Positions 1 to 64,000 of a DNA stretch of 64,000 nt are shown here, piece after piece. Origin of the DNA: Cirrosporium novae-zelandiae (lineage: Eukaryota); contig JAPETS010000015.1 in the NCBI GenBank assembly GCA_026023565.1, positions 558,001-622,000 of the forward strand, read 5' to 3'. Within the stretch, counting starts at the first letter, position 1, and each line of letters opens with the position of its first letter. Made by a program: the position numbers and the translations under genes. The notes below the pieces were generated by a model, which worked only from the letters and a program-made list of their open reading frames with translations, was not told the DNA's origin and made no database searches.

Positions 1-3000
1 CCTGTGAGGTCAATAATTTGGGGTTTAGGTCGACTTGAAGTTGATTTCAACGATGGGGCTGGATTAGCGATTGGAGGAAGGATAGGACTCAGGCCAGGCG
101 TGGTAGACACACTAGCGGGTATTTCCCACAAGGGATGTGGTACCATGGTTTCAGACTTCACGCTTGATGTAATGTCGTTGTTGAGTTGAGCATCAAGTGA
201 TTCCTGAATCTTGTCTTCCTGGTCAATACGGATGGCTTCGTTTTCCTTCTGCACAGAGCTATCAGCCTGATAATTGAAGGCTTCTAGAAGGCATTTCCCG
301 CAGGATGCCATGCATGCCCCGTGTTGGCATGAATCGTTGTTATATCCAGCTTTAGGTGGAAACTCGACTAGATTATGATGAATAGGCGGAGTAGATTTGG
401 GAGTAGCAGTGGTAGTGAGAGCGGGAGCTGTGGGGGGTGCTGAAGCCTGAACGATACCTAGAAGAGAAGCATTAGGAGCAGATGCTGTGGTGGATGTTGA
501 GGCGGGTGTTGGTTCCGGGGCAGTACGTGGAGTAGAAGTATCAGAAGGTGGTAAAGCGAGTGATGGGTCAGGTATAGATATTGGAACGCCACTATCAATG
601 GAAGCTTGGGCACTTCCTCCATCCTCCACACCTTCAGTTTCACCCACAGAAGCATCACTCCAGATATCATAATTGTCCTCTGAATCGATAAGGTCAGGAG
701 ACATCTCAATATCATCACCCTCTGTAGTTAAATTCAATTTAGGTCTTTTGATTGTCTCGCTTGATGCCCATTCATTACTATCAACGTGCCTTCTTTCTAC
801 AACAGAATTTTCCTGTCTCACATTCCTTGCCTTCGCAATCTGTTTTTGCAAGTATCTGTTCTGCTTTTCGCCGTTTGAAAGCAGATGTTTCCCGATAACA
901 CCAGCCAATTTGTGCTGCGTTGGGTGAAGTTGCAAAGCCTGAAAATGGGGTAGCAGAGGGCTAATTCCCGGTTTACTACCATATTCACGCGCATACTGAG
1001 CATAGGGACCATGATAGTTAGGTCCTTTTCCTGCGCCGTAGATAGGATGCATTTTTAGTTGACCTGAGGCAAGGAGTTCATTTGCAGCGTCGCGGCCTTC
1101 GTTATTGACTTCTTCTACATTGGAAGTCTGAATAGATAAAGAGACTGGGTAGTCTGGTGATGAAACGAAATTAATGTTTGAAAGGGTTGGAGTATCGCTA
1201 GTGTTGATATCAACCTTCTGATCTTGCGAGATGGGTGCGTTGCTGAGAATGTGAACCGAACCCTGAGCGTCGCCGATCATCAGGTTCGTAAAATCTGGAG
1301 AGAATGAACCACACATTATCTCGGAACCTAAATTAGCGACATCTTTGATATGAGTGTCTTCCGAATTGCGTCTGATATCCCAAAGTTTGAGAATCCCATC
1401 TGAAGAACCCGTAAATAACCGACCCCCAGTATTTGACCAGGCAGTAAACCGAACACCAGTGTCTGATTGCTCTCTCGTGAAGCCAGAACGGACTGGAGAA
1501 AGGGGATTTCCATGCCGTAAACGATGAAGGATTTTATCTGGATTTCGATAGTCCCAGATATAGACCACGCCGTCTGTGCAACTGGCTGAAATGTAATAGG
1601 AATTCCAAGGGCAGAACAAAATATCATTCATATCTAAGGCGGGGCATTCATATTCAACCGCACAGGAAGGTCTTTCGAGATAATATGTCCGGACAACAGA
1701 ACGCGTCCCTATATTATTATGTCCTCTTCCCCTTCGAGGGGTTGAGGCGATAGCGAAGAAACGACCCCAAGGCTCCCAGGCGCAATCAAAAACATTTTGC
1801 GAGCTAGGTGTGAGCTCAAATCTCTTTCCAGAGTTTACATCCCAGTAGCATGCATCGCCTTGTTGTCCTGGGTCCTCGGAGTCATCTGAATCCTTCCCAG
1901 CGAACCCGCCCAGTAGTAAATGTCTAGTCCCGGCTGTAGGCCCAAATCGCAAGCACGAAGGATAAAGATCGACACGGGCCACTCCTTGGGGAACTCCTCT
2001 AACGGGGCATTTTCTCGTGTCGAGGTGGGAGAAAGTATAACCTTCCTTACTAGGAGCATAGACTCGAACAGAACTTTGTCGTTGGTGAGCCCCTGTGGCT
2101 ATTACATGATCGCTTGACAGCTCCATTAGTTCAACCTCAGATTCGTGACGCAGGGTTTCCTTGAGGGATGGCAATGATTCCTTAGTGGTGTCCCACACTT
2201 TAACCGTCTGATCATAACTGGAGGTGTACATTCGATCACCAGACGCTGAAAATTTAACACCGGTCACGCTTGTATATAACCTCGGATCGCAGGCATCATA
2301 GGTGGACTGCTGTGCGTTGGGTCCACTTCTAATCGTGCTCGGGGCTGGACGATGAACATGATGGGAGGCCAACTCGGTCAGTGAGTTATCCACGATGCTT
2401 CCGAATAACAGATTATTGCGCCGATTGTACTGCATACTTGACTGATCGGTCATTGCAGATGCACCTGCTGCATATGAAACATTATCAGGGTGCCAGGAGC
2501 CAACAAGTACATCGCCTGATGCGCCTGTCCAGTATCGGTATCGCTCATATGAATCACCAGCCTTATCCCGCAATTCTTGCAGAGTCTGTCGGGAGGATTT
2601 CATTCCTAGTTCTCGGCTCATGAAAATGGCGGATCCGGCAGAATGCTGAGAGTGTTTCCGATTCTTGATAGTTGACTCGAGAATGAAGATTTCTCGCTTT
2701 GTCCTATCTTTTGTCTCCTTCATATGCAATACGGATCCTTGTAGTTGATCGAGGGCTTTTTGCGGATATCTTTTTTGACTTGATATTCGGCCACTAAACG
2801 CGCGTTCTGGTCGGCTGAGGCAAGGTAGATGCTCAGACCTATTAAGACTTGCAACGACAGCAGCTTTATGCTGTCTCACCATGTCGAGGAACTCGGACGA
2901 GATATCTGTAGGGACATTCTCGAAACAATCGAGATCCGGAGTTCTATTGATTGTCTTTCCAAAATTGATTTCTTGTGAGGCTTGAGTAAGAGTGAATGTT

Positions 3001-4208
3001 CTTCTGACTCTATCCTTTAAGTTGTAGTTTATTTCTGGTATATCTCGGCGATAATGACCAGGTTCTGACCATCTAGTTAAGGGCGATTCTTCTCTCGTTC
3101 TCCTACTATCTGACTGGTTCGTTGATATGGATTGGCCTCTCTTTTGTTTAGAACCTAAGTCATTATTTCTTATTTCGGATTCCCTACTTGAAGACTCTTT
3201 TTGTTGAGAATAACCTAATCTCCGTCTAAATGAAGATGCTCTTGGGGTTGGAACATCATTGTCATGCCGGTGTGGATTTAGTGGCCTGGGGTGCTCTTGA
3301 GGGATCCTTCTGGATTCATTTGGCGTGAGTGGCTTTATAGACCGAAGGGTCTGGCTAAATGAGGCAACCATGTTACGGTTAGTAGTTTGTGGCAACGGAG
3401 ACTGAACGATAGTTTCCCCTTTTGGTTCCTTAGGTTGAGGGCTCTGAGTAGACGCGAGAAGGCCCTGAACATCTTTGCTCCTCTTAAATTTAATACATTT
3501 ATGCAGATGCTCTCTACGACGAGAACCGTTTTCGGTGAATTGTCTGCCACAATGACGGCAACGAAAATAATGACATTTGCCTTCTGGATATATGCCAAGA
3601 TAGATAAATTCTGGGTTTGGCGAGAATGGGGCATCTTCAGAATTTTTATGAGACAAGGATGGCACTGGTTGAGCCTCTTCTCTTTTCCGTTTGAGGGATG
3701 GGCCTAGAGAGCCAGGTCGTGTAGTTTTATGATTAAGTGCTTCAGGTAGGCGGGATCCCAAAGGAATAGTTTCTTGTTCGAGATAAGTCTGAACCGGATC
3801 GTGAGAGGATGATTCATTTTGTATTGTAGCATTTTGTCGATATTCTTGGATTTTTCGTTCAACAACGGTCGATATAAATAATTTCACGCGTCCTTTATGT
3901 AGCTTTAATGAAGATTTAGGCTCATTATTAGATTGAACCTCGAGCATAAGAGTGATTGTTTCTTCCAAGACCTATATATTTACATACGAATATATGCCTT
4001 AGTATTATTGTCTGGTTTCCCAGGGTTCTTTACAATGGAGAAATTGGAATTCCTCACATACCATTGATAGTAGGGAGTTGTACTCGACCTCAGACAACTC
4101 ATTCATATGTGTTTTTAAGGCTTCCTCAATCAACGGCTTAAACGTGGGTCGAAGACGCGCTTTAAGGGCCGAGTCGCTATGTTTAAACGACTCAGCGCGA
4201 TTCTCCAT
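1..4208 (-). CDS. WD40-repeat DCAF-type protein, Rik1-associated factor 1 (Raf1/Dos1)/DIM-9-like; 3' end lies outside the window
   Basis: Exon 1 is 4208-4062, then an intron 4061-3972 (GTATGT...TAG). Exon 2 is in the same frame at 3971 and at base 1. The segments I translated include WTGASGDVLVGSWHPD, QYNRRNNLLFG, VTGVKFSASGDRMYTSSYDQTVKVWD, the WDxR motifs VYIWDYR and KLWDIR, GSFSPDFTNLMIGDAQGSVHIL and ELLASGQLKMHPIYGAGKGPNY. It is missing from the ORF track because there is no stop inside the window. Confidence 0.75.
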
Positions 4209-4399
4209 TTCAATGATTCGGATTTGGGGCTGATAGACCTCTTTTGTCGACTTGTGGCGTGCGCGCGTTAAGGGTAAGTTGATTACGGTATATATTACTA
4301 TCTGCTCCTAAAGATACCGTCGTCGAGTCTAAAGCAAATCGAGCCCATGGGATTTTTGTAATTGAGAGAGAAGGGAAAGTTGAAATATAAGCACGATGT

Positions 4400-5200
4400 T
4401 TTCATGGATAGAGAAGGTGATAGGAAAGGTAAATCACAACGAAGATACGATTTTTTAAGCTAAAATTTAGTGTTAACAAGACTGTTAATACGTGAATTTA
4501 AAGGATAATTAAAGAGAAGACTGAAAGTAAAGATCTAAGATACCTTTATCTATATATTTATGGCCATTTAAATAATCTTCCTATGATATCGATAAGAATT
4601 TTTAATTATCTCGTCTTAACTGCCTTTCCTACGATTAAACATTCGTGGCATTTAATAAAAACGAAAAACTAATAATAAACGTTAACTATATATAAATATA
4701 AATTAAATTAATTAATAATCCTTTTTATTATTATATTTTTACATCGTAATTAAATTAATATTTTATAATATTATTTAATTATAATTATAATTAAACGTAA
4801 TAGAAAATTCTAATAATTTAAAGCTTGTTTTTTATTTTACATTAATTTTTTTTCGTAATTTTTATATCGCAGTTTTTTTTATTTATGTTAACTTTTCTAT
4901 GAAAACAGAGTCGAAATCCTAAGCATTACGATAAAGATAATTGTATAAACAACGATGGTAAACTAAATATAAATGATATATTCGCATAGAAAATGCAATA
5001 GATGATGATAGTTTAGGGGTAACTCGTTAAATTAATGTAAAAGTCGAACGTTAACTTAGTGCGTTGTCGAGACTTAATATGCTTTAATACTTCCATCGTT
5101 TTATCGCCTTTTGTTTTTGTTTTTATTATTTGCCATTAACTGCAACAACAGTTATTATAAAAAAGGGTTATAGCTATATATACGTAACTTTGTTTATATG
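4400..5200. mobile_element. AT-rich, RIP-like degenerate repeat relic (boundaries approximate)
   Basis: Abrupt, very AT-rich stretch with abundant TpA, scarce CpA/TpG and retained CpG (e.g. 4681-4860). No ORF. Confidence 0.5.
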
Positions 5201-5736
5201 TAAGACCAAGGTCTTTACTTGCTGCAGCAAGTCCCCTCAGGTCATAGACTCATAGACCTAAGGTGAGCATTTTAAGCCCTTTCAACCTATCTAAATCGAT
5301 AGTAGAGGGATCAGTCGACAAGCTGATCATTGTAATGTCTTTGCTCCATTAGTAGGTTAGGGATTTAAGGCGTCTAGCAATCGCTATTATAGTCTAATCT
5401 AGTCTTCACATGTATTATAAATAGAGTGTTTGGATGAAGGAAACCCGTTTATTATGTAGAAGGACTATGATTATCTTCTTTCATATCAATGAATATGGAT
5501 GTTAATGACAAAGTAAGGAGGTGCGTAAGCCTTGGGTTCTTGATCCTGTGAAGGAATTGTGGTCATAGTGTGTAGATAAACCCTTGGGTTACTCACTTTT
5601 TCGCAGTGTAGGCTAGCTGAAGCACCCACCCTCTCTTGTCTTGATGTTGCTTGTTTAGTTCCTGGTTTTCCTTTCATCATTATTCGTCCATAATTTCTTG
5701 CAGCTCATGTATAGCGTGCTTCTTCTTGGTGTAAAA

Positions 5737-6375
5737 TCACCGTCCCTTTTCCTCCCATGCCGTCTTAAATGTCTCGAACAATTTCCCACCCTCCTCTTCA
5801 TCTTTCAACCTTTGAACCAAGAATCCCTTTAAATCTACCCAAAACTCTTCACTAGCAAGCATTTCCTTCCCACTGGGTCCCTGCGCCGTCCCCACCATTT
5901 CCACATCCTTTTTTTCCTCTTGCGGCGTTCCCCCGCCAACAACCATAACACTAAACTCCAGCACCTTCCCCTCCTTCGCATCCTCTCCCACAACCTCAGC
6001 CACCGTCTTTGTATTATTTCCCACAGGCTTCTTCTTCCACAGCAATCTCACTTTCTCCGCGCTCTCGCCCAAAACTCCAGCAATGAGACCCTTGAGTTCC
6101 ATGATACTGGTCTCGGGGGCCACGTCTTTGAGCTTTCCATCGAGAGACGAATTGCGTAGAGAGTGAATGCTAATTGTTAGCGTCCGTACAGTGCCAGGAG
6201 CGGAGTCTGAGAGGTGAGAGGGACGCGACATGGGCTTCGAAGAGGGGTAGTGGGGGAGGGTGTAGGGGTGTCGGAGGGGGAATTGGTGGGGGTCGCCAGT
6301 GTGTGTGGAGGGAATTTTTATAGGGCGCGGATCAAGAGATTGGAGGACGGTTTTTGTGAAGGTGAGCTCGGTCAT
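5737..6375 (-). CDS. GET5: Get5/Mdy2-like ubiquitin-like protein of the GET pathway
   Basis: Likely start is MTELTFTKTVLQSLDPRPIK (ATG 6375), giving a Get5/Blt1-type N-terminus. It has a central UBL fold (TSIMELKGLIA...KVRLLWKKKPV) and a C-terminal EEFWVDLKGFLVQRLKD motif. Confidence 0.75.
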   Translation of the reverse strand: MTELTFTKTVLQSLDPRPIKIPSTHTGDPHQFPLRHPYTLPHYPSSKPMSRPSHLSDSAPGTVRTLTISIHSLRNSSLDGKLKDVAPETSIMELKGLIAGVLGESAEKVRLLWKKKPVGNNTKTVAEVVGEDAKEGKVLEFSVMVVGGGTPQEEKKDVEMVGTAQGPSGKEMLASEEFWVDLKGFLVQRLKDEEEGGKLFETFKTAWEEKGR

Positions 6376-6809
6376 GATTGCGGTGGTGGGTGGGCGAGTG
6401 AGTGACAGGTGGGTTGCGAGGATTTTGGTTATGAAATGGTAATCTTGGGGTTGTGTGCAAAACTGGTGTAGGCTAGAAGTCACAAGGAGTATTGAATGGT
6501 GTGTGTTATATGTATTTCAAGTAAGTCGAGTAGTTGGATAGAAACAAGTAGAGGTAGCGTATTGTTGTAGTAGGTACTGTGTGTTCTGTATTCGTAACAG
6601 TTGGTAGTGACGTCCTTCGACCCCAAAGCTCCAAAAGCAACTTTAGCCGAGACTGCCCTCGCGAACTTTTACCTCGACAAAATATTTTCCCTGGACCAAG
6701 CAATTTTCCTCACCACCACCTACCTCTTCATCGCCCAAGATAGCTCTGCACACCCCTCGAGCTGACCATACCCAATTTGTTCCAGCTGTAAACCCTCAAG
6801 CCCATTACA

Positions 6810-8855
6810 ATGGGTGTTGGTCGTCGCATGAAAAAACAGGGTCCGCCCCAACCGCTAGACGAATCAAAAGTATCGGGATACAAGAAGCGTAAAGCTAATG
6901 AAACGACTGAAGCTTCGGGCAAGAAGAGAAGGACGGCTAAAGAAGATGTGAAGGCTAGAGATACAAAACTAAAGGAGGCAAAACCTTCAAATAGACGAGT
7001 GGAGGAGAATGGGAAGGAAAAGAAAGCTGCTACAGCTACGAATAAGAAAGCAATGCCAAAAGACAGAAGCACAAAAAATGATGTGAAACCTAAGAAGACT
7101 ATAAAGTCATTAGATGATATGATGATAGAAAGTGATGATGATATAATCGAAGATGATGAATTTGACGACCTTGAGGATCTCGATGGGGATGACGCCGCCA
7201 TTGGTTCTGGCTCAGACGACTCAGATTCAGCCTTCGACTCAGATCTCGAAGATGACCCCAATAGCAAGGCTCTGTTTTCAGAAGATGAAGATGACAGCGA
7301 CGCGGAACAGCGCCTCACGGCTGCCAACATGGAGGGTCTCTCCCGCAAACTCGATGCCCAGACTCAGCAGGATGCCATGGAAGCGCAACTCGATATGCAA
7401 GAATCTGCGCTCCAAACGAATCTTAATAACGAACCCGCCCCGCACATATTCAATTCTGACGACGACGAAGACCGAAACAAACCACCAAAGAATCTCCTCC
7501 TCGCTCAACCAGACCTCCAACTTCTCCGCAGCCGTATCAACGACACCATCCGCGTCCTGGGTTCCTTCTCTACGCTGGCAGAAGCAAACCACTCGCGCTC
7601 AGACTATACGACCCAGCTCCTCTCGGACATTTCCACCTACTACACCTACACACCCTTCCTAGCCTCCAAACTCCTTTCCCTGTTCAAACCATCAGAATCC
7701 CTCGCCTTCTTCGACGCGAACGAGACCCCCCGCCCCCTCGTCATCCGAACCAACACCCTCCGAACCTCCCGCCGACAGCTAGCCCAATCGCTAATCGCGC
7801 GCGGCGTGTCCCTCCAGCCGCTCGCCCCCTGGACAAAAATCGGCCTGCAAGTCTTCAACTCCCCGGTGCCTCTCGGCGCAACTCCCGAATATCTCGCGGG
7901 CCACTACATCCTGCAAGCGGCATCCTCATTTCTACCAGTAATGGCTCTCTGCCCGCAGCCCCACGAGCGGGTTCTCGACATGGCAGCCGCCCCCGGCGGA
8001 AAAACAACTCACATCGCTTCCCTGATGCGTAACACGGGGTGTATATTCGCTAACGACGCCTCTAAACCGCGTGCTAAGGCCCTCATCGGCAACATCCACC
8101 GCCTAGGCGTCACCAACACCATCGTATGTAACCACGACGCCGCCATCTTCCCGACGCTCATGCCCGCAGCCTTCGACCGCGTTCTCCTGGACGCCCCCTG
8201 TTCAGGCACAGGCGTTATCTCCAAAGACCCGAGCGTCAAAACCTCCAAAACAGAAAAGGACTTCCAGCTGCTGCCCTTCACGCAGAAAAGGCTCCTCCTC
8301 GCCGCCATCGACGCCTGCGACCACGCCTCCAAAACCGGCGGCTACGTCGTCTACTCCACCTGCTCCGTCACCGTCGAGGAAAACGAAGAGGTCGTCAACT
8401 ACGCCCTGCGAAAGCGCCCTAACATCCGCATCGTGGATACGGGACTCGCCATCGGGCGCGAGGGCTTCACGAAATTCCGAGGCAAGAGCTTCGATAACGG
8501 GTTGAGGAAGTCGAAACGCTTTTATCCACATGAACTCAATGTCGATGGTTTCTTTGTCGCAAAGCTTAAGAAAATCGGCCCGTTGGTTACGACTACTACT
8601 AATGGTGACGCTGTTGCTAAAACCCAAACGGCAACTACCTCTGCTTCTTCCAAACCCCCTACCGCGAAGGAAGAAGAAGAAACCACAGTAGTAGCCACAA
8701 CAGAAGATGAAGAAGACAAAGTCGACGACTTCGGCGGCTGGGAAGATGAAGCCGCGGACCAGGAATACATCGAGCGGGCGAGGAGAAAGTGGCTGAGGAG
8801 AAAGGGCTTGGATCCTCGGACGCATATGAGCAAGGTGAAGAATGGAACGAAATAA
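6810..8855 (+). CDS. NOP2: 25S rRNA cytosine-C5 methyltransferase Nop2
   Basis: Intronless 681-aa ORF with MGVGRRMKKQGPP, GATPEYLAGHYILQ, LDMAAAPGGKT, FDRVLLDAPCSG, VYSTCS and DGFFVAKL. Divergent from GET5. Confidence 0.97.
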   Translation: MGVGRRMKKQGPPQPLDESKVSGYKKRKANETTEASGKKRRTAKEDVKARDTKLKEAKPSNRRVEENGKEKKAATATNKKAMPKDRSTKNDVKPKKTIKSLDDMMIESDDDIIEDDEFDDLEDLDGDDAAIGSGSDDSDSAFDSDLEDDPNSKALFSEDEDDSDAEQRLTAANMEGLSRKLDAQTQQDAMEAQLDMQESALQTNLNNEPAPHIFNSDDDEDRNKPPKNLLLAQPDLQLLRSRINDTIRVLGSFSTLAEANHSRSDYTTQLLSDISTYYTYTPFLASKLLSLFKPSESLAFFDANETPRPLVIRTNTLRTSRRQLAQSLIARGVSLQPLAPWTKIGLQVFNSPVPLGATPEYLAGHYILQAASSFLPVMALCPQPHERVLDMAAAPGGKTTHIASLMRNTGCIFANDASKPRAKALIGNIHRLGVTNTIVCNHDAAIFPTLMPAAFDRVLLDAPCSGTGVISKDPSVKTSKTEKDFQLLPFTQKRLLLAAIDACDHASKTGGYVVYSTCSVTVEENEEVVNYALRKRPNIRIVDTGLAIGREGFTKFRGKSFDNGLRKSKRFYPHELNVDGFFVAKLKKIGPLVTTTTNGDAVAKTQTATTSASSKPPTAKEEEETTVVATTEDEEDKVDDFGGWEDEAADQEYIERARRKWLRRKGLDPRTHMSKVKNGTK

Positions 8856-9313
8856 AACTTAAAAAATTAAAACTAAAAACCGTGTCTTGTCTAGCTTATC
8901 TTATTTATATGCCTAGAGAGAGGGAAAGGGGAAGGGAGTGGAAAAAAGGGTCATTATTTGTTTGTTTTGTGATTATTTCTCTTTTTTTTCTTTTACTTTT
9001 GGTGGAGAGGGAGGGGGAGGGTGCTTGAATCCTCTTCCTATACGTTTTTTATGTGTAGCATGTAGATGGATAACTACTACATACTAGTAGCTAATTACGA
9101 TACCATAACTACATTTAAAAAAAAACCAAAAAAGAATATTTCATTCATATGATCATTTTCGTTAATAATTACAATTATATACAAAACACATTATAAACGA
9201 ATTGACAAACTAACCGATGGAAATAGATACATGTACATATACATATCCTTCCCTTCCCTTCCATCCCCACCTCCTTTCTAAAAAGCCTCCGGAAAACCAA
9301 GGGAATATACATA

Positions 9314-12109
9314 CTAGAACAACTCCCTCAAAATCCTCATCAGCTCTTCCTCGCTTGCAAAAATCGCTGGAATACCCTCAACCCCACTTCCCACCGCTGC
9401 CGTCGCTGTCGTCGTCAGCCACTCCCCACCTTGTCCTTGTGAATGCGGAGGTGGGGGGGCGAATCCCGTACTCTCAGGTGTAGGGGTAGGGGTAGATGTT
9501 GAAGTGGGACCACCAGGGGCGGTGACAGTGGAAACAGAAGCAGAGGAGTTGTAGATGGCGCCTGCGGCTTCAAAGAGGGAGGTTAATTCTGCGGTCATTT
9601 GGGGGCCGTCCATTGAGGTTTGGGTGAGGCCCCCGCTGGGGATGTTGAGGGAGAATGAAGGGAGGCGGGAGGGGGGGTAGGGTTGGGGGGTTGAACCTCC
9701 TGGACCTGTAGTGGTGGGGTAGGGGTCTAGTGGTGTATGTGCTTGTTGTTGGCCAGAGGTAGCGAGACCAGCCATTGTAAGGGCGGCTGAGGAATGTGGG
9801 TCTGATTCGTCGACATTGTTGTTGGTGATAGGCATACCCGGATGTTGTTGATGCATGGCACTCGTTGGTGTAATTGCAGGAGGGGGAAGCTGCTGCATCT
9901 GCATCCTTACGCCTAAACGCTCCATGACGCCTTTAAGGCCACGAATGGTGCGCCAGAGGCGCTTGCTGATATAGCTTTCACGCTCGAAGCCGCGGACAAG
10001 ATCGAGGGCCATGTAGAATTCCTGGCGGACGACTTCATTGAAGGTGTGCGGGGCGTGTGCAACGGCAAGGAAGAGGACCGCGAGTGCGGACAGGAGGAAG
10101 TAGTTGAATAATTGCTGTTGGGTAGTGTAAAGGGAGGAGGTTTGATGCAGGGTTGACAGGACGCGGATTGTGTCGCGGGCGATATCGACGGCAGTTGCGG
10201 CGAGCGTGGGGTGACTTGTTATTATTGGAGGTGAGTGTAGGACGGGTCGGTAGATGAGGATTCGCATTTGATTAGCCCGTAAGTGGAGGAGTACTCGCAA
10301 CCGGTGTAGGGTTCGAGGGGATTCCATTATTTGGCGATGTGGGGTTATTGGTGAGTCAACGGGAGGGTACTGCAGGATGGACGGAACTGATTTGTGCCAC
10401 TGTAGGACTTGATAGTCAAGGTAGTTGAGCTCGTCGGCATTGATCGTAGGGGCGAGGGTGTTGCTGTAAGTGGAGACCGAGTTCCAGACTCGAGAGCCGA
10501 GACGGTTGTAGGCAATCATAGCGCGAAGGTAGGGGTATGTTGGATCCTGGGAAAGTGTAAGCCTAAAAATAAAATATGATATAGGTTTTGGGTGGATTGT
10601 GGGATCTTACTGGTTCGGGAAGAAGAGGGTCGATATCAGTATCTTGGATCACGAACGGCATCCCAGTTCCAAAGCTCCAACGACGGTCAAGACAACAAAC
10701 CGCCCAGAACAGTCTGGCCGCAAAAGCATAGTCCTCATCCGTGGTGAACGTCTTTACAAGGACCTCCCGACGATGCAGTCCCATTTCGAGGCACATCCTT
10801 GCAGGGATGCCAACGATCCTCCAGGCCTGGATCTCGTCGTCTAGCTGGAAGTAATATATAGACTAGAATGGGCAACTTTAGCAAAGACGGCCATGAAACA
10901 AAAATGGAAAAACTAACCACCATCACATGTAATGTCAACCCTTTGATACTTGTGGGTTCCCATAGTTTAGCTTCAGCATGTGGTCGTACACTTTCAAATA
11001 GCTTTTGCCCTAACTCGCTTTTCCCTTTCCCCTCCATAGTCAATGCAACAGCAAGGATCATTTTCAACATATTAGTATCATCGTCATCCATTCCATCCGA
11101 GCCTGGCATGCTAGTTTTGGTAAATCCGCTTCTAACAGCAGCTTCCATAAAGGTAAAGAGCATTGATGCCTGGCGAACGACTTTGGCAGGTTCTAAAATC
11201 GGATACATTGAGAGGATTTCCTCTTCAAATACCCGACACAGCCGAATAGCTTCGTCTCTTGTGAGCATCCAGAGGGGATCCTTACCTGGATGAATAGGAC
11301 CGAAGTGAGGTTCGGGCCCAGGATGAGGAATCAAGACAGGGGCTGGAGAGCCATCACGCGTCACAAAACCGTCCTCCAAAGCTTCCCCGGGCTGTGTTAT
11401 TCCCATCGTCTGCAGACTGGACTTGGCAACATCAAGATTGAAGGCGGAACTGGTAGGGCCTCGAAAACGAGGAGGATTGGTCCTAGCACGTTGAGGAGAC
11501 GGGAGATCTTGAGGCAATGGTTGCGACATAGTTAGAGATCTGGATCCTGGACGATAACCATTAGAACCAGCAGTGGATGGAGAAGCTCCATAGTCGTTGC
11601 GTAGAGTGCTTAGGTTGTTGAAAAGCGTGTCAACTTGATCTTGCAGCGCAGCAAGATGGGCCTTCATTTGGCCAAACTCCCTGGAATAAATCAATTTGGA
11701 TATACAATACAAAAACTACTAATTGAGAACAGAGACATACTCCGAGTCTCTCAACCCATTGCTACAACAATTGGGTGCATATTCGCAAGCCAGATTGAGA
11801 TGTCCGCATCTTCCGCAAGGAGTCTCTCCATTGCATTTGATCTTGCGTCGTTTGCATTCATTACTTAATTGGTTAAGTCATAAAGTGTTTCAAACATAGG
11901 AATGGAATAGCTAACCATGCTACGGATGTATATCGTTGACGTTTTGATCTAGTGGCAGGAGTGGAACTGCTATGTCCGTCATCGTCGAGTTTCCTTTTGG
12001 CTGTAGGTCCATTGGTGTGAGTTGGTGAGGAGTCGGATCTTTTTAGATATGCGACATTATCCATGCTTCCCTGTATGGGATGTTGACGATGTCTCGATAT
12101 ATTTGACAT
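9314..12109 (-). CDS. Zn(II)2Cys6 fungal-specific transcription factor (multi-exon)
   Basis: Splicing out intron 11915-11864 gives CNECKRRKIKCNGETPCGRCGHLNLAC. The middle homology region reads CLEMGLHR...LFWAVCCLDRRWSFGTGMP. Start is at 12109 or 12064. Confidence 0.92.
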
Positions 12110-12575
12110 GCCTTGAACAATGCGTGACTTTTAGTGGGGAGAGGGGGGGGGATGGGAGGAACGGTGGTAATGTCAGTTTTATTTCACATGGGATGGCGTA
12201 TTGGTGGTTGATTTAAAAGGTAAGTAGAAAGAAACTTTTTACGTCTTTAAGCCTTCATAAGCCCGACCGTGCTCATCGACTCTCTAGACTTCACCCTCCC
12301 GACCCCCCCGGCTCCTGAAATATCGATATTGCGGGGAACCATCCGATAGTTGCGGGGATTGCTTTTAACCTTTGTCCAACTCTTTCCCTCAGTCTAACCT
12401 TTGTCACTTAAACAATTAATAATAATTAATTACTGTAGATGATTCCCATCCTCGATAAATAAATCATATCCCAGTAATCATAATAAACATCATCAATAGG
12501 ATGTATTGGATATCCCTAGCTATCTCACTTCGCCTTGTCCTCTTCTGGTAATATCTATGGTCATGGCTATGGTCA

Positions 12576-14580
12576 TTATGCTGCCCTTGCGGCTCTAATC
12601 TTTGTCACTAAATTCTTAGACTCACCCTTTGCCAAATCCAAAAGCATTAGCACATTACTAACAATCCCATCCCTTTTCCTCATCCGGTATAATCCAAACA
12701 ACACCATCAATAAACCTAGACTTAACCAAAACTGCTTCATGATTCGCTGCATGACGCCCTTCTGCGTATATTTAATATTGTAATCTTTCCATCGAGGGAA
12801 CCTGCAGCGATACCAAAAGTACGATTGGGAATACCTGCAAATATACATTAGTTCCTGAATCTTAATTGACCGTCGGGGGATCACACGGGTAAGCAGTAGA
12901 GTTCCAGCCCGTCACTCGGTCTTGATACCAATTGGTGCATCCTCCACTGTTGAAAACCGTCTGGTTCAACTTCTCCTGAATATCTCTCGTGTATTCTCTC
13001 TCCACCTCTTCCTTGACATCATAACTACTCACCTCTCCACTTAAAATTCGCTTCATGAAGTGCAAACTATACATGACCATATTCTCTATCCCGAGGACCA
13101 CGCTGGAGTGGCCTGTTGCCGTGTTGGGGCCAAATATGACAAACATGTTGGGAAATCCGTCCATGGTCGCTCCTTGGTATGCTTGTGCGCCCCCTCGTTC
13201 CCTCCAGACATCATGGATCTCTTTTCCATGCTTGCCGATAACTTTCAGCGGAGAGAGCCATTGCGTCGTGTCAAACCCATTAGCTAGGATGATCACATCA
13301 GCCGAGACTCTGATTTCATCCGTTGGAGCTTTGCTTTTGCTATCATTTGGATCCGGGTAAGTCCTTCCCGGTCCTAGAATTACGCTGTCTGGTTGAACGC
13401 AAGTCAAGGGACGTGTTGTGAGTCCAATCTTAGGGTTATTCAGCCCAGGAAACCAAATGGCATCAAATATCCGTCTTTTGCAACCGACGCTGTAGTCAGG
13501 CGTAAGTATTTCATGATACTTCTCTGGCACAGTACGCTTCATGTGCTTGAGCAATTCAGCCTCCAACTTCTTTCTCGCTTTCTCGTGACGTTCTTCTCCT
13601 CCAAAGAGCTCCCAGTCAGCTTCTGTGCCGAGAAAGACTTTAAGTCTAACAGCCCAGCCTAAACCTGGGATATTGCTAAGGAGCTTCGGACTCCATTTGC
13701 TCCACCATTCTTCTCCAAAAGGGGGTTTTTGTCTAGGAACTACCCACGGTGGGGATCGCATAACTTGGGTTACAGACCTAGCGTTGAAAGGCGCGTTTGG
13801 CAAGCGCGGCGTGAATTGAGCAGCCGAGCAACCCGTCCCAACTACGACCACATCTTTATTGCTGAGGTCGACATTATAGTCCCAGCGTGCAGAGTGAAAT
13901 ACTTTACCCTTGAAACTCTCAAATCCCGGGACCACCTCTGGGATTGACTTGGGCTCAACCAAGCCACCAACGCAACTAGCTAGGATCTTAGCCTTGATCC
14001 GCTCCTGAGAAACAAATACACTGGCTTCACCCTCCTCTCTGATCTTTGTTTGACGGTTCTTAGCGCTTAGATCACCCGCACTGAGAGCCATGTGTTGCAA
14101 AATGACTTCCCACAATTCTTCTTTTTCCAGCCAACGTGCCTCGACAACGTCAGTGTTCAGCTGAATCTTGTCGACGATACCATATTTTTCACAGACATCT
14201 GTGAGATACTGCAGGATCTCCTCTCCGGGAGGATGGAATGTAGTCCATTGATAATTCGGCGCAAAGGAGAAAGAGTAGAAAGGAGCAGGTCTAATAGTAA
14301 ATAGGTAAGTCAATCAAAGAATTGGAGATACGCCATAAAGCAGGGGTGCATATACATACATATCGCAAGCGATTCCCGGGTAACGATTGATATGCCAAGT
14401 ACCTCCCAATTGCGACTGGCGGTCAAATATGCGGAATTGGTCGAACCCTAACTGCTCCTTCAATTGACAACCTAAAGCAATGCCTGATTCTCCTGCTCCC
14501 ACAATGACAACAGGATAATAGGTGTAGGGTTCAGAGCTGTATGGATCGTTCAGGCTGATTTTTGCAACAGATTTAGCCAT
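12576..14580 (-). CDS. Baeyer-Villiger/flavin-containing monooxygenase (3 exons)
   Basis: Motifs VIVGAGESG, GGTWHINRYPGIACD, the BVMO fingerprint FKGKVFHSARWD, a second Rossmann motif VVGTGCSA, and GCKR, ANGF and FPNMFVIFGPN. There is a hydrophobic segment near the C-terminus. Confidence 0.92.
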
Positions 14581-15248
14581 TATAACAGCTATAACTAAAT
14601 TTTCTAGAAGAATAAGGAAATTCTGATGGGAGTCAAAGTTGTTAATAGCAGGAAGAAAAAGAAACAACGAGAAAAGGATTTAAGAGCCCTTAAATGACAG
14701 GATCAAAAGCAAAGCATTAGTTTCACGGCCGGCTCAGTGAATCCGGGGGTACGAAGTGAATATAGTCGCACAGAAACCAATAATAAGCCACAAAGAGAGC
14801 TCAACAAGGAAAGTTCAACAAAACGTGGGGAAGTATGTCGGCCATGTTCAAGCGCTTCAGGGCTTCGCATGTGGGGTATACGGAGATGGTTACTAGGAGA
14901 CCTTATGGATGATAGGAATCTACCTTCCGGGTATTCGGTGCATGGTAGAAACTTCCCATTTCGTTCATCACCCTGCATGATAGCAGCGTTGGTGTGGGGT
15001 ATGACCTTGTCGTCTAATATATTAATAAAAAAGTGTCCAAGTTACACAGAAGGTACCACAAGAACGGAAGCTATGCCCGTCAGCACCTTGTACGAATGAC
15101 TTTGTACTTTGTACCTGTAAGTTATCAATCGTGCTAAAGGAAACCGCACTAATTACCGAGGAACTTGGGGTAATTATGAAAACGGACGACTGCTGCCCGA
15201 GCTTCAAGGGTCAATCATGACATAGACTACTTGTATCAAAACGTGCAT

Positions 15249-15434
15249 TACTTTCGACAGGTAGAAATGAAAGCGACCAGACCCCCAAAAAACGAAACCT
15301 AGAAAAATGACCTTAGGGAGGCATTCAAACAAAATCAATTTTCAATAACAATTCAATTGAAAACCTCCTTAAGGTCACCTTATTCTAGTTCTATCTTTAG
15401 GTCTAGTCGCTTTCATTTCTACCGGTCAAAAGTA
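15249..15434. mobile_element. MITE (Tc1/mariner-type): 182 bp with about 80-bp imperfect TIRs, flanked by TA on both sides
   Basis: The left end TA-CTTTCGACAGGTAGAAATGAAAGCGACCAGACC matches the reverse complement of the right end, TA-CTTTTGACCGGTAGAAATGAAAGCGACTAGACC. The match continues inward (TGACCTTAGGGAGG / TGACCTTAAGGAGG). Confidence 0.8.
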
Positions 15435-15520
15435 CAGTTATAAATAATCATACTTTCCTTGAACGCGCATAGCTACTCATCTTATATTTCTTATCGTGAC
15501 CTTAGTTTCATTCCATTCTT

Positions 15521-16971
15521 CTAACCCTCCATAGTACCAAATGGACATCCTCGCCGCTTAGTTTTCCTTAGCTTCTCTACAGTCTGTCTTTGCCACAATT
15601 TCCCCTTCCCCCTTGCGTTTTCAGGACCTACCTCTCCAATGACATATCCTTCACTCTCAAACCTCCTCTCTTCTCCTGGTACAGGCATACCCATTAACCT
15701 CATAACCCACGCCTTTGGGCCCCAACAGTTCAGGAATGTAGGCTCGACGTAGAACGGTAATCCATCATACGTACGAATGAAATACTTTCCGTCAGAAGAA
15801 GATGCAGAAACGGATAGAACGCGCATGAAATCGGGGCGAGGGAAGGTGAGATATCTCAAGAAAAACATGCGCGCATTTAGAAATCCAAGAATGAATGTCT
15901 TAGCCAAAAAGGTCGGCGGCGTATATATCATGGCCGTCCTAAGCCTGTTATCCAATAGCGCGCTCACGCAGCTCTTTCCAAATGGCTTCAGCAGTTCTGG
16001 AACAGGAAAGAGCAGAATATTTGTGGTTTCGTCTGCGGTTTGGCGATTATTTTCGTGGGGAACCATGTACTTTTCCTCATACTTCTCGCTCCAGTCCCAA
16101 ATTTCTTCCAGCCAATGAAGTCCATCTATCCATCCCTCCTCGCTCGACGGTAGAGCCTCGTATAATATTTCCATCGCGTCTCCTATCTCTTTCCAATAAG
16201 TTCCCAGTGCGCACCGTTCCATCTCATTCATATCTCTCCACTCACATTTCGTAACCCATTTGATTGGCTCCATGGCAAATAAGCTTAAGGTATATAGCAT
16301 GTCATCATTGCTTATCTTCCCGCTCTTTTGATATGCACTGTGAAGGTAATTCATGCGCGCGATCGCCTCGAGAGTGCGCTCGTGGGTTGGAGGGGAGGAC
16401 ATGAATTCGGAGATCAGAACCGACGTGTCTGCGTAGCGCTTGGGAGCTTTCATGGGACAAGAAAACTGTGATGTGTGAACCAGAAGGGAAGATATTGATG
16501 GTATAGCGTAGGTCTAATGAGGTTGAGAAAGTTAGTACATCTGGCAAAGTTCAGATAGCATCAAGATCAAGATACCCTGAACAACGCAAACTGCAATGCC
16601 ACCCTCATCACTTTAGGAAATTCAAGCTGAACCATGTACTTTACAATTTCCCAAGCATCATCACTTGTCATTTTGTAGAAGGAAGCACGGGTTGGATAAT
16701 TGAATTTTCGTTGCATTCGCTTCATTCGTACGAAACGTAGCGTACGAGCCAATAGGAGGTAAGAGAAGATAGCCAGAGGAAGCCATTGCTTCCAATAGGT
16801 AAGAATGAGAGAGATCGCACTGCTTGCTAGTAAAAGAATAGATGGAAAAGATGCCAATAATGTAAAGGAGGATGTACTGATACTGGCAGTAGTGTTATCG
16901 GGGGAAAATATCGAAGAAAACGAACAACTTGAGTTGAACATTGTGATGGAACGAAAGTGGATAGGTAACAT
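15521..16971 (-). CDS. MpaB-like ER-bound oxygenase (latex-clearing-protein-like catalytic domain)
   Basis: N-terminal hydrophobic anchor, ALQFALFR / intron / TYAIPSIS, then KRYADT, AIARMNYLH, ISNDDMLYTLSLF and EIGDAMEI, ending in GCPF. Start is at 16971 or 16941. Confidence 0.85.
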
Positions 16972-17498
16972 CTAATCATTGAACATGTTAAATTGTGGTG
17001 ACAATTGAACTTCTTTATCTGGCGCACAATGACATTAAAACAAAAATAAATAAGAACAACAAAAGGGAAAGCATTTCCCTCTTCAATAATATGAGTTCCC
17101 TTGTTATAGTCGATTAAGCCTCGGTCCGAAATTCTGCAAAGAACCTGCCATAGGCACATAATCGAATATTTGATAGATTGCTTTTATTTTGGGAAAAATA
17201 CATCGGGGATTAGTCTATTGGTTTACTTTATGAGACCCCTTATGAGACTCCTCATCTTGCTCCTGGGTGGAGTCTAAAAGGAGGTATTGGTAAGGTTCTC
17301 ATTAATTAGCGTAAGTCTGGTAGTTACTCGTATACCTAGATATTTATAACTGGACTTGATAGCAAAGTTAATGAAGTTGTCTGCAGGGCCTTGTGGCCTT
17401 GTAGATCTCCATGTGGATATAATTTACTTTAGTTCCACTACTCACAGCCAATCAACGAGCAGCGTGAGTTCACCCAGTGAACTAGCACACAAGACCAA

Positions 17499-17593
17499 GC
17501 AGCAATAGCTCAGCTGGGAGAGCGCCAGACTGAAGTCCCACTTCGGTTTGCAGTAAAATCTGGAGGTCCTGTGTTCAATCCACAGTTGCTGCA
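17499..17593 (+). tRNA. tRNA-Phe (GAA) with a 22-nt intron (17536-17557)
   Basis: Acceptor stem GCAGCAA/TTGCTGC, D arm GCTCAGCTGGGAGAGC, anticodon arm CCAGA-CTGAAG[intron]A-TCTGG, T arm CTGTG-TTCAATC-CACAG. Mature length is 73 nt. Confidence 0.96.
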
Positions 17594-17644
17594 GTCAAAA
17601 GACTGGACTTTGATAACAAAGTCTTAACCATCGCTCGTTGGTAA

Positions 17645-17653
17645 TTTTTTTTT
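17645..17653 (+). terminator. Pol III oligo-T terminator for tRNA-Phe
   Basis: First long T run (T9), about 50 nt downstream of the tRNA. Confidence 0.65.
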
Positions 17654-17779
17654 CGCTTATAATATCTCGGCCGAGAGGCTCACAAAGGGAAATATTTCAT
17701 TAAAAGAGGGTATCGTAAGTAAGCACGCCCTACCGAGTATCTATGTCTCTCTGTTTGATGAAAGCTTTTATTTAAGAAT

Positions 17780-18729
17780 TTAGCGGAACCACCAATTGAC
17801 CTACAGTAATCAAATATTAGAATCACGAATCCAAAAGGCCAAACCTTTATACAATAACTAACCGATCCAATGATTCCCTCGCCAATTCCTCTCAAGCTAT
17901 GCCACCAACCCTTGGGTATAAAAAGGCCGTCACCTCGTCCAAGCCGTGTTTCATAGAAGTTTTCCGCATCTACATCCATTCCCCAGACCTCTTCTTCGAG
18001 CAACTCCCTTTCTTTCCCTTGCATCATCTCCTCTCCGCGAAACACCGATGATGCATTTACCCCTAATTTCGTCTGCACCCTTCTAAATATCTCTCTTCCA
18101 AGTATCGGTTCTACAAGCCTCACGATCTTCGTCCCAGCCATTTGAACAAAAAGATTAGGATTCGGATCCCGATGCAACGGGGTATATGTAGGCCCCAGAC
18201 CTAACCAGATATTTGTATCATAGACATCACCGCGTCCAGCTTCCTTAACAAAGTTGGGTGTAGGCAGAGCTGCTTGAAGTTCTTGGGACAGATCCATCAC
18301 CTGGGCCTGCGCGAGGTAGAGATTCTGGCCCGATGACTTTGCTGCAGAGGGTGAGCGCGTCCAATCCAAAAACACCTTTAGAGGGGCGTGTAGTTGTACG
18401 AAGGTTAGCTGTCCATCTTTGGATGGTTTTTTTTGTATCAATTCAAGTGGAACGGTGAATTGAGAATTAGGTTCAAGGAGGGCATAATTGAGTTGGCAGA
18501 CGGAGGAGTCGGTAGTGGGTGTTGATATGAACCATTGCTGCGTCGCAGGGAGAGAGAGGAAGTGGGAACGAGGAAGAAGCGCCGGTTTAGAAGGGTGGAA
18601 AGCCTGACCACGGAAAGTAGAGATGGAGGTGTTGGGGAGGATCGGGACGTCTCTGGGTAGCGACCTGCTTGTTGACAGGTAGCGGAATCGAAAGGAGATC
18701 AGCCGGGGAGAGGTTCTAATAAAGAGCAT
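17780..18729 (-). CDS. JmjC/cupin-like 2-oxoglutarate Fe(II) dioxygenase, probable mitochondrial presequence
   Basis: YLAQ, NIWLG..TYTPLHRDPNPNLFVQMAGTK and GDGLFIPKGWWH (HxD...H triad). A last intron joins GS to VNWWFR* (stop 17780-17782). The N-terminus is Arg/Ser-rich. Confidence 0.9.
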
Positions 18730-20827
18730 GCCTCATATTTATTGTTAGCTTATATAGCTCGTCGTGAGTCGGGAGGGGTTTACGAAGATAAAATGACGAT
18801 ACTGAGTGAGCTTCTGATCCTAATTTCGGGCGGAATTCATCCGCGTGTCAAGCCTCGGTATTTTCGGTAGATTGTAGCCCTTGGCAATCGCAATACCAGT
18901 CTTTTGCCTAATATATATATATATATTTCACTTCTTGCCCATTATTAGTACTGACTCTAAGAATGGAGGAGTTATTTCGTTTTATAATGATTAGATGCAT
19001 AGCCTTTTCTTCATCAAATATTAGAGTCTCTTCAGTGATTTACTAGAAACCAAACGACCTTTCAAATACCGCTTTGCTCAATATAACTCCAATGGTTCTC
19101 ACCTTGTTTGTAGGCTACCCTAGGACTCATATATTAGCCTAACCTTCAGTCTTTAGTCATATGGGAAGATTATTTATATAGGTATATATATATATATTTA
19201 AAGAATTCTGGCCATGTGATTTAAACGAACCAAATGACCCATTAACTCTACCGCCACTGTCATTATAACAATCAGCAGACTCATTCACTCGCCCATCCCA
19301 TATTTCAATTCTAGCACGTAGTAGTGAATGAAACAGTCAATAATCAATAAATTTAATAAACCGCAAAAGAATCCGTCGATACACATGCATCTCTAATCAT
19401 CCCCACAAACTGAACAACTAATCGCATGACAGTTACACGCACAACCTTTCATTTTTTTTTCTTATCCTGCTAACTTGATTATCTATCTATAACTATGTGC
19501 ATCTTCCTCTTCTTTATTGCTACCCACAAACAAAGCCAAAATCAACATATGGATACCAGTACTCAAGGCGTGGTAACCGATAATGATATCCGGTCCGCTG
19601 CAGCGGTGGGATTGTATCATAAATCCATGTATACAGATACTACTGAGAGAAGGAGAGGAGAGATCGAGGCACGAGGTAATTTCGCTTTTCATTTCTGTGA
19701 ATTTGTATGGGGATGGAGTAATTGATATGATGCTGATATGAAGCTTGTATAGACATAGGGGCGAAGAGGAGAAAGAGACCTCGACGGCAAAATCTAGATC
19801 CAGAGAGCACGGGCCAGGATAGAGAAGTGGAGGGACGGGGAGGAGGCCAAGCAGATGGCGAGGTAGGGCTAGAACTAGGCGTACCTGCAGACGGGGGGGG
19901 CTTAGGGACACCTCCTCTTCCATTAATTGAATCGACGGCGAGAACAAATTCCACAACAACAGCTGAGAGCGGTAGCACCACCAGTCAGGTTCTCACAGCA
20001 GTAGAGGGACATGTGGTTAGGTCAATATTGGTGGAAATTCCGAGGAGATATAGTGGTGCTCGTGGTGGCAGGCTTAAGCTTAAATCCCAGCCTGTTTCAC
20101 AACCGTCGCTATTCGCATGGCTTGGTAATATTGGGATTCTGGGGAACGGGAGTAGGAAGGGGAATGGAGAGGGAAAGAAAACGCGAACACGGTTACAGAA
20201 GAGAAGGCGGGCTAATGGCAGTAAGGTAGGGTAAGGTGATTGAGAGGTATGTACGTGAGTAGTGTTGGTGATTATAGGGGACCTACCTATAGTGATGGCG
20301 TGGGGTGCACCCTTAAAATATAAAGTACATACACATATTATAAGGGATTTTGAGGTCCAGCTGCCACAAGAATAAAAACCCAATGTAGTCTTTGAGGCCC
20401 CTTAAGAACCACAACGATTCGAGGAAATGTTCATAGTACGGATTTATACAAAATCATCAGTGCATGTCTGTGGTGAATAAACATTTATTCATTTATTAGA
20501 GACGGTTTTGGGAAAATATAGTAGAGGAAGTTAATGAAAAAGAGACAGGACTGAGTGGTGGGGAATATTGCAGGTTTATATATTCCATGCCAAAATGATT
20601 GATTCTCAGAGGGTATCATCATATATTATCATATCACATCATATTTTTCATAGATCCTTGCATATCAGATCTAGCTGAGGTTCATGAGGTATATACCCAC
20701 ATCCCTTAACGATATACATAGAAAGCCTACTTATACTGATAATCACCTGAAAAGTAGAGATGCTATTTTTTGAGTTTTAATCCTCGGCGAAACCCATTCA
20801 GGGATATAAATAAAACTATCATGTTCC

Positions 20828-22322
20828 CTATGCCTTAGATTGCGTCGTAGTTTCTTGAGGTGGTGGTGATTGTGCTGTGGCAAGCCTCTTCTTATTGACT
20901 AGTCTGTATCCACCGACAAGAAGGATGAGAGCTTCGGCACCGAAAATAACAGCCAAGGTAACCATTGCTCCAATGACGCCTGCAACCGCTCTCGAGATGC
21001 CATGGTCATTGGATGATGATGCAGCAGCGTTAGAGCTAGATGAAGAGCCTGTAGATGTTGCAGCAATGGAGCATGTGCCCGTGGTATTTCCGCAGGCAGT
21101 GCACCACTCGAGCTGGGTTCCGATTGCAAAGTTATTCATATTATCAGCGAACGTGCTCCATGGAAGTAGAGTATCCTCCTGGCCAAAGAGAGGGTAGACG
21201 GTAGGTTCACTGGCATTGGAGGCGGTGCCATTGTGGAAGAGAAATCGGACACTAATGTCGTCGGTGGATGGGAATGAAGAGGTAGAGCTGTTTGTGACAA
21301 GTTCGAAGACCATAGAGGAGGCATAATCAGGAACGCCCTTGAAGTTGGGGCTGGCGGCTGGAAGCCCGGCTAGTCCAAAGAAGGAGAAGTACGTTCCGTA
21401 AGAGCCAAATTGGATGTTCATTTTGGTCGCGCCTTCGCCGGTGATAGTGTCATTTAGACCCTCTAGGATTTCAGCGGCCAGGGTAGCACCAGCAACGGCT
21501 CTGATTTCGGAAGAGGCATTGTATGCCAATTCCCACTCGTGATGGTCGGCAAGTGTTCGAAGTTCGAAGAATACATTGTCGGTTAGAAGGCTCGAATTGA
21601 AGGTTTCGGTGGAGTTGTGAATCGAGGCAACATTCAACAAGTCGAAGACTATGGAACCGTTAGAGAGTTCTACTTGGGGCTTAACAGAAGAACCTACTTG
21701 TATATGCGTTCTTGTAGCTTATTTCGTCATCGGTAAACACCCCATCAATCATAGGAGTCAAGGCCTTGTAGAAATCGGCTGTGCTGTTCAACAAGTTGGT
21801 GTAGTCATCGGTGTAATAATATTCATCAGAACTAACTTGAGCTTTGGCGCAGTCGGTGGAGCCTTGAAGCCAGCCTGAACTCTCACTATTCGTGCCGCTT
21901 GATATGGTATCAATAGGGATCAATTGATAACCATTCAGAGGCGACTCAACAACAGTGCCATTCCTCAAGGTTTCTGAACCCAATGAGGAGCCAACTGGAG
22001 GGTAAAGACCTTGCAAGAAGCCTTGAGCACTGTTCATGAGCACGTCGTCGTCAGAAGTGGAGACTGAGATCTGGCTTTGCTTGACGAGATCCGAATTCAT
22101 TCCAGCAATCTTAAAGGTAGCATTTGATTCAACGTAGCGATTTCTATAATATGTACCCGATGTATAAACCTCGCGATATCCAAGATCAGTCAGATTAGCA
22201 GGAGGGGTCGACTTTGGTGTTCGATCTCCATGGCGATGAAAGATGTAGACGCCTAGGACGGTCTCAGCAACACTGGTAAGGGGAAACCCCAGAGAAATAG
22301 CAGCTAGCTGTTGGAAATGCAT
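20828..22322 (-). CDS. Histidine acid phosphatase family protein with signal peptide and C-terminal TM helix (2 exons)
   Basis: Signal-like MHFQQLAAISLG, FHRHGDRTP (RHGxRxP), SAQGFLQGLYPP, a Ser-rich linker and TM AVAGVIGAMVTLAVIFG. Confidence 0.9.
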
Positions 22323-23196
22323 CTTCTCGAGCCAATCCAAGGTCAGGTCAGGTCAGATCAGGTCAGTGGAGTGGAGTGGAGTTGAAGAAAGGGAAATGGA
22401 AGATCAAAGCGCGACATTGTGCAGCGCGGGGTAGCTCGGGATATTTATATGTTAGTTGGAGAGTCCGAAAGCCGAATTGTCTTATCAGGTCCGATGACTG
22501 ATGGAAATATGAAGAGTCATATTGTTCCGCGGATTTGACTGGTGATTTTTCAATGTGCAGCAGCTTGACAAGGGAGCAATACAATAGTTCCATTGCCAAT
22601 TGACCTCTGCCCCGCTTCTTGTGAAAGGTCCGAAGGAAACATCAGAAGCTCAAGGTTCTTGAATCTTGATCCAATATCAACCCCACTGTTGATGCCAAAC
22701 ATGACTCAATCCAGGCACATTATCTTTTTAGGTCTCCGAGGTTGGAAGAAAATTCTTGCCCATCAAAAGCCCAACGCACGAGCGATGATTGAGTTGCTTA
22801 TACAAAGAGGTCCAATGAAAAATGATATCGGATATTAACGCTGCTAAAGGAAATCCTATGCAGCTACCTAGGTACCTTGTTGATTTGTTGATTGTACTGA
22901 TAAACTTTCGGATTGGCTTTGGTTACTTTAACGCTTTATCTGATCGAATTTAAAAGTCCTTGCGGCGCTAAGCAACTTACATAAGATATTTGGCCCTTGC
23001 GATATCGCACTGGGTCTTGGAAAGTGGGGAGGAGGAGCATTAACTAGACAGGCACTATAACTAAGTATTAATTACAGGTGACATTTGTTTAAGCGTCGCC
23101 TTCAAATAGCATTTTCATTTCCAGGGTCAATTTTCATATATATACAGCGAACCCAAAACAATAAAAAAAATTCTCCCATTTCCTTCCATTACTCAT

Positions 23197-25708
23197 CTAG
23201 TTACCCCCAAAGGTTCTAGTGAACCATTCGCTCGCATTGCTCCACCATCCCGAGGATCCACTTGAACCATTTCCATTTCCACTGGAAGCTGCCACCGACG
23301 TAGCTGCGGCAGACGCTGCAGATGATGTGGCAGAACTCATAGAAAAGGAGATGTAGTTTCCAGATGCAGCAGCAGCACCAGTAGTATAAGCTGGCGCCGC
23401 AGAGCTTGAGACTGCCACTTTGGCGGCAACACTGGCAGAAGAAACACTGGCAGATGCAGAACCGCTTTTGGTGTAGACAGCACGGCAAGCTGACTTGGAA
23501 GAGGTAACAGCAGCAGCAGCAACACCAGAGGACGTAGCATTAGAGGCAGCAGAGTAGACAGGACTGGCATAAGCAACGGCAGATGAGACAGCCGTGACGA
23601 AAGTGGATGCGGAAGATGCGGAAATAGTACTCTTCTTGGTGCACTTCTTCTTGGAGGAAGTGGAAACAGAGTAAGCGGCAGCAGCCGACAAATAAGGAAC
23701 AGCAGCAGTTGTGTAAGCAGGGGCAGCAACGGAACCTGAAGAGGCAGCAACGAAGACAGCCGCAGAAGAAGCACCTCCGAAAGCAGCAGAAGAAGCACCC
23801 ACAGCGGCAGCGGAAGAAGCACCCACAAAAGCAGAAGATGCACTCACGGCAGCAACGGAAGATGCGCTCACAGCAGCAGCAGAGGTGGCGCTGCCGCTTG
23901 AGCTTTTACTTAATTTGCAGCGCGAGCCAGACGATGATGAAGCCTTTGCTGCGGAAGAGACAGCGGAGTAAACTACTGCTGAGGAAGCAGCCGAGCTTGA
24001 GACGCTAGAAACATCAGCGACGGCTCCGAATGCAGCTACAGAAGAGATAGCTGCAGAGGCAGCAAAGCTAGGGGCACCATAGCTAGAGGCAGCAGCATAG
24101 CTAGAGGCAGCAGCATAGCTAGAGGCAGCAGAGGTAGCATAGCTAGAGGCAGCAGCGGCAGTTGAGACAGCCGCAGCAGAGTTGTAAGAAGATGAAGCTA
24201 CGGCAGCAGTAGTCGCCGCGGCAGAGTCCGCAGCAGAATAGGTCCAGAATGCAGCTGGTGTGTACACGGGGATGGCGTCGGTGGTTCCATATCCAGAGAT
24301 ACCCCATGCAGGGCTGGTTGGGCTGGTGTAACCAGTGGGAGTCACGGTGCTGGTGACTGAGGTTGTGAAAGTTGTGGCAGTGGCACCATCAGCGAGAGTT
24401 TCGGCACAGTATCCCTCCCCATAGACGTTTTTGCATTGGTTGATAACCTCGTCTCCGTTAAGAGTCCAGAGGGTGAAATCTTCGAGGGTGATGTCGGTAA
24501 GAGGAACAATATCGGAACCACGGATGACGATAGGGCCACGGGAAACACCATTATCGACATGGCCGGTCCAGTTCTTGAATGTCAAACTACTGAGCTCGAC
24601 AGCACCAGTATCAGGCGAAGTGGTGGATTCCCAGTCTATATCATCGGTTAGAATTGCCTGCGCCGAGTCGGTGAAACTCTACTTACATTGGTCAATATCC
24701 AATCCGTAGGTCGAGTCATAACTCCAAAAATTTTCAAAGACTGAATCTTTAACATAACCGGTAGCTCCATCTCCGCCAGGGAATGTCTTGATCATTAGAA
24801 TTTGAGTGCACTCGAAAGCATAGATGTTTCTCATGGTGATGTTAGAAACTTGAGCCTCGTCATCAGATGAGTCAATATCAGCGGTGAGGGATCCGATACT
24901 CATTCCACCAGAGTGGTTGCAGTAGGCTTCTTCAATGAGCACATTGTTGGAAGGTGACTTGACGGAGACGCATTCGTCTCTGTTTGTCACCTCAAAGTCA
25001 TGGATGTAGCAGTTGTCCGTGCAGATCAGGTCAATACCATCAGTACCTCCAATATCAGGTCCACGGACGGTGATGTGATATGCTTCCAAGTTTGACACTT
25101 CGTTGAAGATCAAATGGAAAGTTGGCGAGTCGACAAGAATGATATCATGAACCGAAAGGTAGGAAACCGAAATAAAACGTAGAAGACGAGCATTCTGATC
25201 GGTGTCGTCACGTCTCGTAATGTAGCCTTGTCCGTTGATGGCACCCTTGCCATTACTGGAGTAGAATTCGATATCATCACCATCTTCAATAACAATGGCA
25301 TTTCCACCGAAATCGCCATCAGAAGTTAAAGTAATCAAACCGTTCAACTCAAAGGCCCAATTTGAACCACCGCTCAATGTCACTCCAGTTGCCACTACCA
25401 AAAATAAGCACTTTATCCCTCCCCGTAGATTATTTATGCTTACGAGAGTAATTTCCTTCAGGAACAACGAGAGTAGCACCACCAGCTGAGGCGCAAGAGG
25501 AGAAGGCTGAGGTGATTGCGTCTGCAACATCAGTGGTTCCATCAGCTACAGCACCGTAATCTGTAATATCACATTTGGTCGATTTTGCCGAGAGTGCAGT
25601 CGAAGGACCGACTGTGGAGAGGTCGACTTCGGCATTGATTCCAACAACAGCGGAGAGAAGGGCAAGGCTCTCCAGGAACAACCTGGACTTGGGAACCTGA
25701 GAAAACAT
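23197..25708 (-). CDS. GH28 rhamnogalacturonase with a long Ala/Ser-rich C-terminal extension (3 exons)
   Basis: Signal peptide, CDITDYGAVADG, DSPTFH, DGID...VTNRDECVSVKSP..IEEAYCNHSGGMSIGSL, MIKT and YGLDIDQ, which are rhamnogalacturonase A-type motifs. Confidence 0.88.
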
Positions 25709-27281
25709 GTTGTTTGAAGGGAACGTAGAAATTCAGACCAGCTGGATTAGAACGAATGTATTGTATCAAATGATACTACTAGTAAAGAAAGACAGGTCGC
25801 AAAAAGCAGAAAGAACGAGAGCGTTTAGCTGAAAAAACAGAAAACACTTGAAAACTGAGCAGCCAAGTGGCCATGGCGAAGGAAGGATATAAATAAGAAA
25901 GACTGAAAAGGGCTGAAGCATAACTGAATCGTTCGGCATTTCCTAGGCCGTTCCAAAATCTCAAAATATCAAAGACAGGAACAATGAATTCATTAGTTTC
26001 GTAAAGGTTGTTTCGAAAAGGATATGAGGTCCGAGAAAGAAGACCAGTTGGAAGAGAAGTTTCGTGCTCAAATTGGTGATGGACCATTGAAGGGCGTCCT
26101 CGGGTATATTAAAACTAGGGCTTGGCCTATACAACCGGTCTTGTACTTGAAACATGGGTTGGAACCAAAGTTCCACATAAACATCGGATGTTGTGAGGAA
26201 ATATTGAAAGGATTACTGAAAGGGAAGAACATCTGGGGATAATTAGATATATTTGGAATATTAGATATTCCTCTCTCCCTCCCTTTGTGGCATCCTTGGC
26301 CCCCATGATTCATGGGCAACGTGATATCATAGTCTAACTCTTCCAGCTATTTACCTACCTACCTACTTACCTCCCTACACAATTAATTGTAAATGATAAA
26401 GTTTTGATAATAAGATGCAATAATAATGATTGTAGAATTATATATATTAATATAAAAAAATAAAAAAAATAAAAAAATAAAAATAAAAGCATTTTCTATT
26501 CCAGCCTCTTGTGGCTGAAGTGCCAGTGCTCTCTCTCCCTCTTCCCCCCCACCCACTATTAGGTTGCTTTGCGCATGCGAAACCCTGCAAAAATACCTAG
26601 ACTCTACCCAAAAATATTAGGAAGGAGCCGATCTGGAGGGGAAGGTCTATGAGAATTTATTTCACAAATCAACTCATTTGGGCAACAACTTCAGGTTTTT
26701 GGTTGGTTTCTGAAAGAGAACATACAGGTACGATGATTGACCTTGAAGCTTTTGTTGTCCTTCCATTATCTTACCCAACCTAGTCTGCACAATCATCTTC
26801 TTCCAACATTTCCAACATCAACATCTGAGGCATGAAATTCTTCCCCAGCCTTTCGGACCATCTATTCTATATGCCCACCTTATCGATGATCCAAACTATC
26901 ACCTTCTTCGCTTGATCCTATCAACTTCAATCGATCCATCCTCCATAGACCTCATGGACGCTGTGTATTGATAGTTCCCCCCAAACCCTTACGTCTACGA
27001 ACCCTTACACAGTCAAGAAAATCATCATTATCACAGTCTACCCTACCTCGCGAAACCAGTCTACACGAGCTTTCATGCAGTGACCCTTATAAAGCTCGGA
27101 TAAAGGGTGTGGCAATAAGAACGGAAAATAAGGGAGGAGGTATTACCTTTTCGAACTAATTTTCCATCCAACGCTTTCCACCATAGGGGACTCATCCTTA
27201 ATAGCAGGTCTGGACGACCTGACTCTGCATTCGAATTCTCAATCCCAAGAGTCGCCGGACTCCACCTCCTGCGAATCCACC

Positions 27282-28340
27282 ATGTCCTCGTCCTCCCAAA
27301 CCCCGGAGTCATGGATCTCCGCCTTCTGCTCCTTGCTGGGCCACGAATACTTCGCCGAGGTGTCGGAAGAGTTTATTGAAGATGATTTTAATCTAACGGG
27401 CCTGCAAAGCCAGGTGCCCATGTATAAAGAAGCGCTAGAAATGATACTAGACGTGGAGCCTGAAGAATTTGACGATGATGAGGAGGAGGAAGATGAGGAC
27501 GAAGACGAGGACGATGGCATCCTAGGTGACGAAAAGGCGGTTGGCTATAGAAGGGCAGGAGACCGCCGTCATATGCGAATAGCCAGTGACCTTTCTGTGA
27601 TAGAATCCTCTGCAGAACTTCTCTACGGCCTTATCCACCAACGCTACATCACCTCCCGTCCCGGTATCCAACAAATGGCCGAGAAATACGAACTCCAGCA
27701 CTTTGGGGTTTGTCCCCGCGTTCTCTGCAGCGGGGCTCGGGTTCTCCCAGTAGGCCTGACTGATACTCCAGGCCAAGAAACAGTCAAACTTTTTTGTCCA
27801 TCTTGCCTTGATGTCTATACCCCCCCCAACAGCCGCTTCCAGTCGGTCGACGGCGCATTTTTCGGCACCACATTTGGTTGTCTCTTCTTCATGACTTTCC
27901 CAGAACTTGACGTCGGCCCCCGCGATGCCAGTATTCTATCTCCTTCTGTGTCCTCCTCAACAGATAAATCACGCTCCACCAACACCGACAACATACCTCC
28001 TCAACCCGCCCTCATCAATGGGGTAACGCCCTCAAATCTCGCCCCTGGTCTTGGCCCAGGGAAAATATATGAGCCTCGAATTTATGGGTTCCGAGTTTCT
28101 GAAAGGGCAAAAAGCGGTCCGAGAATGCAATGGTTACGCCAACGACCCCTCGATATCAACGAGCTAGATGAAAGTGCAAATTTCCTTGCTATGGGTGCTG
28201 ATATGGATGGGGATACGGAAATGGGTAGCACAGCAGGAGGCATGACGGGAAAGAGGAAGAAGGCAGTTGGAAGGAGAAGGAAAATTGGAGCCGGTGGGGC
28301 GGAGGCGATGGATACAAATGGGACTGGAGAAGGTGGATGA
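27282..28340 (+). CDS. CKB1: Casein kinase II regulatory subunit beta-1
   Basis: SWISAFC..GHEYFAEVSEEFIEDDFNLTGL, an acidic loop, LLYGLIHQRYI, the zinc ribbon CPRVLC...KLFCPSC, DGAFFGTTF and YEPRIYGF. Confidence 0.96.
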   Translation: MSSSSQTPESWISAFCSLLGHEYFAEVSEEFIEDDFNLTGLQSQVPMYKEALEMILDVEPEEFDDDEEEEDEDEDEDDGILGDEKAVGYRRAGDRRHMRIASDLSVIESSAELLYGLIHQRYITSRPGIQQMAEKYELQHFGVCPRVLCSGARVLPVGLTDTPGQETVKLFCPSCLDVYTPPNSRFQSVDGAFFGTTFGCLFFMTFPELDVGPRDASILSPSVSSSTDKSRSTNTDNIPPQPALINGVTPSNLAPGLGPGKIYEPRIYGFRVSERAKSGPRMQWLRQRPLDINELDESANFLAMGADMDGDTEMGSTAGGMTGKRKKAVGRRRKIGAGGAEAMDTNGTGEGG

Positions 28341-29219
28341 AAGCGAGCTGGGGTCTTATGACGGATCCGGGTGAGGGATGAATGATAATATTGATCATGA
28401 AAGACCGGGCCAGGACAAGACAAATATAAAGATGACGAAGGCATATGAAATGCAATGGATGGATATTCAAAGGCTTACATTTTTCTTCCCTCTTGATATT
28501 CTTCGAGGTGAGTGGGTGGGGTAGGGTAGGGTTAGGTTAAGGGTGTAACAAAGGGTGTTTCTTGCATGTCATGCATGTATGCAGTCTTATTCCTTGTTCC
28601 TCTTCCTCTTCTTCCTTCTTTTCTTGATTCCTCATTTAGTAGAGAGAGAAAGATATAACTACGATATGATATGATACGAAGTTTTTTGTTCGACCAATCG
28701 AATGGAATTGGAGAGGAGGGGGAAAAAAGGGGGTATCGTTCTTTTTTTTTCTCTTCTTCTTCTAATATTCAAGTTTTGATAAATATATATATATAAAGAA
28801 TTATAGTATGCTATGCTATGGCTCTTTTTTTTGATTTATGTGTGTGTGGTGGGGGGAGGGGAGGTGTTTTTTGAAGGTTCTATTCTATTCTATCTTATAG
28901 ATTATGATTATGGATTTTGCTATAATATCATATTGCCGTGGAATGGAATGGAATGGGGTTATGAATACGAGTGTCTTATAGTGTTATAGTGTAGTGAGTA
29001 TGAGTTGTAGTATCTTTACCTTAAGCTTTTGAATTTGTAGCATGCATGCATGTATGGTTTGAGGTTTGGTTAAGTATATGGATAGGTAGGTAGTTCACCT
29101 AAGACAAGAAGGGAGAGTGGTAGGTAGGTAGGTAACTTATGCATACATATATACACGACATGGATAATAATACTAAAAAATATAGAACATGGAGCATAGA
29201 ATGAATAAATGTTAATCAT

Positions 29220-30155
29220 CCTACTAACTGACCGACTGACTAACTAGCTAACCGATTGATCCAAGATACCTTTCCTTCTTAGTAAATATCTAATATCTGA
29301 TATCTGATATCTGATACTTTTATATCCATCCCCAAATTAACTACTAACTGCTATTGATTGATTAATTGATTAACTGGAGAGGGATTAGAAGTATTTGGTT
29401 TTTTGGGGGGTTTTTTCTTTTCTTTTTGGCTTTGGCTTTAGCTTTGTAGGGTTGGGGTTGTATGTGTATGAGAGGATGGAGGGATGGATGAGGGGAGGGT
29501 GTAACAAAGACAAGAAGAAGAAGAAAATTATACACATATATACACATTGTCAGAAGGGCAAAGCCCAACACTCTTCCTTGCTCTTACCTACCTAGGTACC
29601 TAACCCCAACCAAGCCAAGCCAAGCCAAGCCAAACCAAGCCAAATAAAAAAGCCCATAGAAAATATTCCCCTACTTCCCTACTTCACTACTTGAGCGGAT
29701 TGACTCGGATACCCAGTGTTAGCTATAAGTATGTATAAACATATATATGGAAATTCAGGAATTTAGAGAGTTCCTTCAATGGTGTATGGGGATGGAAATG
29801 TAAATGTAATACTTGAAGTTTAGAGGTGTGGCAATTGAGGATGGTTCCGGTTTTCTGGTTTTGGGTCTTGGGTTGATGGTTGGTGGGAATTTTATATGTA
29901 TATAGAGCCTGCTGGTGGTGCTGTTGCGGATATAGGTGGATGGATGCAATACCAGACCTAAACTGATATTATACTGTTTCGAGATAGTTAACCAGTGTTA
30001 CGACACAGCTAGGTTATATATCAAAACACTGTGGTATCTCCGCTCAAGTAGGGGATATTTTCCACGTCCTTTTTGATTTAGATAGGTGAGAGTGTTGGCT
30101 TGCTTTCTAACAGGCGGCTAGTTAGCTAGTCAGTCAGTCAGTCGATCAATTAATA
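29220..30155. repeat. Degenerate long inverted repeat (foldback) interrupted by microsatellites
   Basis: The core CTACTTGAGCGGA (29687-29699) is the exact reverse complement of 30039-30051, with further colinear complementary blocks on both sides. Confidence 0.6.
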
Positions 30156-32113
30156 AACGAAAGAATATAATATATAATATTAGTTTTTTTTCCGTTTTTT
30201 TTTTTCATAGAAAGTCCAAAGAAGATGAGAAAAAAAAACGAGTCTAGCTACTTTCCACACGACCACAACCCTTAGTCCGTATCTAGATGTGGTGTGAATG
30301 GTACGAAGGAAATAAACATATCAAATTTGTAAAGAATGTTATAATTTTTTGTTTTTTTTCAAAAAAAATAATTTCAATAAAAATTCGCATGCGTTTTGCG
30401 AGATGGATAGACTCGGAGTTGGAGGTTAGAGGTTGGGGCTTGGGATCTAGTAGAGGTGTGGTTAGGTACGGTTCAAGAGGGTCTTTGGGTTGGTTTGGAG
30501 ATGGAGTCTCTGGATGCCATGCCATGCCATGTCATGTCGGCGTGTGTATGTGTATACTTGAAGTTTGGGAGGGAGGAGAGAAAACGTTTTGCATAGCATC
30601 GCATCGCATCGACCTCCACTCCAGCCTCCAGCCCTCCTCCCACGCACACCTCTTCTCTTCTTCTTGATTTCCTTTTCAGTCATATATTAGTTCTACCTGC
30701 AAGCAGAAAGATCAAGATCAAAACCAAAAAAAAAACCCTAAACTCCATAGTCACCACCTCCAATCCAAGGTCTCACTCACTCACTCAAAAAAAAAAAAAC
30801 GAACAGACCCCTTCATAGGATCTTTAATCTATCATGTCCCCAACCCCCAAAGAGCAGGCGACAGCGACGACATAAACAACGGGTACCCATCCCTCATTTC
30901 CCCATGAAAGAAAAAAAAATACTGTATAGTGATCTCTACCACCACGAATATCCCCTCGAAAAATAAAAAAACCGAGATAAGCAGACGTTCTAATTAGAAC
31001 GGGTAGGGTTATGTTAGGTTAGCGAGAAGGTACTGTACTTTGGCCCCCAAGAACCCGGCAATTCTTAGGGGTACTGTACTATATTCTTTCATGCAGGAAA
31101 GTACAGTAGCAGAATGGGTAATTAGATAGATTGTCAGCGCCCCGGGTCGGCATAAAATCCCCAAAGGGGTAATAGAAGAAGAATGATTTTCCGGACGATC
31201 AGATAATCGATTTGAACTCAAAATAAAATATCGAATAAGCATCGAATAACTGGGATGAATTTGTTCCGTTTTGCGGTGATCATGTAATAATATAGATGAA
31301 CATGTGTGTATGTGTGTGTGCGTGGTGTGTAGTGTATGTGTGTATGGACTGTGGTGCTGCACGTAATTTCGAGAACAGACCGTGCCAAGATTCATAGCAT
31401 CCAAATTGAGAATTTCAACTTCCAACTTCGTAGGGGTTGTTACTTTTTTCGCATTATTAATTATAACTTATTGGTGGTGATGGTCATGGTGGTGGTGAAA
31501 AAAAAGGAAATCGATCCCCCCGGTTAGTGGCGAGTTTAGGTGTTAACTAGGCCTGAACTAGATGATCAAGGGGGTTTGTTTGGGGGTTTAATTTTTGGTT
31601 GGGGATGGATGGGGGGATAGGAAATGGGACCGAGTTTTGCATGCGTGGGAAAAGTTGGGAACCGACTGCGATAATTACTCAAGTACAGTGCATTAACTAC
31701 GTTACTGTAACTGGATACATAAAAATGTGTAATTCTTCATTTGGAAATGTACTATCATTTAGTTACATTGTAGATATGTAGACTCTGTATTGGAAAGCCT
31801 GCATAGCGTACATGATAGATGGCAAACTCCTAGTTGAGCTGTTTGATCACAGACGCATACACATCATGATTCATCATCTGGAATACGATGGGGATAAGGA
31901 CAGAGGGCGGATGAGGCGGAATTAACAATAGAGATTGCTGAATAAACATCTGATCAATCTGGCCTAACCATATAAAATTGCTATTTGAATTTTTGTCATA
32001 AATTAATCGGCATCTAGAAACGAGTTTATAAATCCGAATCTTGGTAATATTTGCTGTTGTGGATTGGTTATAATTAGTGGTTATTGTAGGTGCTGGGTGA
32101 GTTTGTACTGTGT

Positions 32114-32159
<46 letters not shown>
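32114..32159. repeat. Compound (TA)n(TG)n microsatellite
   Basis: Directly visible in the sequence. Confidence 0.9.
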
Positions 32160-32161
<2 letters not shown>

Positions 32162-35100
32162 GGCTAAGAAGTAACTAATCACTGACTAGGAGTCTGTGAA
32201 TTATATTAGGTAGCTAGGTTGTCCCTTAGTGATAGATAGATGTTATGGATATAGAACAGAATCTTTGCCCGGAACTGATGAATAGTTTTTCGCGGCTTGT
32301 ATCAATGTCCAATTCCATACATAAATGTACTCGATTTCACCTGGATTTATCATCTGGTGATGGCATTCTGCGGACAAACTCATTGGATCCTCCAAGATAT
32401 TTTTAGTTGGCCCTTCTCCGATTTTCGGCTCAACCGGTCGTCCCGTAATTCCATCGTCCTTTCTGATCGGAATTTGGGTATGGAGGAATAGAAAAGCCGA
32501 GATGGAGCTGGAGCGGAGTTTGAAGTCCGTCTACCAGCGAGCAGTCAATATTCATATTTTTCTGTAACTGTGGAGTGCAAAGGAAGCGCGACCATTCGGA
32601 GTCACGAGCCGAGATATGGTTCAACAGTCAAAAAGGCTATTGCTGGAAAGATATGCATAGATATCCTGGATTTGTGTCGGCAGGCTCCAGTGGCACAACG
32701 TGTCACCCTCCCCAAAAATGGTAGCACAGGAATTTTTACCATGTTCCTAAGCTAAACAGAATCCCAAAGGAAGCGGACACTGTCAGTGGGGTATGATATT
32801 CATATCTCCTGTTATACAGACAACGTGGGTGGCAACCCTTAAAGCCATCTCATTGATTTTTTTCTCACAGCTTAAGAAGTTAGGCTCCAACAAGGTTATG
32901 CGGGAACTGGCAACGGAGGCTCTTCACGTTGACATGTATACCTCACTCCGGTTATGAGAAAGCTGCCTTTCACACAGCATTAGCAAAGTTGATGGTGATA
33001 CTGTAGTTGAAGTAGCTTTCTCGTACGATTTGCATTCGGTCATAAGGCATATAGTAGTCACCCTTCATGTGGTTCGTTGATTCACACCGTGAAGAAGGAT
33101 TGGAAACCAGGGCCTCAAAATGGCTTGATGACGAATCAGAATGCGCATCTGTGAGAAAAGGAGCCTGCAACTTCTTAACAGCCGGCCTAATACAGGCGGT
33201 GAAACGATCGATAGCTGCAATCTAAACACCATTCAGGAAGTTGTATTGATTTATCCTCATTTTCTAGGACTTTGAACATCAAAATCCATCCTTTACGTTG
33301 AAGCCTCAGGCGAGCTATAAGCATTTTAATTCTCGGAAGGAGGGTAAGACGTACTTCCCCAAAGCAGTAATGAAGTCCTTGGTGTGCATACTGGAATCAA
33401 GACAAGCATTTCTGACAGATTGGTTCCGCTAGGTACAGGAGGGTGAGGATGTATTCTCATCTGCGAGGTGCATCATGTCGCTTGGAGTAATTTGTAGGGC
33501 TGAAGAAAGGTACCTATGTCAACGGTTATTGGGCTTGAATAGGCGGGACAACGGAAGTCAGACTCCTTCTCAAGGTATGCGTATCAATTCAAAAGGTGAA
33601 TGGTGGTAATCTCTCCAAGTAAGATGACAAAAAACACTATGTATAGTGTTAGCTTAAAACAATTAAACCCCTATACGTCCGTTCATTAAAGAATGACGAA
33701 TGCATCACGTTTCAGAGTAACCATTCCAAAGTTGATTTGAAATATAATATTCTAGAATATGAAGAACGGAAGAGCAGTAAGCCACCAATGCCACATAATC
33801 CACCGCTGTCATACCGCAGATAGTAAATCCGGGGTGAAGGAAATAGCTTCTTCTTTTAGATAGGCTGGTTTTATAAAATACCAGTAGGATTATCAGAAGG
33901 AACATTCAGGTCGTTTTTGGAAGGTGAATAATAGAAGGCGTAAGTTAAGTCAAATTGGGTTGGAAAGGAGGCGTCCTGAGATTGATGCATAGCCAGAACT
34001 TCAAGGCTGTTCAAGCAAGAAATCTAGACGGCTAAGACGATTGGTTGAAATGGTATCCTAGATAAAAAAAAAATATAATATTTAAGCATCTTTTGTAGTT
34101 AGACCTGATAGTAATCTGATAATAACTTCAGATAAATCATGTTCAATAAGGTGTCGGCGTCGACTGCTTCGTCCGGCGCCCGGTCTGGCACTCATGTTGC
34201 AAGGATTTGGTAAATGAGAAGGAATGGATCAACGGAAATCCTGGAGAGAATCTCTCCATGATTTTTGAGATTTCTAACAGAGTTACCTACTACTCTCAAG
34301 ATAACAAGAATGAAGCGTTAATTCCCGTCAGTTAACTTTGGTCTTGGAACAAACTTTTCTCGTGATGAAGGTGAAGGATCAAGCTTTATGCAACCTGGAA
34401 TCTTTGTTGACAATCAACAGCTTCAAGAGGCTTTGAATAAATACTAAAATACTATATATCTTCCTTTGAGATTGGAAGGGGTTAGAAAAGGTTCAGCTTA
34501 ATACCGAGTGGATATCGAGTTAAGGAGGAATATTTAATTACTCAATTAGACAACAAATATAATTTTCAGATTCCGTTTCATCCTTCAAACGTGAAGAAAG
34601 AGCAGAATGGCAAAATAACAAAATAGCTTTTATTCGCGGGCCAACATCGGCCGAGCTCGGACATCTTTTGATCCTCCGCATCTTTCCTTTTGCTTTGTTC
34701 CTTTTTCTTCATTCCTTCCTTTCTTTCCCTAGGCAAGCTCCTGCGAGTCTAACCGATAACCGATTCAAAATAAAATACAATAAGACACCAAAGGCCAGTG
34801 CAAAATGATAATCCCTGTCGTCAAAGTTAGTTTTGTAAATATCAAGGAATTATCTATTCTATCAAATCTAATCAGGAGAAAGGTACTTACTTGAATGTTG
34901 AATTGAGGAAGGTGACAGCCAAATTAGGCAAACCAAAAAGAAAAAAACCTGGTCCCTCAACTATGGTGTCGATGATATTCTCATGACCTGCAAGGAAAAT
35001 CATTCATTCGTGTAGACGGTAAACACCCTCTTTCGCTAGCGTTGCGTCTGAGAAGTAGAGTTTGGCCAAGTGTCGGGGTAGCCACTTGGTGGTAATAAAT

Positions 35101-35365
35101 ATTAAAAATACCTACAGGAATGATAGGTCAACAATTTCAAGGATATCAAGGGCCATCCTAACCTGGTGGCCTTTGTTACAGTACGATCTCCGATAGATAG
35201 GGTGCTGAGAGAAGGTATGAAAGAGGTCAAGTCCACAAGACCCAAAGAGCCATAGGGCTGTGCACGAGGGTCAGTCGACCCATTAGGGTATGTGTAAATC
35301 TTGGCTGTAAATTCAACATGGTCTAGGGCGAAATACAGAGAAATATCGACTAAAATGGACTAAAG

Positions 35366-35398
35366 CCGGACCAAACCGGACCAAACCGGACCAAACCG
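35366..35398. repeat. 10-bp tandem repeat (CCGGACCAAA) x3
   Basis: Directly visible in the sequence. Confidence 0.85.
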
Positions 35399-38300
35399 TT
35401 GAAGCTTTTTTTTTAATTGGTGAATTTAGAATGCTTAGTTGCCCACCTAGCAAGCCTCCGTAACCAGCTGAACCCCGCAAGTTGGCCCAAGATCTGTCGA
35501 CTAGGGTTAGAAAGCCAAGCTTTGTGATCTAAATTACCAAAACTTTCTTTCTCATTAGGCATCGCCCCGAAATATCAGGCCGCAGAGTTGAAAAGGCACA
35601 AGAAAAAAAATTACTATTCGTATTAATGCCTTCACAGTAACATTGCGTCTGCATGACTCTGCAGCTGAATGTTCAATCAACACGCTTCAAATTTGGCACA
35701 TTCCAAACTAAAGACTAAGATCGAAAGTAGATAACAGAATCCAAATAAGTAGGTACTCAAGTAAAGAATTGGTCAGTGCTCCAAAGTGTTAAGTCATCTC
35801 AAGACCCTGAAATACTTTACTACTAAGTACGCGGTATTTGTTCGGTATGTATTTTCAGGTAAACTAGAAGCGGTACGAAACGTGGTATAGGTTACAAGCC
35901 CATGAGCTTAAAATTATAGCCTTTTCAGCTGATTTTCAACGGACCTTCCTGATTAGGACGCCGGTGATTAAATACTAATTGTTAACTCACTCTGTCTTCA
36001 GCCCTATCCGAATAACCGTCCAAGAGAGCTTCATTGGATTAGCTCAACAAATGGCTTTGACGGACTAAAAACCGTTACTTGTATGGTCGTTAGATATTGA
36101 CCTTGATATGGATTTTCCCTAGCACTACTGCACACAGGCCTGCGAATGACCAGGACATTAAATTCATTTTTCAAAAGGAAATACCAACTCAACACGTAAG
36201 AAATAGGGAGACAAGCTACTAACGCAATTATCCTTACTGATTCCGCGGAGAAGCATTTGAGGATTGAGCTACAACAAATTAATTTCCAAAAAACTGCTAG
36301 CAAAGATTAGACAAGGCGATTCCCTTGATACCTACCTATACACAGTGTAGTATTTATTTTACTTCTCTATTTTTGTTCTAGGCCTTTAATACGCACCTAA
36401 AAATTATATCAAAATGATATCACCCTTATTAATGGCCGGGATGCCTGGCTGTGTATATCTAGAAACAGGACTTACAAGATATATATAGTTAAAAGCAGCT
36501 TCTTAAAGACCCTTGGAAAGCTGATGTATTCTCTTCGGAATTAGTGCCTTTTGGGATATAGTAGCCATTTGGGGGCCAAAGTCAAAATCCTACCAGGGAA
36601 ACGTGGAATCATTACCTTGGTAGATATGCGAGTTAGTAAAATCCTCGTTAGGAAGGTAGCCAGTGATCCCCGTATTGTCTATAAGTTAATCAATGATAGA
36701 AATTCGAGGAGCCTGAAACAATATATCAAGGACAATTATGGGAGCTAACAAAAGAGTCATGGCGTGCCTAAGCGAACAAGGCCCGATGGTAGGCGCGCAA
36801 CGGCTACTCGTTGAGCCTTGGGCACTGATAGAATGGTCTTGATTCCGTAGCATTCGTAACGCGCTCCACCAATTAGTAGATCATAATCACGTGGGACCAT
36901 CCCGAATAAATAGAGACTCTACCTTCTGCTGTTTCAAGCCGAGTACAATTCCAAACAAATGAAGCTAAGGATATACAGTAAGTGATATGAATTATATAAA
37001 TAGACGTTGAGTAATGCCTAAAGTGATGATTTCTTCATAACTGAGCTGGGAACTGGTAATTTAGGCGATTCTCTAGATATTATCCGATGGAGGACCTTCC
37101 GCTTAATTTGTTTAGACCCCACTGTTGATTGTCAATGCATGCTGATTAAAGCACAGACATACATAGTATTGGACCTAAGGGTAATTTGAGAGTAGGGAAT
37201 TTCTTGAGCCACTCCGGGAGTGATCCGTAGAAAATGTCCGTCGTAGCCGGTTGCTGAGGGTTACTAACGGGATTTGCGGAAGTGTTACTAACTAGACGAA
37301 ATATGCTGTAGATATCTTGTAAATTTAGGTCTGCGGCTAATGCAGGATCAAAAAGACCGATTGTATGCAAAACGGTGTAGTTACTAAGGGTTGATTATGG
37401 GAAACACTTGAAGCAAGGCGAGAAATCCATGGGACGGATCATATGCAAAGAATGCAATAACTTCAAACCAAATATGTCGGGCTCCATGAGGGTACAAAAC
37501 AATGGGTCAAGAATACCGAGGTCTTCGTTATGTAACGCCAAAGGCATAATACTTAAGCACCTTGTCCGGTCAACTTATAAGTTCTCGTCTTAGATGATGA
37601 GGTGCTTTCCCTCAGCACTTAAAAACCGAACAAGCAAAAAACTTTTGAAATGTGTCCAATTTAGAAAGCTGTTAGTATTTTTTTTTCAGAAAGGTAGTAT
37701 GGATTTCGCTCTTCCAGAATTAATGTATTTTTGAGATTCAATCTTTGGCCCTACAAACTCCCTTTAATTCTCTGTTGGACCAACCAGAAAGTCCGAAGGA
37801 CAACGATTGAACATGGCTGAGCAATAAGATCTGGAGAAAATTAAATTGGTAAGTAAGAAAGAGGGCGTTTGTTGAGTTATGTGTAGCAAGTGAGCAATGC
37901 CAGTGTTTGGAAGGTCCCTGATACTATCGGAAGTTTGATGAGAGAGATTCTAGACGTCTCTATATCGAGTTTATTAGCAAGGACGTTTTTGATTGGGTTT
38001 ATGGAGTAGAAGGGCGTGACAGTTACATGTACAGCGGGAAACCTTCTAGAAGCCATGAGTAACACGGGTCTTCGCGGTGGAATGCTTTAAACGACATATC
38101 GAAATGGTGTAACCTGCAAAGCACCTGGAAAGGTACAGTTCCTGGCATTTTTTCAAGATGAAGTTCTGCAAAAGGAATTCCGCGGATTCAAAAACCGTGG
38201 AGGTGTGTGTGTGTGTACTCAAGTAGATGAGTTCCAAAGTGGTTAGATGCAACATCAAGCCTACCAGCGATGAATTTTGAAAATTCGCTGTGGGTTGCTG

Positions 38301-40335
38301 TCCTGCAGCTCGGCCGTCGGTCGGTGATCGGTCCGGCACCCTGTTCGTGCATCTCTTGCGTGGATGGTCTTGTGAATGTCCCTCTTTCTAATAACTGTTG
38401 TCATTTTTAGATGCCTTACAAAGCAACCACTAAACTATGATGCGACAGAACAACTCGAGGGTAATGTCCAATATGCATCAAGATATGCCAGAAACTTCTA
38501 AAAAGGCGTTTTCATCACATTCAGTTGACCGCTACCCTTGTATTTGGATTTGTGGACTGGCCATACTTGCATCCTTTGCTTCAACAGCTGAAGGTTGAGA
38601 GACAGGCAAGTCCGGCAAGACCGTAACTTGTTCCGTCATGAGTTGCCTCGAGAATGCAGAGACTCAATATCCATATCGTGGATCTGCAGACTTTGAATAT
38701 ATCAAAGCAAAGGATCAGCCTGTCTAAATTTTTGTTTCGTATTTTCCGCCAGCAACGTCGTCACCAGGCAACCATCAAGAAATAATGACAATTGGTGTTT
38801 TGAAGTGTATTGGTTTCAGACAAACAAAAAAAAAATTATGATCTTCATCACCGACAACCATTTCCGGGAATGAATAATTAACGGAGTTTAACTGATGACT
38901 GAACAAATGGTGACTGAGCAGGCAGACAGGCTGAGCAATTATTACATCTACATATCTAAACATGTAAACTTCAAACACAGAACCCTCAGCCATGGTTCTT
39001 CTTCTATTAGTAGGATGATTTCCAGTAATGATCAGCACTGCCCTCTGAATGATGAGGAATAAGAGGAATTGAGGAGTTGAAGAGTTGAGGAATCAGAACT
39101 GGGGACCTTGAAACACTATCGTAGTGGTTGCCATTTTGGGGATGGACTGGGGTAAAAAAGAAATTTGTAAAGATGGTTATTGTTTTAGTATTTTTTGGTA
39201 TTTTTGGTATGTTTGGTATGTTTGGTATTTTGTACTGGTAAATTTCACCCGAGTAGTGGTAAAATACTCGAGGGAAAGGCGGTAAAGTACTATTCCGTGT
39301 ACAAAAAAAAGAAATGGTGGGGTTCTTAGGTTGCGGTGGGCAGTACCATCGGATGCCTTAGCTTGATCGCCATTGGGAACGTGCCATAGAACCTTGGTTG
39401 ATTTGGTGTGGTTTGGAATGGTTTGAAATGCTTGGATGCTTGAAGCGGCCGCTTGAACGCTTCGAGAGCCGTTCCTTTTACGCTTTACGCTCGTCTGCTC
39501 TTGGAAAGGGCGTGGATCCAAACAACGTTGACAAGTGAACGAACCTTTTGTCTTCCTCGTCGTCGGCTGCTTTACCCTCACATGCATTCTCCTAGTTAAT
39601 CATCAGTACAGTTCACACAGCCTAGTATTGTTCACCCACCCACACCCCCTACGTCACCCATGCCTCCCCCATACCGCCTACTTGACCGTGTACTGAATAG
39701 TTAAACTATGACAAGATGCTTAGAAAACGCGGTGGAAAAATAGATTGTGGAAATAGAAACGGCCCTAACAGCACCTTAATTCCGCTCACACTTCCTCACA
39801 GGGCTGCAGCTCAATGCCAACCCACACCTGCTGGCACCTCAGATCCTGGCTCTAGGGACCTTTTAGTGTAGGGCCACCATCCTTCAGAAGACGATGCTTT
39901 TTGGTCTTTCCCGCCAATATCTTGCCATTCGTGCCATGCTCGTAACGTCCGTTACGCCGCTCAGGCCTGTCCGATACTAGAATCTCCTATAGAGTTGGTT
40001 GGCTGGCTACGCTGCATCTAATGTTGACTTCGCTTGTTCATAGCGGCTGGTCAACTTCCGGAACTAAGGTAGATGACAGACACTGCATGGCCCCGGGACA
40101 AGGGGCTGGTTGGCACGGCCTTTGTGATCCTTGGGATTGTAGAGGATTCGAATCACCATCACCGGCCTGATAAATATCTAGCAGTCCTCCCTCCATTCTC
40201 TAATAGGCACTTCCTCCAGACCTTCTCCAGAACATTAAAAACCCCGCATCTGTTGCTTTATCTCTTAAACCATCTTCCATACCTTTTCCAGATCCATTAG
40301 GCAACAAAGTCCATTTCCATTCTCTCCACCTCAAC

Positions 40336-41411
40336 ATGCATCGACAACAGAACTACTCATCATATTCATACTCTGCCCCCGCGGCACCCAGATACTCTTC
40401 CTCGGCTCAAGGGACGAGCAGTGCGTTCAGCGCAAGTGCTAACCCGGACGAGGACTGGACAAAGATATCAGACCTGGCCGAAAGACGACGAATTCAGAAT
40501 CGGATTGCTCAACGTAACTACCGTAAGTTTTTGGATCGCATTTGTAGCGCTCTATAGTAGGATTAATTTTAGACGCAGGCAAAAAACTTAAGAGAAGACT
40601 CGAGGATCTCGAGAAGAGGGCTGCTTCGAGATCAGCCTCCCCAGAGCAACCGCAGGAGCATGCCCAGGTCGAGCAAACAAGACAACTACCCAAGGGGAGT
40701 CGGAGAACCTCAAAACGTTCGAGGTCGACAAACGGTTCCGACACAAGCGACCAGACCTCCCCCCAACCTTATACGACCGGTGTTCCCTTCCAAGATGACG
40801 GAAGCAGCCTATACCCGCAATATGGACGTCAACCATCAACTTCTCCTCCAGTAACACTCTCGTATTCTTCTCCATTCCCTGAGCCGATATCTCATCCATA
40901 TCCACAACACACCCCGTACCACACAATGCCGGCCTCGTATACAGACTTTTCGTACCAGGCACAATACCCAGCAACCATGTCGATGCCCGTGACATTACCA
41001 AGCATAACCTCTCCTCCGCACGAGCCGTCAAAGGGTGACAGTTTATTTGGCGAAGGTGACATGTTTAGCCCGTACTCGGGCTACGGATCACTTGGGGCAT
41101 TAGATTTCTCGGCACCTCAACCATATCGAGATTTCGAAGCACATGTAAATACACCTGAGTTCGTTTACCATTGTCAATGACCTTTTTGAGTGTTGAATCC
41201 AAACCTTGTGGGATTGGATGTTGAATTGAAGCACTTTCTGTGTGCTGCACTAGCAACAGTATGCTGACGACAATCTTGTCAGACCCCACCCCTCTCAGAC
41301 ACGCACTCCTTCGAGAGGTCCTGTGCCGCGTCCCCCGCAGAGTCATCAATCATATTCCCAGTGACGCCTGCGTCAATACCCGGCTCACCGAGTATGCCGA
41401 TCATGAATTAA
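40336..41411 (+). CDS. bZIP transcription factor (3 exons)
   Basis: DEDWTKISDLAERRRIQNRIAQRNYR / intron GTAAGT...CAG / KKLKRRLEDLEKRA, then a Pro/Ser/Tyr-rich middle. The last exon reads TPPLSD...PGSPSMPIMN* (TAA 41409-41411). Confidence 0.9.
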
Positions 41412-41987
41412 AGACCCTTCGGGGAAATTTGACGTTTCTATTTTGCATTCCGGGCTGTGGTCTGAACATTAGCAAGCGATGAAGGTTAATTATGGTGTTT
41501 TGGTGGATAAAATGATTCCCTCAGTGGCTGGGTCTTTTATTGCAGAGACCCTCAACAATAGGTCATGGCAGCCTTTGTTGGTCGAAGTAGGCTCTTGGAA
41601 GTTGGAATGATAGTTAATTGACAAGGCAACGATAGAGAATATTTAGTGTATAACATGATTAACGCAAACCTGTCCAGAAGTATGTAACCACCATTCCGAT
41701 AATGGGATAACAAAAATAGAAGATTTTGCATTTATTTATTTTGTTTGCAAACCTTACTATTACTCTTTGCAGCAGGATAACAGAGGAACAATAAAACCAA
41801 GATATAACCTGATAGATTTTTGTAATGTAGCTCAAGCTTAGATTCATCTAATCTCATCTCATCAATGACGTGACTCAGCCCTAAGGATGGAAGCTCCACC
41901 AGTTCGGAGCTTCTGTGCTTGAGTTGTGGCTTTCGGAGTTCCAACTTCAAATTACTGGAAGACCGGTCCCTTTTCTATCGTGGCACA

Positions 41988-43041
41988 ATGACATTGCAGG
42001 GTCCGTATCTATTTGGTGGAACCGGGTAGGTAAGATCTTAATTGAAAATTACCTTTCCATCTCACTGACCTCAAAGTCCTTGGTGTGCCCAGGATTGGAC
42101 CGCAAGTGATGACCGCGTCCGAGGCGGTAAGTCTCAGGTACGTGCTCTGCAAGATCAATCCGAACCAGAGGATAACACTAATTGATTGGAAAAAGTCTTA
42201 CCTCGATTGTTCGACGACTGCTGCCCGATTTTACGGTACCTTGGATATCACCGCTCTTGGTGGTGCCGGGTTTGCCAGTCAACATACCATTGGTAACAAT
42301 CGATCATGGGATCTCTCAAAATATAGTGGAATAAAGCTTGCGATCGATGATGCAGATGACAAACAATATACCTTTATCTTAAAGGATACCCTTTTACCCC
42401 CAGATTCAGGGACGGGGATGGAACAATCGACCATATCTTACGAGTATGATTTCAAAGTATCAGGCATCAAAACATCAGGCGTTGAGATAGATATACCATG
42501 GACCAGGTTGAAGCCTACATATAGAGGCCGAGAGAAGAAAGACGCGCCATCTATAAATCTCAAAGACATCAAACGCGTAAGTATCATGGCTCGAAGGTAT
42601 AGTCCACCCTCTATTTCATCTCTCCAAGTTGCAGTCTAGCATCCAGCCCATGTTACCTCTATTGTCAATAAACCTAATTCAATACCAAAGCGAATTGATG
42701 ATCAGATCACTAGGCGCAATCACACAATATGATCTTATTCATAGTATATCTTCTGCATGTCATAAATTTGATTGAAGCCTTCGCTGTTAGACCAATGCTA
42801 TATCGTTAATTGTCTAAGAGGAAATTTTCTGACAAAAGACTGTAGTTTTTTTGGGTCACAAGAAGGCCCTTTTTCGCTATCTCTTAAATCCATCGCAGTA
42901 ATCCCTCAAAACGAAAACAAGGATAAATATGGAGCTATTGACTCAAAACATGACGAATTGCCTAGTAATACAGTCGAACAGAACCGGTCGCCTTCACTAG
43001 ACATATTGACAAGGCTTTCTGGGATATGTGACCTACAATAA
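41988..43041 (+). CDS. CIA30-like (complex I intermediate-associated protein 30 domain) protein (4 exons)
   Basis: The spliced product reads MTLQGPYLFGG..WCAQDWTASDDRVRGGKSQ/SYL..FYGTLDITALGGAGFASQ..PTYRGR..SIMAR/SFFGSQEGPFSL. Confidence 0.85.
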
Positions 43042-46000
43042 TAAGTTCAAGGCTGCTTCAAGCGCTGTTGTTCAAGCCTTCAAAAGTAAATCGGGAAATC
43101 GGTTTATAGTACTGCGACATAAGTCCAGTTGGGCCTTTCTAAAACCCACCTTTCGAATTATACATCGAGTGACTCTTTAGGTAGGAGAAGAAAGACAGAT
43201 ATAAAAGGGAGGCGGTGATCGAAAAAAAGATTCGTTGCTTTACAGAGGCGTCCAAATCAATGAGCAGATTCATTTATGACCTCAGCTAGATGTTTTAGAA
43301 ATCACCTAACTTGCATAGGTAAATACCAACGACCCAAGATGCTATGATAGTTAAGTGTTGTAAGGATGCTAGAAAAATCCGATATTCCTCATTTCATTTC
43401 GGTACATCTCGTATTATATGTATTGTCAGGGATTAGTTCCCTCGAGAGCTTGGATAACTTACCCGTAGACATACTTCCAGATATTAACTGTTGTAATGAA
43501 GACAAATTATTTTTGATCAATCCAGTTCCACTCGACTGGTTACCTCTGAACATTAGCAATGAATTTCTTATCCCACTATGGTCGCCTCTTTGGTCAGCAG
43601 CGTCACGCTTATTAATAAGTATATAATCCATCCTATATCCCTATCTGATTATCTCGATCATTAGATTGTCAATTCGATACTGGACCCTACCTGCATTACA
43701 GCAACGGATCTGGTCTGTAAGAGACACGATATTCTCGCCCGTATGATAACTTCACCAACAGATACAGAGTAATGCCTCACAATACCTATATTACATAGGC
43801 AAGAACCCTGCCTGGTCTCCGTGGAAACGTAGTTATTCCCAGACGATGGTTAATGCATCTACCGTATGATCTTGTCTCAACCTTTAAAACCAGCCTGGGC
43901 CCCAGCAGTTACGGAGGTCGGCATATTGCACGGAGGCCAGCCACAAAAGTCCTGGCGAGCCCAAGGATCAGTACAAATTGAAGCTGCAGGTTTCCTTTGC
44001 AGGTTTAGGTGTTCAAACATCCCTTTCAGTTTCTAGGGCAACGTTGAGGTTGACTTAAAAAATTGAGAAATCATCAAGATGCTCACTGGGACATCCAATA
44101 CTGGTAACCTAAGGCCAACTATCCACATCTAAGAGATGCCTCAAATGTGATAAGTCTTTTGCGATTGCTATCAGTTGTAGCGCGTCTCTATGCTGAGAGA
44201 ATATTCCCAGGCTGTTTATTTTTCTCTTGCCTCACTCAATTATTTGGATGGTTTTCTTGTTCCACCTATATGTTCCGTCTTCCACCGAAAAGGAGGTTGA
44301 TTATTGCATGCAGTGACGGCGTATTTCGGTGTTGGAAATGATAGAGGGGTTGGCCTGATTGGGCGATAAGCTGTGTGACCATTTGAAGGTGATGGTTGGA
44401 GTGAAGGTTGAGGCTGGCAAGGTGGCTGAAATAAACTCAAGGTTTGGGACCAGCCACAATCCCAAAATAGAATATGGGGCTCCGAACAATTAAATGGAAA
44501 TGTTGGAAATTTGGAAGGAGACCTATCTCCACTGGTCACTGGTACTGTAAATGAGTTGAGGGGCCCAATACGAGCACTTTCTAGATTTCCCACGGGTAGA
44601 ATCCGGATGATTAGTTAGGCTGTTGATATTGCAATTGATGGAAGGACGACTCAGATAGAGGAGGAGACCAACTCCTTCAAAGTTCTCAGGATGTCAAACT
44701 TCTTCCTTCAAAAGGCTAGAAGAGAGGGTTTTATGCCGGAGTGACACCTGGTTCCTACAATAGAGTAGGAATTCCTGGTTGAAGTATCATTTGGAAGAAT
44801 CTTTTTCTGAGGGCATTGATTGACCTATGCATCTGGTTCTATTCTGATTTACTCTACGACATTTGTTGGTTTTTGAGGGACTTCTCAGCTGGCATCTGAA
44901 TGTAAAAAAAGCTTAAGATCCAATATTCTAGGCGCAATCCTTCGTGAGGCATCCACGGCGATCGCTTTGCGTAATCTAATAGCATAATTGAGTGGGATAT
45001 TTCTTTATTTGGAAGAGCATGTGTCCCGCGGACCACGTAAATAGTGCGAAGGTGGTGGATCATTTTGCAAGAAGCGAAAGGCGAAAGAGTCCAAAGGAGT
45101 TAGGGAGAAAAGGCAATCAACGACGGTGGATTGGGGTGAGAACTGAGAAGATATTTCCAGAATACGCCAATCCCAATCCGGTATGGTATTATGATCACGG
45201 GAAGTCCAAACGGGGAATAGCTTGGGCCGTGCGTTTTATGCATCCTGAATACAGCTCGTAATCTCCTGACATGCAGGGTACGCGGCGCTCAGGGGCTGGG
45301 AGGCAGTAAATATTGATGATTGATGCTGGTCGCTGGTCGCTGTACAGCTCGTATTCAACCAGGAATTCCAACTCCTTCATGGTGAGGGTCAAACATAGGG
45401 GATAAAATCCATGTTGGACAACCTAGTAGGATCAAATCAATTTGATCATTAGTTTTGATCAAATTGAAAGCAATAGGTTTGATCAATTTTCTGCAAGGGA
45501 AAGGAGGTGATGTGGAGATGCCAAGTTCTGCCAAGTCAAAAGAAGAGTTGGTTTTTTTGTTTTTAATTTTTTTTAAATATTTTCAACGGAACGATCCGCA
45601 ACGCTGGCGTGGCTTTCTTTTCTTCCAAGTTGACTGAAGTTGATTGACGCTTTTCCAGAGTTGGATTATTTTAGAATGAATAGAAGACATTAGAGACACT
45701 AGAGACATTTAGAGTGGGTGATCTGGTTTGATCCACCTAGGAACAAGGCTAAAAGCAAAGTTCAAGGCTGGGTAGGTATAACGCTGGGGTAAAGCTGGCC
45801 GTTGCTTCAGGGAATATTTTTCACCATTTGGACCATTTTGATCAGCCAGTCTCCTGTCATCTGTCATCACAACCTAACCTGAGACCTTGAAGGGATAATG
45901 GCTGGATATGGCTGGTCAACAAAAAGTGACCATGACAATATTTTGGGTGGCCATTGTGAAACACGTACAGGGCGGCGAGAAGATCCCAAGGGCCATTCAA

Positions 46001-46138
46001 CGACCAGTATAGACCAGCTAGAGACCATCCAAACCATTCAAGGCCGACCGAGACCATTAACGGTAGAATAGACCCATTGGAAGGCCAAATCAACACAGCC
46101 AACTCATTTCTCCAGCAACTCATTACCCTGCACCTTGT

Positions 46139-46140
<2 letters not shown>

Positions 46141-46204
<64 letters not shown>

Positions 46205-46247
46205 TTTTTCCCCCCCCCCCCCCCCCATAGCCCCCCCCATACCCCCC
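46141..46247. repeat. Poly-C tract (C64 followed by shorter C runs)
   Basis: Directly visible; about 400 bp upstream of the PIR-repeat gene. Confidence 0.9.
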
Positions 46248-46600
46248 TGCCCCTCTCCCCTGGGCGGCTTCTTGCTGGGGCCCTGGGGCCCTTTATGCTA
46301 TTATGCCTACCAAGTTTACTGGTACTGGTGTGTACCTTGATATTATTCCAGCCATCTCTTAGTTCAAACTTCTAACACCTTCTCCTTAATAAAAACCCCG
46401 ACTATTCCCTCCTTCCGTTCTTCATCTTGACAATCTCAATTTGACTGTCACTCACTCTCAATCCAATTATTCAAAGCTTATCACTTTCGCTTCAACTTTT
46501 TACTCAATACTTAATTAATTCAACTTCCATTTAACAGGAAGCTCCTTCGCTCAAAAAAACATCAGACAGACAACTTCTTAACTTCTTCAAATCAATCAAT

Positions 46601-47348
46601 ATGCGTGCCTCAATCTTCTACGCTCTTCCTCTTGCGGCCGTTGCCGCCTCAGCAGGTCAGCATCAAAACATTCCAAGAGACACGACGACTCTCGCCGCTG
46701 TTACCCAAATTTCCGATGGCCAAATCCAAGCCACTGGGCCTTCCGCCGTTGCTAACTCTGGTGCCTCTGCAGCTACTACCACTGAAGCAGCTTCTGTCGC
46801 CTATGTAAGATTTCCTCTTCTAAACCTCATTATTCCAAAGAAAATGCTAATATATTGTTATAGAGCAACCCTGCTACTCAGTACCTCACTGAGACCAACT
46901 CCCTCGGCGTTGTTGTAAGGGCTTTCCTTCGATTTCCACCAATTCTATGATACAGCTACTAATGCCTAAACAGACTGGCCAGCCCGATGCTGTCACCTCT
47001 CAAGCTTCTGCTGCTGGTTACGAGACCACTGGTGTTTCTGGTATCCCTGCAGCCTCTGGCGTTGCCACCACACTCGCCTCGGTAGTCTCCGTTGGTGGCC
47101 TTTCCAACAGCACTGCAACCACTGGTGTCTACACAAACAGTACTGCTACCACAACCGGAAAGTCCAGTGCCAAGTCTACCTCTGATTCAGATGCTACATC
47201 GACCTCTGGCTCTTCAGACAGCTCCTCTGCCAGCTCTGCTGCATCCTCGGCCACCTCTAGCGGTGCCGCAGTTGCTCTCACCAGCACTATTGGTCCCATG
47301 GTCATCAGCCTCGGTGCCTTTGGTGCTTTCTTTGCTGGCTTCCTATAA
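46601..47348 (+). CDS. Ser/Thr/Ala-rich GPI-anchored cell-wall protein with one PIR repeat (3 exons)
   Basis: Signal peptide, PIR repeat VTQISDGQIQAT, a small middle exon SNPATQYLTETNSLGVV, an S/T-rich stalk, and SSGA plus a hydrophobic C-terminus (GPI signal). Confidence 0.88.
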
Positions 47349-48560
47349 ATGTTTCCCGATATGACCTGATATCAACCTGATACCCATTTCCTATTTTGTC
47401 AATGCATTTTTTATGGGTTTGTCAACATGGCGGGAAATATGAACGTTCAAATCATCAAAGCTGGTAGGGTGCTTGGTCTGGCCTAATTGCCTATTTCATT
47501 TACAGATTGGGGTTCAAGCATGTATGAAACCAGGTTTATTCACGGCCATGGGAAAGCAAAAAGGAACACACACGCATGTATCTGTGGGGCGTCGAAATGT
47601 TCAACTTGCATGATTGTTGTGGGAATTTTTTTCGCTATTGAAAGTCTGTCTAGTAGATATAAGGCGCGTTCTTCGTTAATTTTCCATTTTTTTTTGTGTC
47701 TACGCAAAAAAGGAAAATGGGATGCGAATGCTTAGTTAATACTTAATGTCACCAATGTCACTCATTTAAGTTTCCTGGTGGACAGAAAATATTTTCTTTT
47801 GTTGGTAGGGCTAAGTAAACAGAATCAATATACAATGGTTGAACCGGAATTCAAGTGTTTTGTTTTGGACGTTGTCGTGTATCCTTGTATACGCATGCAT
47901 GTAGATCAAGATTCTTAGTGGCTTGCTTGGCTCCGGTGTTGCTTGCGTTGACCTGCGTGGCTTGCTTTAGTTTCATGCTTGAATACTTTTACCCTCGATG
48001 CCCCCCTGAGACCCTGACGCGTTAGACTAGACTAAACCACTCCTAAGAACGCCCTATCAATGGTCCCGAGGATTATTTAATGCATGTCCACGTACTTTTT
48101 TACGACGTATATATATACATATGTATATGTGACGTGATGACCTCTTGAAAGCACGGAATATATACCTATATGTACGTGTCGCATATTACGGATTACGCCA
48201 TTTAGGTGGTTTTGTTTGTTTTCTTTTTTGGAGGGGATGGGTGAGTTAAGTAAGTAATTGGCTTGAAATGAAGCGGTGGATGGATGCAAAGACTAGATGG
48301 AAATATAGACGAATAGGTGAAGTAAAGTGTCTATCAAGAAGGCATATAGACGGTCTATTTAGCCTAGTTTCTTGTTAACACTGTGTAACTTGAGCGAGGG
48401 GTAATTACGGCGCTGATTATGGGTGTACAGGACAGAGAGAGGGTTGGCCTTACGGAGCTGGAAATCAGTGATGGGGCCCTTTTCAAATTGTAGTATCATT
48501 TTCACTTGTCTCCTAAGTTGAAAGGCAACCACCACACCTTTCTTGTCATTTTATTTTATA

Positions 48561-49960
48561 ATGTTTGGCTTTGAGGTTCCTAGCGTTGTTCTCGGAGCAC
48601 TGCCACTCATGATATCTGCCATGGAAAGCTTCAGTAACGGGGTAAAGCTGTTCAAAGATCTCTAGAACATACAACAATGATTTAACAACCTAAGAAGCAA
48701 TCTACAAATCCACCCTCACTCTGTTCCTCTAGCCTGTTGTCTCACCATATCAACGAGGCAGTCTATTCAGATAGACGTTCCCAAGATTGAAGCCCATCTG
48801 AAGAGTTTGGAAATCCAGTATACAAATCACAAAATATACCCGAAGATTATCAGCTCTATTAACGATGTCACAACAGACCTATAAAAATGCATGGAGAATT
48901 TAGCTAGTGCAGCGGACGGAAGAATGAGGTAAGCACATTTCGTTCGGAGGGATAAAATAATCTTACTGGATCAAACGATATAATAGATTAACAGAGGAAA
49001 AGTACAATTAAAATTCAAACAACTGATTTTGTCTTTTCGAGAAATAAACGCGAGGAACCGACGGACAGGTTAAGGAAATACGTGAATGAGTTTCAAGTAT
49101 TATATTAGGCTGACATGAAATGCGTAGAGAACCGACTACGATGGCATACATAATACTTCTTCCGGCGAAATCAGGATGATGCGTGCAGTATATAATGCTC
49201 TTATCCATCACTAGGGCTGCAGCTGTTTCGATGACCATGATGTGTATCCCCTTCCGGAGAAGATAGGCCTGGATATTAGTTACACACAGGAGAATCCTTA
49301 CGATCCCAGCCTTGTTACAATATTTATCCTCAATAAGACAGCTACGGATGGTATCCAAAAGGCGAAGGATCCGAAATTACAGTTATGGAGCTTCAGGTCG
49401 AGGAAGCCAACAGAAATCAACATTAGCTAGTTCCTCACTCTGCTGCATAATAAGAACCGAATTAACGATCAATATTAAAGGACATGCACAAGCTAAGACC
49501 TGCAATAAAGTCGCACCAGTATCGAAAAGAAGTAAAGCATACATTATCATCATCATCAAGAAATTCCAAAGCGTAAGTCACCCCCCCAATCACCTTTGAC
49601 CGTAACCCACATAATTCTACCTTTCACTAACAGCATTGGCGTAAATAATGCTCTTAAACTGCACGGAAGTTCTTGTGTATAGTTCTCGCAAAACCCGGTA
49701 CAATCAAACCAATCGAGCAATGATGGCATTGACGGAACCAGAAAAGGTGGAATAGAAAAGCTTTATTTGACTTTATAAGGAAATGTGGAGCAGAAGTGTC
49801 TTGGGTATTTGCTTGACAACTACAATTGCCATCGTGTCGAATTGCGGAAAGCAACCTGCAAAAGTAAATATCTCAACAGTGAAATTTTTTAGCCTGCATG
49901 TATTCGCTCCTAGGAACAGGGCCAGAAAACTCAGACAAAACAACTCAGCTGAAGCTGGAA
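48561..49960 (+). pseudogene. Decayed gene with a HeLo/SesA-like N-terminal helix (fungal MSGxEVAGxVLGAxP-type family); 3' boundary approximate
   Basis: The frame from ATG 48561 reads MFGFEVPSVVLGALPLMISAMESFSNGVKLFKDL*NIQQ*FNNL (TAG 48663, TGA 48678). Later remnants such as FVFSRNKREEPTDRLRKY follow a GTAAGC...CAG intron. Confidence 0.55.
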
Positions 49961-50149
49961 TATAAATTTGGATTAGCAGCCATCTTTGCGTCAACGTTGC
50001 TACGATTCAATACCATGCTCTAGCTAGCGCAAAACCAATACATCGAGGACATTCATATTTTACATATTTCAACAAAATTTGAAATTCTCTTACGATACAT
50101 CGGGACCATATTTAATGCGGAGCTATGGATCTCGAGGACCATCTGCGGT

Positions 50150-51020
50150 CGATATACCGCTTCGTAATGTTTTAATGTCAAGAGATATCGAGGGCTGAAC
50201 GTTATTCAGCATAAAAGTTGATGTCTAAAGCTGCCTAGAAATAGTGTTTTAGGGGGTACCTCGCCTCATGTTCGGAACAAGACAAGATAAATCCATTTAT
50301 TTATTCACAGGTGGTTGCTAAGCTCTTCAACTCGGGGGTCACGATCCAATCAAATATCTCTAGTGCTTTATCTCCGGCCATGCATGCGATATACATTAAC
50401 AAATTAACCTCTCTATCGATAGCCAGCCAGTACCAGGATGGACAGCGCCAAGCAGGTCGCGGCGCAGGTACAAGAGGCACCCATATCAACCCGACAATCG
50501 GATCATTTTTCCAGCAGCCGGCTAGATATCTATCTCCTCGTGCCTCTTCGAAGTATGCGGGGATGCTGGATAAAGCAGAGAGTTTATCCACCAGATCTGT
50601 TGGTTTCCGACACGAGTATGTAATACAGAGGTCTCGCCATCGGTACTGGATTGTCGACACGATTTATACTGACAGTCACATCGATTTATCCACTTTCTTG
50701 CTATGTTATCAAAAAAAAAAAAAACTCCTATTCGAGTCTACATTAAGTTCGACAGGACAACCGCGGATAAAAAGCGCGGCGGGATCATCATCTAGACCAA
50801 TATATGAATCAGAAGGGAATATGACATTAGTGAGAAGAATACAAATCCCTCTCGTTACTAATAACGCTAAAGAGAGTCGTACGGTATATATGTATGATGT
50901 TGGATACATGCCGAATCTCGATACCATAGCCCGCATCTTTTTGACTTCCTTAGTCTATACGACGGGTGATGGTTTAGACCAGCAGCAGCAATGGCTCAAT
51001 ACTCCGAGCAACCTAGCTCA
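50150..51020 (-). pseudogene. Heterokaryon-incompatibility (HET) domain protein remnant; boundaries approximate
   Basis: Degenerate post-HET motifs in broken frames: LFIRGC (compare PLxxRGW), WRDLCITYSCRKPT..DKLSALS, RYLAGCW, and RCPSWYWLAID (compare RAPSWSWAS). Confidence 0.7.
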
Positions 51021-51083
51021 TATATTTCAGCAAACCGAACTCATAGGCATCTCTGATCGACTTACATACATTCATTCGCTCAT

Positions 51084-51116
51084 TACTACTGCTACTACTA
51101 CTATTACTACTACTAT

Positions 51117-51151
<35 letters not shown>

Positions 51152-51155
51152 TTAC
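51084..51155. repeat. (ACT/ATT)n trinucleotide microsatellite
   Basis: Directly visible in the sequence. Confidence 0.9.
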
Positions 51156-51854
51156 ATAAATACAATACAATATATATACACGTTGGTACGTTGGTTATAT
51201 AAATAACAATCAATCAATCAATGGTTTCAAGATAACAAAAATAATTACTACATACATGTACTTTGGGGATGTTTTAGATAGGAACCATACATATATATGG
51301 GGGAAAAAGGGAGGGGGGTATTAAGCATACATATAGGGTCATATATAGGGACGGTATAGATGAATGGCATAATTTTTTTTATTTTTCCCTTCCTTTCTTA
51401 TGCTAGAAGGGGGAAAATAAAATAAATACATTTCGAGTAACTCAATCAAGCACTACTGCCTTATATGCAATGTAATATTGATGCATGATGCACGCGCCTA
51501 TGCCTATGCCTATGCCAATGAATGCTAACGAAGATAATCCTGACCAAAATCTTCATTCCTATTCCTATTTCCATTTCCTTGAAATGCCTTCCTATTCCTA
51601 ATATTCGCACCATATAAAAAAGCCCCCCAAGTAAAAATGCCGTAGTATTAGTAGTGTGTTTCTTATAGTGGTATCAAAATCCAAAGTCACACACATACTT
51701 TCCATACCATGCCAACAACACCAAGATGGTCGTATGTACATGTATAAAATGTCATCATGTTGATTCCCCTGTCCTGTTCCTGTTCCATCCCGAGTATAGG
51801 AACTCCTGTAAAGAATATTTCTCTAGTTGGTGGGGAGGGGGTATAGACGCGAGC

Positions 51855-53598
51855 TTAGTTCATTCCTATGTCAGTAGTAGGTTGATTCGGCATATCCTCC
51901 CGACCAGTCATTCCAACTTTCAGTTTCTCCTGATCCTGCAGGGTTTCCTTCAGCACCATTAATGATTCTGCGGCTGGATCATTTCGAAAGGCGACCTGTG
52001 TCGGCAAAATCTCCAAGCATCTTTTAAGAATCCAGTGGGCGTAGTTCCCCCATATCCGAACCATTCTTCGCTCGTTGCCAGCAATGAGCCAGCGGAGGAC
52101 GATGAAGTGCGTGGGGGTCATTTCTTCCACCGGCGGGTTGAGCAGACAGGAAAAGCTGTACCAGGCGAAGGGAGAGGGGAATGGGTTTTCTCCTGGTTTG
52201 GGGTAGATGCGCATCGAGCAGGCGGCGAACCCTGCAGCGAGGCCAATCATCCGTTGCTCGTGGATCTGTTTCGTGACCCACTGGCCCTGACCCCCATTCG
52301 CATATTTGTCAAAGTACCAGCCAATCGCTTTTTTTCCTTTCACCGTCTGTTCGGGCCCCGAGTAGCCAAAAAGAATGGGGCAGATTTTGTGGTACTTGGC
52401 CAGGAAAATGTCGATGAGGGGAATATTGTTCCATCGTACCATCTGAGTTCTCATTGTTTGAGAGAATAGGACGCCGATATTGTTGGCGGTCTCGGGACGG
52501 ACACCGCTTTCCGCGATAAATTGCTTTAGAATGGCTTTTACGAACGAGTTAAGAAGGAAAAGGACGAGCGCAGAGAATGACCCATCGCTACCGTCGTTTG
52601 GTGGGTGTGCGAGAAACTCTCTGATATTCACTGGTGGTGATTGCACTTTTGAGGCCGCTTCTAGCACTTTCCTAATTTCTTGCGACTGGATAAATATATG
52701 TCAACAACTATATCAATAAAAAGTCCCGCAAATGGTTATAACTTACAGGTGCAGTGGCACCGCCTTTCCCAAGAACTACTTGGCCAACGCGCTTGGTAAT
52801 CTCACGGCGCCAGTCGCTCATCTTTTCCGTGGCTGGGTGTTTCGCTTTTCTCTGCTGGTTCATCCACTCGCGAAACTCTTTTAGGTGTTTGTGGATCTCA
52901 AGGTATCGTTCGTGTTCTTGGCGTTTGCGATCTGGTATATGAGCTCCTGGCTCGGGCCATTTTTCAGGTGAGAGAGTAATGGGTTGCCCTTTCTTCTGGG
53001 CTTGAATCTGAGCTATAGCTTCAGCTTCCTTAGCTTGCGCCATGGAAAGCTCCCGTTTCCTCACTTCTTGTTTCCTTGATTCTTCGGCCGCAGCTTCAGC
53101 ATCTGCTTTCGCTTTCTCTACTCGGGCTCTCTCTGCCTGCTGGAGAGCTTGTTCTTCTTGCTGTTTGCGAGTTTCTGCAGCTTTCCTCTGTTGCTCTTGC
53201 CTTCTTATCTCTTCTTGGACCTTGGCTTCGGCTTCTGCCTCAGCTCGCAATCTTTCAGCCTCATGCCGCTTCCGTTCCTCCTCCTGTCGCTTCCTGAGAG
53301 CAGCGAGTCTCCCCTCTTCAACTTTTCGCCGTTCTGCCTCTTGTTTTGCTGCGAGTTCGGCAAGCAAGGTCTCAGCTGCTGAGCGAACACTGTCATGGTC
53401 GAGAGATGCTGCTGACAATGCCTTCTTATGCCCCTCGGCGCGCCGACGACCGAGTTCATCGAGTTGTTCTTGGAAATTTAAAGTTTTTGCGATTTGAAGT
53501 CGGCTTAAATCAATCAGCAGTTGTCGGGAAGGACTGTCTCGAAGACCTTTCCAAGGACTCGAGTTCGGAGTGCTCTTTGTAGACAGAGACGAATTCAT
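51855..53598 (-). CDS. GLE1: mRNA export factor Gle1 (2 exons; intron 52746-52686)
   Basis: Charged coiled-coil N-terminal half. The C-terminal domain has KAILKQFIAE, IDIFLAKYHKICPILFG and RMIGLAAGFAA. Confidence 0.85.
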
Positions 53599-54939
53599 TG
53601 TGGCTAGTTGTAATTATCGCCTTGACTAGAAATAGTGCTCTAGAGTAGGGTGGGGGGGGGATGGATTGATGAGCTAGTCAAGTAGTTGATGGGTTTGGAT
53701 TCAAAAGAAAGACCAAATCTCGGTGGTTGTTAGATTAAGCTGAGGTCAAAGAGCAATTAGGTGGCTAGTCTGTAAGCGTTGAGAGTAATTTTGGTTATCG
53801 AGTCATTACGATTGATGTTGGATTGATTGTGCTGTACATTGAGTAAAACGAATGAACAATAATAACCGTACAACGATGGACTATAGTGGGTGGTGATCAT
53901 GCAGTGTTGTATGTAATAGTGGTTGGTCGGACATCGGACGATGATTCGTTAGAAGCTCAATAGGTCAATAACGGATAATCGGGATTTATCAGCGGAGCCG
54001 CACCTTGTCTTAGTCTTGAAAGCCGAGAAGCCTAAAGATATTGTCCTTATGGCCTCAGGTGTCTAAATTATGACAAGGTGTTCAACTCATTTTATGCATC
54101 TATTTTTACAAATGAACCAACAAACTATTGATTTCATCCTTGAGTTTGAGTCTGGATACGGTAAGTTTTAGTGACTCTCAAAGCCAGCAACAAAGCCTCT
54201 TGGATCATTTGAATTGCCTAAAACCTCATAGCAGCACTCTATTGTTCCATTAATTTGGCAATTTTGCATTCCTTGACCGCTACAATTAACACCTAGGTAA
54301 TATAAGTAATATAAATTCTGCATCCGGAAAACCTCCCCCGGACTCTTAGGGTTTGGGTAAAAGGACAAAGAATCCACCAAGTTGATAAATTCAGGATGAA
54401 TATATTAAGCCTAGTATCAAATTTGATAATAGACCATAGGTATTTTAGACTGTTTCCGAAAAGACTGAACTCTCTTTTTCCTTCAATATTCTTAGGTCGG
54501 TCAAATTGAGATAGATAGAGAAGGGGAAAAGAGAGAGGGAGAGAGACAGAGAGACAGAGAAAGAGAGATAGAATAAATATTAAATAGTAGTAGAGTAAAT
54601 ATAATTAATACACAACCTCGTCCTTTTCTTTTCATTTTCTTCTTCTTCATCCTCTTCTTATTTCTATTTTTTTTCTCAAGGAAAAAGGTTTCGGGAGATA
54701 TGCTTCTAGGGTCCGATTTCTTCAAACCTCAAACTTCCTTGATCCTATACTCCACCCGCCAAGCTTGACGGCCGCTCGAAGCGACAGTGTGCCCGAGCTT
54801 CTCAATCCCCCCCATCGCTTCCACTCAGTGAACAGAACACACTGCACAACGGCACTTACCTCTATCCTACCCCGTCCACTGGTCCTACCCTCAACCATCG
54901 ACCTTTCTCATCCTTAACCACCATCTATCCTTCCCACCT

Positions 54940-54940
<1 letters not shown>

Positions 54941-54982
<42 letters not shown>
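54941..54982. repeat. Poly-C tract (C42)
   Basis: Directly visible, in the GLE1-SSD1 divergent region. Confidence 0.9.
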
Positions 54983-54983
<1 letters not shown>

Positions 54984-55706
54984 TCATCTAACTCGTCACT
55001 CCCTTTCTTGTAATACGGACGATTCTTCCCTCCTTCCCCACTACTCTTTAACCAAATATACCTTTCAATTCACCTTATCGACGGCCTCTCTGCCTTCCTT
55101 CCAGATCCAGGAGTCCTGCTGGGAAGTTAAATCGTAGTGCGCACATTTCACTTCGATTACTTCATCGATCATTTGCTTCAAATTTTCGTCCCTTCCTTCT
55201 TGGATTCCTGAGCTCTCGCAATCTCTCCTCGGCCTTGCCAAACCCTGACTGCACTGTTCATTCAGTATCAGCAGTCTTCAGCTCTACAGCTAATCAGGCG
55301 TATCCCGCCACTGGGCTCAGAATCCAGGCTTGATTTGTTGTCTATGGTTCCTGCAGTAGGGTAGATTTTCGGTACGACAAGAACTTTTTTTCACTCATTT
55401 AGTCCAGGATTACTGGTAGAAGGATATTTTTCATCAGTCTTTACATTACCACACCCCCTATTCCTCTGGTTGACTTTTTAGTCCTGGCTACGTCACAACT
55501 TGACCACCTAGTTGAAAAAACACTCAAACTAACCACATACTTTCTTTTGAATTTAGGAACGGTTGAGTCTTGCATGCTAAACATATCTGTCGAAATACAG
55601 ATCTTGAGACTCCCTCTCGTTCTTTGTATCCTATCGTTCACCCTCCTCGAAGCCTAGTTGCAGTGTATACATACCTCAGCTTTCGATCGCTCTGTCTCTT
55701 ATCAAG

Positions 55707-58700
55707 ATGGATTCTCAAGGACAACCGGCTATTCCTGGGCCAGCAGGCCGTCGTCTGCATATAGCCCACAGAAGAAGTCCATCTGAATTGACTCCGCTGA
55801 TGAGTAAGTGATGAAATCTACATTCAAACAAACGCAAAGAGCTAACTGGTGATGCATTTAGTGGAGCAACTCGCTTTACAGCAACAGATTGAACTGCTTC
55901 AACAGCAGCAACAGCAAATTGCGGCGACACACCAGCAATATGTGAATATGGGCTTGCTGCAACCCCAGCAGCAGTTACCAGGTGTCAACTCCTACTCCCC
56001 TGTCCAGGGTCAAGTTTCTATGGCTGGGCTTTCCCCTCACGCAAATGCATATCAGTTCCCTCAGCAGATGCAACAACAGCAACAGATGCAGCAGCAACAG
56101 CAGATGCAGCAACAGCACCTTGGAGGCCTGAACGCTCCCACCCAGCCCTTATCACATCGCCGTAATCAGTCGGCTATGCCCAATATGGGCATGGGCGGGC
56201 CCCCTCCAGCTCCATCTTCTGGTGCCTCTGGATCACCATTCGCCGATTTCAATCAACAAGCGGGTGGACATCCTAGAGAAGGTGGAAATCTTCGAGGTGG
56301 CCGAGGTGGTGGTCCTATGGGAGGCGGTCATCAACGCCGCCACTCTCTTGCATTACCTGAAGCCAAGAAGGCAGCGGAGCTTGCTCAGCAAAAGCGGACA
56401 TCGTCGGGTTTCCAATTCCCTATCCCAGGAGGATCAGGCGCAGCGCCTACAGGATCCAACCGATCTGACAGCCCTGCAAACTCCGAAGACAAGCCAGGGA
56501 CCCCTCAAGGTCAACAACCTGCTCCTGGTCTTACTTCTCGAGCCGGCAATCTTCGAAATATCAACCATGGTAGGAGTCAGAGCATGGCCGTGGGCAACGG
56601 TCGTGGATCTGTTCATGGTCGTGGTCCCGGCTCTTTTCAATTCCCACCTCCCATGGCAACAAACGATGCCGGAGCCAGTGGAGACTTCCAGAGACGCGGC
56701 AGTCAACCAGGTCATGGCCGATCTGCTTCAAGGAATTTCGATGGTAATTGGCGTCAACAGAACAACAACCAGAACCAGATGCAGGAGCAGCATGGTCAAA
56801 TGGGCAACTTCATGCAACCACAAAATGTGAATGCTGCAATGTTCCAACCTAATCATCGTGCTGGTAGATCTATGAACCAGTCAATCAGTTCTTTGGGGGG
56901 GTTCCAATATCCTGGCCAACCACAATTGGTCCAACTTCCCCAAGGGCAAGTTGTCATCAGCCAGCCTCAGATGTTCGCTGGTCAGCAACTTAATCAGCTT
57001 CAGCTCAATCAGCTACAGGCACTCCAGGCCGCTCAGCTCGGTGGACAACAAGTTGGACTTCAAGCCAGCCAGCACGCCCAACCTCAAATGACCAACCAAC
57101 AACAGCAGCAACAACAACGAAAGACCCTGTTTACTCCCTATCTTCCTCAAGCCAATCTCCCCGCTCTACTTGGCGACGGTCAGCTCGTCGCGGGTATTCT
57201 TAGGGTCAACAAGAAGAACCGTAGTGATGCTTACGTTACCACATCTGATCTTGATGCTGATATTTTCATCTGCGGAAGTAAGGATAGGAATCGTGCACTT
57301 GAAGGAGACCTTGTAGCAGTGGAGTTGCTTGACGTTGATGAAGTGTGGAGTCAGAAGCGCGAAAAGGAAGAGAAGAAGAAGCGTAAGGACATTACTGACA
57401 CTCGAACTGGCAGCTCCGCTGGAGTTTCAAGGAGCGATTCAGGAGCCAATGGTGACCAAAACCACGGTAACAACGGCGAGGGTGGTCTTCGACGCCGTGG
57501 CAGTCTTCGTCAGCGACCTACCCAGAAGAAGAATGATGATGTAGAAGTCGAAGGCCAAAGTCTTCTTCTGATGGAAGAAGAAGAGATTAGTGACGAGGCT
57601 AAACCGCTTTATGCAGGTCACGTCGTTGCTGTTATTGAACGAGTTGCTGGTCAAATGTTCTCTGGAACCTTAGGATTGTTGCGACCAAGCAGCCAGGCCA
57701 CAAAAGAGAAACAAGAGGCTGAACGTCAAGCCAAGGACGGCCATTCAGGAAGACACCAGCAAGATCGTCCACAAGACAAGCCTAAGATTGTCTGGTTCAA
57801 ACCTACTGATAAACGTGTTCCACTGATTGCTATTCCTACAGAACAAGCTCCTCGCGATTTTGTTGAAAAGCATCAAGATTATGCTAACCGCATATTTGTG
57901 GCCTGCATTAAGAGATGGCCTATTACCTCCCTTCATCCCTTCGGTACATTAGTTGAACAACTCGGAGAAATGGGCAACTTGCACACCGAAACTCAGGCTC
58001 TTCTCCGTGACAACAATTTTGCCTCTGAGGAGTTCTCCGAAGCTGTTTTGAAGAATGTTGGTTTCGATAATTGGTCTTTGGAAAGCGAGAATGAACCCGC
58101 CATTTCTTCCCGACGCGATTTCCGCGACGAAACTACCTTTACCCTTGAGCCCAACGGCACTTCAGAGCTTAACAATGCTGTACATATCAAGTCTCTTCCG
58201 GATGGCCAAGTTGAAGTTGGTATTCATGTTGCTGATGTCGCCCATTTCGTGAAAGCCAATTCTTTGGTTGATCGTGAGGCGAAGAAGCGGGGGACTAGCG
58301 TCTACCTCATCAATTGTACTGTTAACATGCTGCCTCCAAAGTTGGCTTCAGACATTTGTTCTCTAATTCCCGGACAAGACCGGTTGACTACTAGCGTTGT
58401 CTTTAAAGTCAACCCGCAAAATGGACACATTGCTGATGATGATATCTGGATCGGCAAGGGTATAATTAAGAGCTCGGGTAAATTGTCTTATAGCGATGTG
58501 GACTCCATACTCGAAGGCGGCGAGATGAAAATACAAGGTGTGACCGTTGAAAACATTAAATTATTGAACGCTATTGCAAGGAAGTTCCGTGAAGCACGGT
58601 TTGGACCGCGTGCCGAGACCATTCCTCCCCTTCGATTGCTATATCAGCTCGACGATGAGAATATCCCTGTTGAGCAAAACATCTTTGACTCCACCCCAGC

Positions 58701-60056
58701 GCATGAACTTGTCGAGGAATTCGAGCGCAAAGCCAATACATTTGTTGCCAAGAAATTGGCTGAAGGGCTTCCTGACAAGGCTCTGCTACGTTTACAAGAG
58801 CCTCCTAACCCTCGCCGTCTTGCCACATTTGCGGACAGGATGACAAGAATCGGATATGACATTGATACAACCAGCAGCGGATCTCTGCAGAATAGTTTGT
58901 TCCGTGTTGAAGATGATGACATTCGAAAGGTAACCGCATGCATTTACCCTTGAGCTATTTGATTACAAGTCTAACACGTGTACTAGGGTATGGAAACTTT
59001 GCTCATTAAGACTATGCGCCGGGCCAAATATTTCGTTGCGGGCTCGAAAGCTGAACACCTACGCCAGCACTTTGCCTTTAATCTCCCTCTTTATACGCAT
59101 TTCACCGACCCCCTACGTCGCTATGCTGACGTTATTGTACATCGTCAATTGGATGCCGTGCTTGCCGGAAATGAATATTCAGAAGATATTGAAAGTCTTA
59201 CCAAGACTGCAGACCAGTGCAACAACAAAAAAGACTCTGCCCAGAGTGCACAAGAACAGAGTGTTCATATTGAATCTTGCAGAAACATGGATAAAAAGCG
59301 CAATGAAGTTGGCGGCGAGCTCATCAGTGAGGGTATTGTGCTATGCGTTTACGAGTCTGCTTTTGATATTTTGATTCCCGAATATGGCTTCGAAAAGAGA
59401 GTGCACTGTGATCAGCTGCCACTCAAGAAGGCTGAATATCGCAAGAATGAGCGTGTTCTTGAACTCTACTGGGAGAAGGGTGTGCCTTCATCAGCGTATA
59501 TCCCCGAGGACGAACGGCCCAAAGCTTCAACTTCTCGTGCACTTGAAGCCGCCCGCTATGCCGAGGCACAGAAGCAGTCTGCAAAGGAGAGAGAAGAAAT
59601 GCAACGGAAGCAGACCGAGACAGCTACAATTTCCAATGATGATGTCGATGCTCTGTTCGAAGATGATGATGACGGTATGTCCGAAGTCACTGAGATGGCA
59701 GCTGGTGTATCTCTCCATTCACCTGGACGACCAACCCAGAGCATGCCGCCATCGCCAACAAGAAATGGCCTTTCCGATCAACCTCCACACCGCACTCAAT
59801 CGGATCCAAAACTTGCAACAAGTGCGACCGAAACATCCAACTCAAACAAGGAGAAGTACTTGAAGTTTTTCAAGCTCCGAGAAGTGGATGGGGAATACAT
59901 CCAAGATGTCACCGAAATGACCCGGGTTCCTGTTATTCTCAAGACGGACCTTACCAAGAGTCCTCCGTAAGTTAAATTCCCCATCACGCTATTGCCACTT
60001 TCTAACATGAACATAGATGCTTGACAATTCGTTCAATGAATCCTTACGCTCTGTAA
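55707..60056 (+). CDS. SSD1: Ssd1/Gul-1 RNA-binding RNase II-family pseudonuclease (4 exons: 55707-55803, 55862-58929, 58987-59966, 60017-60056)
   Basis: RRLHIAHRRSPSELTPLM, a Q-rich region with HxRxxS Cbk1 sites and FQFP docking motifs, LFTPYLPQA, LRVNKKNRSDAY, GSKDRNRALEGD, YTHFTDPLRRYAD, and a C-terminus SPPCLTIRSMNPYAL*. Confidence 0.97.
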
Positions 60057-61176
60057 TTTGGCTGAAAGGGAAAGTCCTGCTCAGAAACGGGCAGTTCTTA
60101 CCTGCTAATAGCGTCCTTGATTTATCTTGGTCTCTTCTCCTTTTGAATTCTTGTCTTTCATTTGTTAACAAAATTGTTAAGAAAATACTTTATTCTGTTT
60201 AGCATCTCATCACCCGTGATTTTGAAGACGTGGGATGGTGTGAAGGATGACGGGCGAGCGTGATGCTGACCAATAGATATAACTACGCCGTTACAGTCGT
60301 GGGTTAATCTTTAAAGCAATAATCACTTTGCTTGGCAGTGAAATAGGAACAGTAGTGGTGGATAGTTGATACTGCTGAGAAACGATGGTGAATGGGCGAG
60401 GGGACTTTTCCAACTTACTTGTTTCAAGCGTAAGGGAGGCAATGGAGATCATACAGGGAGAATATTTTTAACTTCAAGTGTTCTTTTTTTTTGAGAGCCT
60501 GTAGCTAGGAATTATGTTACCTATGTATTGCTTTTGGTTGCTTGTTAAGGAAGGTAGACTTATTAATCTGCGAAATATAAATCTCCCTGCTCGGAACGTT
60601 CCCGTTTTTCTTTTGGTTGGTGAGTGGAGCAAAGACTTTTTGGGTATGTTATGTCTCCAGCGCACATTATTCAATAATTGCTTCTCTCCGCTTAGATGAT
60701 TTCGCATATTCACACATACCTCCCAAGGGCCTCGTCTTATTTATTTATCTATCTACTTATATTTAAGGATTTACTTACTAGATTAGAGCTGAATCTTGAA
60801 AGGGTTTTTATCTGTGGTAGGTAGATAAGTGAAATAGTATGTAACCACCATGGTATATGTACATGTACATGCATTGTATAACGTACTCCAAAAAATTTCT
60901 GGTCAATAGCTGCTTTTGCCGCCTTTATATATGTATACTTTTACTCATCGAGATAGATAGATGGTAGATGGTAATTTTGTTTTGCTAATTCAAGTTTGGA
61001 TTTGGATTTTTACTTTGAGTGTAAGTATATATTGGGAATGGGTGGATGGATGAGGTGGTTTTTTTTTTTTTTTCGTTGTATTCAATTCGATTTTGTGCAT
61101 TTCAGTTTATATACATACGTACATACTTGCATACATACATATACACATATATCCATAACCCCTCCCCCTACCCCAA

Positions 61177-63020
61177 TCAAGCCATCTTCCCAACATCCCG
61201 CTCCTTCTCTTTATTTTCACCTAAATACCCTTTCCCCTTCCCCTTCCCATTCCTCCCCCCAAAAAACCACCGCACCCTCATAAACTCCAAAAACAATTCC
61301 TTCTGATTTAATTCCTCATCCTCTACAACCTGCCCTAAACCCTCACCATCACCATCACCGCTGATACTATTACTATTGTTGCCGCGGGCCAAGGCGTCTT
61401 GTTTCGCGTGCAGGAATGTGGACCATCGAATCCAGATTATCCAGAGGATTAGAACTAGGATTGTGAGGGGGATTGTGATAGCCCAGTATATCCAGAAGGA
61501 GTGGGTTGTTAGGTGATTTGATGATGATGACGAGGAGGAAGAAGAAGAAGAAGAGGAGGAGGAGGGGGTTAGTGTGAAGATGGGCATGGAGAATAGGGTC
61601 TATATTTTTGGGGAGTTAGGATTTGGATTTGGGATTAAGGATTAAGGGGGGGGTTAGACGGGGCTCACAGCAACAAAGGTACCGGGGAGGAAGATCATGG
61701 TTAGTAAGGCGATTGTTTTCATAGCGGAAGAATCGTGCTTGCTTGACTGGGCTAGGCTACGCTGGTCGGCTGCTACTTGGAGGTTTGTTATGTTGTCTCT
61801 TTGTTGGGTGAAGTTGTAGACCTGGAAATGCGGGTTAGATTCTGAGGTTCTTGATGGGCCAAAGTGGGGGGTGCTGTGATGGACTTTGCTTGAAGGGTTT
61901 TAGTCTTCTCAATGTCTCGTGTGTAAGTTGGGTTCTTAAGAATTAAGTCTTTTATACGGTTTGAGTGAATACTACTGCCTTGATAAGACTCCCTTTTATG
62001 AAACGTATGGGTTGTAGTTTGGAATTGGCTCATTGAGAACGGTGTAGAAAAGAAAACCATGTAGAAGGAAGGGAAAATCGAAACTTACCACAGCCAACTG
62101 CGTCGTTGCCCGTTTCTGGTTATACTGCACTCTTAGAAGCAAATTTCGACAGAATGATATATCATTTCCGATATCCTCCTCTATGATCTTCCGATCATGC
62201 TCCATACGTTGTTTCCGAGATCCCTGAGTAGAATCCGAAATCTGGACGTTATACCTAAGGATCGTCTGGAAAAGTTGGATCAGGGCATTCACTCTCAGCT
62301 CTATGATGCCGAGGGAATTGCTGCAGCTATTTAGGGATCGAGTTGTCTGGAGATCAACGGCAAATGGATCGCCCACTGGCCTCCATCGGAATGTGTGCAT
62401 ACCTGTTGTCTCTTCGATGCTGTTCAGGCGGCGGTCAGCAGAGTCAGTTTTCTCGGAGCAGAGATCCAAGACAACTTCTGCAACTTTGAAGGGAAGGAGC
62501 ATCGGGTGACAGGCCAGGTGTCTAGAGCCATTGAGGAGGACCCATACTTGAGCGAGGGCCATGGTTGTTTGGCCGAGGAAGATAGCCGTGTTCATGCCAC
62601 TAGATACATCATGAGTTACCGCGTACGTGGCGAATCCTGTAAAATGGAGGCCGGTTTTGAATATAAATGCTGGGAGCTGTTAAGTGCTAATACCCAAGTG
62701 CTCGAGTGTATATAAACTCACATAAATGGGTTGGTTTTCGGTCACTGCCATAGCTGGTTTGCTTCCCGCTGTGTGCCGTTCTTTGGTAGATAAGCTGTGA
62801 ATACTTCCTGGAAATTTTGAAAATTTCCATAATGCTGCTGAAATCTGCCGAGGAAAATGGGATCGCTTCGAATTTTCTCTCGTTGTGGACTCGGTCGCTA
62901 CAATTACCTATGCTACAGATTTTTGTAAATGAATAGTTCGGGACAGGGATCTAGAGGGTTCAAATCATACATCATGCGAAGACCTCCGTAAGGTAATAGT
63001 CCATCAAGTTTGCCTGGCCT
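61177..63020 (-). CDS. Fungal CorA-like membrane protein region (exons 63020-62971, 62912-62722, 62669-62089, 61821-61669, 61599-61177); probably the 3' part of a gene that starts in the forkhead exon
   Basis: All splice phases are consistent. The product reads GGLRMI..IPFS..HPMLLP..QLAVVYNFTQQRDN..DSSAMKTIALLTMIFLPGTFVA/TLFSMP..SFWIYWAITIPLT (two TM helices). Confidence 0.85.
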
Positions 63021-63104
63021 CTTTGAGATATGTTTAGCTTTGGAGTTGAGACCATAGGGGCCCAATGGTGTCCGTCGGTTCCTATAAAATGGAAAAGATC
63101 ATAC

Positions 63105-63956
63105 CTTCTTGAGCCAATTATAGATCCCATCATCCAAGACCAGTGATCTTGTCATTTTGGTCACATGCTGCGGAGAAGTATCAGCACGGTTTTCTGGGCG
63201 TTCTTTCGATCGAATAGTGGCATCTCGTACATCATAATTGTATATGTCCAATGTATCCATTCGAAAGTTCGTTTCTCCTCTAGTAGGATTCCTGGTGGAT
63301 CTAACAAATTGTATCTCAGACCCAGGCTTAATCGCCCAGTAGATATCATAGCCTGAATCACCCTTGGGTCTTTCATGACAGACAAAGATCTTGTTTTCAT
63401 TAAGCGTACGAAGGATATTCCTTTGCCAAGTGGTTCCATTTTTGTAATAGCTGAAGGTACAAGATATCCACGAGCAAATTTGCATCATGGTCTGCTGTCG
63501 GTCTGGCGCACGGAGAATCGCCATCCCTATGAGATTCGTCCAATTGTACGGTGGTTTTCCAAGCTCGTCTTCAACTGGAGGCATATCCTCTGGAGCAGGT
63601 ACTCCGTCGTGTTGCGAGGGACCCACCCATGAGTTCGGATTGATATTGCTGCTTTCTAGGATACGGTAGTCGTCGGGCAAATCGGCATCGTATGCATCAT
63701 TTTCGGAAAACGACGGCTCCTCGTCCGTTGGATTCAAGGGAGATTGCCTCCTTCGTCTCTTTAAAACCTTGTCCATACTTGGGGAAGCTGCACCATGGGA
63801 TTTTTCATCGGTAAATTGTTCAGTTGAGTCCTGGTCAGGGGATGGGTCCTCGTCAATTATACGCATAGAATTTGATATGCCTCTATGACTATCATTATCA
63901 GCAGATTCATCTGCTACGATCGTTGAACTGGCATAAGTATCGTCGAGATCAATCAT
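63105..63956 (-). CDS. Exon encoding an acidic low-complexity region plus a divergent Sep1/Hcm1-like forkhead domain; may begin beyond the window edge
   Basis: PAPEDMPPVEDELGKPPYNWTNLIGMAILRAPDRQQTMMQICSWISCTFSYY..WQ..ERPKGD..YWAIKPG. The ORF ends on a donor-like AAG|GTATGA. ATG at 63956, and the frame stays open to the window end. Confidence 0.75.
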
Positions 63957-64000
63957 TGTAAAGTGATCGAGCAAAATAGTGTAGTTAAGTGGTACGGCAT

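Follow-up and report, generated by a model that had tools for sequence, protein, structure and literature searches.

Toward the end of the 64,000-nt stretch of Cirrosporium novae-zelandiae DNA analyzed here (hereafter the window), a forkhead open reading frame (ORF) on the minus strand runs directly up to a set of exons for a CorA-like membrane protein, which raises the question of whether the locus is one gene or two. A preliminary description had proposed a single fused gene. We think it fairly probable that the locus is indeed a single, lineage-specific chimeric gene, predicted to extend from approximately 63956 to 61177 on the minus strand and to encode 749 aa in six exons.

Rebuilding the gene model on the minus strand reproduced the preliminary description exactly, with six exons totaling 2250 nt, that is 749 aa plus a stop, and no internal stop codons (Table 1). 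In exon 1, an acidic N-terminus that is disordered and contains a KRRRR patch precedes an HCM1-type forkhead domain, which is followed by a 64-residue tail terminating in W-L-K-K. The forkhead ORF begins at the ATG at 63956 and its frame closes at the TGA at 63101-63099. No upstream stop closes this frame before the window edge at 63998, so the true start may be beyond it.

Table 1. Features of the forkhead/CorA-like locus, in window coordinates.
Feature	Position	Strand	Details
Exon 1	63105..63956	-	Residues 1-284; ATG 63956; Pfam, AF2, coding potential
Forkhead (winged-helix) domain	63306..63557	-	Residues 134-217; Pfam, homologues, solved chains, AF2
Recognition helix	63396..63428	-	Residues 177-187; WQRNILRTLNE, compared with WQNSIRHNLSL in 48 HCM1-like proteins
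Met233 ATG	63258..63260	-	Candidate ancestral or alternative CorA-like start; 517 aa
Met268 ATG	63153..63155	-	Second possible internal start; 482 aa; context CAAAATGA
Intron 1 (candidate)	63021..63104	-	84 nt, phase 0, GTATGA...CAAAG; second codon is TGA, the apparent forkhead stop
Exon 2	62971..63020	-	50 nt; residues 285-300 plus 2 nt; ends GGLRM; homology with P0068, P0148 and L001
Intron 2	62913..62970	-	58 nt, phase 2, GTATGA...TGTAG; position and phase as in L001
Exon 3	62722..62912	-	191 nt; model and alignments to relatives
Intron 3	62670..62721	-	52 nt, phase 1, GTGAGT...CCCAG; branch-like CTTAAC
Exon 4	62089..62669	-	581 nt; conserved family core; 114 matches, best E 3e-48
Intron 4	61822..62088	-	267 nt, phase 0, GTAAGT...TCTAAC...CAG
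Exon 5	61669..61821	-	153 nt; most of TM1; sub-threshold Pfam CorA match
Intron 5	61600..61668	-	69 nt, phase 0, GTGAGC...CTAAC...ATAG; junction unbroken in P0050 and P0068
Exon 6	61177..61599	-	TGA stop included; end of TM1, loop, TM2, Gly/Lys-rich tail
SMP	61582-61590	-	Residues 613-615; exon 6, at the place of CorA GMN
15-Ser loop	61519-61563	-	Exon 6, between TM1 and TM2
TM2	61429-61497	-	Exon 6

The connection between the two parts depends on intron 1. As had been pointed out, the apparent forkhead stop doubles as a possible splice donor (AAG/GTATGA, 63105/63104). Together with a candidate acceptor (CAAAG/AGG, 63021/63020) that has GCTAAAC 12 nt before it, this donor would define an intron whose removal joins the forkhead ORF in phase 0 to the first CorA-like exon; both the intron and its phase were reproduced. 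Retention of the intron would instead give a 285-aa forkhead-only product. Of the four phase-compatible GT sites in the forkhead frame that lie nearest exon 2, GTATGA at 63104 is the only consensus-like one. The intron has a frame-0 coding score of -0.33, and its branch-like site, CTAAA, is weaker than those of introns 3-5. Splice signals alone prove little, because in-phase GT...AG pairs are common; 20 GT sites with an upstream in-frame ATG are listed for the window. The weight of the case beyond chance lies in a related locus, L001, and in the homology that spans the exon 2/3 junction.

Comparison with homologous proteins indicates that exon 2 is coding. Alignments to the family members P0068 and P0148 continue through the exon 2/3 junction as far as model residues 290-295 at high posterior, and the motif GGLR(M/L)I(I/L/V), which intron 2 splits here, is unbroken in both of these proteins. 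In the frame of exon 2 (ORF 62913..63098), the first ATG after the TGA is the Met of GGLRM itself, in agreement with the earlier observation that no in-frame ATG precedes GGLR, and the gap between the TGA and exon 2 is only 78 nt. Because the alignments cross the junction and there is no ATG between the TGA and GGLRM, exon 2 needs an upstream coding exon. We considered and rejected two starts closer by. Initiation at the Met of GGLRM (residue 300) does not agree with the conserved motif and the family alignments, which reach upstream of it, and an ATG that lies between the TGA and exon 2 but in a different frame (ORF 62972..63151) leads to a stop before the GGLR frame is reached; no usable donor was seen in that ORF on inspection of the sequence.

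The closest relative that we found, and the sole related genomic locus obtained, is L001, with 54% identity in exon 4. Its GGLRL exon has an in-frame stop upstream, no ATG, and a phase-0 acceptor 10-11 codons before the GG, at the place of the intron 1 acceptor in the window. The counterpart of exon 2 in L001 is an internal phase-0 exon. Intron positions and phases coincide with those of the L001 model in 5/5 cases, and the match extends to a donor three codons past a Trp, the L001 intron-1 donor having been picked among four consensus-like GT candidates of which the three others also fit the phase. The ATG that opens exon 1 of L001 is preceded by an in-frame stop, and no forkhead-like sequence was found within 10 kb on either side. 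L001 has no synteny with the window neighbors (RNB and GLE1 genes) and, being non-syntenic, may be a paralogue. The proposal of a single fused gene is thus backed by the internal position of exon 2 and by the shared introns, but L001 has no forkhead and no homologue shares the architecture.

Alignments place the downstream exons in an ascomycete-specific CorA-fold family with two C-terminal transmembrane (TM) helices, of which they would encode a complete member. Among the 114 family matches to exon 4, 42 have E <= 1e-10 and 6 have E <= 1e-30. In local phmmer alignments, residues ~290-749 align end to end with the family (E 3e-100 for P0050 from Loxospora ochrophaea; E 2.6e-55 for P0068, a 465-aa protein from Acephala macrosclerotiorum), and the joined model aligns with P0068 over residues 295-667 and with P0050 over 406-687. 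The motifs common to the window protein and the family are GGLR-L-I, IEETTGMHTF, YNQKRATTQLAV, FLPGTF and (S/A)MP. A word-based search of exon 4 against longer proteins gave no match. The intron 4 junction, QLAV/VYNF, is unbroken in P0050, P0054 and P0068, and intron 4 is longer in the window than in L001, where the intron at this place is 56 nt. The window protein further differs from its relatives by the 15-Ser insertion in the loop between TM1 and TM2.

The CorA fold was tested on full-length P0068 as a representative of the family, and there it holds: the predicted structure has a cytosolic alpha/beta domain, a long stalk helix and two C-terminal TM helices, as in the CorA, ZntB and Mrs2-Alr1 channels (PF01544). 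The AF2 model of P0068 has a core pLDDT above 90, with residues 1-94 below 50, and each of the best 23 Foldseek matches listed is a CorA, ZntB or MRS2 protein (E 4.1e-5 to 1.8e-3). VIA gave Z 15.4 and rmsd 3.2 Å over 198 residues to Campylobacter jejuni CorA (8zak_B) and Z 14.7 to 5n77_A, against a background in which unrelated helical rows reach Z ~13. By the fold of P0068, exon 4 corresponds to the CorA-type cytosolic alpha/beta domain and the long helices.

Sequence profiles place the family below the Pfam and NCBIfam cut-offs. The preliminary description had expected InterPro/HHpred to return a forkhead and a CorA TM region; with Pfam, the forkhead was recovered (E 9.8e-19), but CorA (PF01544) reached only 13.6 bits on exon 5 against a cut-off of 27 in a scan of the window protein done exon by exon, and full-length P0068 scored 14.8 bits, also below threshold. 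PF01544 matched 3/114 family members weakly, at the TM region (best E 6.4e-6), and TIGR00383 gave a weak match to P0097 (E 3.7e-6). The NCBIfam scan gave sub-threshold matches only to corA and ZntB, and a family profile run against PDB sequences returned no CorA chain at E <= 1. An Atlas cluster in which 100% of members carry PF26616 ('CorA-like') is a neighbor at 0.90 with 165 shared features; PF26616 is absent from the Pfam listing for the exons and the 114 relatives. The Mg2+-selective CorA channels carry GMN as their selectivity motif. In its place we found SMP in the window protein and P0050, and AMP in L001, P0058, P0068 and P0097. The label 'CorA-like' is therefore apt at the level of the fold, for the relative P0068, but not by Pfam membership or by the GMN motif. 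Every family motif is kept, and the CorA-like part probably works like its stand-alone relatives, as an oligomeric membrane protein with a pore motif unlike GMN.

The preliminary description had proposed a search of homologues for the same architecture, and this search came back empty on both sides. The 114 CorA-family matches are all without PF00250 and at most 465 aa long, while all 48 long forkhead matches (48/48) carry PF00250 only. Full-text literature searches likewise returned nothing on fungal forkhead/CorA-like fusions, membrane-tethered forkheads or fungal CorA GMN variants. The fusion looks lineage-specific because L001 is without a forkhead and 0/114 family matches carry one.

That L001 and all database relatives are without a forkhead also suits another explanation, which we regard as rather doubtful but as the first to be weighed: one locus with separate products. 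The CorA-like protein (482-517 aa) would be translated from Met233 or Met268 on a transcript begun inside the forkhead ORF, and the forkhead ORF would be either expressed alone (285 aa, ending at the TGA in unspliced intron 1) or a mere upstream leader. Both internal starts could permit a CorA-like-only product of a length usual in the family. In the relatives the N-terminus is short and unconserved, with ~60-75 residues before the GG motif (72 in the L001 model, 73 in P0068, ~62 in P0148), and initiation at Met233 would give 63; the context of Met268 is strong; and retention of intron 1 would mean an immediate stop. This arrangement, however, requires that a promoter lie within a coding-like ORF and that transcripts overlap on the same strand, and a transcript running through the forkhead stop would also include CorA-like exon 1 together with the intron-1 donor. 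Met233 comes just 13 codons after forkhead homology gives out near residue 220, too close for a terminator and a promoter to fit between. On an mRNA begun further upstream, Met1 and several more in-frame ATGs would come before Met233. No significant similarity to family N-termini was found for the exon-1 tail (residues 221-285; 222, 261, 652 and 39 of 1000 shuffles reach the score), a region in which genuine family members are hardly more alike among themselves.

The forkhead domain was detected with PF00250 at 67.7 bits against a gathering threshold of 27, over profile positions 2-87 of 88, and 29 solved forkhead chains match at E <= 1e-5 (best E 3.9e-14). AF2 returned a winged helix (helices 139-148, 157-167 and 176-187; strands 154-156, 191-194 and 206-209; pLDDT 91-97) from an alignment of forkhead proteins, which favors a forkhead fold and makes this agreement partly circular. 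Collinear homology with the HCM1-type factors of Pezizomycotina (~720 aa; JGI name 'forkhead transcription factor HCM1') extends from approximately residue 70/88 to 220 at 41-54% identity and takes in the PEDMPPVED flank and the winged helix, indicating that the forkhead part derives from such a factor. Right after the domain the window protein diverges: the consensus of the 48 relatives runs ~450 residues further with many conserved C-terminal blocks, all missing here, and the remainder of the window protein is instead a membrane protein. A word-based search with the forkhead ORF among proteins 156-499 aa long found no match.

Of the near-invariant HCM1 columns, 42/61 are kept and 19/61 are changed, the changes being concentrated in the recognition helix. 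After WQ, 7/9 positions in columns conserved in 46-48 of 48 proteins are changed and only the two hydrophobic ones are kept, giving R-N-I-L-R-T-L-N-E where the 48 relatives and the solved FoxD3 and HNF-3 chains have N-S-I-R-H-N-L-S-L. The wing Lys-Gly of the HCM1 relatives is also replaced. The winged-helix fold is kept, but because the recognition helix has lost its conserved polar residues and the wing its Lys-Gly, the module probably does not bind DNA in the canonical, sequence-specific manner of forkheads; an accessory or regulatory role is more likely.

The same changes, together with the modest Pfam score, the loss of the HCM1 C-terminal blocks and the unique architecture, might be taken to mean that the forkhead segment is a decaying relic of an HCM1-like fragment duplicated beside a CorA-like gene, that its in-frame continuity is accidental, and that the whole locus may be a pseudogene. 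We consider this improbable. The ORF still runs for 299 codons without a stop, although the nearest forkhead domains have diverged from it by ~50%, and the changes are uneven, with the hydrophobic core positions and the PEDMPPVED flank kept. Each third of the ORF has a positive frame-0 codon score (+0.09 to +0.18), compared with -0.29 to -0.37 in introns, on a training set of unverified long ORFs of the window that makes open frames score well partly by construction. The coding potential of exon 1 is positive in frame 0 only, and this frame-specific codon bias resembles that of the CorA-like exons, which are themselves intact, with all family motifs and splice sites. An assembly artefact, in which two unrelated regions were falsely joined within the tail of the forkhead ORF, is very improbable: beyond the unique architecture it has no direct support, and the sequence is continuous without N, frame and splice phase are both kept across the supposed join, composition is even over 61000-64000 (GC 0.43-0.47), and the neighbors are ordinary housekeeping genes.

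Returning to the single chimeric gene, we propose the following origin. The 5′ part would be the front of an HCM1-type forkhead paralogue, comprising the N-terminal flank and the winged-helix domain to approximately residue 220, joined in frame a few codons upstream of Met233, the probable original start of a CorA-fold family member. Transcription from upstream of the forkhead ORF and removal of intron 1 would then yield one membrane protein, translated from Met1, with a disordered linker and, at the cytosolic N-terminal end, a winged-helix module.

What such a protein might do is more speculative. Fungal membrane-tethered transcription factors include Mga2/Spt23 and SREBP/Sre1, which, like the predicted window protein, are anchored in a membrane and bear, at the cytosolic N-terminal end, a DNA-binding-type domain with a basic patch. 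The window protein has no apparent homology to them. They have a single tail anchor, whereas the anchor in the window would be a whole CorA-fold module; the DNA-reading helix is degenerate, and no cleavage or release signal was identified in the window protein. The membrane-tethered regulator suggested in the preliminary description is disfavored in its canonical transcription-factor sense because the recognition helix has lost 7/9 conserved positions. The readings as a decoy-gated pore (non-self or death effector) or as a counterpart of the CorA-type effectors of bacterial type III CRISPR systems found no support: 0/7 proteins matched a PADLOC 2.0 defence model, with CorA models searched at E <= 0.1 in a collection that may contain none, and no homologue shares the architecture (0/114 and 0/48). 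A further possibility, which we think unlikely, is that the 749-aa protein assembles into a CorA-type oligomer within a nuclear or other internal membrane, where a ring of re-purposed winged-helix modules binds a nucleic acid or protein ligand and either controls the opening of the pore or, once processed, is set free to act in the nucleus. If true, this would couple a forkhead-derived sensor directly to a membrane channel, an architecture without a described counterpart.

If the internal start alone is used, the locus would be a clean example of an in-frame upstream ORF misleading gene prediction. If the fused protein is made, it would represent a natural case in which a transcription-factor DNA-binding fold was captured by a membrane protein and its DNA-reading surface then changed. 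The fusion would be useful for studying how domain function changes after fusion, and would give a way into a large ascomycete family, as yet unstudied, whose CorA-fold proteins are without GMN.

On the minus strand, an open frame of 299 codons extends from the edge of the window (63998) as far as a TGA at 63101-63099, with its first ATG at 63956. The stop lies in the context AAG/GTATGA, and 84 bases further downstream the sequence reads ...CAAAG/AGG (slashes mark the predicted junctions). The frame following the TGA is that of the forkhead ORF and contains no ATG until the Met of GGLRM. When joined, six exons give 2250 nt encoding 749 aa with zero internal stops, reproducing the stop overlapping a donor, the 84-nt intron, the six-exon model and the ATG-less exon 2 of the preliminary description. 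Splice-like signals alone are weak evidence. Upstream of exon 2, we listed 20 phase-compatible GT sites in the window that have an in-frame ATG; of these, only 63104 (GTATGA) and, farther away and in other frames, 63778 and 63862 look like realistic donors.

We note that the forkhead frame remains open through 63957-63998 (minus strand) to the edge, and that the true start codon and promoter may be beyond the window; HCM1-like relatives carry ~65 additional residues ahead of the domain. Intron 4 (61822-62088, minus strand) is 267 nt, compared to 56 nt for the same-position intron of L001, a related genomic locus, and 52-84 nt for the other four introns of the gene. Just past the stop codon, the 3′ flank contains (ATAC)n-like and T15 simple repeats (61108-61157 and 61059-61073).

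Coordinates of the gene model and of neighboring genes in the window
Feature	Position	Strand	Details
Exon 1	63956-63105	-	joined open frame
Exon 2	63020-62971	-	joined open frame
Exon 3	62912-62722	-	joined open frame
Exon 4	62669-62089	-	joined open frame
Exon 5	61821-61669	-	joined open frame
Exon 6	61599-61177	-	joined open frame
Dis3L2/Ssd1-like exoribonuclease gene	55846-59970	+	OB_Dis3, RNB and Dis3l2_C_term domains; convergent neighbor, two long ORFs
GLE1-like and adjoining ORF	51855-53613	-	GLE1-like domain, E 8.9e-28, ORF 51855-52700

A query with exon 4 (193 aa) matched 114 representatives, including six with E <= 1e-30. These are mostly single-exon fragments of at most 465 aa, and the named members are ascomycetes (Loxospora ochrophaea and Acephala macrosclerotiorum). 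The spliced junctions QLAV/VYNF and GTFVA/TLF are uninterrupted in three relatives (P0050, P0054 and P0068), confirming introns 4 and 5. The AF2 model of P0068, the A. macrosclerotiorum protein, has a core pLDDT >90; its top Foldseek matches are CorA, ZntB and MRS2 (E from 4.1e-5), and VIA aligns it to a CorA cytosolic domain with Z 15.4 and an rmsd of 3.2 Å over 198 residues. The family is thus CorA-like by predicted fold, a likeness that does not demonstrate membership in the Mg2+ channels. To this extent the original CorA-like label holds, but the scores stay below the Pfam and NCBIfam CorA thresholds (3/114 relatives touch Pfam CorA weakly), and the family carries SMP or AMP at the position of GMN, the CorA motif. 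In the TM1-TM2 loop, a trinucleotide microsatellite (61519-61563, minus strand) codes for 15 consecutive serines, which fall opposite a 15-residue alignment gap in L001.

In local phmmer searches with the joined model, alignments to P0068 and another relative, P0148, extend past the boundary of exons 2 and 3 as far as residues 290-295, at high posterior, matching GGLRMIIGNC with GGPRLLLGIC and GGLRLIV-C, which indicates that exon 2 is coding and intron 2 correctly placed. Because exon 2 lacks a start codon and full-length relatives carry 62-73 residues ahead of GG, an upstream coding exon is required. As the sole consensus-like donor near exon 2 in the window ends the forkhead ORF, the CorA-like gene very probably has its first coding exon within that ORF, a well-supported placement. 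L001, the single related genomic locus compared (54% identity in exon 4), has a GGLRL exon with an in-frame stop ahead, no ATG and, 10-11 codons upstream of GG, a phase-0 acceptor. A six-exon L001 model (478 aa) agrees with the window gene at 5/5 introns in both position and phase, its intron-1 donor being our pick among four consensus-like, phase-compatible GT sites. W-x-x-x precedes intron 1 in both, and the similarity between the tail of the window's exon 1 and the family N-termini is not significant.

Upstream of the GGLRL exon, in another frame, L001 contains a shorter copy-like motif (9374-9487, plus strand; …W-Q-E-R-N-L-R-L-I-G-N-H-T-C…) ending at GTATGA, which could be a vestigial exon 2/3 duplicate or an alternative first exon and makes the 5′ model of L001 uncertain. 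P0112, a relative known from protein sequence (an ENA ORF call), reads V-Y-G after W-L-E-K, as read-through of a GT... intron at W+3 would yield; it is a candidate third example of intron 1.

Within the forkhead ORF, residues 134-217 match Pfam Forkhead (E 9.8e-19, 67.7 bits), and 29 forkhead chains with solved structures are hit at E <= 1e-5. The nearest database proteins are 48 HCM1-type factors (518-816 aa, 41-55% identity); database proteins of 156-499 aa gave no match. Collinear homology begins at ~residue 70/88 and ends at ~220. At the 61 columns conserved in at least 44/48 of these relatives, the window protein retains 42 residues and alters 19. Seven of these changes fall among the nine positions of the recognition helix, which keeps only its two hydrophobic positions, and two more affect the wing Lys-Gly. 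AF2 predicts a winged helix at residues 120-220 (pLDDT 91-97), with residues 1-115 and 222-275 disordered. From this homology extent, the column changes and the model, the forkhead part is a divergent HCM1 paralogue fragment whose fold is apparently kept and whose canonical DNA-reading surface does not appear to be preserved.

We moderately favor the hypothesis that both parts form one fused protein. The ORF is uninterrupted, and its forkhead portion shows the frame-specific codon bias of the CorA-like exons, absent from the predicted introns. Met233 lies 13 codons past the end of forkhead homology, leaving no space for a terminator and promoter, and a transcript starting upstream would meet Met1 and several in-frame ATGs before it. 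The single-gene proposal of the preliminary description thus gains from the internal exon 2, the L001 introns and the continuous ORF, but L001 lacks a forkhead within 10 kb on either side and synteny with the window, and the architecture is absent from the 114 CorA-like relatives (0/114 with a forkhead), the 48 forkhead relatives (PF00250 the sole domain in 48/48) and a full-text literature search. Separate products from one locus, though unlikely, are permitted by Met233, where a start would give a family-typical N-terminus, and Met268, either of which could yield a stand-alone CorA-like protein, and by intron-1 retention, which would give a 285-aa forkhead-only protein. A decaying relic is improbable, since the forkhead substitutions are patterned rather than random and the frame is still open despite ~50% divergence, and an assembly artefact is scarcely credible.

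The flanking genes are housekeeping, namely a Dis3L2-like RNB exonuclease, whose gene probably contains a single intron or a frame change around 58950-58990, and GLE1, whose ORF probably forms one gene with a same-strand 301-aa ORF (52708-53613) without a Pfam match. With such neighbors and no match to PADLOC defense models, the defense or decoy-pore role first suggested is unsupported.

Both domain families have been described before, and genes are known to fuse; the case here is a single instance, predicted from genomic sequence, with a degenerate DNA-binding surface. CorA has both termini in the cytoplasm. By analogy, the fused protein would form a two-TM oligomer with an N-terminal module joined to its alpha/beta domain, the winged helix, acidic disordered region and KRRRR patch facing cytosol or nucleoplasm. 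The altered recognition helix makes a membrane-tethered forkhead factor of the classical type seem unlikely; a module with an accessory or regulatory role, or one that binds with a new specificity, would be more plausible.
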